Shown here: positions 1-64,000 of the stretch, in pieces
Layout: every line of letters begins with the position of its first letter
How positions within the stretch are numbered: position 1 is the stretch's first letter
NCBI RefSeq assembly: GCF_001447785.1
Contig: NW_015165236.1
Coordinates: 1,837,294-1,901,293, forward strand
Direction of reading: 5' to 3'
Origin: Gekko japonicus
Taxonomy: Eukaryota
DNA length: 64,000 nucleotides
Program-made: the position numbers and the translations under genes
Notes under the pieces: model-generated
Databases searched by the model: none
What the model saw: the letters and a program-made list of their open reading frames with translations, nothing else
What the model was told of the DNA's origin: nothing

Positions 1-2649
1 AACCGTGGTGTGCGCCCCCCCCCCCAATTCCTGGCTGGATTTGAGGGAATTGATAGTTTATCACGCAAGTGTCGTGTGAGTCTGCAGAGCCCCAGGTTGA
101 CCTTGTGGCCAAGACTCTGGATCCCTGCTGCTTCAGGGGGGTCGTTGCCGACAATGGTGTTACGTCTCTCCCTTCACAGTCCCCCTGCCCCAAGCCGGCA
201 CTGGCAGCTTTGACCACCAGCAGCAGCAGCTGCTACCAGGCAGGTCTCTGGGTTGGCCTTCCTATTCTGAAGGCAGCCCTTGAGCCAGGTGGCCGTGCAA
301 AGGGCGTGTTTGACCGCTGATCCACCGCCTCTCCCCAGAGCAGAATTCTGTATCGCTGGCTTTAAAAGTATCTTGTGAGCTCACACAGGAGGGGCTCAAA
401 GATTCACATTCAGAATTACTTACAAATATGCGAGGAAAACGACAACAAAAGAGCTGCAGAGCCATTCAGTCTGGAGCCTGAGAGGACCCATGAAGCCACC
501 CTCGGTCCCTTGAGCACTACTCTGCATCGCTTCAGTGGCTGTCTGTGGGCCTCCAGCCTTCCCCCTCCCCTGCTGCTCCCCGAGGGCCTGCCTGAGCCAC
601 AGCCCCCCCCCCCGTGCCTGGACACCTGGTACCGACAGCCCTCTGCAGGGCTCTGCTTGGCACTGGAGCCGTCCCGGCCTGTGGAGCATCTCCTCTGTAC
701 GTCCCGTTTCTGTCTGATGACCTTTCAGTTCTGTTTAGTGTTTCATGCCTGTGCCAAATGGGAGTTCCCTCTGCAAAGCCAGATGCCATCATCATCATCT
801 TCTGCCTCCCACTCTGGTTTTCTGCCTTCTCATTTGCAGCTGCTCAGGTGTAAAAGCCACCTGTAGGGAATCCTAGTTTCTGAAAGTTTCCAGGTTGTAT
901 AATGCCACATATCCAATAAATATTTTCAAAACTGAAGTCACTTCGAGTTTCTCATCTCTCCGGCAATGCTGCTGCCGTTCGCAGCCCATACACGGAGGGG
1001 AGGGGGGGTAAGGGGGACCACGTGCAGAACTTTGGACCCTCCTGGAAGGAAGATGTCTGGAGCCCTCCGCCTTTTCTTTGGACCAAGTCTGGAAGCCAAA
1101 GCGGTTCTGAGGTCTCATCTCCTGCGGAGCAGAGGTTTCCTTGCTCCAGTTTAACATTTAGCGAGAACCTAACTGAAGGGACAAGACTTCCAAATCAAAG
1201 TTACCAACGGGTCTCTCTCATACCCTGTAGGGGACTACCTGGGGACCAGCAAAGACTTGTTAATTTATTCCCTCCGCCTTGGAGACATTTACTGAGGATG
1301 TCCTGAAAAAAGCAGTGATTTTGTATTTCTCAGTTAACTTTGTGAACAGAGCTCAGTCCCCTTTCCTCTGGAGGAAACTCAACCATCAATGCTGTCTCAT
1401 TTTCAGAGAGGAAATTTGCTTTAAAAAGCAGAACAGACTGCTTGGGCCAAGAAACCTATAGGCACCGCTGCATTATTTAGCTCAATCATATGGGCCCGTA
1501 TGAGGGAATTGGAATGATCCCCCCCCCCGGTTTATTTTGTCTGTTCCTCAGTGGAAAGCAGAGGAAGTATCTTTAAAGCATATGGGCACCTCTGCTCTTT
1601 GACCAGTGCACCCTTTAAGCTATAAATCCTGACATCGGTTTACACCACATTTAAACTTTATTTTACTTCTCTAGAGGTACTTTCCTTTTCCTCCGTGTGA
1701 AGCAGCCGGCATCTTTCCTTGAGGCCAAGTAATGGCCAATGTTTCTCAAGCACTTTCTTCCCAAGGTACCTGCCTCTAGCATCTGAGCGCCGCCCCCCCT
1801 CCCCCGGGGGTGTCTGTGCATGTCCGTATAACCGACTGCCGGGCAGTGCCTTTTCTCCTCAGCCAAAGCATCCCAAGGCCCATCCTAGCCGGAGCTTTTT
1901 ATTCCCCAGGAAAACCTGGAAGAGGCTTGCATTCTTGTGCCTGGACGGCTGCTGCAGGTGTTGGGAGCAGGTGAGTTCAGCCCGTGCCTGTCTGCCTCGT
2001 CCTAAAGGGACGCTTGGGAGGAAGCGACTGCAGTGACAACTTGGGTGTTGAGGCCTTGGGTGGCTGTTAGAATTGGCACCTGTCAAGGAAGACGTTTGCT
2101 TTGCGTTTTCTAGTTTTATGGGTTTTGCCGTAGTCTTCAGTGGGTCTCCGTTCCCAGAAGCTTGGGAATTGCTGTTCTAGACCCCAGGGTGCCAGAAGTA
2201 GAGAGGAGCACCAGCCACAGCAGCAGAGAAACGCAAGGTCTGGCCACTGGATGCCAGGCCAGCCCTTGTGACCCTTCCTCTTCCCGGCAGATCAGAGACA
2301 GGTCCTCCTGCTGGCCTGTTAACACCCAAGCAACGTCAAGGCAGGGCGTTCTTTTAGGGTCTTCACTCACAAGTCCACCTTCTGCATTACGGAGAGTAGG
2401 GCAGGGGTCGTTTTGATGGTGGTATTTTCACTTCTTGTAAGAAACGTCGGCTTCTGTCCTCCATTTCTCAGTTCTTTTCATTGGAGGGATCATTCTGTGA
2501 GTGATGTTGACCCAAGTGGATGGCTGTTTTGTTTCTGGGTAGTCTTCCTCGGTCAGAACTCAAAAGCTCATGAAAGTCAAGTAGGGGAAAGCCCACAACA
2601 TAAAGGAGGACCCCAAAGAACATTTCCGGCTGGGGGAGGGAATAAAGGG

Positions 2650-2800
2650 GAGGGGCTGTGGCTCAGTGGTAGAGCCTCTGCTGGGTGTGCCAAAGGTCCC
2701 AGGCTCAGTTCCGCCCCCATCTCCAGTTAAAGGGACCAGGCGGGAGGTGGTTGGAAGGAACTGGGAGTGACCCTGGAGGACTGGCTGCCAGTGTGGGTAG
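2650..2800 (+). mobile_element. tRNA-derived SINE, family B
   Basis: ggggctgtggctcagtggtagagc head; same family as 8680-8810 and the 29 kb array. Confidence 0.75.
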
Positions 2801-4109
2801 GTGAGGGGTCCCCAGCCTTTTGGAGCCTCTGGGCGCTTTAGGAGTCCTGACTGTGCGGTGGCCACAGTCGCAGAACGGCTGCTACAAAACGGCTCCTGCG
2901 GCTTCGGGGAGATCCTAGGGCTGCGGTGGCCAAAGCCAAGGAATCTGCGCAGTCACTCAAGTCTCCAGCGGTCAATTAGAAGCCTTGCTTGGTGAAGCCC
3001 CACCCACTTTCCAAAACGCTCAGTGGCAGCAGGGAAGGTGTCGGGGAGGGCCGTGGTGCCCCGGGCCCTGTGTTGGGGACGCCTGCCAGAGACAATCCCG
3101 ATCTCGATGGGCCCAAAGGCGTGTGCGTGAGTGCCAGGCAGCTCCCTGCCTGTGGGAGGCAGTTCTGAAAGAGAGCAGGCGGGGGACTGAGTAGGCCAAG
3201 CCGCTACAAGTCAAGGAAGGCGCATCCACACCGGCAGCCCAATCCGAAGGCCCCGATCCTGGCACACTGCTGGCTCTCCCAGTGGAGCCAAGTGGCGGCA
3301 TCCGTGGAGGAGAGGGGGTGGGCACCCACCAGTGGGCTTCCCTGCTGGAGTCTGGTAAGGTTACGCTGCCATGAATAAGATCTTTAGGGTTTGGCTGCAG
3401 CCCCGTCGCTGCTCCCGGCTGAGCGTGTGATCTGCTGCAATGCCTGCCTCTTGACTGTTTTGACTGTTTTCATTGTTCTGGTATTTACTTCTTCAACTGT
3501 TTTAACGATTATAATTTATTCTTGTGACTGTCCGGTCCCCCACAGCTATTAATCCAATACACGTTTAGGCAAAGTAGTATTTTATTAAAGCTATGATAGA
3601 GCAGGAACAAGTTCATTGTCCAGAATGCCTGGGCCAGGGTGGGCAAGGAATAATGTAAGACATTCAAACAGGGTAATAACCAATAATCTCCATTCCTGCC
3701 GAGCGGGCAGACTCCAGGTTACGCGCTCAAAAGCCTGAGAAGCAACGTTCCTTAAAACCTAAACAATTACAGCTTCACACGGTGCAGTTCATTATACATT
3801 TGGCAAAGCAGCTCCCCCACACACCTGTTAACCTTGCAGATAAGCGTTGCCTAGCGTTTACAGACAGGAATGCATGAGACAAGATCATACACAGGGAAGA
3901 TAGGGCATGCGCAGATGCCAGGGGAGGGGGGGGGGAAACCAACTGCCTCCCAGTCTTCTATGGCAGCTAGCTGACAGGGACCCACCCTGAGCCCACTTGT
4001 GGGAAGAGGAGGATATAAACTGAAAGAACTAAATTGAAAGAAATAAAAGTAAGCAGAAGCGCAGCCATGGTAGCAGAGTCTGTCTGTCGCAAGCCTGCCG
4101 CAGAAATGT

Positions 4110-4330
4110 CAATCAAAATGTAAACACAGTGAGATGCAGGAGAGATAAATGCAAAGTTCTGCCTTTGGGCCAAAAGACTTGAATGCACAGGGGTGTGGAA
4201 AGGATGTTGGGAATACCTGGCTGGGCAGGAGCACACCCGAAAAGGATCTCGGGGTGGCAGTCAGTCACCTGAGCCAGCAGTGTGATGCGGCTGCAAGAAC
4301 AGTGAATATGATTGAGGGCTGCATCCCAGT
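4110..4330 (+). mobile_element. CR1 LINE ORF2 fragment
   Basis: Translates to EKDLGV..SQQCDAAA..N.I.GCI. Confidence 0.75.
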
Positions 4331-4495
4331 GCTCTGGAGTGTGGCATCCAGCTCTGGGGCACCGAGCGCTTCAAGACAGGCCCGTAGCCAGGATTCCTTA
4401 AATTGGGGGGGGGGGTTTGTAAAAAGTCAGGGGGCTATCTGGCAGCACACCTTAAAGACAAACAAAATTTTCCCACCCATTTGCAACCCCTAAAC

Positions 4496-4800
4496 CAGTG
4501 GTGGCGAACCTATGGGACAGGTGCCAGAGGTGGCACTCAGAGCCCTCTCTGTGGGCACACATGCCATCGCCCCAGCCATGCCCAGACCCTCATTAAAGTG
4601 TCGAATTCTCTGCCAAATAATGTTAAGTAAACGATTGCTTTCCTTACTTTGTTTGGATCATCCTAAGTCAATGTGTGAGTTCTTTTTTCTAAAGTAAAAC
4701 CAGGTCAGTATTCAGGTTGCCGTGTGGGCCCTTTGCGATCAATAAGTGGGTCTTGGGTCGCAGTTTGGGCACTCGGTCTCTAAAAGGCTCGCCACCACTG
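4496..4800. mobile_element. Non-autonomous hAT DNA transposon
   Basis: TIRs cagtggtggcgaacct / aggctcgccaccactg; degenerate 8-bp TSD ccctaaac/ccctaggc. Confidence 0.8.
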
Positions 4801-5095
4801 CCCTAGGCCAACCACCTGGCTGCACCAGGGTCCCCAGGGCGCACACCTCCTCCTCTGCCAGCGCTCAGCACTCCAAAGAGGTGCCCCCCCCCCCGGCCTG
4901 GCTCTCATGCTGCCGGAAGTTCCTGCACCGCACTGGGCATGGCGGGGGGGGGGCGGCTGTCCCACTCCGGCGGGCCGGANNNNNNNNNNNNNNNNNNNNN
5001 NNNNNNNNNNNNNNNNNNNNNNNNNNNNNNNNNNNNNNNNNNNNNNNNNNNNNNNNNNNNNNNNNNNNNNNNNNNNNNNNNNNNNNNNNNNNNNN

Positions 5096-11327
<6,232 letters not shown>

Positions 11328-12314
11328 GTAAGTGAACCCCCTCCCCTCTCTCTGGGTCTCTCTTGCATGAGGGCACCGCTTGCATGAGGGGGCGTGGGGG
11401 GGGGGTGCACGGCTGCTGGGCCACTGAGGAAGAAGGCTGGGTCTCTCCTCCTCCTCCTCGGACGTGTCCGTGTCCCCAGCCTCCGTGAGCTGGACTCTGG
11501 CTCACCCTGACAGTGGAGTTGCAGGAACCTGTGTGTGAATTTCACATCTGTGCCTTCTGCTAACGGCCCGGTGGGGAGTTCCGGTGAGGTCCAGAGCCAG
11601 GCTCCCTCTCAGCCACGGAGTCTTCTCGTGAGCAAAAGTCCTACTTGGTGAGCTCCGGGCATTAAAGCTGTGAGCCGTGAGCCATTTGGCCGCTGCATCA
11701 GTTAGCCTGCTCTGGAGCCACATCCTTCCGGGGCTAAGACAAAAACGTGTCAGCCGGAGGCTAAAGAGCAGTGAGCGAGCTCACACTGACTCAGCTGGGA
11801 GGGAACATTGGCCCAGAGCTCCTCGCCGGATGGTTTGGCTCTGTGAAAGGTGCCTTGATGGGGGGGTGGGATTTGTTTCCCGCTGAAGGACCCTGCAGGG
11901 GACTTCTCACCTGGCAAGCTCAGGCACCGCGGGACTCTCTCCAAGACCAGGGCGGGGGAGTGGGGGGAGGGACGGGGACTGCCTGCTTCTGGCTGTGGCT
12001 GCCCCTCTTTCCCACGGCCCTGCGCTGGGCGAGGGGGCTGTGTCAGTGCTCTTCTCCGTGAGGAATGGCGGAGGGGGCTGCGGGGTCTTTCCTTGGGGGG
12101 CCCCAGGGCAAGGGGAAGAAGGTGTGGCTGAGCTGGAGGGGGGGGAGGTGGAGGCAACCCCCCGGCCATCTGGAAGAGAGAGGCTGGGTGCTGGGAGGAG
12201 GGGGCTGCAGGCTTAGGGGTCTTGCCTGTGCAGAGACCTCTTTAGAGGAAGTCCCCCATTCAGGGGAGAGTTTGTGCGCATCCAACCAGTTGGGGGTGTG
12301 TGTGTATGACCCTG

Positions 12315-12604
12315 CTGTTTGGTGTCGCGGTTAAGTGCGCAGACTCTAATCTGGGGGAACCGGGTTAGATTCCCCACTCCTCCACGTGCACCTGGCTGGA
12401 TGACCTTGGGCAAGCCGTAGTTCTGGCAAGAGCTGTCCTTGAAAAAAGAGCCGTTTCTCCCAGAGCTCTCTCAGCCCCACCCACCTCACAGGGTGTCTGT
12501 TGTGGGGAGGGGAAGGGAAAGGAGTTTGTAAGCTGCTCTGAGACACCTTCGGGTAGTGAAGTGCCATGGGGCATAAATCCAACCTCTCCTTCTTCTTCTT
12601 CTTC
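12315..12604 (+). mobile_element. tRNA-derived SINE, family A (Squam3-like squamate SINE)
   Basis: A-box (tggtgtcgcgg) and B-box (ggttagattcc) head with a (ttc)n tail; 9 copies in the window. Confidence 0.85.
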
Positions 12605-13972
12605 CGCTGCCCCACGCTTGCATTTGGACCACTCAGCCATTCAGAGCCCCATAGCATTAGCCACTGTGGGAAACGGGGGTGAGGAGGAGCCCACTTTTCA
12701 GGGTGTGGGGCTCCCCTTCTGTGTCGCTGGCGTCTGGGGGAGGTGGGTGGGGGGCTCCCCTTCTGCCTGGCCGGAGGCTGTTGAGACATGAGAATGGGGG
12801 GGGGCTGGCAGGGGAGGGGCGAGGGAGAGAGACCGGCCTGAGGCTCCGACCCTTTGCCCGTATCCCCCACTGCGTGGACTCCAAGGAAGGGACCCCAGGG
12901 GTTGTGTGGCTGGGGACTCCCCCCCCCCCAGCTCGGCAGGGAGGGAGCTTTTGCAGGATTGGCTTGTGGCGAGTGGGAGGCTCCTGGTGGGGCCGAGGAG
13001 GAGTCTGGGGGGCTTGGAGGCGCCCCCTCCCCCCTGTGGGCTGCATAAGGCGGCTGCATGGCTTGACGCCGGGTGGGTGAGGGGAGTGTTGCATGGTACC
13101 GAGGCGGCGGCTGAACAAGTGGCCGTGATGATGGGGGCAAAAGGAGAGGCTGCAGCTCAGTCTCGGAGGAGTGCCCGATTCAAATCCTCCCCTCCCTCGT
13201 GGAGAGACCTGTTCTTTCCCCCAAGGTCCTGGTGAGCCATGGCTACTGGGTAGCCTCTGCCTCCGGCAGCCAGGGCAGAGGCCCCGCCTCCCTTGCGGGG
13301 TGGTGGTGGTGATTGGGAATCCTTCCTTCCTGCGAGGCCTGAAGAGCCGTGCTGTCTGGCAGGGGACCCAAGACGGAGTGAGAGGCCGTAGATGGTCGGG
13401 AATGCAAGGATGGCCCGGGGCCACCTAGTCTGGCATCTCCCCCCCCAGCAGTGGCTTCTGGGAAGCCCACAAAGAAAGGGGGCACAGAGGCAGCAGCCCC
13501 CCCCCCGCCACGGGCTTGCCCCTTGGCACGAGGTCTTCAGAGGTAGACTGCCTCTAAACACAGAGGCTCTTGGGGGCAAACAGCCACTGCAAGGTCCTTT
13601 CCCTCTTTCGGGCCGTCTGAACCTGTCTGATTCCAGAAACCGAACTGCACTGTGTGAAATCTTGACTCTCCTGTCCGTCAGTTCTATGGGGTGGCTCCCC
13701 TCCCACACACACACGAGCTGTCAGACGGGGGACCGCCCCTCGCCGCACACTTCCTCTTTCCACGCATCCTTGTCAGGACCACCACCGGGGTCACGGTGGA
13801 AGTTCTGTTGCGTTTCGGGTCCAGGCGCTAAGGCGGCCAAAGGGTTTGCGGAGGCACCCGTCATGGTGTATCAGCCCCAGCTGGGGCTGGCTCTTGGAGC
13901 ACGGATGCCGGCTCGTGCTCCCCCGCGCAGCCCGAGGAGAGGGTCTGCTTGAGCAGTGTTAAGGGGCTCTTG

Positions 13973-14248
13973 GGTTTGGCGTGGTGGTGAAGTGCAGGCG
14001 CACTCTAATCTTGGAGAACGGGGCTTGATTCCCCACTCCTCCACGTGCAGCTGCTGGATGACCTTGGGCAAGGCATAGTTCTGATAAGAGCTGTCCTTGA
14101 AAAAAGAGCCGATTCTGTCAGAGCTCTCTCAGCCCCTCCTACCTCACAGGGGGTGTCTGTCTGTTGTGGGGAGGGGAAGGAGTTTGTCAGCCGCTCTGAG
14201 ACTCTGAGTGAAGGGCCAGGGGTATAAATCCAATCTCCTCTTCTTCTT
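13973..14248 (+). mobile_element. SINE family A
   Basis: Same consensus as the 12315 copy. Confidence 0.85.
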
Positions 14249-14702
14249 GGATCTGCCTCTGGTCCTGGCTCTCTGAGGAGCAGGAGGCCGTTGGCCGCTC
14301 CTTTTCCCTCTGCCCACCAAGTCCTGGCAGCCTCTGGCAGAGCAGCAGAGGTGGTCCAAGAGCAGGGCCCCAGGCGACAGGCCCGGGGGTGGATGGGTGT
14401 GGCAGCTGAGCCCTTGTGAGCCAGGCAGCCGAAGAAGAGGGATTCGTCCGCTGGGCCGGCCAGTCCTGCCCTCTGCGGAGCTCCCTGGGACAAGCCTGCC
14501 TCCAGGAGGACTGTTGGCAGCACACTCCGTTCTGGGAGGCAGCCGGGCCAGGCCAGCATTTTCCTTCCCTACTGAGATCTTCTCCTGCACTGAGGAAGAG
14601 ACGCTGCAGTCGGGGGGTTGGGGGGGGGGGTGTACCTGAGAGCATCTCCGGAGGACTTCTTTTCTGTGCTGTGCCAAGCGTGCTCGCTGGGGAGACTCGG
14701 GG

Positions 14703-15979
14703 ATGGATGTGGATGGACAGTCCTGGGCAGAAGGTGCCCGTGAGCCGCTGAAGGTGGAAGCCGGGACCTCTCCCCTCTCGCTGGGCCTCTGCCAGAGGTG
14801 GTGGTGGGGAGCGAGCTGCGGGGCAGAGGCTGAGGGGAGACCTCTCTCTCTCTCTCTTGCAGGGCTGCACAACACCCAGCTGTGAAGCCCCCCCAAACAG
14901 GAGGCGGTCCGGATGGCCAGGAGAGGCTCTCCTCGTCCTTGTCCCCGTCCCGGTCTTCCAGCAGCTCAGCAAAGTCCTCTTTGTTTCCATCGGAGCCCCC
15001 CAGCTGGCTTTCCTCCCTGGGAGCCGGCCACATCGTCGCAGCAGCAGCTTCTCCGGGGGCCGCAGAGTCCCTGAACCCGAGCGCACAGCGGGGGGTGCCC
15101 AGGGTGGTGGCAGCAGCAAGGCCGGGCCTCCCGGCCGCTCAGGCCACCCGTCTGACTCCCGGTCCCAGGGCAGCCCCTCTGGGGGAGAAGGCCAGGCGGG
15201 CCGGCGGCACACCCTGCTTGGCTAGCCGAGAGCACCGGCCTGCCCCCGAAGGCAAGCGGCTGAGGATGGGGAGAGCGGGGGTCCCGCCGAGAGGCCCCGA
15301 GGGGCTGCACCCGCCAGATGGAGGCACAGGGTTTGCCAACAAGGCGTCCGGCCTGGCACGGGAAGAGGACGTCCGCCACAAGAGGTGAGGAGGTGCCTGT
15401 CGGGCGAAGCCTCCGGCCTGGCCAGGGGGGCTGTCTGGCCAAACCCCTATTCTCCCCTCCCTGGCCGGCGCTCCCCCCCCCCTCACCCTCTTCCCTCCCC
15501 TCCCCTGCAGGAGCGTCTTCATCACCCGGCGGGAGTTCCTGACGGTGGAGCGAGGGCTGGAGCAGGTGCAGGCGGAGCTGAAGTGCCTGCGCTGGCAGGT
15601 GGGGCAGATGGGCGAGGAGGGTGCCCAACCGCCGGCAGAGGAGGAGGAGCCCCGGCGCTACAACGGCTACACCTGGACGGAGCTGGAGGCCCTGGTGCAC
15701 TGCGAGAGGGACCCCGACCGAGCTGCCCGCACCATCCTCGCCGCCCTCTTCAGCGATGTCTGCCTGCGGCTGCCACCTCTCACCGAACCGGCCTGTGAGG
15801 CCCAGGCCCTCCGCAGGCCTATCGACCCGGAGCTGTACGGGGTCTACTGCGGCATCCTGCAGAGCATCTTCCCCGGCCTGCGGGGGGAGAAAGAGGGGGC
15901 CGGGGCCGCCCAGACTTCCCAAGAACTGCTCTGCTGCGGGGCAGACCCCGGCCAACAGCAGGAGGGCTCTTTGGCATGA
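14703..15979 (+). CDS. Uncharacterised 3-exon gene, ~361 aa, coiled-coil plus BEN-like domain protein (putative nuclear regulator)
   Basis: Exons 14703-14797 (ggggATGG Kozak, donor AG|gtggtg), 14863-15384 (ctctcttgcag / AG|gtgagg) and 15511-15979 (cccctgcag, TGA). All junctions are phase 2 and the joined 1086 nt is open. The C-terminal part has AARTILAALFS..RRPIDPELY..ILQSIFP, typical of BEN helices. Confidence 0.7.
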
Positions 15980-16126
15980 CTGGAGGAGCGAGGCGAGGCC
16001 CAGCGGGGGGGGGGGGGGAGAGATGCTCCCTGCTCTTCCGGAGCCGGCCCGGAAGAGGCGCTTCGGCTGCCGTGATTCCAACCCCCGCGCCTGGCTCCGA
16101 AGCCCTCGCTTTTTACGAAAGGAAAC

Positions 16127-16132
16127 AATAAA
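16127..16132 (+). terminator. Polyadenylation signal of the BEN-like gene
   Basis: AATAAA ~150 nt after the stop codon, followed by GT/T-rich ggtggtgcttttgtgcgt. Confidence 0.6.
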
Positions 16133-17163
16133 GGTGGTGCTTTTGTGCGTACCCTGGCTTCCTGTGCCCCTCCCTCTGGGAAAAGGTGCGCTTTTTGGCA
16201 TTTGCGTCGAGGAGGAGTTCTTGGGTTGTTCTGTCCCCCCCCCCCCCGGGGAGGGGGGACTGGGTTTTTCCAACGACCNNNNNNNNNNNNNNNNNNNNNN
16301 NNNNNNNNNNNNNNNNNNNNNNNNNNNNNNNNNNNNNNNNNNNNNNNNNNNNNNNNNNNNNNNNNNNNNNNNNNNNNNNNNNNNNNNNNNNNNNNTGGGA
16401 GTTCTTGGGTTGTTCTGTCCCCCCCCCCCCCGGGAGTCGTGGCACTGGCTTCTCCGAACGTCTGGCCTTGGAAGTGCCTTGACTGTGTGAATGAACTCCC
16501 CGCGGAGAGGGGCCCTGCCTGGCTGCTGCTTGGAGGGAGGCGGTCCCCCGGGGGGGGGGCACTCTCTCACACCCCAGAGGTCTGCTTGGCCACCAGGGGA
16601 GCATCCCGAATGCCCCCCCCCCCCCAGATGCTTTGTAGTCCCCAGCTGGGGTCCTGCCACCGCATGACTGAACCCAGCNNNNNNNNNNNNNNNNNNNNNN
16701 NNNNNNNNNNNNNNNNNNNNNNNNNNNNNNNNNNNNNNNNNNNNNNNNNNNNNNNNNNNNNNNNNNNNNNNNNNNNNNNNNNNNNNNNNNNNNAGGGAGG
16801 GAGGGGGGCTTCTGGGAGGCGGGGGGGGCAGCCGCCTTGCCTCCAGGCAGGGGAAGAGAGAGAGAGATGCTGTGCCAGGTGCGGTGAGGAGAACCGTCTC
16901 CACCAGCCCCCCAGGCGCTGGCTCCAGAGGAGGAGGCCGGGCGGTGGGCAGCAGGGCGGTCTCTTGCGGCGCTGTGACTGCTGCTTCCAGACCAGCCTAG
17001 GAGCCTGGGAAGACGGTCGGGGGGCCTGGAACCTGGGGGCCTTGCGTGCCCCCCCCCACTAGCTGAAGCAGACAGAGGAGCGGGGGAGGCGCCAGATGTG
17101 TCTTTGTAGCCCTCCCCCCCCAGGACTCCCAGAAGCAGCCAGTGTCCCTTTCAGAGAATAGAT

Positions 17164-17321
17164 TTAATAGATCTGCCGCTGATTAGAAAAATGCTTCTGC
17201 CGGCAGCTGCCGGCCGGGTCCTGGGCTTGCAGGCCAGCTGGGAGGGGCTCCGTCTGCCTCCGGTCACCGCCACGTCCTTTGCAGCGCTTCCTGTCTTGCA
17301 TGCGGGTTTTGGGACGAGGGG
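17164..17321 (-). CDS. KATNIP: KATNIP last coding exon (xRPKT..), acceptor corrupted; stop at 17164 or 17264
   Basis: RPKT matches the C-terminal ALRPKTC. The expected AG is missing next to a long G-run. ATTAAA lies on the - strand at 17163-17168. Confidence 0.6.
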
Positions 17322-20300
17322 TGGGGGGGGGGGGGGGGGGGGGAGCCGTGAGGTCCAGAGGCCGTTTGGGGCAGGGAGGCCGGGGGGGAGGGGCTGAGGC
17401 ACAGGTTCGGGGGGGGGCAGCTTCCACAGTGGCTAAAGACGGGGCTGGGCCCTTGATACACCCCCCCCAGCAGCCCGAGGCGCGGATGGCAGAGGAGCCG
17501 AGGGAAACCCCTGCCACAGCAGCTGCCGCCCCCGCCACCCCTCCCAGCACCACCGAGGGTCCCTGCGCCCAGCCCCCTCCCAGCAGCCACACAGCCCACC
17601 TGGGTCGGCAGCCACCTGCCTCTTCTTGGAGTAGGCGACCACCTGGTTGTCGTCCATCAGCCGCACGTCCTGATCTTCAATGTGATTGCTGGGGGGGGGG
17701 GAGGGAAGAGAGCGTCAGGGCGTGTGGGGTCGGGATCCCCCGCCTCCCTTTCTCCGGCCCCCCTGCTGAGCACTGTGCGCCCTCCTCTGAGAGTGCTGAG
17801 GGGGAAGCCACAAGAGGGCAGGGAGAGGGGGGAGCACCGTGTCCCCAATGGCCTGGGCCCCCTCCAGGCAGCAGGTGGGAGGGACAGAGGGATGGAGGGG
17901 GTGGCTGAGCTGCTTTGGGACCCCTCCTCCCTGCCCTGCCCGAACCCTGTGGCAGGTGGCCGCCTTCCGTTGCCCCCTGCACATTTGGAGGATTCCAAAG
18001 GAGCACCTTGAACAGGGAGGACGTTGGGCTTAGGGAAGCCGTGAAGACCGATGGCTGAGGGGACCCCCCCCTCTCCTGCTGGCACCAAGCACACTAACGG
18101 CTTGACTGGCACCAAGGTGCTTGGGGCTAAGGGCCGCCTCCTCCTCCACCACCTCCACCACACACCAGTCAAATTCGATCTCTCCTTCTCCGTGGCGTTT
18201 CCCTCCTCTGCTCTCCCAGGCGGGAGTCCTGCGAGGGAAGCTCTGCCTCTTGCTAGGCCGGTATGCTGGCCGGAAGGGAGCCAGGCTTGGCCGAACGCCT
18301 GCCCCCCCCCCCGACCGGAGGTCTGGCTCGATGCGGGTGGAGAGAGGAAGAGAGGGGGGTGCTGCTGAGCCAGGCAAGAGGCCTCCGGGGCTGACGGTTC
18401 GAGGGAAGGGAATTCTTTGCTGCGGTCTGGCCAGGGCAGCCTGGCGTTCCGAGAGGAGGAGACCACCGGGCGTGCTCCGCCACGGCACCCCGGCTCCTGG
18501 AGGACAAGGAGAGCACGAGACGGGCTGCAGGCACACCTGAGGACGGCGTTCTTCTCTCGGCCGCAGATCTTCTCATCCTCCGTGAAGAGAATGGTGTGAT
18601 GCGGGACGACCGGCTCACAGGTTGGGAGGATGCCGTGGATGAGGTGGCTCACCCTATCCAGGATCCCGTTGTAGACAAGCAAGTCGTCCACCAGGAGCTG
18701 CACACAGAGGACAGAGGAGACGCCGGGGTGAGTGGCGGGAGGCCGGGGAGTCCCGGGAAGCGCCCCGAGGGGAGGCTGCCTGCGCCTTCGCGGCCAGACC
18801 GGCTGAGACACCCCCCCCGGCCCTCCCCCAAGTGACAAGCTACAAAACAGGTGCGCCCCGGGATGCGCGAGACCCAGAGGGACTACGGCGGTCACGCAAC
18901 CCGCCCGGCGAGGCCGAGCGCTTACTCCAAACTCTTTCACGCCTCTGTGCGGAGTCTTGGCATAATTCCACAGCTTGATCATGGAGACCGTCGTAGGAAG
19001 ATCGAAGATGACGTACACCCGATTCACCTGCCGCCAAAAAAGGAGAGTTAACAACAAACAGAATCACATCTGTGCCTCCGAAATTAACCCCCAAGTAATG
19101 TTTAATGGACGGGAAAGCATTACTCGGGCAGGAAGGAACAGAGCTGTACGGGGTGGGGGGTGGGGCGTTGTTTGCCCCGAGACCAACTCTCTGACGTGGG
19201 GCCTCTTTCTGCGGCCCCCGCCCCCAGCCTATGGCGGGCTCCTGCTCCGGACAGGAAAGCAGGGGGGGCAGGATTCTCTGAGCTCCCCCCCAAAAAACTA
19301 CAGAGAGATGTCTGTTGCCATTAGAAGACAGGGTGTGTGTCACCAGTCCCGCCCCAGAGGCGTCTGCAGGCACAAGGCGACCCTCAGCACGGATAGGCCA
19401 GAGGCGGAGGCAGGAAACACCAGAGAAGCGTACCAAGCCAGGAAGAATTGGCGCCAGCCACATGTGCCTCCCGTCGTTTGCGTCGTTCACCCCGTCAATG
19501 AGTTTGTCTGGGGTCCGGATGTCTTCACAGACGCCGTCCAGAATGTTCACGCTGTCTGGGAAAGCGGCAATGTCTGGAGCAGAGTGTCAAGCGTAACGTC
19601 TGAACGACGGCACCGAGCCCCAAAGCAGGCTGGTCTTCGAGGGTGGCGGAGGGTGGGGCACTCACACCCAGCCCCCCCCCCCCGACAGAAAGGCTTCCCT
19701 CCAGAGAGAGAGACCTTTTCCTCCGTCCGTGCTGGAGGAGGTCTTTGCAGGGGGACTAAGCCGGAGAGAGTCTTGGGATTCCAGGCAGAGCATTTCTAAG
19801 AGAGGCGGAGGGCTCCGGAGGCACCCCGCTCAGCACGACGACCACACAGAGGCCCAAGACTCACGATGTTCGTAAGTCAGAGCTCACTTCCTCAGATGCC
19901 ACAGGAAGGAAATAATTTTTGAGATTTTTGAAAGAAAAATCACGGGGGGGGGGGGGGTAGCGAGAGGCCTGGTGTCAACACAACAGGATTCCCTTCCTTT
20001 GCAACTCTAAAGAAGTGAACTCAGACTCACTGCTGGAATGAATGTTAGTCTTTAAGGTGCCTCCAGATCTCTGCTTTACTTTATCATGAAAGATGAACGT
20101 AATTTTTTTCAGTTTATGAAGGCACCCTAAAATCATATTAGTGTTTTTTGCAGCCGCACCACACTGCTGGCTTATGTCCAGCATGCAATCAACTGCAACC
20201 CTGAGATTCTTTTTGGGGGTGCTACTGCCAGTGCAGGCATTCTTCCTTCTGCTTCCCCCACCCCATAACTCCTTCTTTTTTCCTATACTTTTAAAATTTT

Positions 20301-23300
20301 TCTATCTTTCCTTTTTAAAAATCTAAGTGTTTTGTCACTGTCTAGTTCCATTTTGTTAGTCTCTGACTGACCTGACAACCTCTTAAAGTCACTCTGAATT
20401 GTATTTCTTCCTCTGGGCTGTTGACTGTCCCAGTTTGGTGTCCTCTGCACATTTGATAAGGACGCCCTCCAGCCATTCGTGGGGCCCACTGAGAGAAAGT
20501 GGCAGCAGCCCACGTGAGTCCTCCCCACAGACAGAGTGTCACTGACACACACTCTTTGGGGCCTGGGTCTCAGCCGGCCGGCTGTCAATCCTCCGGACAA
20601 CACTCCACTGTAGCCCACAGAAGATGGCCCCTGTGTGACAGAGTGTTGGACTAGATGGGCCACTGGCCTGATCCAACACTGGCTTCTCTTATGTTCTTAT
20701 GTTAAGAAGAAGGGGAAGAGGAGGAAGAGGAGTCTCAGAGCGGCTTACCATCTCCTTTCCCTTCCCCTCCCCACATAACAGGCACCCCCTGTGAGGCAGG
20801 TGGGGCTGAGAGAGCTCTTTTTCCAAGGACAGCTCTTGTCAGAACTAGGGCTTGCCCAAGGCCATCCAGCCAGGTGCAAGTGGAGGAGGAGGAGTGGGGA
20901 ATCAGACCCGGTTCTCCCAGATGAGAGTCCTCTGCGCACTCAACCACGACACCAGACTGCTCCATACTATATCCTGTGAGCCACGAGGCCTGACTTTGGC
21001 CAGTCCCTTCTGACTTCTACTAGCCACCCCGTTGTTTCCTGGGTGCTCCCGGACTGACTGCGGGTTTGTCTCTTCTGGTTTGCTCCCTGAGTGGTCTGTC
21101 ATTTCCTGGACCCTTTCCCTGTTCTGAAGACTGCACTTTTTTGCAACCAGCTGGTCTCCCCAGAGAGTCGTCCCCCCCCACGCAGCCCCTCCAGCCCAGC
21201 AGGCTTGGCTCTCTCTGAAAGCGGCTGGGGGCTCCCTGGGCCGCGGGCTCTCACTCCGCTCTCTTCCCCTCAGCATTCGCCTTGCTCTTCTGAGGCGGCA
21301 CGGGGGAGGATCCTCCTCCTCCTCCTCGTTGCCAGTTTGAAGCTCCCTGAGCAGCAGGCATCTTGTGGCCTTCCTCTCCCTCAGCACAGCTCCCTTTCTA
21401 CTGTCCTCGGCAGCGCCCCCCCCCCCCCCCGGGGGACACCCCCCCCCACTCCCCTCCTCGGCGTGTCTNNNNNNNNNNNNNNNNNNNNNNNNNNNNNNNN
21501 NNNNNNNNNNNNNNNNNNNNNCCCCCCCCCCCCAGCTCTTCATGGAGCCTCAACGGCTGTTTCAGGAGCAGCCCCGCTTTCCTTTTTCACCCCTCTGGGA
21601 TTCCTTCCTCTCACCCCACAGGATCCTTCCTGGCCTTGCTCTCTATGGAAACCGGCTTTCCTGACATTCAAGCTGCTCGTTGGCCTATGCCGACCTTTAA
21701 CCTTATACATCACAGTGGTAGGAACCAACAACTAGAAAGTGACACTGTGAGTAAAAGATGTCCAATTATCTAATGACAACAGTCTTTCAAAAATCTTTTT
21801 AAAAGATTCAAGTATTTTTATGAAAAATGTAAGTGTAATTTTATATTATAAATTAGCAAAGTAACACAACACCTATAAAAGAGAATGTCTCATTCATAAC
21901 ATTTGTAACATAGGGGTAAAATCCCAAACAAGCAGTCTGTTTCAATCACAAAAAATGTCAACAAGTTTCAAAGTCCGTGATATATATATCAAAGAAGTCC
22001 AGGGTGGTTTCCGGATATAATCAGTACACACATTTCGAGGTTCCTTTTTCAAGAAGATATATAATCCTATCCATTGGTTAGTTTCATAACATAACATTTA
22101 TCTTTGGGCATGTTTATTCAAAAGCCCTTCCATTACATTCCCCAAAAGAAAAGACCCGTGGGAGTAAATGGGCACCAAGCTTACAGTTTCTTAAACGGAA
22201 TGCCTCTCCAACATGAATCCAGCTTAAAAAAAAGGGGGGGGGGATTGATTATATCTGGAAACCACCCTGGACTTCTTTGACATAGGCTGCAGGACTTCTT
22301 TGATCTATATCACGGACTTTTGAACTTGTTGACATCTTTTGTGACTGAAATGGGCTATTTTAGACTATTGCTTGTTTGGGAAACCCCCCCCCCCCCCGGT
22401 GTTACAGGCAGCAGGCGGGCTCCCCTGGCAGGGACGTCGCCACCAATGTTCCCTCTAAGCTGAGTTAGTGTGAGCTAGCTCACAGTTTTTTAGCCTCCGG
22501 CTCACAAATTTCTGTCTTAGCTCAGGAAGGAGGGCTCCAGAGTAAACTAATTTATGCAGGAGCCAAACTGCTCGCTCACAACTTTAATGCCAGTTGCTCA
22601 CAAAGGAGAATTTTTGCTCAGAAAACAACGCAGCTTAGAGGGAATATTGGTCACCACCCCAGAAGGGCCCAGGGCGTTGGCAGGCAGCAGGCTCCGGCCC
22701 ACCTTTCACCCCTTGCCACAGCCTTCGGAGTTCCGTTACGCTGGAAAGGATACTGTTCTCACTGAGAGAAATCTTCTCTCCCCGTTCGTTATACAGCTCC
22801 AGTCCGTTCAGACCAATATAATACGGATCGCCCCAGCTCGTTAGAAGCTGGAACTGGAAGATGACTGGAGAAGGCCATTAAGGAAAGGAGAGTCATGTCG
22901 CGAGGGAGCCTCTAGGCGTGCTTGCTTGCTTCGCTAGAATGACAGGCAAAAATATATATCACTGTGTACAATAAATATACCTAAGGGATCGCCTCTTCCC
23001 ATATATGGCTCGGAGAGCCTTACGCTCTGAGAGTCAAGGATGTCCGCCTAGCCTCGGCCAGGGCCAGGGCTTTTTCCGCCCTGGTCCCCTCCCCACCTGG
23101 TGGAGCATGCTTGCTCCCTGTTGAGATCAGGGCCCCCCTGCGGGACCTTATGCAATTCCGCAGGGCTTGCAAGACGGAGCTCTTCCGCCAGGCCTTTGGC
23201 TGAGGCAGAGGGCGTCCACATAGCCCCCCCCCTGCGGTCTCCCACCCACTCATGACCGGCCATACTTAGTTACATTGATGGGCCGGATTCTCCCTATGGC

Positions 23301-26300
23301 AAGCATGACTATTGTCTTTATATGTTTTAATGCGTTTTAAATTTTATTGCATTTATTGAAATGCTGTGACCCGCCCTCAGCCCGTTTATGGGATGGGGAG
23401 GATATAAATGTGAAGAATAAATAAATAAATATATATGTTTATGGTAAAACAATTTTATGCTTTATTCTTTTTATATTTTTCCAATACTGTTGTCTAAATA
23501 TTGGTATCAAATATTACCAAATATATATTTCACCCAAACAATACATAGAGAAAAATACGTTTCATCCAAACAATACATCGAGTGCAGGTTTACAATCAGA
23601 GAGCACCTTGTCAGTAATAGTGTTACCGTCAAGGTGCTCTCTGATTGCAAACCAGCACTTGATGTATTGTTCGGCTGAAACATATTTTTCTCTATGTATT
23701 GTTTGGGTGAAATATATTTTTGGTAATATTTGAAACCAATATTTAGACAACAGTATTGAATAATTTAAAAAGAATAAAGCATAAAATTGTTTTGCCATAA
23801 ACACACATTTATTGTACACAGTGATATATATTTTTGTATGTCTTCCTAACACTGAGACCCTCAGTTTTTGTATTTGCTTCTCCAGAATGGGCAAAAAGTA
23901 GTGACCACAGGGGCGGGACACGCTGAGTCCCCTCCTACTAAGGGGCCTGCAAAGCACTCGGGAGGGGGGGGGACTGATCCACAGGGCAGGCAAGACCAAC
24001 GGGAGTCCCCAGTCTCAAAAGAGGGCTGGACCTCGGGGCGGAACCAGGAAGGCCCTTGGGAGAGTCGCTTTGCTCAACCCTGAGGACTGCTCTGGAAGGC
24101 CGAACGGAAAGCTGGGGACTTGGGGAGCCACGGCTGTGCTGGAGAAAAGGATACAGCCACAAGGCATTAAGGGAGCTTCATAGTCCATGCTCGCTTGTTC
24201 CGTCTTCTTCATTTCCAGTCTGCCGAGAAAAGGAGAAAATGCAGCCACAGTGCCCTGAAGCAGCCGCCCGTGGGCCTCTGTGTCCACCGAGAGAGACGGA
24301 CTTACCTCTCGCAGGCTGGAGCAGCGGGGAGGCCCTGCAGGTAGTCCACAAACAGGATCTCCTGAGCAAAGTCAAAGTGGCAGTTGCCGGGCCCTTTGCG
24401 GATGAGGAAGCCCTCTGGGGGGGAGATGCAAACGCCGTCCAGCGACACGTGGACCACCTTGGCCTGAGGAAGACGGCTCCCGGTGAGGAAACACGAGCAG
24501 CCTGGCTTGACTTTGCCCCTCTGGAGGACCCACCACAGGCCCCCGGCCGGATTCCTCCCTCCCCGCCAGCTTACCCCTCGGTACGTGTCCTCGGGAGACT
24601 TGTTATAGTTCCAGATGCGGAGCCCCGTGATGCTTTCCGCTTTGCAGAACTGGATGAGGAGCCGGTGGTCTTCGCCGAGGCTGAAGGGAATAAGCCACAT
24701 GTGGTCGTCTTCCATCGTGATGTTGATCCCGTCAATCAGCCTGGAAGAAAACCGCAAGCCTCTCTGAGGCGGCCTGACGGGGCTTTCGGCACCTCCGACT
24801 GAAGCGTGCCCTTTCAGACGGGGGTACGTGGAAGTTCCACGGGAAAACCCTCAAACAGGGTGAAACGCCTCTGGCCCTGAGAGGCCGGATCCCGCCATCC
24901 TGTCCCGAGTGGCACGGCTCATGTTCCCAGCACCCCCCCCCCCCCCCCACCCACAAGGGGCGGGCGTGTCGGACTCTGCTCAGCTGCCTCCGCTCCCCCC
25001 AGGTGCCTTCGCCTTGCCTTCCCTGCGTGGGCCTTGGTGCTGCAGCGTCTCACCTGCGCTCCAATCAGCAGGGGCTGGCAGGGAGAAGGAGGGGGCGGTG
25101 GCCAGAGGACGGCACATTTATTTCTGTATTTATACTTATACCCCGCCCACCCGGTAAGCAGGCTCTGGGCGGCTTACAAAGGACGGCAAAATATGCCGAT
25201 TTCACATAACCCATAAAACATTAAAACAGCATAAAACATACTTAATATATCAACCCTAAACATTAAAATGCTCGCCGTATTAAACAGTATTAAAGTGAAT
25301 GGCGTGCGTTTTCATTCCGGTCCTCTTCTGATCTTCAGGCCAGTCCTGTGGGCCAGATGTTGAATGGCACCCTTGGTAGTGGGCCAGCCCAGTATTCCCG
25401 AAGTACACATGGGATCGTGGGTGGCCACAGTGGCAGCGGCTCCTCCCTAGCTGAAAGCCGGGCGGAAGAGCTCCGTCTCGCAGGCCCTGCGGAACTGTGA
25501 AGGGTCCCGCGGGGCCCTGATCTCCTCCAGGAGCTCGTTCCGTTCCCAGGGGAAAGACCAGGCGTACAGAGGAAGGCCGTGGGGCTCCCCTGGTGACGGG
25601 CTCCTGCTCAGCCCAGAGGACTGCTGTGACCAGCAGGCGGGGAGGTACAGAGCGAGGCCGCCTTCTGGGCCACCGAGGCCCCGTGTGCTTTGCAAGAGAG
25701 GCCTGGGGCAGCCTGCTCGAGAGTCAGCCACTTCTCCCACTCTGGCCAGATTCAGCAAAAAAACGCTGCAGAGTGGATCATGGCAAGAGGGTCGGGAGTG
25801 ACCCCTTTATTTACGTGTGGCATTTCTAGCCTGCCCTCTCCTCCCACCCAAGACAAGGTAAACAAGGTGCCTTTCCAGAACGTCCGGGGCTGGAGCCAGC
25901 AGCCACGCCTGCTTTCTCAGACCCCCCCCCCCCGCCCCTCTCCAACGCGGACTCACTTGTCCAAGGTCCTGGAATCCTCCGAGTATTCTGCCAGGTCATT
26001 CAGATCTCGAGGGGAGGCCGAGAGCTGGTCCGGCGTCAAGGGCAGAGCCTGCCCTCCCTCCCCGGCCACCTCGAGCCCCGTCAGTCCGAGGTAATGCGAG
26101 TCTCCCCAGGAAGCTGTGAAGTTCAGCAGAAGGCCTAGAGCAGAGGCAGACAGTGGAGAGCATCAGCCGGCAGTGGACAGCGCTGCGGTTATTGTGCCCT
26201 CGCTCCGGGGGGGGGGCTTGGGCAGTCATCCCTGTGCAGGTGTGGACTGACTGGATAACAAAGCAGAACGGCCGTACCCAAGCGGCAGCAGGACAGAGCC

Positions 26301-29300
26301 GCCTCTGGAAGAGCCAGGGAGCTCTCCCCCCCAACCCCCCCGGGGCATTCCTCAGCAGCTCTCCTCCACCCCACCCGCCAGTCCTTTTGTGCCGCCGTCA
26401 CTGGAGCGAACTGGGAAGTTGAGTCTACGGTGTGTGAAGAAGCACTTCCTTCCCCATGTTCTGAATCAGCCGCCCAGCAATTTTAGCAGGGCAGCCCCAA
26501 TTTCAGGCGTTGGGCAGGATGCTGGAGAGTGCTGCCGGAAGCCGCAGCAGGGAGCTCGGGGGGGGGGGGGGGGGGACTTACACTTTCCGGTGTAGACTCC
26601 GGGATCCTTGGCCACCGTCTCTGGGATGGACTCTGGCACGGAGCTTGGCTCTTGGCTCTATAAAAAATGCCAGAAGGAGGAGGAGGAGGAGATTGGACCT
26701 TCACTACCCCATGGCCCTTCACTACCCAAAGGAGTCTCAGAGCGGCTCACAAGCTCCTTTTCCCTTCCCTTCCCCACAACAGGCACCCCCTGTGAGGCAG
26801 GTGGGGGCTGAGAGAGCTCTTTTGAGGACTGCCCTTTCAAGGACAGCTCTTATCAGAGCTAGGGCTTGCCCAAATTCATCCAGCAGGTGCAAGTGGAGGA
26901 GGAGTGGAGGAATCAAACCCGGTTCTCTCAGGTTAGAGTCCGCGCACTTCAACCACCACACCAGACTGGCTTCAAGGGAACACTGGGGGGGGGGGAACCT
27001 ATTCCCTCCGCACCGAGCCCTCCGGGGATGCTGCGCTGGTCTTGCATACACCCCTTCCTCTCAAGGCCAGAGGGAGCATCGCGGCCCACTCAGTCCAAAA
27101 GCAACGGGAGGAAGGAACCGGGTCCCCTAGGTGGCCGGGGGAGAGGGCCCTGAGCTGCCTTCTCTGAGGAGCACCGTTCCCCTCCCCCCCCCCTTCTGAG
27201 CTGCACTGAAACCCCCCTTTCGACAGCTTCCCGCTCAAGAGCCGCTGGTAGCGCCCTACCTGCTGGCATTCGGCCCTTGAGCCGGCTTGCGTGAAGGGCC
27301 TTTCATCCCCCTCCCCGTCGGCAGTCCCCGGCCTCTTCAGTTCCTCCTCGTACCGCAGGCTGCTCACGCTCTTGGCTTCCTCGGCGTAGGTCTCGTCGTA
27401 ACAGAATATGGCCTCCAAAATATCGTCATCAGTTGTGAACAAAATGGTGTCTCCAAATTGCTCTGGAGCTGAAATTGTCAACTCTATGGTGACGACACGT
27501 TCCAGTCCACAACGCCAAGCGCTAAGGTTCCCCCCACCCCTTACTCTGCAGGCGAGATTCCCGTGAGGAGGAGGAGGAGGAGGGGAGGATCACCTGGCCC
27601 CTGTGGGAGACCCAGAGCTCCACGCCTCCTCTTTCTCACACCTACTGGACACACACACACACTACAGCAGAGGACATGCAGACCTCTCTGGCAGAGAGAG
27701 AGAGACCGAGAGAGAGGTCAGGGGAAGACCCAGCTGTGGAAGAGGCCAGAGAGGCCAAGAAAGCAGCTAGAGAGGATGAGGAAAGGCCTCGCGGGTTTTG
27801 TGGAAGAGGGCAAGGCCCTTCTAGGCACGGCAAATAACCTTGCCCTAGCTGAAGGGGCAGGCCCCGCGGACAGATGCCCGCTGCTGTCCAGGTGGGGCAG
27901 AGGGGCAGGAAACCTCTGCCTGGGGAATCACTGAACACAAAGCCTTGGGAGAATTCACTTCCAAGGAGAATCTTGTCTATTCTCGGGCCAAGATAGCAGG
28001 CCAAACTGTCTCAAGTGGCAAAGGGCCCTCTGCTGGCCAGGGGGGGGGGACGACACACGGGGCAGCCACCTCCTCCCACCTGCTTTGCTAAGCCGACTGT
28101 GGCAAACCAAGAAGAAGGGAAGGAAGGAAGGAAGGTCCTGCACACCTCCAGAGAGGGCCCCTGAAGCCTTGGCGATTTCCCCCTTGAAGATACACTGCTC
28201 GTCGAGAAGCATGGCGATGTCCTTGACGCCCCGGAAGGAGTGGATGCGAGACTTGTTGTAGTTCCAGAGGCGGATCATGGCCACCGCACAAGGCTCCACA
28301 AAGTCCAGGCAGAGGTGGTGGGACTTGCCGGGGGTGAAGGGGGCCAGCCAGAGGTGCATGTCGTCCTGAGTCCTGTTCACCCCGTCCAGCAGGTTGGCCG
28401 CCACCCGGGGGTCTTGGCCGTAGGCTGGCAAGACGTTGATGTCCGGCGGGTCGGCTCTGATCCTGGCCACCTGAATGGGCTGCCCTTCAGAGCTGAACAG
28501 CTCGATCCCGTTAAGGCCCACGTAGTGACGGTCTCCCCAGGTCGACTGGATGTCGATTCTCAGGCACCGCCCGTAAGGCAAGACCGGGATCCGGAACTCG
28601 CTCCCCTCCTCCAGCTCCGGGCACTTTTCTCCTGGCAGCGCCGGCGCTGGCACAAGGGCGGCACCGGGATCCTTCGCCCTCAGGGGGTTCTCTCCTTGCC
28701 GGCTGATCTTCTGCTGATGGAGGAATTCGTCCAGGATGTCGCCCTGGAAGTCCATGTTCGAGAGCCGGCCGCGGTGAGAGTGATTGAACCTCAGGAGGGA
28801 ATTCCACGACTCCTGCAGCGCGTGCTCCTGGGCACTGCTCCACTTGGCTCGAGAGGCCCTCCTCGCGCCCTTGGAGGAGGAGGAGGAGGAGGAGGAGGAG
28901 GAGGAGGGAGGCGTCTCTGAAAGGGAAGGCAGGCAGGGTCAGCCACCGGGACTTGCTTCGCTTGTCCGCTCATGACGCTGCCTGACCCTGAATCACACCA
29001 TGGGTCCCTCCCTGGAGGCCAGTCTGGTCTCCTCAGACTGGCAGCGGCTCTCCAGGGTCTCAGGTGGAGGCCTTCCCCATCACCTCCTGCCTGGTCCTTT
29101 TTAACTGGAGACGCTGCCGGGGACTGAACCGAGGACCTTCTGCATGCCAAGCAGAGGCTCTACCACTGAGCCACGGCCCCTCTTTACAGCTCTCCAGGGT
29201 CTCAAGGCGGAGGCCTTTCCCAACACCTGCTGCCTGGTCCTTTTTAACTGGAGATGCAACCAGGGACTGAACCGGGGACCTCCTGCATGCCAAAAAGAGG

Positions 29301-31301
29301 CTCTGCCACTGAGCCACGGCCCCTCTTGACAGCTCTCTGGGGTCTCAGGCAAAGGTCTTCCCCATCACCTACTGCCTGGTCCCTTTTTAACTGGAGATGC
29401 TGCCGGGGATTGAACCTGGGACCTCCTGCGTGCCAAGCAGAGGCTCTGCCACTGAGCCACGGCCCCTCTTGGCAGCTCTCCAGGGTCTCAGGCGGAGGCC
29501 TTTCCCATCCCCTCCTGCCTGCTCCTTTTAACTGGAGATGCCTCTGGGGACTGAACCTGGGACCTCTTGCATGCCAAGCAGAGGCTCTGCCACTGAGCCA
29601 CGGCCCCTCCCCACTGCAGAGCTTCTGGTTCCTACATGCCCTCCTAAAGATGGACCAGGTGTGCCTCTTTGGGCAGGTACAGGAAAGTCACACAAACCTT
29701 TGTACCCCTAGACCCGGGGATGGCTAGGCAGGGCGCATGGACAAAGCGAGCTCAGACATTTTTTCAGTAAGGGCCCTGGGCCCCATCCACATCGGGCCTT
29801 AAACTGAGAACCAGCCCTTTGAATTTCACCGGGAACAGACAGGCAACCCCGTGTAGATCTTTCACTTCAGGGGTGATACAATCTCTGCCTCCCACCCCTG
29901 ACAATAACCCAGCTGGACTTTCTGGACGGCCCCATGTATTGCAGCCATATAGGCGGAGCAGCTGGCCGTGAACTCTCTTACCTCTGTCACGGGGAGTGTC
30001 ATCTCCACCACAGTCATTGCCGGATCCTTCCTTCCCTCTCCTCCTCCCGGGGGGAACATGCTCAGGTGTTCCACTGCACTTGCGGGAGAGCAGGTTCAGA
30101 AACCCCGAGTCGGCAGCGGACTCCCCTCTTCCTATTGGTGGTAGCGTCACGGCGGCGCCTGCACCCCCACTGCCGCCTCTCTCAGGCGCAGCCGGACGGA
30201 GACGGGGGTTCTCGCCTGCCGCTTCTAGGGAGACCCCCCTCCTGTTCTCGCTGAAGTCCAAAGGAGGCTCCGATTCCAGCCACAAAGGCAGCTTTTCCGT
30301 TCCAGAGCAGGATTCGCTCTTTGCGTAGGGAGAGGGCACCCTCTGAGTCGTTTTCCTGCCAGAGAGTCTGTCCATTCGCTCGCTCAGAGACAATTCATCC
30401 TCGGAATGGACCAGCTCTGGGATCTCTGGAGAGGAAGAGCTCTTAACCTGTTCCATGGAAGCAGGGTCTGAAGGCACTGGGGGACATCCTTCTGCCTCAG
30501 CAAGGCCGAGGGCAGTCACCGTTCCCTCGGGGCGATTTCCCCCGGCAGCAGAGTTCGGGTTTAACAACAGCTTGCCCGGCTGCTCACTCCAAAGCCTGCC
30601 ATCCCCTTGCTCAGGGGGAAGGGGACTGCTCTTTTGGAGGTCGATGGTGGTGCTGTCCTCTGGATCAGTCGTTCCACGGCTTTTTGGCAACTCGCCGGCA
30701 AAGACCAGGTTTCCGTCCACGTAGACAGTGACGCTTCTGGCTCCTACGTCTAGATCCTGGAAGAACAAGGGGCTCTTTTTTTAATCTATAAGAGGTATCG
30801 GGAAGCCCTGAAGGTGATGCGCACAGCGAGAGGCCGTTCAAACAGAACAAAAAGCAGACAAAGTTTTTGATTTGGGCCACGGTCGTTGGCCTTTGGAAAA
30901 ATCCTATTGACAGAGTCACACACACGCAGGGTGCCGGGGAGCCACATCCCAGCTGGCAGTTTCCCGGCAATCTCTGCCACTAAATACACTGATTGCAAAG
31001 CCTTCCCCCCTCCAGTCTCTCATGTCGATTTACTCCAGGTTGTTTCCCCCCGTCTCACCGCCTGGACTGGCGGCCCGCGGCCCACCTCTGCTGATGACCT
31101 AATCCAGGCTCTTTGAGAAAGTCCAGGAAGGGGCACTTCTCTTGGGCTGCACAGCACACCCCCCCCCCATACACTGGTGCTGGCAGATGAGCACCTCGAA
31201 AAGCACAGAAGACGATGAGTCAGAAAGGACGGAGCTGAGCTCATCTATAATCCAGCATGGAAAATCCTCTTTGTCTCACCACCTGGGGTGGTTCTGAATG
31301 A

Positions 31302-31357
<56 letters not shown>

Positions 31358-34300
31358 CCAGAGAGAATCTCAGGCCCGGCAGCTAGCTGCCCTCTGCCAC
31401 GGGACGTGGCGCTTCTTACACAAAAGACGTTGGCCCATAGGTCGGCTTAGCATGAAACCGACTCTGCGCGTGCAGCCGGAACCCCGGCTAGATCTCCGCG
31501 GCATCCACAGGCGGGAATTTCTCAGTCGTGCCAGGAACGCCTTTGCCCTGGATCACGATGCCAATAAAACCCCAACGGAGTGGATCTTAGCAGCCCTGCC
31601 TCACGGAATCCTGCTCAAAGGCCTGCTCGCTCTTCGGACATTCCCGAAGGTACCGCCACGAACTGGGGAAGGCTGGTCTCATTTCGAAGGTGTCACAAAA
31701 GCACTTCCCTGGCACTGAGGTGAAGCAACCACGAGAAGAATGCAGAGTGCGTAACAGATCCCTGGTTGGCCTGGCTCCTCTCCCCCCCGCCCCCTCCCCC
31801 CGAGGAAGGTTTCCTTCACAACCTAGAAATGCCGAAAGGGCCCCCCTCCTCCCCCCCCCGAAAGATGCCATTGCTTACGCCAAGGAGGGGCGTGCAGTAA
31901 TTCCAAATCCTGATCCTGGAGAGCCCGAAGTCACCTGACAGGCTGGGGTTCCGGAGCACAAAGTAGAGCTGCACGGGCGGCTGGAAAGGGCATGCCCAAG
32001 AGGAAGGGTCTCTGCTGGCCTGCAAGACCGGGGGGGGGGGGAGGAGCCCTCGTCAAGAGAGGGGGGCAAAAGATGAGGCGCCCTCCAAGGCCTCCGGGAG
32101 CAGCAGCCTCCAGCGAGGCAACCCAGGAGGATTCTGAGCGCGTTAATCCGCTTTGCAGCCCAGCAGGATCTCAAGGGGACATTTATGTCCAGATTAAGGA
32201 GGCAGGATCTCCGAGAGGGGCCGGCATTTCAGGCCACTTGGCTGGCCTTCCGAGGTCTCTCAAACGCACCAGCTGGCCCGGAAGTGGAACGTTGCCGGCG
32301 GAGAGAAGCTTCCCGGCCTTCCTACAGGCTCCTCACGCAGCTCTGTTTCGTGCCCAGCTCACGTGCCTCTGCCGGGCAGGAGGGGGCATCAGTCTTCGGC
32401 AAGGCAGTTCTGGGCTGCTTTTCTCCCCAAAGGGACCCAAAGTGGCTTACAGAAGAAAACAACACCGCCTGGACCACGTGGCTGAGAGCTGCCTGTTTGT
32501 GGGGAAGGGGGCGAAGCCTGCGCTCCCCACCTCGCCTGCCCGCCCTCCCTCCCATGGCAGCCATCGCCCGGCCAAGCCAGAGTCCTGTTCAGCTTCCCTC
32601 AAGCAAAACACCGGTGTGCGTGCGGAAGGGCAAGGTCCCAGTCAACCAAAAGGGCCAGAGAACGGCAGCCTCCACAACGGCTCTCTCCACAAAAGCACAG
32701 AGGGCCACGGAAGGGCCGGGGCTGTGATGGCCGAGGGGCAGTTTGGGGAGGCTTACGCGCAGGTTCCTGTTGACCAAGCAGCAGAGGTCTCCGGGCGAGT
32801 CGGCGTGCCTGATGTCCACGTCGTGGGGAGACACAAACACCTTCCTGTTGTGCAGGTCGAAGAACTCCACTTCCGCCAGCCCCACCCTCGGGGCGCCCCC
32901 CCAGTTGGAGAGGACCTCCAGGGTGACGTAGATGGCATCCCGGACGTCTCGCCCCCCTGACTCCGGCTGGCCCTGGAAGGACGGGGGGGGGGGGGGGGGA
33001 GGGAGAGAGAGAGAGAGAGAGGGAGGGAGGTGTGTCCTGAGCCAAGCAGCCCAGGGGGCCAGGAGGCGGCGCTACCACGTGGCTGGCCGAGGGGCCTGGG
33101 ATTTGGGGCACTTGGCAGGAGAGAGACGGAAACACAACGCCCCCCCCCCCACCTGGTCTTTGTTTCATGCCCAGAGCCAACGACCGCCACGGGAGCATCT
33201 TTCGATGCTGTCCAAATGACCTCATGGCCGAGACGGGAAGGGCTGATGCCCCCATGGCCCTGCAGACCTCTCTCAGGCTCCCGCTGTGACCTCCGCAGGG
33301 GCCCAGGGCCCTTCTTTGTCGCCCCCTCCCCTCCCCTCCCCGGCCAAGCCAGGCCTGCTGGGCTCGTGGTGCTGACCCCCCCCCCGCTGTGACCGCGACG
33401 GAGCTGGAGGATAAGAGGATTACCAAGCTGCGCCCTTCCGTAACGGAGACCTGATTTCGTACCACCGCTTGCGGCTCCGGCTGGACGGGACCTGGAGCTG
33501 CAGCGTCACGGCAGGCCAATGATGGGCTCTCCGGCTCCGGAAGCACCTCCAGAAGCTTCTTCTGAGGTCTGGCAGAGGAGGAAGAAGAAGAGATTGGATC
33601 TATACCCCATGGCCCTTCACTTGGAGTCTCAGAGTGGCTGACAAACTCCTTTCCTTTTCCCTCCCCACAACAGACAGACACCCGGTGAGGTAAGCGGGGC
33701 CGAGAGAGCTCTTGACAGGAACTGGCTCTTTTCCAAGGACAGCTCTTATCAGAACTACGGCTTGCCCAAGGTCATCCAGCCAGATGCAAGTGGAGGAGTG
33801 GGGGAATCAAACCCGGTTCTCCCAGATGAGAGTCCGCGCACTTAACTGCTACACCAAACGGAAGACCAGGGCTTAAAGAAAGGCTCCCGACCCAAACAGG
33901 CCAAGACCGGGGGGCGGGGGGGGGGCACCTGGGCACTGGCTCAGGCTCTCTCCGTGTGCCTGCCGAGGGGAGCCTGGGCGGCCACACTAAAGACCCTGGT
34001 CGGAAGCAGGCACGGTCGTCGGACAGGCGATGATTCATGGCCTGTCCCAAGAGGACCTTTGGTGAGCTTCATTCCCAGGGATGTGAGCGGGCGAACTCCC
34101 AGGCAGCTGGGGCCGCCTCCTCCTGACACAGGCAGCCACCTGCCCCCAGCCCAGCCCAGCCCCACGGCAGCCAGCGCTCCCGGCCACGTCGCCACACACA
34201 GCTCACCTCCCAGCCCAGGACTGCTGCCACCCCCCACGCGCCCTCTCCCGAGAGGAGGCTCCTGCAATGGCATTTGCGACCACCCCCACTTACCCTGCCC

Positions 34301-37300
34301 TTACGTGGACCCGATTCTGGGAGGATGGGATGTCGGGAGAGGATCCTTGTACCAAGTGACAGGGAAAGTCACCTGGACCATGAGCAGTCCGGCAAAGTGG
34401 AGAGCAGCACCCCCTTCCCAGGGCAAGCGCAAAGGGCTCCCGAACAACCCCCCTCAGCCACCTGCTTCCCAAGAGGCCGATCCGGTCGACAGCCGTGGAG
34501 AGGTCTCTTCCTTCCGGTTGCTTCGGGGGAGCCTCGGAGGCTGCAGAAGCAGACGGTGATGGCCCCTGCGTGAGGGGAGAGGGGGGAGACCCTTCAGAGA
34601 GCCTGGCTTGTTCACGGGCAGGAAGCAAAAGATGCCCCGGGGTGTCTGGAAGGGGCCAGGCCGCCCTCCCTTTCTTCCCTGGGGGGGGGGGGAGCAGCAG
34701 CCGCAGGCTGAAGGGCCTGGGGGGGACCGGCCCCCTGAGCTGCCCGCCCAGGAACTTGGGAGCTGAGCCGGCTTCTTCCCGCTCTCTCCTTTTCAAAAAC
34801 ATTTATTGATTCACTGACCACTTTTATAAACAACAGTAAGAGTTTCACACTATATGGAAAACACGAATAAACTGCCGCAATTCAGCAGTCAACAAAGAAC
34901 AAGTCATGGCCATAACTATTAGTGTTCCACGGACAGGGGTACTTAAATCAGAGGTCAATGACGCAGTGACACGATAGAGAATCACAGAATGTTAGAGTTG
35001 GAAGGGACCTTGCAGGTCATCTAGTCCAACCCCCCCTGCACTCTGCAGGATACGGATATAGAAATCTGAGCAAGTGATGAAGCATTTAAAATACTTAAAA
35101 GTCTGGCTACTTAATAGGGCAGGAAGGGGCTGTATTTCAAAGGTGTTCTGTGGGGTTTCCATGGACTTCAAAGGAAAGTAGTGTGTACCAAGGATGTAAA
35201 AAGACTGGGGGCCTCTTGCTCGCTTAAAATCCCCGATAGCCTCTCTGTATTCCACTCAAAGGGTGGCCACTCTCTCTCTCTCTCTTGCACAAAAGCCCTT
35301 CCAAAGGGATGAGGAAAAAGGCGCGTGGCTGCTGCCCCCCTACGGACTTCTTTACCAGCAGCAAGGCTCCAGAGTCGCCCCAGAGAACCTGGTGGGACCC
35401 TCTTGTTTGGGCTCACCAGAGACCTGTATGAACCTCACCGCTGGGACTGCAAAATCCCCACCGGCTCCCAAAAGGGACCCAGAGCCTTCTTGCTGGAAAG
35501 GAAGATTGTGTGCTATTCCTAAGTAGTCTGGATTCTGTCACCAGAGCTGAGCACCTCCAGAACATAAGAGAGAAGCCAATGTTGGATCAGGCCAATGGCC
35601 CATCCAGTCCAACACTCATTGTGTCACACAGTGGCTGAAAATACCTCTAAAACGTCCGATTAAACCACTGCTGCTGTTATGAGAATTGGGGCGTGTCGTC
35701 ATGTGCAACGTGTCGCTGGGTTTCCCCCACTTTGTGCGAGAGAGGACGTGGGGAGGGGGGAGAGGTCTGACTGAGGCCAACCGGGGTGCAAAGGAGCCAG
35801 GGAAACGCAAGGGCAGCCTGCAGGAACGCCCACCCCCACGGACAGGAGAAGAGGCCCTCCTCTGAGGAAGCCCCGGCTCCACCCACAGAGGAGTGGCTGT
35901 CGGCAAAGCTTCCCGAGTGCTTCTTCCAAGTGCTGCCAGGTGGGAGGTCCGGGAAGAGACAGGGAAGGGGTGCCCGGTCGTCTTCCTCCTGGCAGAGGGG
36001 CCCCGGGGCTCTCGATGCCTGCATTTCGCCGGCCCCAGTCCCATTCTTCTCCCCCCCCCCAAAAAAAGACTCCTCCTCTCTACTCCAGGGAGTCCCAGAG
36101 GGGACGATGGGTGGCCTGTCAGAGGGGCCTGGCACTGACCTCCGCGGGGGCCGCTTGCTCCGGCTGGGGGCTCACAGAGGACACCTCCTCCTGGCGCCGG
36201 CAGAGGAGCTCCTTCGGAAGGGCCTCGTTTTCCACTCGCACGGCTTTCAGGACGAGGGAGGCAGAGTGCGCCGGGTCCTTCTTCTCACACACGTTCTTGC
36301 GAGTGGCGGAGAGAGGCCTTTCTGAGCGGCTGGCCGGCCCTGGCACCCAAAAGAGCAGAAGACACCCCAGGGGGGTCACACTACGGAAGCACAAAGGGCT
36401 GCAGAGTATTCTTGTCGCAGGCACCACCACCACCACCACCACCCTGAGGCCGAAGTGGGTCTGCAGAGGCAGAAGGACAGCCCCCAGAGCAGACGTTCCT
36501 GCAAGAGACACCTGGGAGGCAGCAGAAGGAAGCTCAGTCCCAGCTTCATGCCACGTGGGACAGACCGAGTGGCGCAGAATCAGAGAGTTGGAAGGGACTT
36601 CCGGGGTCATCTAGTCTAACCCCCGGCACAATGCAGGAAGCTCACAAATACCTCCCCCTCCACACACCCCCAAATGACCCCAGAAGATGGCAAAAAAAAC
36701 CAACCCCTCCCGAATTGCTTCCTGACCCCAAAGTGGCCGTCAGCATTTTCCTGGGTGTGTGCCACAAGAACTAAGCACTGAGGCAACCCTTCCTGCCCTC
36801 CCTTCTTGGGATCTGCCTGAGTTCACAGACGCAGTATTGCTGTCAGACGGCCATCTAGCCTCTGTTGAAGAAACCTCCAGAGAAGGAGAGCCCACACCAC
36901 CACCTCCAGAGGAAGCCTGTTCCACTGAGTAACTGCTCTAGCTGTCAGGAAACTCTTCCTAATGTTGAGCCGAAAACTCTTCTGATTTAATTTCAAGCCG
37001 TTTGGTTCTGGTCTGACCTTCTGGGGCAACAGAAAACAACTCCGCCCCATCCTCTCTCGGTCAGCCCTTCGAGGACTTGGAGATGGTTACCATATCACCT
37101 CTCAGTCGTCTCCTCTCCAGGCTAAACATCCCCAGCTCCTTCAACCTTTCCTCACAGGACTTGGTCTCCAGACCCCTCACCATCTTCACTGCCCTCCTCT
37201 GGACATGTTCCAGTTTGTCTATGTCCTCCTTAAATTGTGGTGCCCAAAACTGAACACAGTACTCTAGAGGTGAGGTCTCACCAGAGCAAAGGGGCACCAT

Positions 37301-40300
37301 CACATCTCGTGATCTGGACACGATACTGATTTCAAGGTGTGCCCAGCCCACTCCACCCCTGGGATGCCAGAGCAGCCAAAACAGTCCCCCCACAGAACCA
37401 CTGATTGCCTGGCATCAGCCACACTCCACCCACAGAGAGCAGAGAGCGGGCCCAGCGGCAGAGGGACGGAGCAAGGCCAAATCCCCCCTCCTGTCCAGCG
37501 AGCAGGGCGGAGATCTGCCAGACAAGGGAAGGCCGGCAGGAGGAGAAGGCTCCAGGGCAACAGAAGCACCACGATGGTGAGGAAAAGGCTCCGCCCTTTC
37601 AGCTGTCCGTCATCCAGAAACAGATGCCAGACACAGCTGGGAGGGGGGAACCCCCCCCACCCTCAATGATGCCCCCACTCAAGAGGTTAGCAAACATGGT
37701 GGAAAGGCACACGAAATCAAGCTATGTCTTGGGCAGTAATGACCCCTGGAGCATGTCCGTGCCCCCCAGAAGTTAAGAAGAGAGAAGCGGGAGGAGAAAG
37801 ACAGTCCTCTTGGGAGCTGAGAAAGAGCAAAGGGGGGTGGGGGGTGGAGGCCAGAGCAGCGGGGGAGGGCGTTTGGCTGCCGGCGGCCATGTTCCCAGAG
37901 CCAGGATGGCGCTTGGCAGCTGCCCCATTGGGCGGTTCTGTTAGGAAAACCCGCTAGGAGGGGAACGGAGGCTTCCGGCAGAGGAGAGGCCTGTGAGTCA
38001 CGGCCCCCTTCCCTCTCCTCTTCCTGATCGCATGAGAAGGTGGCAGCCTCAGTGCTTCCACAGACCAGCCAAGGCCCAGGGAAGAAACCGGAACTCTGCC
38101 AGCTGCCGGGGCTTGCCCTGGGGCTCCTCCTGCTGCTCGGAGAGACGGAGAGGGCGGGGTGGAGCCATCTCTCTTACTGGTGGGGGCTGCTTCCTGTTCT
38201 TCCTGCTTCAGACACCCAGCAGAGAGGGGACAAATGGGCTTGCTCTTAACCATCACGGGCTTGGTCGGGATGTAGGCTTCCGCGTTCTCCCTCCTTCTGG
38301 CAGAAAGCACTCGCTCCTTCTTCAAGCCTGTCGGAAAACCGAACCGGAAAGGTGCCGAGTTCAGCTGCATATGGGAAATGTAACGGAGAGGTACCCCAAG
38401 CACCCTGGCGTGAGTCCTCACCTGCAATACCTGACAGGCCTCACCTCATTCTTGACATCAAGGCTAGACAGATCTAACACTGCCGCCAGCACACCCCTCT
38501 GGATTGTGTGGAAGCACAGTGTTGCGGCAGGTGAGGATAACTGCAACGTGCCACCCCAAACCCACCGGGTGGCAATCACGGGGCAACCATATGAGTTTTT
38601 AAAATGCTGGCATCAGTTTTACTTTATCTAGGGCCCAATCTGCATTTAGCATTTGTTTTGCCAAACCCACACCGGAACAGAAAAAGATGCAGTTCAAAAC
38701 CACATTCAACTACCCCAGGGCCAACACCGCGCTGACTGCAGTCACCATAAAACGGCCACCATAAAACCGAGAGATCAAGCAGGGTGAAAGCAGCCTGCAG
38801 TCTGGACACTGCCAGAAAATGCAACACTCAATCAAAGTGAAAGTGGCATGCAATGTAGACGGGAATTTCTGTTCCAGTGTGGGTTTGGTAGAACAGCGGA
38901 GCAAATGCTAGATGCAAGACTGGGCAAACTAGCAGAGGTTCACGATGGGTCTACTGGTTTCTCTTCCAGTCACATAAAAATATTCTCTTCCCTCTTTGGA
39001 GCTAATATAACAGCTTGCGGTCTAAAGAAACCTCTGATTCTGAAGACATCTCTAAAGGAGCCTGCAGTGCTATTTATTCCAGAGCTAGTCAAAGCCTGGA
39101 CTTACTTGGAGGGGTTGCCTTAGATTCCAGCACAATGAGAGAGGCGGCTGCAGCCGCCCGGAGGAGAAAGGACTCGGGGCTCTCCTGGGAAGTGTCAACT
39201 GGCTCTTCCGTAACAGAGGGCTGAGCAGGCACCTCCTCTTCCACAGAGTCGGAGTCCTCCCCGCCACTCAAGTCCAGAGGGGCAGAGCCCACGCAGTCCT
39301 CTTCCATGCTTTCCCGGCTCACATCCAATTTCAAGCTCTGCTGGAGTTCCTGGCAAACATTCCAGAGAGGACGGTCAGCAAGATCCCACACAGAGGACGT
39401 GCGAACCCCCCCCCCCCCAAACTCCTGGGTCATTAAATACGATGGATAAAGCTCTGAGTTCATTGCAAACATATTAAATCTCTGCACCTTCAGAAATCTC
39501 AGCTGGGAGCACTAAATGGAGCCTCTCAAACCTGCGGTTATTTGGGTCTGCCCTTCTCTCACCTGCATGCCGAGACAGGAGATTCAAAGGAGAACTGAAG
39601 GCCAGCAGCAGGAGGAGGCGGAGGAGGAGGCCCCTCCCTGTTCCCAGCTCCCCCCACCCACCCTCAGGTCAGATGTGGACTCTGGATACAGGCAGAGCCA
39701 CTGCTGGCTATGAAGAGGCCCCAACACAAGACAAAGTTGCTTTGGCACCTTTACCTCACAGAGGCCGACAAGCAGGCCTTCCCTGCCGGCATCCTCACCC
39801 ACAGTTACTTCTGCCTTTGGAACGGAGGCACTGGAGGCAGTGTCCTTAGGAGATTTGGGGCCCTGGAAGAGACAGAACTCGCTGCAGATCTGCCTCTACA
39901 CAGAGAAGCAAACAGCTGAGAGCAAAACTAGGCATGTCATCTGGTTGTCTGGCACGAATATTCTAGTTCTGCCGGTCTGAATAAGCATCGTGGACCCTCC
40001 TGACGGGCAATGCTATCCTAATTCAAATTAGCAGGAGAAACGGTACTGGCGGCTGGGATGTGGAAACTGCCCAGAGAAGAAAACGACAAGTGACTGTGTG
40101 TGTGCGTGTCACTCCTTCCTCAAAATGCAAAAAGGCTCCAGAGAGCAGTGAAGAAACCAGGAAGGGGGGGTGTGCCTCTGGGCTCCCAACCACAGAATCT
40201 GGGAGGAGGAAGCTTTTGATGGGATCACAGATGCTCTTTGCGGGGACAGGAGCAACCTCAGCGAGGGATTTTCCAGGACTGGGGGCTGTGGATGCACAGA

Positions 40301-43300
40301 CCGTCCTGTAGACCAAGGAAGAAGAAGAAGAGGAGATTGGATCTATACCCCATGGCCCTTCACTACCCAAGGGAGTTTCAGAGCGGTTTACAAACTCCTC
40401 TCCCTTCCCCTCCCCACAACAGACAACACCCTGTGAGGTAGGTGGGGCTGAGAGAGCTCTTGACAGGAACTGCTCCTCTTCAAGGACAGCTCTTGTCAGA
40501 ACTATGGCTTGCCCAAGGTCATCCAGCCAGGTGCGAGTGGAGGAGGAGTGGGGGAATCAAACCTGGTTCTCCCAGATTAGAGTCCGCGCACTTAACCACT
40601 ACACCAAACTGGCTCCCCGCAAGGGGGGGGGGGGGGGGGGGGAGAAGGCCTGCATCCACAGAGGCTGCTTGTAAATTCCATGCGTATCTGAGATGGACAC
40701 AGCTGAAACTCAGTGGCTATAAGGGGGGCAAGCTCCAAAACATCCCCAGGGCAGAGAAAAATCCTTCTTAAGAAATCCAAAATACGGATGATGACCATTT
40801 TTAAAGTTCTCGTTGTGCTTCCAGGAAAAGTGATCTACCGGGATATTAGTTTTTTTTAAAAAAAATGCTTCATTACCTCAGACATGAGAACTCTTGATGT
40901 CTTTTTTTTTTTTTTTTTAAGAGAGAGAGAGCACAAGCGAGCACCGCGCATGAGCCCCTCTCCCTCACTGCCAGCAGCAGGCACAGAGGTCTTCCTGGAG
41001 GCATCACCCAAGGATCAGGGCCTTCTGAAGAAACGGGAGCCAGGGGGGGGGGGGGGGGGGGGGGAGGCATGCAAGAGATAGCTCCCTCCCCTCCTCTCTG
41101 CTGGCTTTTGAGGCAGGGGGAGAGAAAAGGTGTGCGCACCTGAGAGCGGCCATTCTGTTCACAGTCGCTTGACTCCAGGTCGAGGCTGTCCTCAGGTTCA
41201 AAATCATCCGAGTACTCTGCCGGAGGGGCGACGTAGAGCTTAGATCCACTTTCTGTTTTGATCTGTACGGCCCTCTAGGAAACGTACAAGCTCATCTCAG
41301 ACTTTAGCAGAACTTTCTGAGTGACCTTGGGCCACTCAGCCCTCTCCAGGACTCCCCTACCCCAGAGGATTGTTGGGAGGAGAACTCCGGGGCCACCTGA
41401 AGGGTTAGAAAACTATGCAAAACACTGCGCATGTCGACAGTGTAAGCAGTTTTTTTTAGTGCTCCCCCAAATTTTCCAAAAAAGTCCTCAGGGGGAAGAA
41501 AACCACATCCACCCCCCCCCCAAAAAATGTGTCCATCTTTTCCTCCCTGGGCCTCTACTGCATACTCCTTTCATTGGGCGATTCGAGTTCTAGAATTACA
41601 AAGGCGGGGAGGGGTGGGGAAGGACCTCTGCACTGTGCATCCCTTTATAAACCTCTTGCCTTCTGTCATCATCTTTTCCCCCTAGCCTTAAAAAGAGACA
41701 AACCCCACATGCCCTTCCTGCATTTTATTGGCTGTTCTCTGAAATGCTCCATTTCAGAACACCTCCCAGACACACCTGTTTACCCAGACCCCTCAAACAC
41801 AGTCTCGGGCAGGAGCAGAAACAGGAGGTCAGGGGACACTGGCCTTTCGAGGGGCCACTTAATTTTGTTCAGAAACGTTATACCCTGCTTCTCTCTTCAC
41901 TTGATGACCGGCGGCCAATGGAGACGCCCGTGGGCTGGAAGGAAGCCATCTCCGCAGTGTACAAGGAAGGTGCTGTTCCCAGCCAGGCTAACCTCCCAGG
42001 CTCAAAAAATGTCTCAGGAGTCTCTTGATTCCCCCCACCCACCCCATCCACCCGGGTTGAAGCCAGGGGCCTTCTCTGCGCTGGATTTTACTTGGGGCAC
42101 TCCATGTGTTCCTTCCTTCTGCGTCTCCTCTGGTCAACGGAGCTCTCGGGCCGGGATCTGGAAGGAAATCAGGGGCAGGCAGCGTCATGGGCCTGAGAGG
42201 GATCAAAGGTCATGAGAATCTGCTCTCCTGGTTTACGGCAGGGCTACCAATAATGTAAACCATCTAAAATTTCTATAGGCTGATTTGCGGATGATCCCAT
42301 GGAAACAAGGCACCAAGTGCCGAAAAGGTACCTTGAGAGTCCTGTGTCTTGGACAAGAACAGCCAGCCCTGGGCCTGTCCCTGTTTCGTCTCTCAGCCCT
42401 GTCCATAAAACGTGTGTGTGTGTGTTGCCGGCAGTATTGCCTGTTTCCAGAACATGGGAGAGCTCTCCTCCTCCTCTCCTTCCACCCTCTTTTCAGAGCG
42501 GGCCAGGACTTCAGCGCCAGGATGGGGAGGTCAGGAGAGCCACGGGCCAGATCCCGTGCCGCGCACACTCTCCTGCTCCCGCCGGATCACTGGGGGCAGT
42601 GGCAGGGAAGCTCAGTGGCGGTCCCCGTTCTTCTTCTGGCTCCGCCTGTCCTCTCCTTAAAGGTGTCTTTTGTCTCAGCTGTCTATGGAGCAGTGTCGCT
42701 ACTGGGCAGCAGACAACAGGGATAAAGCGTCCCTCTGTACGTCCAGCTGCACCTGCCAAGCACACAGGGTGCCAATAAATGCTGCAGCTTATGCCATCCA
42801 CCTGGCATTCCTTTGGCAGGAAGAGTTAAAAAATTAAGGGTGTGATCTGCAGTAATGTTAGGAAAGTGACTGCAGGAGAAAGCAGCAGCAGCAGCAACAA
42901 AAGGGGGACATTTTCATTTCCTGGCTGCTACTACAGGCACTGCCCGTGGCAGCAAGCCCAGCTGCCTTCCCAAAAAGACACATCTCACTGCCAGTGGACT
43001 GGCACAGGGATAGGCTAACTTCAATCTGAGGAGGCAGACTTGTCTTTACTGCAGTGCCTGAGGTTCATTGATGTATTTTCTATGTATGAAGCAAAAAAAA
43101 AAAAAGAGTACTCTGGAACTCTCACCAATTAAAGGCACAGCTTATGTTCAGGATTACCTGACCCAGATGTGCTCTCACTTAGGAACAAAGTATGACACCC
43201 GTTACTGGAACAGGCCAACATCCACCAGTGACCTGCAGACTACTTGCTGCTCACCGCCAGGGCGGCTGTCCCAGGGTGTGTAAATTCTGCACCAGAAGGC

Positions 43301-43989
43301 GGACACCCACCGTTTGCCCTTGCTGTTCGCGTACCACTTCTGGAAGCGTACTGGAAGCTGACCTTCTTGCGGCAGGTGCTCGGCTCTGAATGGGCTCCGT
43401 TCACATACAGAGTAAAGCCCTGCTCCAGCTGCTCCAGCTTCACCTGGATGGGGTCTTTCCTCTGGAGACGCCTCAAAATCCTGAAACCAAAAGATCAGCC
43501 ATTCTCCACTCTGTTGCACTTTACAGCACAGGCCTAGGCAGTTATTCCAGTCCAAGCCCAATGACTGGCCCTTAGAACTAACAGATCTGAGAATGGCAAT
43601 CCCATGCAGGACTACTCTAAACACGCTGGCTTAGGGTGGATTCCAATGTTCAGTATACAACAAAAACAACAATTTGACCCCATTTTGTTCGTATTTATAG
43701 TTTGATTTCCTGCTCCCCCAGGATCCTAAAAGAAAGTTCATGCTGTATTTTATGAACTTCCTGATTTCAAATTCTCTTTTCTGCAGAAGAGAAAGTTTAG
43801 GGTAAAGGGTTCTTGCTTGTGCAAGATAGATCTAAAAACCTGAACCAGCTTCCTTCCTGCCAGTGACCTATCTTGTGTCTGACGATGCAGCGAACTACGG
43901 AGCCTGGCCTACCTGTTTCTCTGCTGAAGCAATACTAAATGTTCATCATGCTTCTCGTCGAAGTCAGTCACCATGTCCTTGGGTTGACT
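17164..43989 (-). CDS. KATNIP: Katanin-interacting protein (KIAA0556; ciliary/basal-body protein, Joubert syndrome gene, repeated DUF4457-type domains); first one or two small exons not located
   Basis: 23 exons traced, from [28 protein letters not shown] through repeated SxWGDxxYxGLxGxE / MWL / WNYNKS motifs to [14 protein letters not shown](A)xRPKT. Position between GSG1L and GTF3C1 is syntenic with human. Confidence 0.96.
17600..17688 (-). CDS. KATNIP: KATNIP penultimate exon ([20 protein letters not shown])
   Basis: Conserved; AG/gtgggc. Confidence 0.9.
18537..18697 (-). CDS. KATNIP: KATNIP exon ([21 protein letters not shown])
   Basis: Conserved; AG/GT boundaries. Confidence 0.95.
18926..19027 (-). 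CDS. KATNIP: KATNIP exon ([34 protein letters not shown])
   Basis: Near-identical to the mammalian sequence as recalled; AG/gtaagc. Confidence 0.95.
19434..19573 (-). CDS. KATNIP: KATNIP exon ([31 protein letters not shown])
   Basis: Conserved; AG/GT boundaries. Confidence 0.95.
20120..20470 (-). mobile_element. CR1 LINE fragment
   Basis: Translates to [18 protein letters not shown] and IQSDFKRL. Confidence 0.75.
20703..20958 (-). mobile_element. SINE family A
   Basis: Reverse-complement copy. Confidence 0.85.
22444..22649. mobile_element. hAT MITE (further copies at ~11600-11810, 46735-46895, 62542-62728, 63628-63793)
   Basis: TIRs caatgttccctctaagctg / cagcttagagggaatattg; 8-bp TSD gtcgccac/gtcaccac. 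Confidence 0.85.
22754..22864 (-). CDS. KATNIP: KATNIP exon ([24 protein letters not shown]..)
   Basis: Conserved; flanked by two U12-type introns. Confidence 0.94.
22865..24154 (-). other. U12-type (minor spliceosome) GT-AG intron of KATNIP
   Basis: 5' splice site GTATCCTTTT; branch site TTCCTTAAT ~12 nt before the AG. Confidence 0.9.
22947..23836. repeat. AT-rich long palindromic element, left arm split by a LINE insertion
   Basis: ~190-bp arms around ~23620; remainder of the left arm at 22947-22980. Confidence 0.8.
24155..24219 (-). CDS. KATNIP: KATNIP exon ([21 protein letters not shown])
   Basis: Conserved; followed by a U12-type donor. Confidence 0.93.
24306..24463 (-). CDS. KATNIP: KATNIP exon ([28 protein letters not shown])
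   Basis: Conserved; AG/gtaagt. Confidence 0.95.
24575..24740 (-). CDS. KATNIP: KATNIP exon ([32 protein letters not shown])
   Basis: Conserved; AG/gtaagc. Confidence 0.95.
25957..26134 (-). CDS. KATNIP: KATNIP exon ([27 protein letters not shown])
   Basis: Conserved; AG/gtgagt. Confidence 0.94.
26582..26657 (-). CDS. KATNIP: KATNIP exon ([16 protein letters not shown])
   Basis: ttttttatag/gtaagt; bridges the phases of its neighbours. Confidence 0.85.
26673..26970 (-). mobile_element. SINE family A
   Basis: Reverse-complement copy; tail abuts a KATNIP acceptor. Confidence 0.85.
27260..27468 (-). CDS. KATNIP: KATNIP exon ([28 protein letters not shown])
   Basis: Conserved; AG/GT boundaries. 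Confidence 0.93.
28146..28916 (-). CDS. KATNIP: KATNIP large exon ([42 protein letters not shown])
   Basis: Lies in and extends ORF 27955-28755; 771 nt, phase 1-1. Confidence 0.95.
29020..29610 (-). repeat. Tandem array of four ~143-bp family-B SINE units
   Basis: ctctccagggtctc-like motif recurs at 29048, 29190, 29333 and 29476; each unit has A and B boxes on the - strand. Confidence 0.85.
29982..30756 (-). CDS. KATNIP: KATNIP large exon ([19 protein letters not shown]..)
   Basis: Lies in ORF 29764-30768; AG/gtaaga. Confidence 0.9.
31303..31352. repeat. (CT)n microsatellite
   Basis: Direct observation. Confidence 0.95.
31879..32019 (-). CDS. KATNIP: KATNIP exon ([21 protein letters not shown])
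   Basis: AG/gtaagc; conserved. Confidence 0.92.
32757..32972 (-). CDS. KATNIP: KATNIP exon ([29 protein letters not shown])
   Basis: Highly conserved; AG/gtaagc. Confidence 0.93.
33451..33568 (-). CDS. KATNIP: KATNIP exon (PQKKLLEVL..)
   Basis: Matches QQKLLKVL; phase-compatible with both neighbours. Confidence 0.75.
33575..33858 (-). mobile_element. SINE family A
   Basis: Reverse-complement copy; tail abuts a KATNIP acceptor. Confidence 0.85.
34462..34565 (-). CDS. KATNIP: KATNIP exon (..[10 protein letters not shown])
   Basis: Conserved DRIGLLGSR; AG/GT boundaries. Confidence 0.8.
36140..36339 (-). CDS. KATNIP: KATNIP exon ([24 protein letters not shown])
   Basis: AG/GT boundaries; conserved RPLSATRK. 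Confidence 0.9.
36575..37300 (-). mobile_element. CR1 LINE 3' end
   Basis: Translates to [43 protein letters not shown], plus CR1 3' UTR. Confidence 0.88.
38178..38327 (-). CDS. KATNIP: KATNIP exon ([22 protein letters not shown])
   Basis: AG/gtaaga boundaries. Confidence 0.9.
39106..39349 (-). CDS. KATNIP: KATNIP exon ([22 protein letters not shown])
   Basis: AG/gtaagt boundaries, in frame. Confidence 0.85.
40318..40613 (-). mobile_element. SINE family A
   Basis: Reverse-complement copy. Confidence 0.85.
41140..41274 (-). CDS. KATNIP: KATNIP exon ([17 protein letters not shown])
   Basis: AG/GT boundaries; YSDDFE motif. Confidence 0.9.
42039..42157 (-). CDS. KATNIP: KATNIP exon ([16 protein letters not shown]); donor uncertain
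   Basis: ccttccag acceptor; APSKIQRR matches APSKVQRR; the only phase-0 GT nearby is at 42038. Confidence 0.6.
43311..43480 (-). CDS. KATNIP: KATNIP exon ([28 protein letters not shown]..)
   Basis: AG/GT boundaries, in frame. Confidence 0.92.
43913..43989 (-). CDS. KATNIP: KATNIP exon ([25 protein letters not shown])
   Basis: AG/GT boundaries, 77 nt, matches the KATNIP N-terminus. Confidence 0.92.
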
Positions 43990-44199
43990 CTGAAACACAC
44001 ACATGCAGATGAGCAGTAGTGGAAAAAGGGTTTAGTGAAAATGTTCTGCTCTACGGCAGGACATTTGGCAAACCGACTCCATACATCAAAACCAAACCGA
44101 ACTAAGATTGAATCTGGTCGAATCTCCTCTGACCTGCTCCTTGTCAGACTCCTGGACAAAGTTACTGTCAACAACACTCTCGGGCAAACCAAAGGTTGC

Positions 44200-44420
44200 A
44201 ACCCACCAATGTTCACTGTGGGAAAAAAGTGATTCTAGTCCGATTACAGCCCACCAATATGCTTCTTCTCTTCTTTATTTCACGTCATGCAGTGCAGTTG
44301 TCTGGAAGCAGCGGAAGAAGCAGGCACTGCATGACGTAAAATAAAGAGGAAAAGAAGCATATTGGTGGAATATAATTGGACTAGAATCGTTTTTTTTTCC
44401 ACAGTGAACATTGGTGGGTT
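44200..44420. repeat. Palindromic MITE-like hairpin
   Basis: ~95-bp inverted arms, aacccaccaatgttcactgtgg..ccacagtgaacattggtgggtt. Confidence 0.8.
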
Positions 44421-44879
44421 TTCCCGGTAGGGCTCTTTTTGTAGCAGGAACCCTCCTTTGCATATTAGGTGACACCCCCGCTAAAATAGCCAATCCTCCG
44501 AGAGCTTACAGTAGCCCTTGTAAGAAGAGCTCCCTAAACTCTTGGAGGATTGGCTACATTAGAGGTGTGACAGGGGTCATTTCGTAGAAAAAGAGGTGCA
44601 GCTCATTAGCATAACTCATCAGCATAACTCGTTTGCATATGCCACACCCCCTGACATCACTGGAAGTGTGTCAGAAGGCAACACCCACAGCTCAGGCTCC
44701 ACTGGACTGTTTTGGATTGCTAGCTATTGTGTGGTGTGTGGGGGGGGGACGTGCAGATCTGTCCTCACAGAGGAGGGAGATCTTGTGCCTGAATAAAACT
44801 TGAAGGTGCCACTGGACTGTTTTGGATTGCTAGCTATGTGGGGGGGGGAACACGATCTCTCCTCGCAGAGGAGGGAGAG

Positions 44880-45421
44880 CTTGTCCCTGAAGGCGGGGCG
44901 GGGGNNNNNNNNNNNNNNNNNNNNNNNNNNNNNNNNNNNNNNNNNNNNNNNNNNNNNNNNNNNNNNNNNNNNNNNNNNNNNNNNNNNNNNNNNNNNNNNN
45001 NNNNNNNNNNNNNNNNNNNNNNNNNNNNNNNNNNNNNNNNNNNNNNNNNNNNNNNNNNNNNNNNNNNNNNNNNNNNNNNNNNNNNNNNNNNNNNNNNNNN
45101 NNNNNNNNNNNNNNNNNNNNNNNNNNNNNNNNNNNNNNNNNNNNNNNNNNNNNNNNNNNNNNNNNNNNNNNNNNNNNNNNNNNNNNNNNNNNNNNNNNNN
45201 NNNNNNNNNNNNNNNNNNNNNNNNNNNNNNNNNNNNNNNNNNNNNNNNNNNNNNNNNNNNNNNNNNNNNNNNNNNNNNNNNNNNNNNNNNNNNNNNNNNN
45301 NNNNNNNNNNNNNNNNNNNNNNNNNNNNNNNNNNNNNNNNNNNNNNNNNNNNNNNNNNNNNNNNNNNNNNNNNNNNNNNNNNNNNNNNNNNNNNNNNTGC
45401 CTTGCGGCGGCGGCGGGGGCG
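44880..45421. promoter_or_regulatory. Bidirectional CpG-island promoter of KATNIP and GTF3C1 (mostly N-gap)
   Basis: Head-to-head gene arrangement; CpG- and GC-box-rich sequence on both sides of the gap. Confidence 0.6.
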
Positions 45422-45642
45422 ATGGAGGCGCTGTGGGCCGCGCTGGACGAGGTGGCGCTGGAGGGGCTGGAGGGCCTGGCGCTGGGCGCGCTGTGGGAGC
45501 GCCTGGCCGGCCGCGTCCCGGCCTTCCCGCTGCCCCTGGAGCCCGCCGTCCGGCAGCTCCTCTGGGCCACGCTGGCCGCCCAGCCCGGGCTCCGCTTCGC
45601 CCTCCTCCCCCAGCCCCGCCCCCCGCTCCGCCTCTTCGACCG
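45422..45642 (+). CDS. GTF3C1: GTF3C1 exon 1
   Basis: ATG; LDEVALEGL motif; donor gtgagg. Confidence 0.95.
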
Positions 45643-48600
45643 GTGAGGAAGGGGGGGCGGGGCGGCTGTGGGGCAGGCCAGCTCCCTCTGGGGAGGCGGG
45701 GTTGCCAACCTCCAGGTGGAGCCTGGAGACCGCCCCCTTCCCTCCCTCCGGGCGACGTTGATTTGCTTATTTATTAAATATATCTGACACCTGCATATTC
45801 CACTTCTCCTGGAGAAAAGGGCTTGCTTGGGAAGGCGGACTGTAGAGCACTTATATCAGGGGGTGGCCAAACTTGCCTAACGTAAGAGCCAGATAAAATA
45901 AATGTTAGGCACGAATGCTGGGCGGATTTTCGGGGCGTGATCACACCACAACATCTGGCAAGCGTAGCGCACCCCGTGGCCAACCTGTGGCGTGCCGCCG
46001 AAGATGTGCAGTTAAAAAGTACCTGCAAGGATCTACTAGCAAATGCTTTGCCACGAGCTGCAGACGGACTCCTTCGGTGTGATCGCGCCGGTGTGCGCCT
46101 ATTCCCTCTGGGTGTCCTCTTTGCAGCGCGCACCAAAGGACGAAACCCTGGTGCGCTGCCGTCACGTCTGATCACATAATGGCGGATCAGAATGCGACGG
46201 CGCAAATAGCCACGAAGCAGATATTGATAATGATATTTGTTTGTTCTATGATATTTGTTTGCTAATGATGTTTCGCTTCCCCAGCCGCCCTGCCGGGAGC
46301 CGCACAATATGTGTGAAAGAGCCGCATGCGGTTCCCGAGCCACAGTTTGGCTACCCCGGCACTATACCATGCTGAGGTCCCTCCCCTCCCAAAGCTCTGC
46401 CCTCCCCAGTCTCAGCCCCCAAACTTCCAGGAGGTATTTCCAAACCCGAAGCTGGCAGCCTGTTTCTAGTCTTCTTGAGGCCCCAGCTAGCCCCACGGGC
46501 TGGCTCCCTTCTGGCAAAGAGCTCAGCGTAGAAGTGGTGACTTGTGTCGCTCAACAGCTGAAGCGGTGCCAGTGTGGTGTGGATGGTTAAGAGCGGCGGA
46601 CTCTATAATCTGGAGAACCAGGTTTGATTCCCCACATTCCTCCTCCACATGCAGCCGGTTGGGTGACCCTGGGTGAGCCACAGTTCTCCCAGAGCTGTTC
46701 TCTCAGAGCTCTCTCAGCCCCACGTACCTCACAGGCATGCTCCCTCTAAGTTGTGGAGTCTTGTGAGCAAAAATTCTGCTTTGTGAGCGACTGGCATTCA
46801 AGTTGTGAGCGAGCGATTTGGCTACTGCATGAATCAGTTTGCTCTGGAGCCGTCCTTCCTGAGCGAAGACAAAAAGTGTGTGAGCCGGAGAGACTGTAAG
46901 CTACTCTGAGAATCCGAGTGAAAGGCGGGGTATAAATCCAATCCTATTCCTTTTTCTTGCCGAGTGAGGGTTTGACCCCGTGACTTCTGGTCTCAGGATG
47001 GCCCAGCAAAGCACCCTGGCCTAAGTTCCTTCAGGCTGGGCAGTTTGGGGGCAGGTTGAGCTCTTGGACCCTTCCGTTCCGCACAAACAACAGCAAACCC
47101 AGCCGATTCCAGTCAGGCTGGCTCAGAAGAGCTCACACCCTGCCTGTTGTTTCAGGTATGAAGAAATCGATCTTGAGATGGGCATACTGGAGACCAAGAG
47201 AGACCCCATTCCTTTAGATGACATTTATCCTGTGCACATGGTCATGGACGACAGCGATGGCATTCAGGGCTCCTGCCAGTATTTTAAGGAGAGGCTGGAC
47301 ATAACGGATCAGATCAGGACAAAGGACATGCAGCCCCGTTGCACTTACACAGAGGCCCATGACAGGTGAATATCCTAAGCAAACCAGCGAAATGCCTGTG
47401 AAACTGTTACCACGACCTATTCATAATTTGTGCGCACGTGGTTTCCGTGGCTGCAGTATATGTCAGAGGCAGAACTTCTTCCTACTAATATAGCTTACAC
47501 TTCTTGGCTTTTCTTCTAGCTACTCTAGCCCTCTATTTTTACGTACAAGGAAATGCACACAGAATTCTTCTATAGCTGAGATCTAGCTCTAATCTAGTCC
47601 TCATGTTCTCCTAATTGACAGAGGCAGTGCAGTTACCAGCACTCCTTACCCTTATTGATTGGTTGATGAAGGTTCGAGAGTGTCAGGATGGTTTCTACTG
47701 TTAAGTGATTAGTTTATAATCCAACTTGATCCTCTTGTTGTTGCTTGTTCAATGCTTGTGATGTTTATTGTTGTAAACGATTGTTTAAAAATGAATTAAA
47801 ATATATTTTTAAAAAAGAACTGTTCCCTGCTGCATCAGACCAAGTGCCCCTCCTCCCTCAGCATTCTCTTGCCCTTATGGGTGGCTACCTATCCCCCAGG
47901 TAGCAGACGAGAGCGGTCTGCTCATTGTTTTGCACATGGGTGTCCGACACTGCCTCCAAACTGAACACTGGTAGACACGGCTTGTGTTAATTTGGCTGAT
48001 CCCAGTTTAGAGTTGTACTTTATACAGCTCTGTTATCTCTCCATCTTGTGGTGGTGACTTTCGTGGCTCTGCGTTATCCTTGAGTTCTCATGTAACGGAT
48101 GAGGGAGAGAAGCCCTCTTTCTCTCCCTGCCTTATCCAAATGCATTTTGCACTCTGGCATCTCTACACAGTGTTTGGTTCTATTTGTGCTTGCTTGATAC
48201 TCTGACTGTGTGCTTCGCCTTAACGAAGCTGCCCTGGTCTTCCGATAAGCACAGGTCTCATGCTCCCTTTCAGGCTTGCCTAAAAGCCCTCTTACTTCGT
48301 CAAAATGATCCCCTAGTGTTTGTGTGTACATAATCCTCAGGCGCTGGCTGTAAAGCCGAAGCCTGCATCTCCTTCTAGAAGACGCATGAGGAGCAGCAGC
48401 AGAAGGGAGGGTCTTCTCGCGTGTGGTTCCCCCCACCCAGAACCTCTCTGCCTCGTTGAGGAGTCCTGCCAGCCACTCTTTATTTTCTTGTTGTTCTTGC
48501 CTTGCAGATGGGGAGACAAGCTGGTTATGGTTGCATCCCAGACCCTGCGGCACAGAGCGCTGATTGGTTGGGAAGGAGATCCAGACTTAAAACTTCCCGA

Positions 48601-51600
48601 CTTCTCCTACTGCATTTTGGAGCGCCTGGGGCGTGCCCGGTGGCAGGGAGAGCTCCAAAGGGACCTCAGCGTAGCGTTCAAGTAAGCATGTGAAGACTTC
48701 TATATCTGCTGGTAGGCAGCGCTGCTGCGGTCCGGGTGCCTTGCTTGTGCTGCGGCGGCTTCTGTTTCCTGTCCTGAGTTTGAGCTCCAGTTGTGAGACG
48801 TGTGATTTGTGCTGCCAGGGGGGCGGGGCATGAGGAGGGTACCCCTTCCTGGCTAGGAGAGAGAGCCACTTTATACCCTGTGGGTGGGAGGGGCTGCTGT
48901 GGCCGTGGCCTGCCTGCTTCTTGCAGGGTGCCTCTGGGATAGGCTCAGCAGTCTCCCTTGACTCCTCCGTCTTCTCACTTTGCTGTTTATGTTTGGTGTC
49001 GTGGTTGAAGTGCGCAGAGGACTCTGATCTGGGAGAACTGGGCTTGATTCCCCACTCCTCCTCCACTTGCACCTGGCTGGCTGACCTTGGGCAAGCCGTG
49101 GTTTTGGCAAGAGCTGTTATCTCAAGGACAGTTCTCGAGAGAGCTCTCTCAGCCCCGCCTGCCTCCCAGGGTGTTTGTTGTGGGGAGGGGAAGGGGAAGG
49201 AGTTTGTCAGCTGCTCTGAGACACCTTTGGGTACTGAAGGGCCATGGGGTATACATCCAATCTCTTCTTCTTCTCTTCTATGGGGCTGCTGAGCTGTAGA
49301 GAGGCCACCTGCCGATGCCCCGGGGGAGATGTCAGAGCCATAGCCAGACCAGGACAGATGTGTTTGAGTGTGTATATATCGTGCCGTGTTTAAACAGTCG
49401 GCAACCGTTTCTTCAAGTGGTGGTGCTGGTGGAAGGTGTCAGCCACTTGCAGCCGACTTATGGCGACCCCATGGGATTTTCCAGGCAAGAGACGCTCAGT
49501 GGTGGTTTGCCCTTGCCTTCCTCTGCATAGCAACCCTGGACTTTCTCGGTGGTCTCCCGTCCAGACAGTGAGGAGTGCCAGCCCTGCTTAACTCTGCGGT
49601 CTGACAAGATCAGGCTAGCCTGGGCCAGCCAGGTCAGGGCTTTGTTCGAGTAGCCTGTTCGAGTAGCACGTTTAGCCTGGAGAGGAGACGACTGAGAATG
49701 TCAGAACCCACAGCTAACAACGAAGCACATGCATTCAGGAATGGTTATACTTTTATTGCAAAGCTATAGATGCAGTAAGACAGGCACTGTTAAGAATAGC
49801 GGCAACCCATAGAGCCTAATAGGATATAGGGTATTCATATGCACCCCCCCTGGCGTGGGCCAATTAGGTACCCTCCCGCGCGTGGGACAAGTTAGGAAAC
49901 CTTTAGGTGGCTAAAGCTGGGAACCAGGAGTCTCTCACGGTACATAGGAGACTTCCAGACAACACAACCTCCTCCTGCACTTCTGTAGGGATACGTGTTT
50001 CAGCAAAGGCAATTAACAAGACACAAAAGGAACTCCCCAACCCCCATGGCAGGATAGCTGACATACTGCCCTCTCGAAAATCAGCTTCTCCCGACCAACC
50101 CGGGAGGTCCCCCGGTCATTCCGGGAGATCTCCCGGTTTGTCCGGGAACTCCTGATGGAACTGTCGTAACAGATCAGGGGCCTGAATATCCCCTATTTGC
50201 AAGTACTTGAAGGGCTGTCGAATAGAGGATGATGCGGAGTTGTTTTCTGTTGCCCCAGAAGGTCGGACCAGAACCGACGGGTTGAAATTAAATCAGAAGA
50301 GCTTTCGGCCAAACATGAGGAAGAACTTCCTGACAGTTGGAACGGGTCCTCAGTGGAACAGGCTTCCTCGGGAGGTGGTGGGCTCCTCATGGGAACAGGC
50401 TTCCTTGGGAGGTTTTCAAACAGAGGCTCGATGGGCACCTGTCAGCAATGCAGATTGTGTGTACTTAGGCAGATCACAAGAGGGAGGTCAGGAAGGGTTG
50501 CCTCGGTGCTGAGTTCTCGTGGCCCTTTCTGACACGCCCAGGGAAATGCCAATCGCCACTTTAGGGTCAGGAAGCAATTTTTCTCCCGGCCAGTTTGGCT
50601 GGAGATCCTGGAGAGTTTTTTGTCATCTTCTGGGCGTGGAACAGCGGTCATGACGAGTGTGGAGGGGGAGGTATTTGTGAATTTCCTGCCTTGTGCAGGG
50701 GGTTGGACTAGATGACCCTGGAGTTCCCTTCCAACTCTGTGATTCTATGATTTTAAGAGAGAAATAAAGCAAGATCACTGAAGTCAGAATTAGATAACGA
50801 TCCCCTTCTCCATCTGCTTGCTGATGCCAACTCATTGCCTGTGTTAGTGTGTTTCGCCTGGAGGAGAGGGGGCTTGTTGGAGAAGCCAGAACACATTTCA
50901 GGCCTAGCTTAAGAACCCAGTTTGATTCCTGATGCGGTTGGCATCATCGCATTTAGATGTGGACATTTTGAGAACACTTTTCTTGATTCTTCCACTTTTG
51001 CACACTTTGCTTTTTGCGCCATAAGAGTCCAAAATGTTGTTCCAGAGTGGATGCCGGGAAGCTTCACTACCACCGCAGGGTGCTGGACAGGAACGGACTC
51101 ATTTCCATGCAGTCCCACGTGATCCGGTTGCCCTCGGGGGCCCAGCAGCACTCCATCCTCCTCCTCCTGACCCGCTTTCATATCGACAGGTGTGTACGAG
51201 ACTGGGGGGGGGGGGGGGGGGGGGTAACGGTTTCCAGTGTTAGAGGCGAGTGGCCACAGAGGTTCTGTCTTCTTCTCTCTCTTTGCCCACTTCAGCGCAC
51301 TGCTGATAGCTTGCAAGCTGGTCAAGCAACGGGCATTGCTTTGTTGCCTCCCTGGGAAGTGCTCGTGGTGTGTTCACTTCTGCTTGCCTCTTCTTGGGTT
51401 TTAGGAGGAGCAAATATGATATCCTTATGGAGAAGCTCTCCGGAATGCTGAGCGGTCGTCCAGGACAGATGGAGACCCTGGGGAACATCCGGGAGGAGCT
51501 GGTGAGGCCCCCCCCCCCTTTGTGTTTGCTCAGTCTAACAGATGGCTTGAAAAGAGGCTTAGACGGATTCCTGGAGGAGAGGTCTCTCAGTGGCTGCTGG

Positions 51601-54600
51601 CCATGGGGAATAAAAGGAAGCCGCACATCCGGAGGCAGCAAACCTCTGAATCCCAGTGCCAGGAGACAGCAGCAGGGGAAGGCACTGTTTGGCCCTCCAA
51701 GTAACTGGTTGCCCACTGTGATGCTGGACTAGGTGGGCCACGGGACTGATCCAGCAGGGCTCTTTGGATGTTCTAATCCAGTTCTAAGCCAGTTTGGTGT
51801 CGTGGTTAAGTGCGCGGACTCTGATCTGGGAGAACCGGGTTTGATTCCCCACTCCTCCACTTGCAGCTGCTGGATGATCTTGGGCAACCATAGTCCTGTC
51901 AGAGCTGTCCTTGAAAAAGAGCAGTTTCTGTCAGAGCTCTCTCAGCCCCACCTACCTCCCAGGGTGTGTGTTGTGGGGAGGGGAAGGGAAAGGAGTTTGT
52001 AAGCCGTAAGGGCGGGGTATAAATCTAATCTCTTCATCTAATCTGAAACCTGAAAGTGTCCACTCCACTGGAATATTTCTGTGGGGGGGAAAAAGCATTT
52101 CTTCTGGCAAAGATGGAGTTTTCTCACACGCTGCCTGTTCACTGGTCCAGCTGCATCTTTTTTTTGTGCCCTTTCTTTCCTAAAACTGCCCCCCCCCCCC
52201 CCAGCAAGAGCCTTTGTGCCCAGGCAGGGTTTTGGTTGCAAATCAGCAGGGCCGTGATTTCCCTTGGTAGCAGTAGCTGAGCAGCTAAAACTTTTGCCTG
52301 TTGGCCTTTCACGTTTCTCGGGGGCGGGGGGGCAATGGGCCTGTTAGGCGGGCAGCTCCTTCTGACAGGCACTCCCCGCTGGGCGGTTGGCTCACTTGCT
52401 CAGAGGGCTAGTCCGGCATAGTCCCGTGCCTCTGAGGCTGGCAGACGGTTCGTCACTCCCTGTCGACGAGGCAGGTGTGCTGGCCCAGCTAGTTACCACG
52501 GTGACCTACACACCGGAGGCCGGAAAGGCAGTCCGGAATCAGGGTAAACCACAGGGCCAAAGGTCAGATAGCCGGGGAATCAGTCCGAGGTTGCAGGAGT
52601 CAGGAACAAGGAGTGGTTGCGACACACCAGAAGCAGATCTGAGTATGCAGAGTTGCTACCGCGCTGAGGCAGGTACATGGAATGTTTATGAGCAGGTCCT
52701 CCCTTCCCTGGGAGTCACGTCTGCCAAGACTTACAGCTCCTCCCGCTGCCTTTGCAGGAGCTGCTGTCTGACACTCCTTCTTCACTCCTGCGTAGTCAGC
52801 CCCTGGCGTGCCCTACGTCTGGGGCACTCAGGAGAACTAGGTGGGGAGTCTGGCCTCGGGGTGTCTTCAGCTGGGGGTGCTGGGCCAGGCGCAGGATCCG
52901 TGCCTCCTTCTGGCTGCGCCTCCTGTACTCTTCCTCCTCAGGTGCTGTTGAGGGTTCTTCTTCTGGGCTGACTCCAGAGGAGGCTGGGTGGCTCCCTGCC
53001 TCATCTGAGGAGTCGTCAGCCTCAGCACAGCCAGTACCCACAACACCATTCTTCTGCTGCTGGTCGGGCTCTGCTCTGTGGTGGGCCCCGGCCCTGGAGT
53101 GTTTGCCTACCAGAGGGAAGATTAACTGTCCCCTTTTATTCAGCCCTTACTTGAGCCGCTAAGCGGAGCTGAGAGAAGCCACAGAATCCAGAGAATGTGC
53201 CGGGTGGGAGGTTCCAAGGGAGACTCTCTGGTGCTGCAGCGGGATGGAAGAGGCCTCCGGAAGTGCACCCGAGGGTCAGCCTGGCCATGGCTCGGCGGAT
53301 GCTCTGCCCGCCCTTCTCTCTTGTGGGTCGGCCGCCTGGGGGCAGGGGAGTGAGCGCTGCTCCATCGACCTGTCTTCCTGTGCTGCAGGGCCTCTGCGAG
53401 AAAACGTTCAAGCGTCTCTACCAGTATATGCTGAACGCTGGCCTGGGCAAGATCGTGTCCGTCCCGTTACAGAACATGCGGCCTGACGGAGGCCCCTTCA
53501 AGACCAAGCGGGGTAAGGAGAGGGGCTCCTCCTGGGCCGGGGTGGGGGGAAGGGAGCTCGCCCCGGACATGTCCCACTCATAAAGAACTGGAGGTGGAAA
53601 CGGGTTTTCTGTGGTTACGTGGATGGGGTTTTTTAAAAGCAAGCTAAGCTGAAATTGCTCATCAAACCTGATCTGTACCGCTTTAACACAAAATGCATAA
53701 TTAGCACATGCAGTTCTACAGTTTGGCGTATTTAGGGGAATTCAGTGTACCTGGTGCCTTAGTTTTCTGCCAGCGAAGCTATAGAAACCTCCCCTGCTAA
53801 AGAAGCAGAGAGCACAGGCAAACCAGTGGAAGGGAGTATAAACGCTATGTAGCCCTAAACGCTCTGAAATAGAAACTTTATTCACAATACTATACTATCA
53901 AATGTCTTAAAGACAATACATTTAACAATCAATGTGACAACATAAACATACAGCAAAAAATCACAAATGAAACCCAGCTCATAACTTTGAACTATCCAGA
54001 AAAGGAGCCATGTAGTACAAATCAATGTATAAATGATTGCAGGGACGTGTTGAACATCTTCGTAAATAACGGAGCTCCAGACTCTGTACGCAGCCGTGGA
54101 ATCCATAATACACGGTTGTCATGAGACAAGGATTCCGGATGTGACCTTGTTTCGAGATTTTCTTTTGTGATATGATACATTGACTGATACAACAGACACG
54201 TGAGTTTTTGCTGTTGTATCATTTATTGTTGACATCATGTTGCTTATATACATTAATGTTTCTGTTCATTAGGATTGCAGTTGTTTATACATTGATTTGT
54301 ACTACATGGCTCCTTTTGTGGATAGTTCAAAGTTATGAGCCGGGTTTCATTTACGATTTTTTTGCTGTATGTGTATGTTGTAACATTGATTGTTAAATGT
54401 ATTGTCTTTAAGACATTTGATAGTATAGTATTGTGAATAAAGTTACTATTTTAGAGCAGTTTAGGGCTACATAGCGTTTATACTCCCTTCCACTAAAGAA
54501 GCAGAGAGAGCTGCAAACTGCCGCTCCCTGTCCGACGGTAGCACTTCACTTCTCAGTTTTTTGCCAGTTGGGAAGTAAGGGCGGGGGGAAACTGAAAATA

Positions 54601-57600
54601 GAAAACATACATTTTATAGGAAACAAAAGCTTGGATTATTTGGACAGGAGCAGTCTCAGAAAGTTATAACAGGACTAACAGCATGTTTGGGTATCAAAAC
54701 TTCAGAGCATTGAAAATGTTGAACTTTTCAATATTGTACGATCGTCGTGCACATAATAGCAAATCGTGGGAAAGTTCTGTTTAAACCATAAACGCAAGAT
54801 AGAAAATAGGTGATCTAGAAGTCTACATTCTACTATAAATTTGGAGTGCGTGAAACAGTGCCTTAAATGCATTACAATCATTTCAGAAGGGAGAGTATTT
54901 CCAGGGAGAAAAAGTGTTCTTTCCTAGGCCTTGCTGTCTCTAAGGATAACCATACCAGCCTTCTCTTCTGTCTCCAGCCAGGGCCTCCTCCCAAGGGGGA
55001 GGGGGCCTTGCAGTAGGCTTGCCATGGCCACACATCCCTTTGGATTCAGGCCTGCTGGGGCACCGGGAGGCAGCTGGCCGGGGGGGGGGGGGGGCGCTGT
55101 TCAAGGTGCAGGAGGTTTCTCCATCAGCCACACGCACAGCACCGGCTGGGCCCGCTTGCCTGTAGCCGTTCTGTGGAGAGCAGCCATGCCTTGTGCCTTT
55201 TCTGTCTTGGGTGCCTCTGCCGTACCTGCAGAATTGCTGGGCAGGTAGACGAGTCATGCATGAGTCTCCAACAGGAGCTGCAACATCTGGGGGGGGGGCT
55301 GTCCTTTCCGGGCTGCATTGTCCAGACTCCTCTTAATGCAGCCGGATGCCAGTCTGCGTGTTTTCCCAAGAAGGAGCCTGTCTGTTTTAGGACGGTTCCT
55401 CTTTGTGAATTGTTTGTATGGAATGGCCCTGTCAAGGGGAGTGATGCCCATCCTACCTTACTGGGTATATACCCAGCTACTGAGTAGAGTGGCGGCTTGC
55501 AGCCAAGAAGCTTTGGGGAGCTCTGCATGTGAGGAATCCCTGTCCTGGCTCCCAAGCCGACCCGCTGACAGCCCGTGTGCCGGGTTGCTGTTCGCTCCCA
55601 GGGACTGATGTCATGGTCCGTTGCCTGAAGCTCGTGAAGGGGTTCCGGAAGAAGGTGGACGACTACCACGACGATGACGACGAAGAGGTGATCACCAAGA
55701 CGGTGCAGCCCATCGACGTGGTTTACGAGAAGGACATGCTGACGCAGGCGTACGAGCTAAGTAGGTCGGGCGGTGGGTCGGCCCCAAGTGGGGGGGGGGG
55801 AGAGGCCCTCTCTGCAGCCTGCAAATGAGAGAAGATGCCGAGGAGGAGAAGGAGGAGGATCTCTTTCAGCTGCCGCCAGGAACTGACACTCTGGGGGCGT
55901 TTCCTTTCATTTATTTATTTATTTATTATTTTAGATTCATATCCCACCTTTCTTGCACAGGCAGGCTCCAGGCGGCAAACAACAGGTTAAAATACAATAA
56001 AACACAGCTGCGTAAGTGCAGTGCTATAAAATTCACATAAGCAAACGATATACATACAAAGTGCAGTTAACTGCAGATGGTGATTGCTGTATAGTGGTCC
56101 AGTGTAGCTAGGCCAGTATCCATGGTTGTTCTTAATGCCAGTCGCATGAGGGCCGTAACAATTCCGTTTTTAATAGCTCATTCATCAGTGACGGCTCCTA
56201 ATCGAAGGCCTGGTGGAAGAGCTCCGTTTTACAGGCCCTGCGGAACTGTAGAAGGTCCCGCAGGGCCCTGATGTCTTCCGGGAGCTCATTCCACCAGAGT
56301 GGAGCCGCCACTGAAAAGGCCGTAGCCCTGGTAGAGGCCAGTCTGGTGTCTTTTGGACCAGGGAGGGTCAGACGATGTTGTGACCCTGACCTCAGTGCTC
56401 TCTGGGGGACATTTGGGGAAAGGCAGTCCCTCAGGTGGGTTTTGCATAGAAAATTTCAGGTGCTTCTGTTAAGTGAGGTTTAGGTATCCTCTTGGGGGTG
56501 GGGGTGGGGGTGTTAATGATTGTTTCAACTTCTGACTTGACCGTGGCTTCTGAGGCTCTTGAGGAGCCCTAATCACCAAGCTGGGGACCTGAAGGCTGGA
56601 GCTACTAAGAAACGTGTGGATTTTACGTACAAATAGTGTTTGTTGATTATGGTGGGAAGTGATTGCACAGGCAGTGTGATGGTAGCTCTTTTGTTTCATG
56701 GTGAAGATACGCAGGCAGGGGAATCCGCAGGGTCTTCCAGGAGACATCTCATGTTCTCCACATCCCCACCCCCTACTGTTTCTTCTTTCCCTTCCCTGGC
56801 AGCCCCTGTAGCCTCTCCCCTTTTTCCTGCTTCCTTTTCTCCTCCTCACGCACTAACCAGCTCCCTTCAATCCCGCCTTCAGCTTTCCCTGCTTTCCTTC
56901 CCCTGGTAGCCTCTCCCTGGGAAAAAGTCTGGCCAGGTTGTGAGGCTGGGCCAAGTCGTGAGGGGAGTAAGTCCAGCGGTTTCTGCCAGTCCTGTTCCCA
57001 TCGAATCCTCCATCCAGGGAGGGGGACCTTTCCCAGGGCTGTTTGGGCTTCCAAGTCCAGCCCTGCTCCCCCCCCCCATGGCTTTGCTTTATAGGAATTG
57101 AGGTGTGGAAGGCTTTGCAATACTGTCGTGGTGGCCTAGCAATCTCCAGAATTCTCCAGTTCTAGAAACCTTCATTTGCACTTCTCTGTTCTTTCCAGAC
57201 ACAAAATACGGGGCCGCGGGGTGTTTGGTTATCGCACTGTCCAAGACTGAGTCTGTAACGATTCCATGTTTTGGTGTGTGTGTTCCTTTAAATGTTTAGT
57301 TTGACCGCAGTGCTGAAAGAAGAGTGATAGAGGGTGACAAGTGTGATTTGATTGGCTGCTGACTGAGAGTGTGGGAGGAGGGGTGTCTGAGAGGATTCTG
57401 TGTGTGTGTCTATGAGGGGATTCTGTTATATGAGAGAGACAAGTATGGAAGAGTTCTGAAGAGAGTCTCTGTGACTCTGAGAGTTATGAAGGATTCTGTG
57501 TGTGAAGTTTGAAGAGAGAACATAGTCTGTGTGACTATGGGATTCTGAGTCTAATTCTGTGTGAATAAGACCAACAGTTTAGTCTGTGTGACTAAGAGAG

Positions 57601-60600
57601 TTGATCCTATTCAGTGTGAATAAAACAAAGAGACTAGCCTGTGTGGCTATATATATATGAGTGTATAAGCCTGTCAGAGTGGAGTTTGGAGTCTGAGAGA
57701 CTGTTTGTAGCACCAAGCTTTGCCAGTTATATTTACAAGTTTCTTTCTTCAGCAACTGTTCAAGTAACCAGAAACCTATTTTGTTCTTTATTAAATAAAT
57801 CATTCTCTTTTTGTTTAAACTTATCCCAGAAATCAGCACAGTTTTCCTCAGGGCCACGTAGTCCTTTGAAGTGCCCAGACCCTAGGTCATACTACCAAAA
57901 GAGAGAGAGTTGAAATGTTTAATTCCCGGTGGCAGCATAAAACTACCAAGTGTATATACACAGAGAGAGTTTAAAGGTAAAACCGTTTCCCCTACAAGTG
58001 AGGACGTCACAGGGTCTGTTTGAGATCAGGGCAGCATCTCTGATGGGAATCCAGCCTAGATCGCCTTTTCACTCCCTCTCTGCAGTCGAGAGCTGGGGCA
58101 CCAAAGGCATTTCCCAGGCGGAGCTCCGAGCGGCCATGAACGTGGGGAAGCTGGAGGCACGGATGCTGTGCCGCCTCTTGGAGCGGTACAAAGTGATCAA
58201 GGTAACGCCGGTCGTGCTGATGCCTCCCTCCCACGGACCTCCCCCTCCACTCCGTTGTGTGGACGTCGTTGGTGAGTGGTGTCCCCTTGTCTCGGTCCCG
58301 GGTTAGGGGTTCATGGAAGACGAAGGCCGGCAGCGGACGACCAAGTACATCACCTGCACCTTCGCGGAAGAGAGTGACCTGAGCCGGCAGTTTGAGCGCG
58401 AGAAGGCCCGGAGCGAGCAGCTAGCCCTGGCCAGCACCTCTGCGGCCCAGGAGGACTCCTTGCCAGGGGAGGACCTCTCGCTCGGGGAGGAGGAGACGCT
58501 GCTGCTCTCGGAGCTGGGGAACGAGGACGAGGAGGAGGAGGAGGAAGACGGTGCGGGGCCAAGGAAGGCTTGCACGGGGTCCCGGCTGAGGCCGCCTTTC
58601 CAAGGAGGCCTGTGCCACTCGACCCCAACCAAAGGTGCGGAGCGGGAGCTGTCGGGTCGGGGGTGCCCGGAGGGAGGCGCTCGTTCTCGGCTCCAGCGCC
58701 CCAAGTGGGCGCACCTGCGTTCGGGAGCTGTCCGGGCCCTGACTCCCCTGGGTTTTGGGTTTCTTCCCTCCTCTCCTCTCCTTGCCAGCCGTCATCCAGG
58801 AGTGGCGGTGCCCAGGCCCCTCGTCCGCGTGTGGCTAGAAGCCCTGACCCCGGCCACAAGGGCTGGGCTGGCAGCTCGTCGTGGGGCAGGGTGGGAATGG
58901 CCCGGTTAATTGGCAATGGGATTGGGTCTGGAAGAAGGAACTCTGTGGCGGAGCAGTAAAGGGACACGGCCCTCCGACTCGTGCTGAGCTGCCTCAAGGG
59001 CTGAGTGGTGGAGAGCCCAGCTGCAGAGGGCCCGATCCAGTTCTGTGGTCTGGCCAAGGAGGCCGCTGCTGCTGAAGGAACGGCAGAAAAGAGCCAGAGG
59101 AGTCCAGGAGCACCTTGAAGATTCACAAAAGTCACCTGAAGAAGTGACTGCGGTGACTCACGAAATCTCCTGCCCTGCCACAAATTTTGTGAGTCTTCAA
59201 GGTGCTCCTGGACTCTGGCTCTTTTCTGCTGCTACAGATGGACTAACAGGGTGACCCGTCTTGGTGTAAAGGAGCAGGTTGTAGCAGAGCTTGCAGGGCT
59301 GCTGAAGGTCCAGGCTGACCAGTTGGGCTTGTCTGTTTCTTCTTGACCCAGGCAGGAAATCAGCAGCTCCAGCAGCAACCCCGGGCAGGAGGCGGCCCCC
59401 TGCACACTCCCCGGGGTACCCCGAAGAGCTTCCCGACCAGGCGGCAGATGAAGACTCTGCTTCAGACGTGCCGAAGCAAGAGGCCACTCCCTCCTTGTGC
59501 GCCCGTTCTTCAGACGACTCTGAGGATGTGGTGGTGGTTGAGGAAGTCAGGCTCGAAACCCCCAAAGTAAGAGGCTCGGGTTCAAGTCCTGCACTGTCTC
59601 TACTGCTGTGCAAGGTCGAGGGGCAGGGCTCCTGAGGTCTCTAGAGGCCCCCAATGAGGGCAATGGGCGGTGGAGTCGGGACGGGCAAAAGGAAATACTT
59701 TTTAATACAAGGAGTGTTTAAAATGTGGAATCTGCTGGCGGAGGATGTCGTGATGGTCAGAGGCATAGGTGGCACTAAAAAGGGATTAGCCCAGGGCTTT
59801 TTTTGGGGGGGGGGGGAGATGTGCTGGAAAGTTGGCAGGGTTGGCCGGGCCCCTTTCCCGTGCCTTCTCTAAGCTCGCCTCGCAGTGTCTGAGCGAGGTC
59901 CCCTTGGAGGTGTGAATGGTCTCCTTCCTGGTCTTCAGGGAATCTGCATGTTTCCCCCCTCTCTCCCTCTCTGTTGTATACGATGGTAGTTCTATATGCG
60001 GTGTGTTCAGTTTGAGGGACTGCCACCCGCCTGGGGGCCGTTGAAGGAAGGTGGGCTACGCAGGTTTTGAAATGAGGCCGCCGCGGGCGGGGCTTCAGGG
60101 AGGTCCTCTCCGTGGGCTCCCCAGAGGCAGCCGGCCATCGTGCGAGGGGAGCATGGGGCCAGATGGGCCTTTGGACCGCTCTCGCAGGGCTCTTCCTGCT
60201 GCTCCGTCCTGCGCTCCTGGGACTCCGCCCTCCTCGTCTCCGTCCTCCGTGCCACTTTTGCTCTCACGGGCATTTTCCTCACCTGTGTCCAGAAGACCTG
60301 GGGTGGCAAGAGGAAAGAGAAGCGCCCTCGGGCCTCGGCGTCCGAGCGCTCGCACGAGACCTACCGCCTCCTGAAGCGGCGCAACCTCATCATCGAGGCC
60401 GTCCAAAACCTCCGCCTGATCGAAAGCTTGTTTGTGTGAGTGGGGGAGGGGGGGTCCGCGGGGTGCTGCTTGGGCCCGGGGGGGGGGCGGGCGGCCGGCC
60501 AAGCAGAGCGAGGGGGGCAGGCTTCCCCAGGGGGGCATCAGGTGGATCGGTGTTGCTGTGACTGAGCAGTCGGCCTGGCTCAGAGGGTCGCTCTGGGCTG

Positions 60601-63540
60601 GGGGAGGCCGGCCTTTCTCCCTTCACCCCATCGACTGCACTGGCTGTCCGGGCTGGAGCCCAGGGCCGGGGGGGAGGGGCTGCGCAGTCCCCTGGAGAGC
60701 TCTGGAACCCAGGAGCAGTCGCTGGTGTCCCCAGTGCCGTTTCCTTCTTGTCTTTGCTAGAAACCTCCGAGGGGCTTTTCTGCTTCCGGTGGCCGGCTCT
60801 CACCTCCTTTCCACACCCCACCCCGGCCACTGGTGGTGTGTGTGGGGGTGGGGGCGGTGTTCCGGAGTCCTTGTGTTCCCCTCTCTCCCTCCCCTGGGCT
60901 GCCTCTCTCGACCTGCAGGCCGTTTGGAGCGGGGGGCACCCCTAGAATCCACTCCTTTGTGCTGCTGGGCTCTGTGGGACGCCCAGCCCCTGAGCCCTGC
61001 TGCAGCCGAGCGGTCCTGCCTGTGTGTTGCAGGCTCCAGAAGATGGTGATGGACCAGGAGAAGCAGGAAGGGGTGGCTACGCGGTGCTGCAAGAAGTCCA
61101 TCATCCGCCTGGTGCAGCGGCTCTCCCAGGAGGGGCTTCTGCGCCTCTACCGCACGACCGTCATCCAGGACGGGGTCAGCAAGAAGGTGACTTGGCCCCG
61201 GGAGGCTCCCCTTTGGCGGGGGTCGGGGGGGGGAATCTCCTGGCCTGACTCTCCAGCACCTTTGCTCCCCACATTCAGCCTGATTTGCAAGTGGGGCTCT
61301 CCCCACGAAGGGAGTCCTGTCTGTGACTCTGTGTGTGTGTGTTCTGCAGTGGTACAGTCTCCAGAGAGGGCTGTACCATATGCACAGCTCCATATCTTCC
61401 AGGGGATCTCGGCTACATCTCTTCTCTGATGCTGCCGCTAACCTGCAGCGTCTTCTGGACTGTGGCCACAGAAGTGGTTCTCTGCACAGAACGCCTGATG
61501 AGGTTGGGGCTGAAGGGAGGGGGGGAGGGCGTGTTCACTCTTAGCCACAGGGAGCAGTTGGTTGTTCTGCAAATGGGAGGCCAGCAGGCGCCCCCCCTCC
61601 CCCGGCAGTATGGGGTACCCCAGGGTTCACGTCTGGTGCATGAGACTCATTTTGAGCATTCCTCTTTCTCCGTTTCCTGGACAGGTGGAGTTTGTGGTGG
61701 ACCCCTCCGTCGGCCCCAACGACCCGCTGGTGAAAAGCGCCATCGAGCAAGTCCGGTTCCGGATCTCCAACTCGAGCACCGTGAACAGGCAGGTGGCCGG
61801 GGCGGGCACGGCGCAGGGGCGGTCCTGTGGCGCAACGGCCTGGCTCGGGGGGGGGGGGCGGGCCCCGGGTCGGTGTGCCGGAGGAGAGGCGGCCCCCGGC
61901 CCTGGGGCTGAACTCCCTTTCCCCTCTTCTGCACAGCAGGATCAAAGTCCCCCAGACGCCGAGCTCCCAGGAGCGCCTGGACGAAGGGGGCCCGGAGTCC
62001 GGGGTCGGGGCCGCCTTGAGGGAGATGGAAGGGCGGAGGGCCGGGGAGAAGGTGCGCGTCCGGAGGTTCAACTATCACCCCGTGACAGGTGAGGAGGACC
62101 CGCCGTCTTTCTCTGGCTTGGCTCCTCCTTCTCTGGCTCCAGAGACCAGACCCCGCCCTCCCTCCCTGGAAGGCCTGGGCCTACCAACGTCTCCGCCCCT
62201 CTCCTCCCGTCTCTCCAGTGCCGGGCCTCGGTCGCTCCCTGGGCTTCCTCCCCAAAATGCCCCGCCTCAGGACAGCCCACGTTTTCTTCTGGTACTTGGT
62301 CTACGGGCACCCTCTGAATGCGTCGCAGAGCCAGGCGGGTGGTGGCAGCAGTGCGCCGGGCCTGGAGGCCTCTGGCTCCCCACCGCGGGCCCCAGCGGGG
62401 GATGAGGAGCCTGAAGCCGCACCCGCGGGGAGCCGTCTGGCCCCTGCCCAGGAGGTGGAAGTGGAGCTCAGGGAGCAGGCAGGTAAGGCCTTGGCAGCAC
62501 GGAGCCCACTGTCGGGTGTGTGGGAATGGGCCATGGGCAAGGCTCCCTCTGAGCCGTGGAGTCTCGTGAGCAAAAATTCTACCTTGTGAGCTGCTGTGAG
62601 CAATTTGGCCGCTGCATAAAATTAGTCTGCTCTGGAGCTGTCCTTCATGAGCTGAGACAAAAATGTGTGAGCTGGAGGCTAAAAGACTGTCAGCTAGCTC
62701 ACACTAACTCAGCTTAGAGGGAACACTGCCCATGGGAAGCGTCCCGTACGTCTCGGCCTGAGGAGCTCCTATCTGACGGGGCTCAGTTTGGCAACGGGGG
62801 CCCCCTGTGACGTTGATTCGAACTCGGGCCTGCCTGAACTGCCTGAGGCTTCCTTCAGGGCCGGCCGTATATGAGAAAGCAGGCAAAGCTGTTCTGAAAG
62901 CAAGTTTTTCTTCTCCCCTCCTGCTCCCCGCAGTGTACCTGGACGAGGCCTCGTGGAAGCGTCACGTCCCTCCCCTCCCCGTCCACAGGGAGTATGGCCA
63001 CGGTTGGGCCCTCGTGAGCGACATTCTCCTCTGCCTGCCGCTCTCCATCTTCATCCAGCTCGTCCAAGTCAGCTACAAGGTGCGGGGAGCTGCTCTCGGG
63101 GGGAGGCACGTGGGCTGGGCTGGGGGGGAGGGGCAGACAGAGGGGCCTTGCTGAGACAACCCCCCCCCCGATCTTCAGCCAACTGCACCCAACGCTGCCC
63201 CTTCTGTAGTTGTCGTGTGTCTTAAATCCTTTCCTAGAAGAAAACTGGTGACGGCCGGAGAGGTACTGCTGGTGTTTGCTGGAGGGTCAGGAGGGGTGGG
63301 GGTGAGCCCTGCCTCCCCCCCCCCGGGATTCTTTTCGGCAGCCAGTCCTTTTCTGCCGAGCAGAGTTGTTGAGGCTTTTCTTAACGCAGTTCGAAGTCAA
63401 CCCAGTCTTGCTCGCACTGAGCTAAGTGTTGGTTCCTGGTAGGTGGAGAACCTGGAGGATTATTTAAACGACCCCCTGAAGAGGCACACCTTGATCAGAT
63501 ATCTTCCCAGATCAATTAGACAAAAACTCCTTTATAAAAG
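45422..63540 (+). CDS. GTF3C1: General transcription factor IIIC subunit 1 (TFIIIC220, B-box binding), exons 1-17; continues beyond the window
   Basis: 17 in-frame exons: [105 protein letters not shown]. Confidence 0.97.
45857..46359. mobile_element. Non-autonomous hAT-like element
   Basis: TIRs cagggggtggccaaact / agtttggctaccccg. Confidence 0.7.
46569..46952 (+). mobile_element. SINE family A interrupted by a hAT MITE (~46735-46895)
   Basis: SINE head and tail are separated by MITE sequence. Confidence 0.75.
47156..47365 (+). CDS. GTF3C1: GTF3C1 exon 2
   Basis: [24 protein letters not shown]. Confidence 0.95.
48508..48681 (+). CDS. GTF3C1: GTF3C1 exon 3
   Basis: [20 protein letters not shown]. 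Confidence 0.95.
48991..49277 (+). mobile_element. SINE family A
   Basis: Same consensus. Confidence 0.85.
49699..50171 (-). mobile_element. Probable solo LTR inserted into the CR1 copy
   Basis: TG..CA ends; AATAAA on the - strand; shares cccacagcta..ttttatt..aaagctat with ~3524-4095. Confidence 0.55.
50190..50752 (+). mobile_element. CR1 LINE 3' end
   Basis: Translates to [22 protein letters not shown]; ends in a gattctatga tail. Confidence 0.85.
51046..51189 (+). CDS. GTF3C1: GTF3C1 exon 4
   Basis: [23 protein letters not shown]. Confidence 0.94.
51405..51501 (+). CDS. GTF3C1: GTF3C1 exon 5
   Basis: [17 protein letters not shown]. Confidence 0.94.
51787..52040 (+). mobile_element. SINE family A
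   Basis: Same consensus. Confidence 0.85.
53389..53512 (+). CDS. GTF3C1: GTF3C1 exon 6
   Basis: [19 protein letters not shown]. Confidence 0.94.
53825..54494. repeat. AT-rich element with ~215-bp inverted arms
   Basis: 53825-54040 is the reverse complement of 54275-54494; flanking direct repeat aaagaagcagagag. Confidence 0.85.
55602..55760 (+). CDS. GTF3C1: GTF3C1 exon 7
   Basis: [19 protein letters not shown]. Confidence 0.94.
55905..56435 (-). mobile_element. LINE 3' fragment with a (TAAA)n tail (related copies at 22981-23430 + and 25110-25640 -)
   Basis: Shares the caggccctgcggaactg..gggccctgat core with the other copies; microsatellite tail. Confidence 0.65.
57254..57996 (+). mobile_element. 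Probable solo LTR
   Basis: TGTAAC..CTACA termini; internal AATAAA; near-TSD agtc/agtg. Confidence 0.6.
58086..58201 (+). CDS. GTF3C1: GTF3C1 exon 8
   Basis: [28 protein letters not shown]. Confidence 0.94.
58307..58634 (+). CDS. GTF3C1: GTF3C1 exon 9
   Basis: [21 protein letters not shown]. Confidence 0.9.
59352..59566 (+). CDS. GTF3C1: GTF3C1 exon 10
   Basis: ..[14 protein letters not shown]|gtaaga. Confidence 0.85.
60293..60435 (+). CDS. GTF3C1: GTF3C1 exon 11
   Basis: [27 protein letters not shown]. Confidence 0.93.
61033..61186 (+). CDS. GTF3C1: GTF3C1 exon 12
   Basis: [28 protein letters not shown]. Confidence 0.94.
61685..61788 (+). CDS. GTF3C1: GTF3C1 exon 13 (GC donor)
   Basis: [28 protein letters not shown]. 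Confidence 0.88.
61940..62088 (+). CDS. GTF3C1: GTF3C1 exon 14
   Basis: [13 protein letters not shown]; NAGNAG acceptor. Confidence 0.85.
62219..62482 (+). CDS. GTF3C1: GTF3C1 exon 15
   Basis: [31 protein letters not shown]. Confidence 0.92.
62934..63079 (+). CDS. GTF3C1: GTF3C1 exon 16
   Basis: [18 protein letters not shown]. Confidence 0.94.
63443..63540 (+). CDS. GTF3C1: GTF3C1 exon 17
   Basis: [32 protein letters not shown]. Confidence 0.94.
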
Positions 63541-64000
63541 GTGAGCGGCTTTGTTTGTTCCTTTTGCTTAGAAGATTTTTGTACTGCTGCTCAATTAGCA
63601 TTTCATTAAGAGAAACACACTGCAGTCGGTGTGAGCTACCTCACAGTGTTTTAGCCTCCAGCTCACATGTTTTTGTCTTAGCCCAGGAAAGATCGGGCTC
63701 CAGAGCACACTAATTTGTGCAGTAGCCGAATCGCTTGGTCACAAATTAGAATTTTTGCTCACAAGAAGACTCCACAGCTTAGAGGGAGCATTGATTGCAG
63801 TACATAAAAAGCCCCAGGAAACAAGCCATCCGCCAGCCGAAGACAGCAGAGTGAAAAAGCCTCTGTTACCAAGGCAGCAGCTGGAGTTCTGGGGCTGCAA
63901 CAGAAAAGACCCTACTCCTTGCAGAGACGAGCCTGGCCATCCTCCACATAAGACGGAAAGTTAAACAGGACTCAGTTTATATGTCTTAAATGCTGGGAGG

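Follow-up and report, generated by a model that had tools for sequence, protein, structure and literature searches.

Exons 3' of GSG1L in Gekko japonicus as the probable gecko counterpart of a coiled-coil/BEN-like coding module of non-therian amniotes

Introduction

GSG1L has been studied in mammals, where it modulates AMPA receptors negatively and where its cytoplasmic tail is taken to be short. Public gene models of birds and turtles include GSG1L long isoforms (Gallus gallus X3, P0083, 546 aa; Chrysemys picta X2, P0073, 551 aa), in which a linker, a coiled coil and a BEN-like domain are fused to the GSG1L membrane core. Other turtle models (Trachemys scripta GSG1L X1, P0072, 375 aa; Mauremys X6 and Pelodiscus X2, both 290 aa) contain this module without the GSG1L core: in Trachemys, the AAQHPA acceptor is joined to an alternative first exon that carries an ATG of its own, and the 290-aa forms begin at an internal Met. 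In platypus, GSG1L X1 (XP_028913356.1, P0099, 666 aa) shows the junction KYFRER/AAEHSP..., a long Ser/Pro-rich linker and the coiled coil RRFVTLKQFQAMEQE..., and in its BEN-like part, which has degenerated, YNGYT is replaced and the model stops after the first helix. Nothing relevant on GSG1L with a BEN domain or on its long isoforms was found in the literature, and among the BEN proteins of the literature searched, none is described with a membrane-tethered BEN domain.

A layout consisting of a disordered N-terminal half, a coiled coil and a single C-terminal BEN-type domain, with no further domain, is found in BEN-solo factors (Drosophila Insensitive and Elba1/2; vertebrate BEND5 and BEND6), which bind DNA via a basic alpha-5 helix. 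The published BEN fold contains two beta strands and five helices, and DNA is read by alpha-5 (PMC11472053).

Here we analyze a stretch of 64,000 nucleotides of Gekko japonicus (contig NW_015165236.1; "the window") that contains GSG1L and KATNIP exons, and in which a first-pass annotation had proposed a previously unknown, separate three-exon gene coding for a BEN-type transcription regulator. Our results point to a different assignment: exons 2 and 3 of this gene are probably (at a rough probability of 0.6) orthologous to a coding module found at the 3' end of GSG1L in non-therian amniotes and used as an alternative tail or as a stand-alone isoform.

Results

Exons, introns and reading frame

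The exon structure that had been described for the putative gene was found in the sequence in full (Table 1): the ATG at 14703, two GT-AG introns, phase 2 at every junction, and the AATAAA at 16127. The three exons add up to 95 + 522 + 469 = 1086 nt, which correspond to 361 codons plus a stop, and when exon 2 is read through its donor (AG/GTGA) without splicing a TGA is met at once, as had also been pointed out. The position of the gene between the convergent GSG1L and KATNIP was likewise established, since GSG1L exons occupy 5129-11335 of the + strand and KATNIP (DUF4457) exons are on the - strand from 17660 upward. The module thus shares its strand with GSG1L and lies 3.4 kb 3' of the canonical stop codon of that gene. 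A donor-like GTAAGT site overlaps the last codons of the canonical GSG1L terminal exon.

Table 1. Features of the GSG1L 3' region and of the downstream module in the window (a slash marks an exon border).
Feature	Position	Strand	Characteristics	Basis
GSG1L coding exon	9762-9943	+	Ends ...IKYFHE(R); donor AG/GT at 9943/9944, phase 2	tblastn with P0002/P0005; sequence read
GSG1L cassette exon	10107-10160	+	54 nt, phase-2/phase-2; canonical short tail	Matches the P0002 segment after KYFHER
Canonical GSG1L terminal coding exon	11257-11335	+	RLEEERDE...GGYSSNSK; TGA at 11333-11335	tblastn with P0002, residues 215-239
Exon 1	14703-14797	+	95 nt; putative alternative first coding exon; ATG at 14703 (gggATGG); 31 codons + 2 nt; ends CAG AG/GT	
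Intron 1	14798-14862	+	65 nt, GT..AG; (CT)n tract; 3' end TTGCAG; predicted splice	
Exon 2	14863-15384	+	522 nt; Ser/Pro/Ala-rich linker, starts AAQHPAV...; ends AAG AG/GTGA	
Intron 2	15385-15510	+	126 nt, GT..AG; pyrimidine-rich; 3' end CTGCAG	
Exon 3	15511-15979	+	469 nt; conserved core of the family (coiled coil, BEN-like domain, tail); TGA stop at 15977-15979	
Coiled-coil helix	15527-15616	+	Exon 3 residues 6-35; pLDDT 87-96	AF2 helix
BEN-like core	15656-15877	+	Residues 49-122; beta hairpin at RYNGYT, then three helices	AF2, VIA-align, Pfam, Atlas
Gecko-type acidic tail	15878-15976	+	In place of alpha-5; ends QELLC(C)GA.PGQQ.EGSLA, conserved among geckos	
Poly(A) signal	16127-16132	+	AATAAA; GT-rich stretch 3' of it	

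The motifs that had been quoted from the protein are all present (LKVE, PEGKRLR, the heptad stretch, YNGYTWTELEALV, RAARTILAALFS and RRPIDPELYGVYCGILQSIFP). The functional meaning given to two of them was not upheld: the SUMO-type LKVE falls within a stretch of exon 1 whose frame is shifted in Gekko kuhli (which has FEVG there), and the NLS-like PEGKRLR patch is not kept in Phrynocephalus, turtles or birds. In G. kuhli, sequence comparison showed that the 5' half of exon 1 (approximately the first 15 codons) is read in another frame, and in both Gekko species the ATG-initiated frame reaches the same exon 1 donor. No CpG island was found at exon 1 (observed/expected 0.32-0.43).

Since the DNA is 67% G+C, the length of the frame is not significant by itself, and long ORFs are numerous here on both strands, including an antisense one of 645 codons in the ORF list. 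A chance ORF or a decaying pseudogene was therefore considered. Spurious long ORFs do abound, the tail of the gecko protein has drifted, and in a gecko-like relative (P0021) RYN is missing, as are six residues of helix 2; however, the frame is intact over three exons, the gecko copy retains each of the 25 core residues that are invariant in the family, the region is conserved from birds to geckos and is transcribed, and polymorphism is mostly synonymous (of six fixed differences in the RNA sample, four were synonymous and two conservative). This explanation deserves very little credence. The homology and the RNA coverage described below indicate that the frame is more than chance, and the proposal of an intact spliced coding sequence was borne out by the homology of exon 3 and the RNA coverage.

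Orthologues of exons 2 and 3

Homology searches were run exon by exon. A phmmer search with exon 3 over 1.84e9 representatives retrieved six clusters, with E values from 3e-27 to 4e-83, from geckos, an agamid and birds. Profile searches added turtles and about 60 bird and turtle models annotated as GSG1L isoforms; these models cover the 290-aa turtle protein in full (100%) and contain PF07803/PF00822 as well. Exon 2 alone (blastp) matched P0005 over 2-170, with an E value of 2e-10. Comparison with the bird and turtle long isoforms showed orthologous linker, coiled coil and BEN-like domain, the same acceptor (R/A(A/S)QHPA...) and the same location at the 3' end of GSG1L, with 51-60% identity to the gecko protein in the coiled coil and core. 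Exons 2 and 3 are thus orthologous to exons already annotated as the GSG1L long tail in birds, turtles and platypus, so that the gene is not a previously unseen one and probably not a separate one.

No therian match was obtained in the searches, and the only mammalian one was that of platypus, with its domain truncated. The degenerate platypus domain argues for decay in the mammalian line. Accordingly, the suggestion that the gene was lost in mammals holds in so far as the module is absent or decayed there; it is not newly seen, being annotated in birds and turtles.

The junction between GSG1L and exon 2

In RefSeq and UniRef (Ensembl-type) models of dozens of birds, turtles and platypus, the exon-2 orthologue (AAQHPA...) follows GSG1L KYFRER in frame. 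Residue 1 of exon 2 aligned with the residue that follows KYFRER in Chrysemys, Gallus, Aquila and platypus, as well as with the junction in Phrynocephalus, and also with the residue that follows the alternative first exon in Trachemys. From this junction to the internal Met there are 51 residues; turtle and birds align over them without gaps at 67-71% identity, compared with 42-49% in the linker beyond. The conservation of these residues ahead of the internal Met speaks for translation coming in from an exon further upstream.

In the gecko, the GSG1L donor (GAG AG/GT, 9943/9944) is in phase 2, the same as the exon 1 donor, and fits the phase 2 acceptor at 14863. The bird and turtle models fuse the module to the GSG1L membrane core; in the gecko, the phase-compatible donor would permit the same fusion. 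We infer from the orthologues that GSG1L may be spliced to exon 2 in the gecko, these orthologues being automatic models that may copy each other. The acceptor at 14863 would be reachable in frame both from 9943/9944 and from the local ATG exon (14703-14797), and with two in-frame donors available the 361-aa model would therefore represent a stand-alone isoform of the locus. It has the same architecture as Trachemys X1, although gecko exon 1 and the Trachemys first exon are unrelated in sequence; the internal Met of the 290-aa turtle forms is not present in the gecko.

Transcription of the region

Gecko RNA reads were examined from position 10300 on, and the junctions listed came from two SINE-like repeats (at 12300-12700 and 13900-14300), with no junction read for any of the gecko splices among them. 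Raw depth was 5-27 over 14700-16099, compared with at most 0.4 in 14300-14699, and it dropped from 4.6 to 0.6 past 16100. Depth over exon 2 was 9-19 and that over the canonical GSG1L last exon was 0.4-1.3. The bin 14700-14899 had a depth of 5.1 vs 18.7 in the next one, which places exon 1 at approximately one fifth of exon 2, as estimated from bins.

Transcript contigs of relatives were also compared. The 126 nt of intron 2 are absent from contig P0001 (a Logan contig of 1365 nt), which reads ...RHKR/SSFVTRREF. The ORF call of this contig begins only at the Met equivalent to 15266, as would be expected if intron 1 were retained or the protein were shorter. Squamate contigs with the ORF were 1325-1375 nt long, vs 1315-1380 nt predicted for a stand-alone mRNA. 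Contigs X1 and X2, of uncertain library type, extend 9-15 nt past the exon 1 donor.

These data bear on two other explanations. One is that the gecko makes the GSG1L long isoform only, exon 1 and its ATG being a chance ORF in an intron. The low depth of exon 1 relative to exon 2, the lack of a CpG island, the frame shift of about 15 first codons between the two Gekko species and the dissimilarity of exon 1 to the Trachemys first exon would agree with this; against it, depth is near nil before 14700 and no coverage links the module to GSG1L exons in 10300-14700, both Gekko species keep the ATG frame to the same donor, and the short squamate contigs fit a local start. We regard it as distinctly improbable. 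The other is that the module is an independent gene of BEN-solo type located 3' of GSG1L, the fusions elsewhere being read-through or prediction artefacts aided by the matching phases. Such a gene would agree with an RNA depth that sets in at about 14700 and exceeds the values for the canonical GSG1L last exon and for intergenic DNA by a factor of 10 or more, and also with squamate contigs of just 1325-1375 nt with short ORFs; moreover, RefSeq models of Sturnus, Haliaeetus, Phalacrocorax and Struthio carry the module as a separate, uncharacterized LOC, and the two lizard fusion models link GSG1L and the module differently from each other. However, the sequence that follows the acceptor, before any Met, is kept gap-free between turtles and birds and is recognizable in gecko, agamid and platypus, the fusion is given by both RefSeq and UniRef in dozens of species, and the phase match is exact. 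We consider an independent gene, the view taken in the first-pass annotation, to be unlikely.

The C-terminal domain

The general layout that had been predicted for the protein, with a Ser/Pro/Ala-rich half followed by a coiled coil and a C-terminal domain, was recovered, the linker coded by exon 2 being probably disordered. AF2 models of exon 3 showed a hairpin at RYNGYT and three helices predicted with confidence, the loop at 86-105 having low confidence; this would agree with the published BEN fold. Pfam gave no match for gecko exon 3, even at E 10. Among 25 family members, BEN (PF10523) was the top Pfam family in 13, with a best E value of 1.3e-4 and 13-21.5 bits, all of them below the gathering score of 23.2. 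Turtle orthologues covered profile positions 1-73 of 76, and squamate members ended at 54 of 76. The UniRef entry for the Mauremys orthologue bears the name BEN domain-containing protein.

In structural comparisons with VIA-align, BEND3 BEN4 was matched with Z 5.8 (rmsd 3.4 Å, 66 residues, covering hairpin and helices) and 5.2, the next unrelated row having 3.7. BEN domains of BEND3 (PDB 7v9f/7v9g, BEN4; 7v9h, BEN3; 5jno, BD1) were the best structural matches of both AF2 models. Identity was just 13-21%, the C-terminal helix of BEND3 was not reached by the match, and scores of this size may reflect a shared helical arrangement. They were also the best matches of both models in Foldseek against PDB, with E values above 1 and thus not significant. 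In a wide VIA search the best Z (5.5) belonged to unrelated helical proteins, and BEND3 BD1 appeared with Z 4.8 among ties. Language-model (Atlas) neighbours were BEN clusters (0.89-0.92). The family profile retrieved no BEN chain from PDB sequences, the matches being designed coiled coils, plus GSG1L when fusions were aligned; no significant sequence relation to BEN-solo factors was detected.

The BEN-likeness of the C-terminal domain is therefore weakly supported: what had been claimed about a coiled coil followed by a BEN-like C-terminal domain stands, with the relatives below the Pfam threshold, the gecko copy having no match, and Foldseek giving nothing significant. The domain could instead be a small helical domain specific to this family, with a superficial BEN likeness. 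Besides the sub-threshold Pfam scores and the PDB, Foldseek and wide VIA results, this would account for a core that is net acidic in every species; nevertheless, the three kinds of evidence (Pfam, structure and language model), each of them weak, all give BEN and nothing else, and we consider a family-specific domain rather unlikely.

The absence of the basic recognition helix, already suspected in the first-pass annotation, was confirmed in the gecko by alignment, charge and pLDDT. Residues after FPG are predicted to be disordered (pLDDT 37-54), have a net charge of -3 and are unrelated to the turtle/bird tail (ISSQTLRE.TQH.QK...), which aligns with the end of Pfam BEN and is neutral to basic, in contrast to the acidic gecko tail. 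The core itself is net acidic in all species examined (-1 to -5 in the charge table). Because there is no basic alpha-5 and the acidic tail is conserved in geckos, reading of DNA in the classical BEN manner is doubtful.

Discussion

According to the reading that we favor, the module would have three parts: a linker that is disordered and rich in Ser and Pro, a coiled coil (about 30 residues), and a BEN-like domain of divergent sequence. On the four-pass core of GSG1L it would form a cytoplasmic coiled-coil/BEN-like tail in birds, turtles and platypus, giving proteins of about 550 aa in public models, while the alternative first exon or internal Met start of some turtle models would produce a soluble protein. 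In squamates, stand-alone transcripts of approximately 1.3-1.4 kb may be a main product. The coiled coil would oligomerize the protein, and a net acidic BEN-like fold without alpha-5 could act as a protein-binding module rather than as a sequence-specific DNA reader.

The stand-alone isoform would share the layout of the BEN-solo factors, a likeness that is lost if the gecko product is a GSG1L fusion. It differs from them in that they bind DNA via basic alpha-5, which the gecko protein does not have, its core being net acidic.

A broader reading can be put forward more tentatively, its odds being somewhat short of even: the conserved product of non-therian amniotes may be GSG1L, an AMPA-receptor auxiliary subunit, fused to a cytoplasmic coiled-coil/BEN-like tail, with the module also being released by internal promoters and lost in therians. 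The module would be freed as a soluble protein by promoters inside the locus (at gecko exon 1 and at the alternative exon of Trachemys), and its loss in therian mammals would have platypus as a midway stage.

These results illustrate that what looks like a "missing gene" when human is the reference can prove to be an alternative 3' module of a gene already known; squamate annotations at present fuse or split this module inconsistently. If birds, reptiles and monotremes make a long-tail GSG1L or a soluble form of the module, chicken would be an accessible model both for an unexplored function of this locus and for a BEN-type fold that is used in a place other than the nucleus or lacks the helix that reads DNA.

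A Coding Frame Downstream of GSG1L

The first-pass annotation had proposed a separate three-exon BEN-like gene between the convergent ends of GSG1L and KATNIP. Direct reading of the sequence confirmed the exon–intron layout that it had given for 14703–16132, and its placement was borne out by GSG1L exons on the plus strand and KATNIP exons on the minus strand. The frame comprises 1086 nt (361 codons plus stop) with phase 2 at all junctions, and reading through the end of exon 2 meets a stop immediately because the exon ends in AG/GTGA. Exons 2 and 3, which code for a linker, a coiled coil and a BEN-like domain (the module), lie on the GSG1L strand, 3.4 kb downstream of the canonical GSG1L stop, and the KATNIP 3' end is within about 1–3 kb of the module poly(A) site.

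Features of the GSG1L–KATNIP interval (positions in the window)
Feature	Position	Strand	Detail
GSG1L exons	5129–5431, 7415–7468, 8426–8581, 9361–9474, 9762–9943	+	homology to GSG1L
GSG1L canonical short tail, 54-nt cassette	10107–10160	+	sequence
GSG1L canonical last exon	11257–11335	+	stop at 11333; sequence
SINE-like repeat fragments	12300–12700, 13900–14300		
Exon 1	14703 to 14797/14798	+	start ATG 14703 (gggATGG), end CAG AG/GT; sequence
Intron 1	between 14797/14798 and 14863	+	65 nt; (CT)n tract, TTGCAG
Exon 2	14863–15384	+	3' end AAG AG/GTGA
Antisense ORF	14966–16903	−	645 codons
Intron 2	between 15384/15385 and 15511	+	126 nt; rich in pyrimidine
Exon 3	15511 to TGA 15977–15979	+	155 aa
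AATAAA	16127–16132	+	sequence
Near-identical short units	16180–16900		
Masked gaps	16279–16395, 16679–16793		
KATNIP (DUF4457) exons	17660–26162	−	two DUF4457 repeat regions, E 1e-15 to 7e-38
Last recognised KATNIP coding piece	~18920–19040	−	

Since the region has 67% G+C and contains numerous long ORFs on both strands, ORF length was little informative. The antisense ORF, which spans two N gaps and overlaps exons 2–3, had no homology support and was therefore taken as a G+C-rich artefact.

The 14703–15979 frame is real coding sequence. Protein searches were queried with single exons and not with the joined 361-aa protein. Searching exon 3 with phmmer against 1.84 billion representatives retrieved six clusters only (E 3e-27 to 4e-83), from Gekko kuhli, the agamid Phrynocephalus forsythii, a bird cluster (Sturnus vulgaris LOC106862111) and transcript-type contigs; turtles and many further birds were gained by profile searches of the exon-3 family. 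Within the 83-residue core, 25 positions were invariant across 25 sequences, and all 25 are kept in the gecko. P0001, the protein of a relative from a 1365-nt transcript contig (91% identical), reads RHKR/SSFVTRREF over the exon 2/3 junction with the 126 nt absent, and thus intron 2 is spliced in a close relative. In run X20 (raw RNA-seq of the same species), mean depth was 5–27 over 14700–16099, at most 0.4 in 14300–14699 and 0.6 beyond 16100. Six coding-site differences distinguished the X20 individual from the window, four of them synonymous and two conservative (V>I, E>D).

Upstream of exon 1 lie two pieces of a SINE-like interspersed repeat that is abundant and strongly transcribed: RNA depth reaches the hundreds there, and contig word depth ~2e5. 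Many reads link the two as if adjacent in other repeat copies, and such repeat joints dominate the read joints, among which no splice junction of the locus was seen. Near-identical short units (GGAGTTCTTGGGTTGTTCTGTCCCCCCCC...) occur on both sides of the two masked gaps, which suggests that a repeat, either tandem or dispersed, begins shortly downstream of the poly(A) site.

Relationship of the Module With GSG1L Isoforms

A profile search with A4, the family alignment of the module, retrieved about 60 RefSeq and UniRef models of 546–551 aa titled "germ cell-specific gene 1-like protein isoform X...", including those of birds (chicken, ducks, falcons, eagles, crows and parrots among them) and turtles (Chrysemys, Chelonia, Dermochelys and Gopherus among them). 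These models contain N-terminal GSG-1/claudin domains, and their C-terminal part covers 100% of the 290-aa turtle protein. Both parts meet at ...AIKYFRER/A(A/S)QHPALNVT..., and residue 1 of gecko exon 2 (AAQHPAVKPPQ) is exactly aligned with the first post-junction residue in turtle, chicken, eagle, Phrynocephalus and platypus. At 9943/9944 the GSG1L exon of the gecko finishes with GAG AG/GT, in the same phase 2 as the exon-1 donor, so the GSG1L donor is in frame with the acceptor at 14863. Identity between Chrysemys and birds was 98% in the GSG1L core, 67–71% over the 51 residues that separate the junction and the first internal Met, 42–49% in the linker after this Met, and 84–89% in the coiled coil and BEN-like part. 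Since the 51-residue segment precedes any Met and is conserved gap-free, it behaves as translated and needs an upstream coding exon. Stand-alone models also occur: Trachemys isoform X1 (375 aa) joins an alternative first exon to the same acceptor, and the 290-aa models Mauremys X6 and Pelodiscus X2 begin at an internal Met.

No therian, amphibian or fish protein was found among the 8000 candidates sharing most words in the A4 search. Platypus GSG1L isoform X1 (XP_028913356.1, P0099/P0097), a model of 666 aa, shares the junction and contains a long linker, the coiled coil and a degenerate BEN-like part, the model ending after the first helix; this state is possibly a transitional stage in the mammalian loss of the module.

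The junctions at 9943/9944, 10107–10160, 11257, 14797/14798, 14863, 15384/15385 and 15511 are all in phase 2 with AG/GT donors, the symmetric 54-nt cassette exon included. Any donor can therefore join any acceptor in frame at the GSG1L 3' part, which is the probable reason why the fusion models in lizard annotations vary. A consensus GTAAGT donor (AAT A/GTAAGTGA) at 11324–11335 lies across the final codons and the stop of the canonical GSG1L tail. It is apparently used in the G. kuhli model KAL8175233.1, with splicing to an acceptor ~40 nt upstream of exon 1, exon 2 then being skipped.

The locus had been described as unannotated, a view that must be abandoned: the module is publicly annotated in many species, either as a GSG1L isoform or as an uncharacterized LOC, and the Mauremys orthologue bears the name "BEN domain-containing protein" in one UniRef entry. 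No mention of the module was found in the papers searched.

The C-Terminal Domain Is Probably BEN-Like

Gecko exon 3 gave no Pfam match. In 13 of the 25 family members PF10523 was the top family (13–21.5 bits, best E 1.3e-4), all below the gathering score of 23.2, and the alignments reached profile positions 1–73 of 76 in turtle proteins and only 1–54 in squamates. Protein-language-model neighbours were BEN clusters for the gecko exon (0.89) and the turtle protein (0.92). AF2 models (pLDDT 65 and 72) contained a confident helix at residues 6–35, a beta hairpin at RYNGYT and three helices; the published BEN fold has five helices and two beta strands, the major groove being read by alpha-5 (PMC11472053). 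Foldseek returned no significant match for either model, BEND3 BEN3 and BEN4 being top in probability and TM-score in both searches at non-significant values. A second look by VIA-align gave BEND3 BEN4 Z-scores of 5.8 (rmsd 3.4 A, 66 residues) and 5.2, with the next row at 3.7; a wide VIA search did not single out BEN, with BEND3 BD1 (Z 4.8) among ties. Three weak, different lines thus agree on BEN and on nothing else, and the proposed BEN identity is retained as BEN-like, with a probability of about 0.8.

The suspicion that the recognition helix is missing in the gecko proved correct. After FPG, turtles and birds carry ISSQTLRE.TQH.QK... (charge 0 to +3), aligned to the end of the BEN profile, whereas geckos carry instead an acidic, predicted-disordered tail of 33–58 residues (charge −3 to −5), at whose end the motif QELLC(C)GA.PGQQ.EGSLA is kept across gecko sequences. 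In the gecko-like relative P0021, RYN and six helix-2 residues are lost as well. The core is net acidic in all species examined. A protein-binding or oligomerising role is inferred rather than classical sequence-specific DNA binding. The heptad stretch matched designed coiled coils.

Local Start or Upstream Entry in the Gecko

A gecko transcript with a local start near exon 1 is a candidate alternative to entry from upstream. With reads aligned to a stretch beginning 3' of the GSG1L donor 9943/9944, RNA depth set in near 14700, and the canonical GSG1L last exon had a very low depth (0.4–1.3). The three ORF-bearing squamate contigs measure 1325–1375 nt, against predictions of 1315 nt for the spliced transcript and 1380 nt if intron 1 is kept, and an ATG in frame with the same exon-1 donor is kept in both Gekko species. 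However, exon-1 depth was ~1/5 of that of exon 2 (our own estimate from binned depths), there is no CpG island, and the first ~15 codons of exon 1 are in another frame in G. kuhli. Moreover, the ORF call of the P0001 contig begins only at the Met equivalent to 15266, which would be consistent with a retained intron 1 or with a shorter protein. The frame difference falls in the 5' half of exon 1 (14703–14750), where the window reads MDVDGQSWAEGAREPLKVE and G. kuhli (W)MLVDGPGQKVPVSPFEVG, the latter being the window +1 frame up to KVPVS.

The module is best classed as a divergent BEN-type protein associated with the GSG1L locus. The fusion, if real, would tether a BEN-like domain to the membrane as part of an auxiliary subunit of AMPA receptors, an undescribed architecture.
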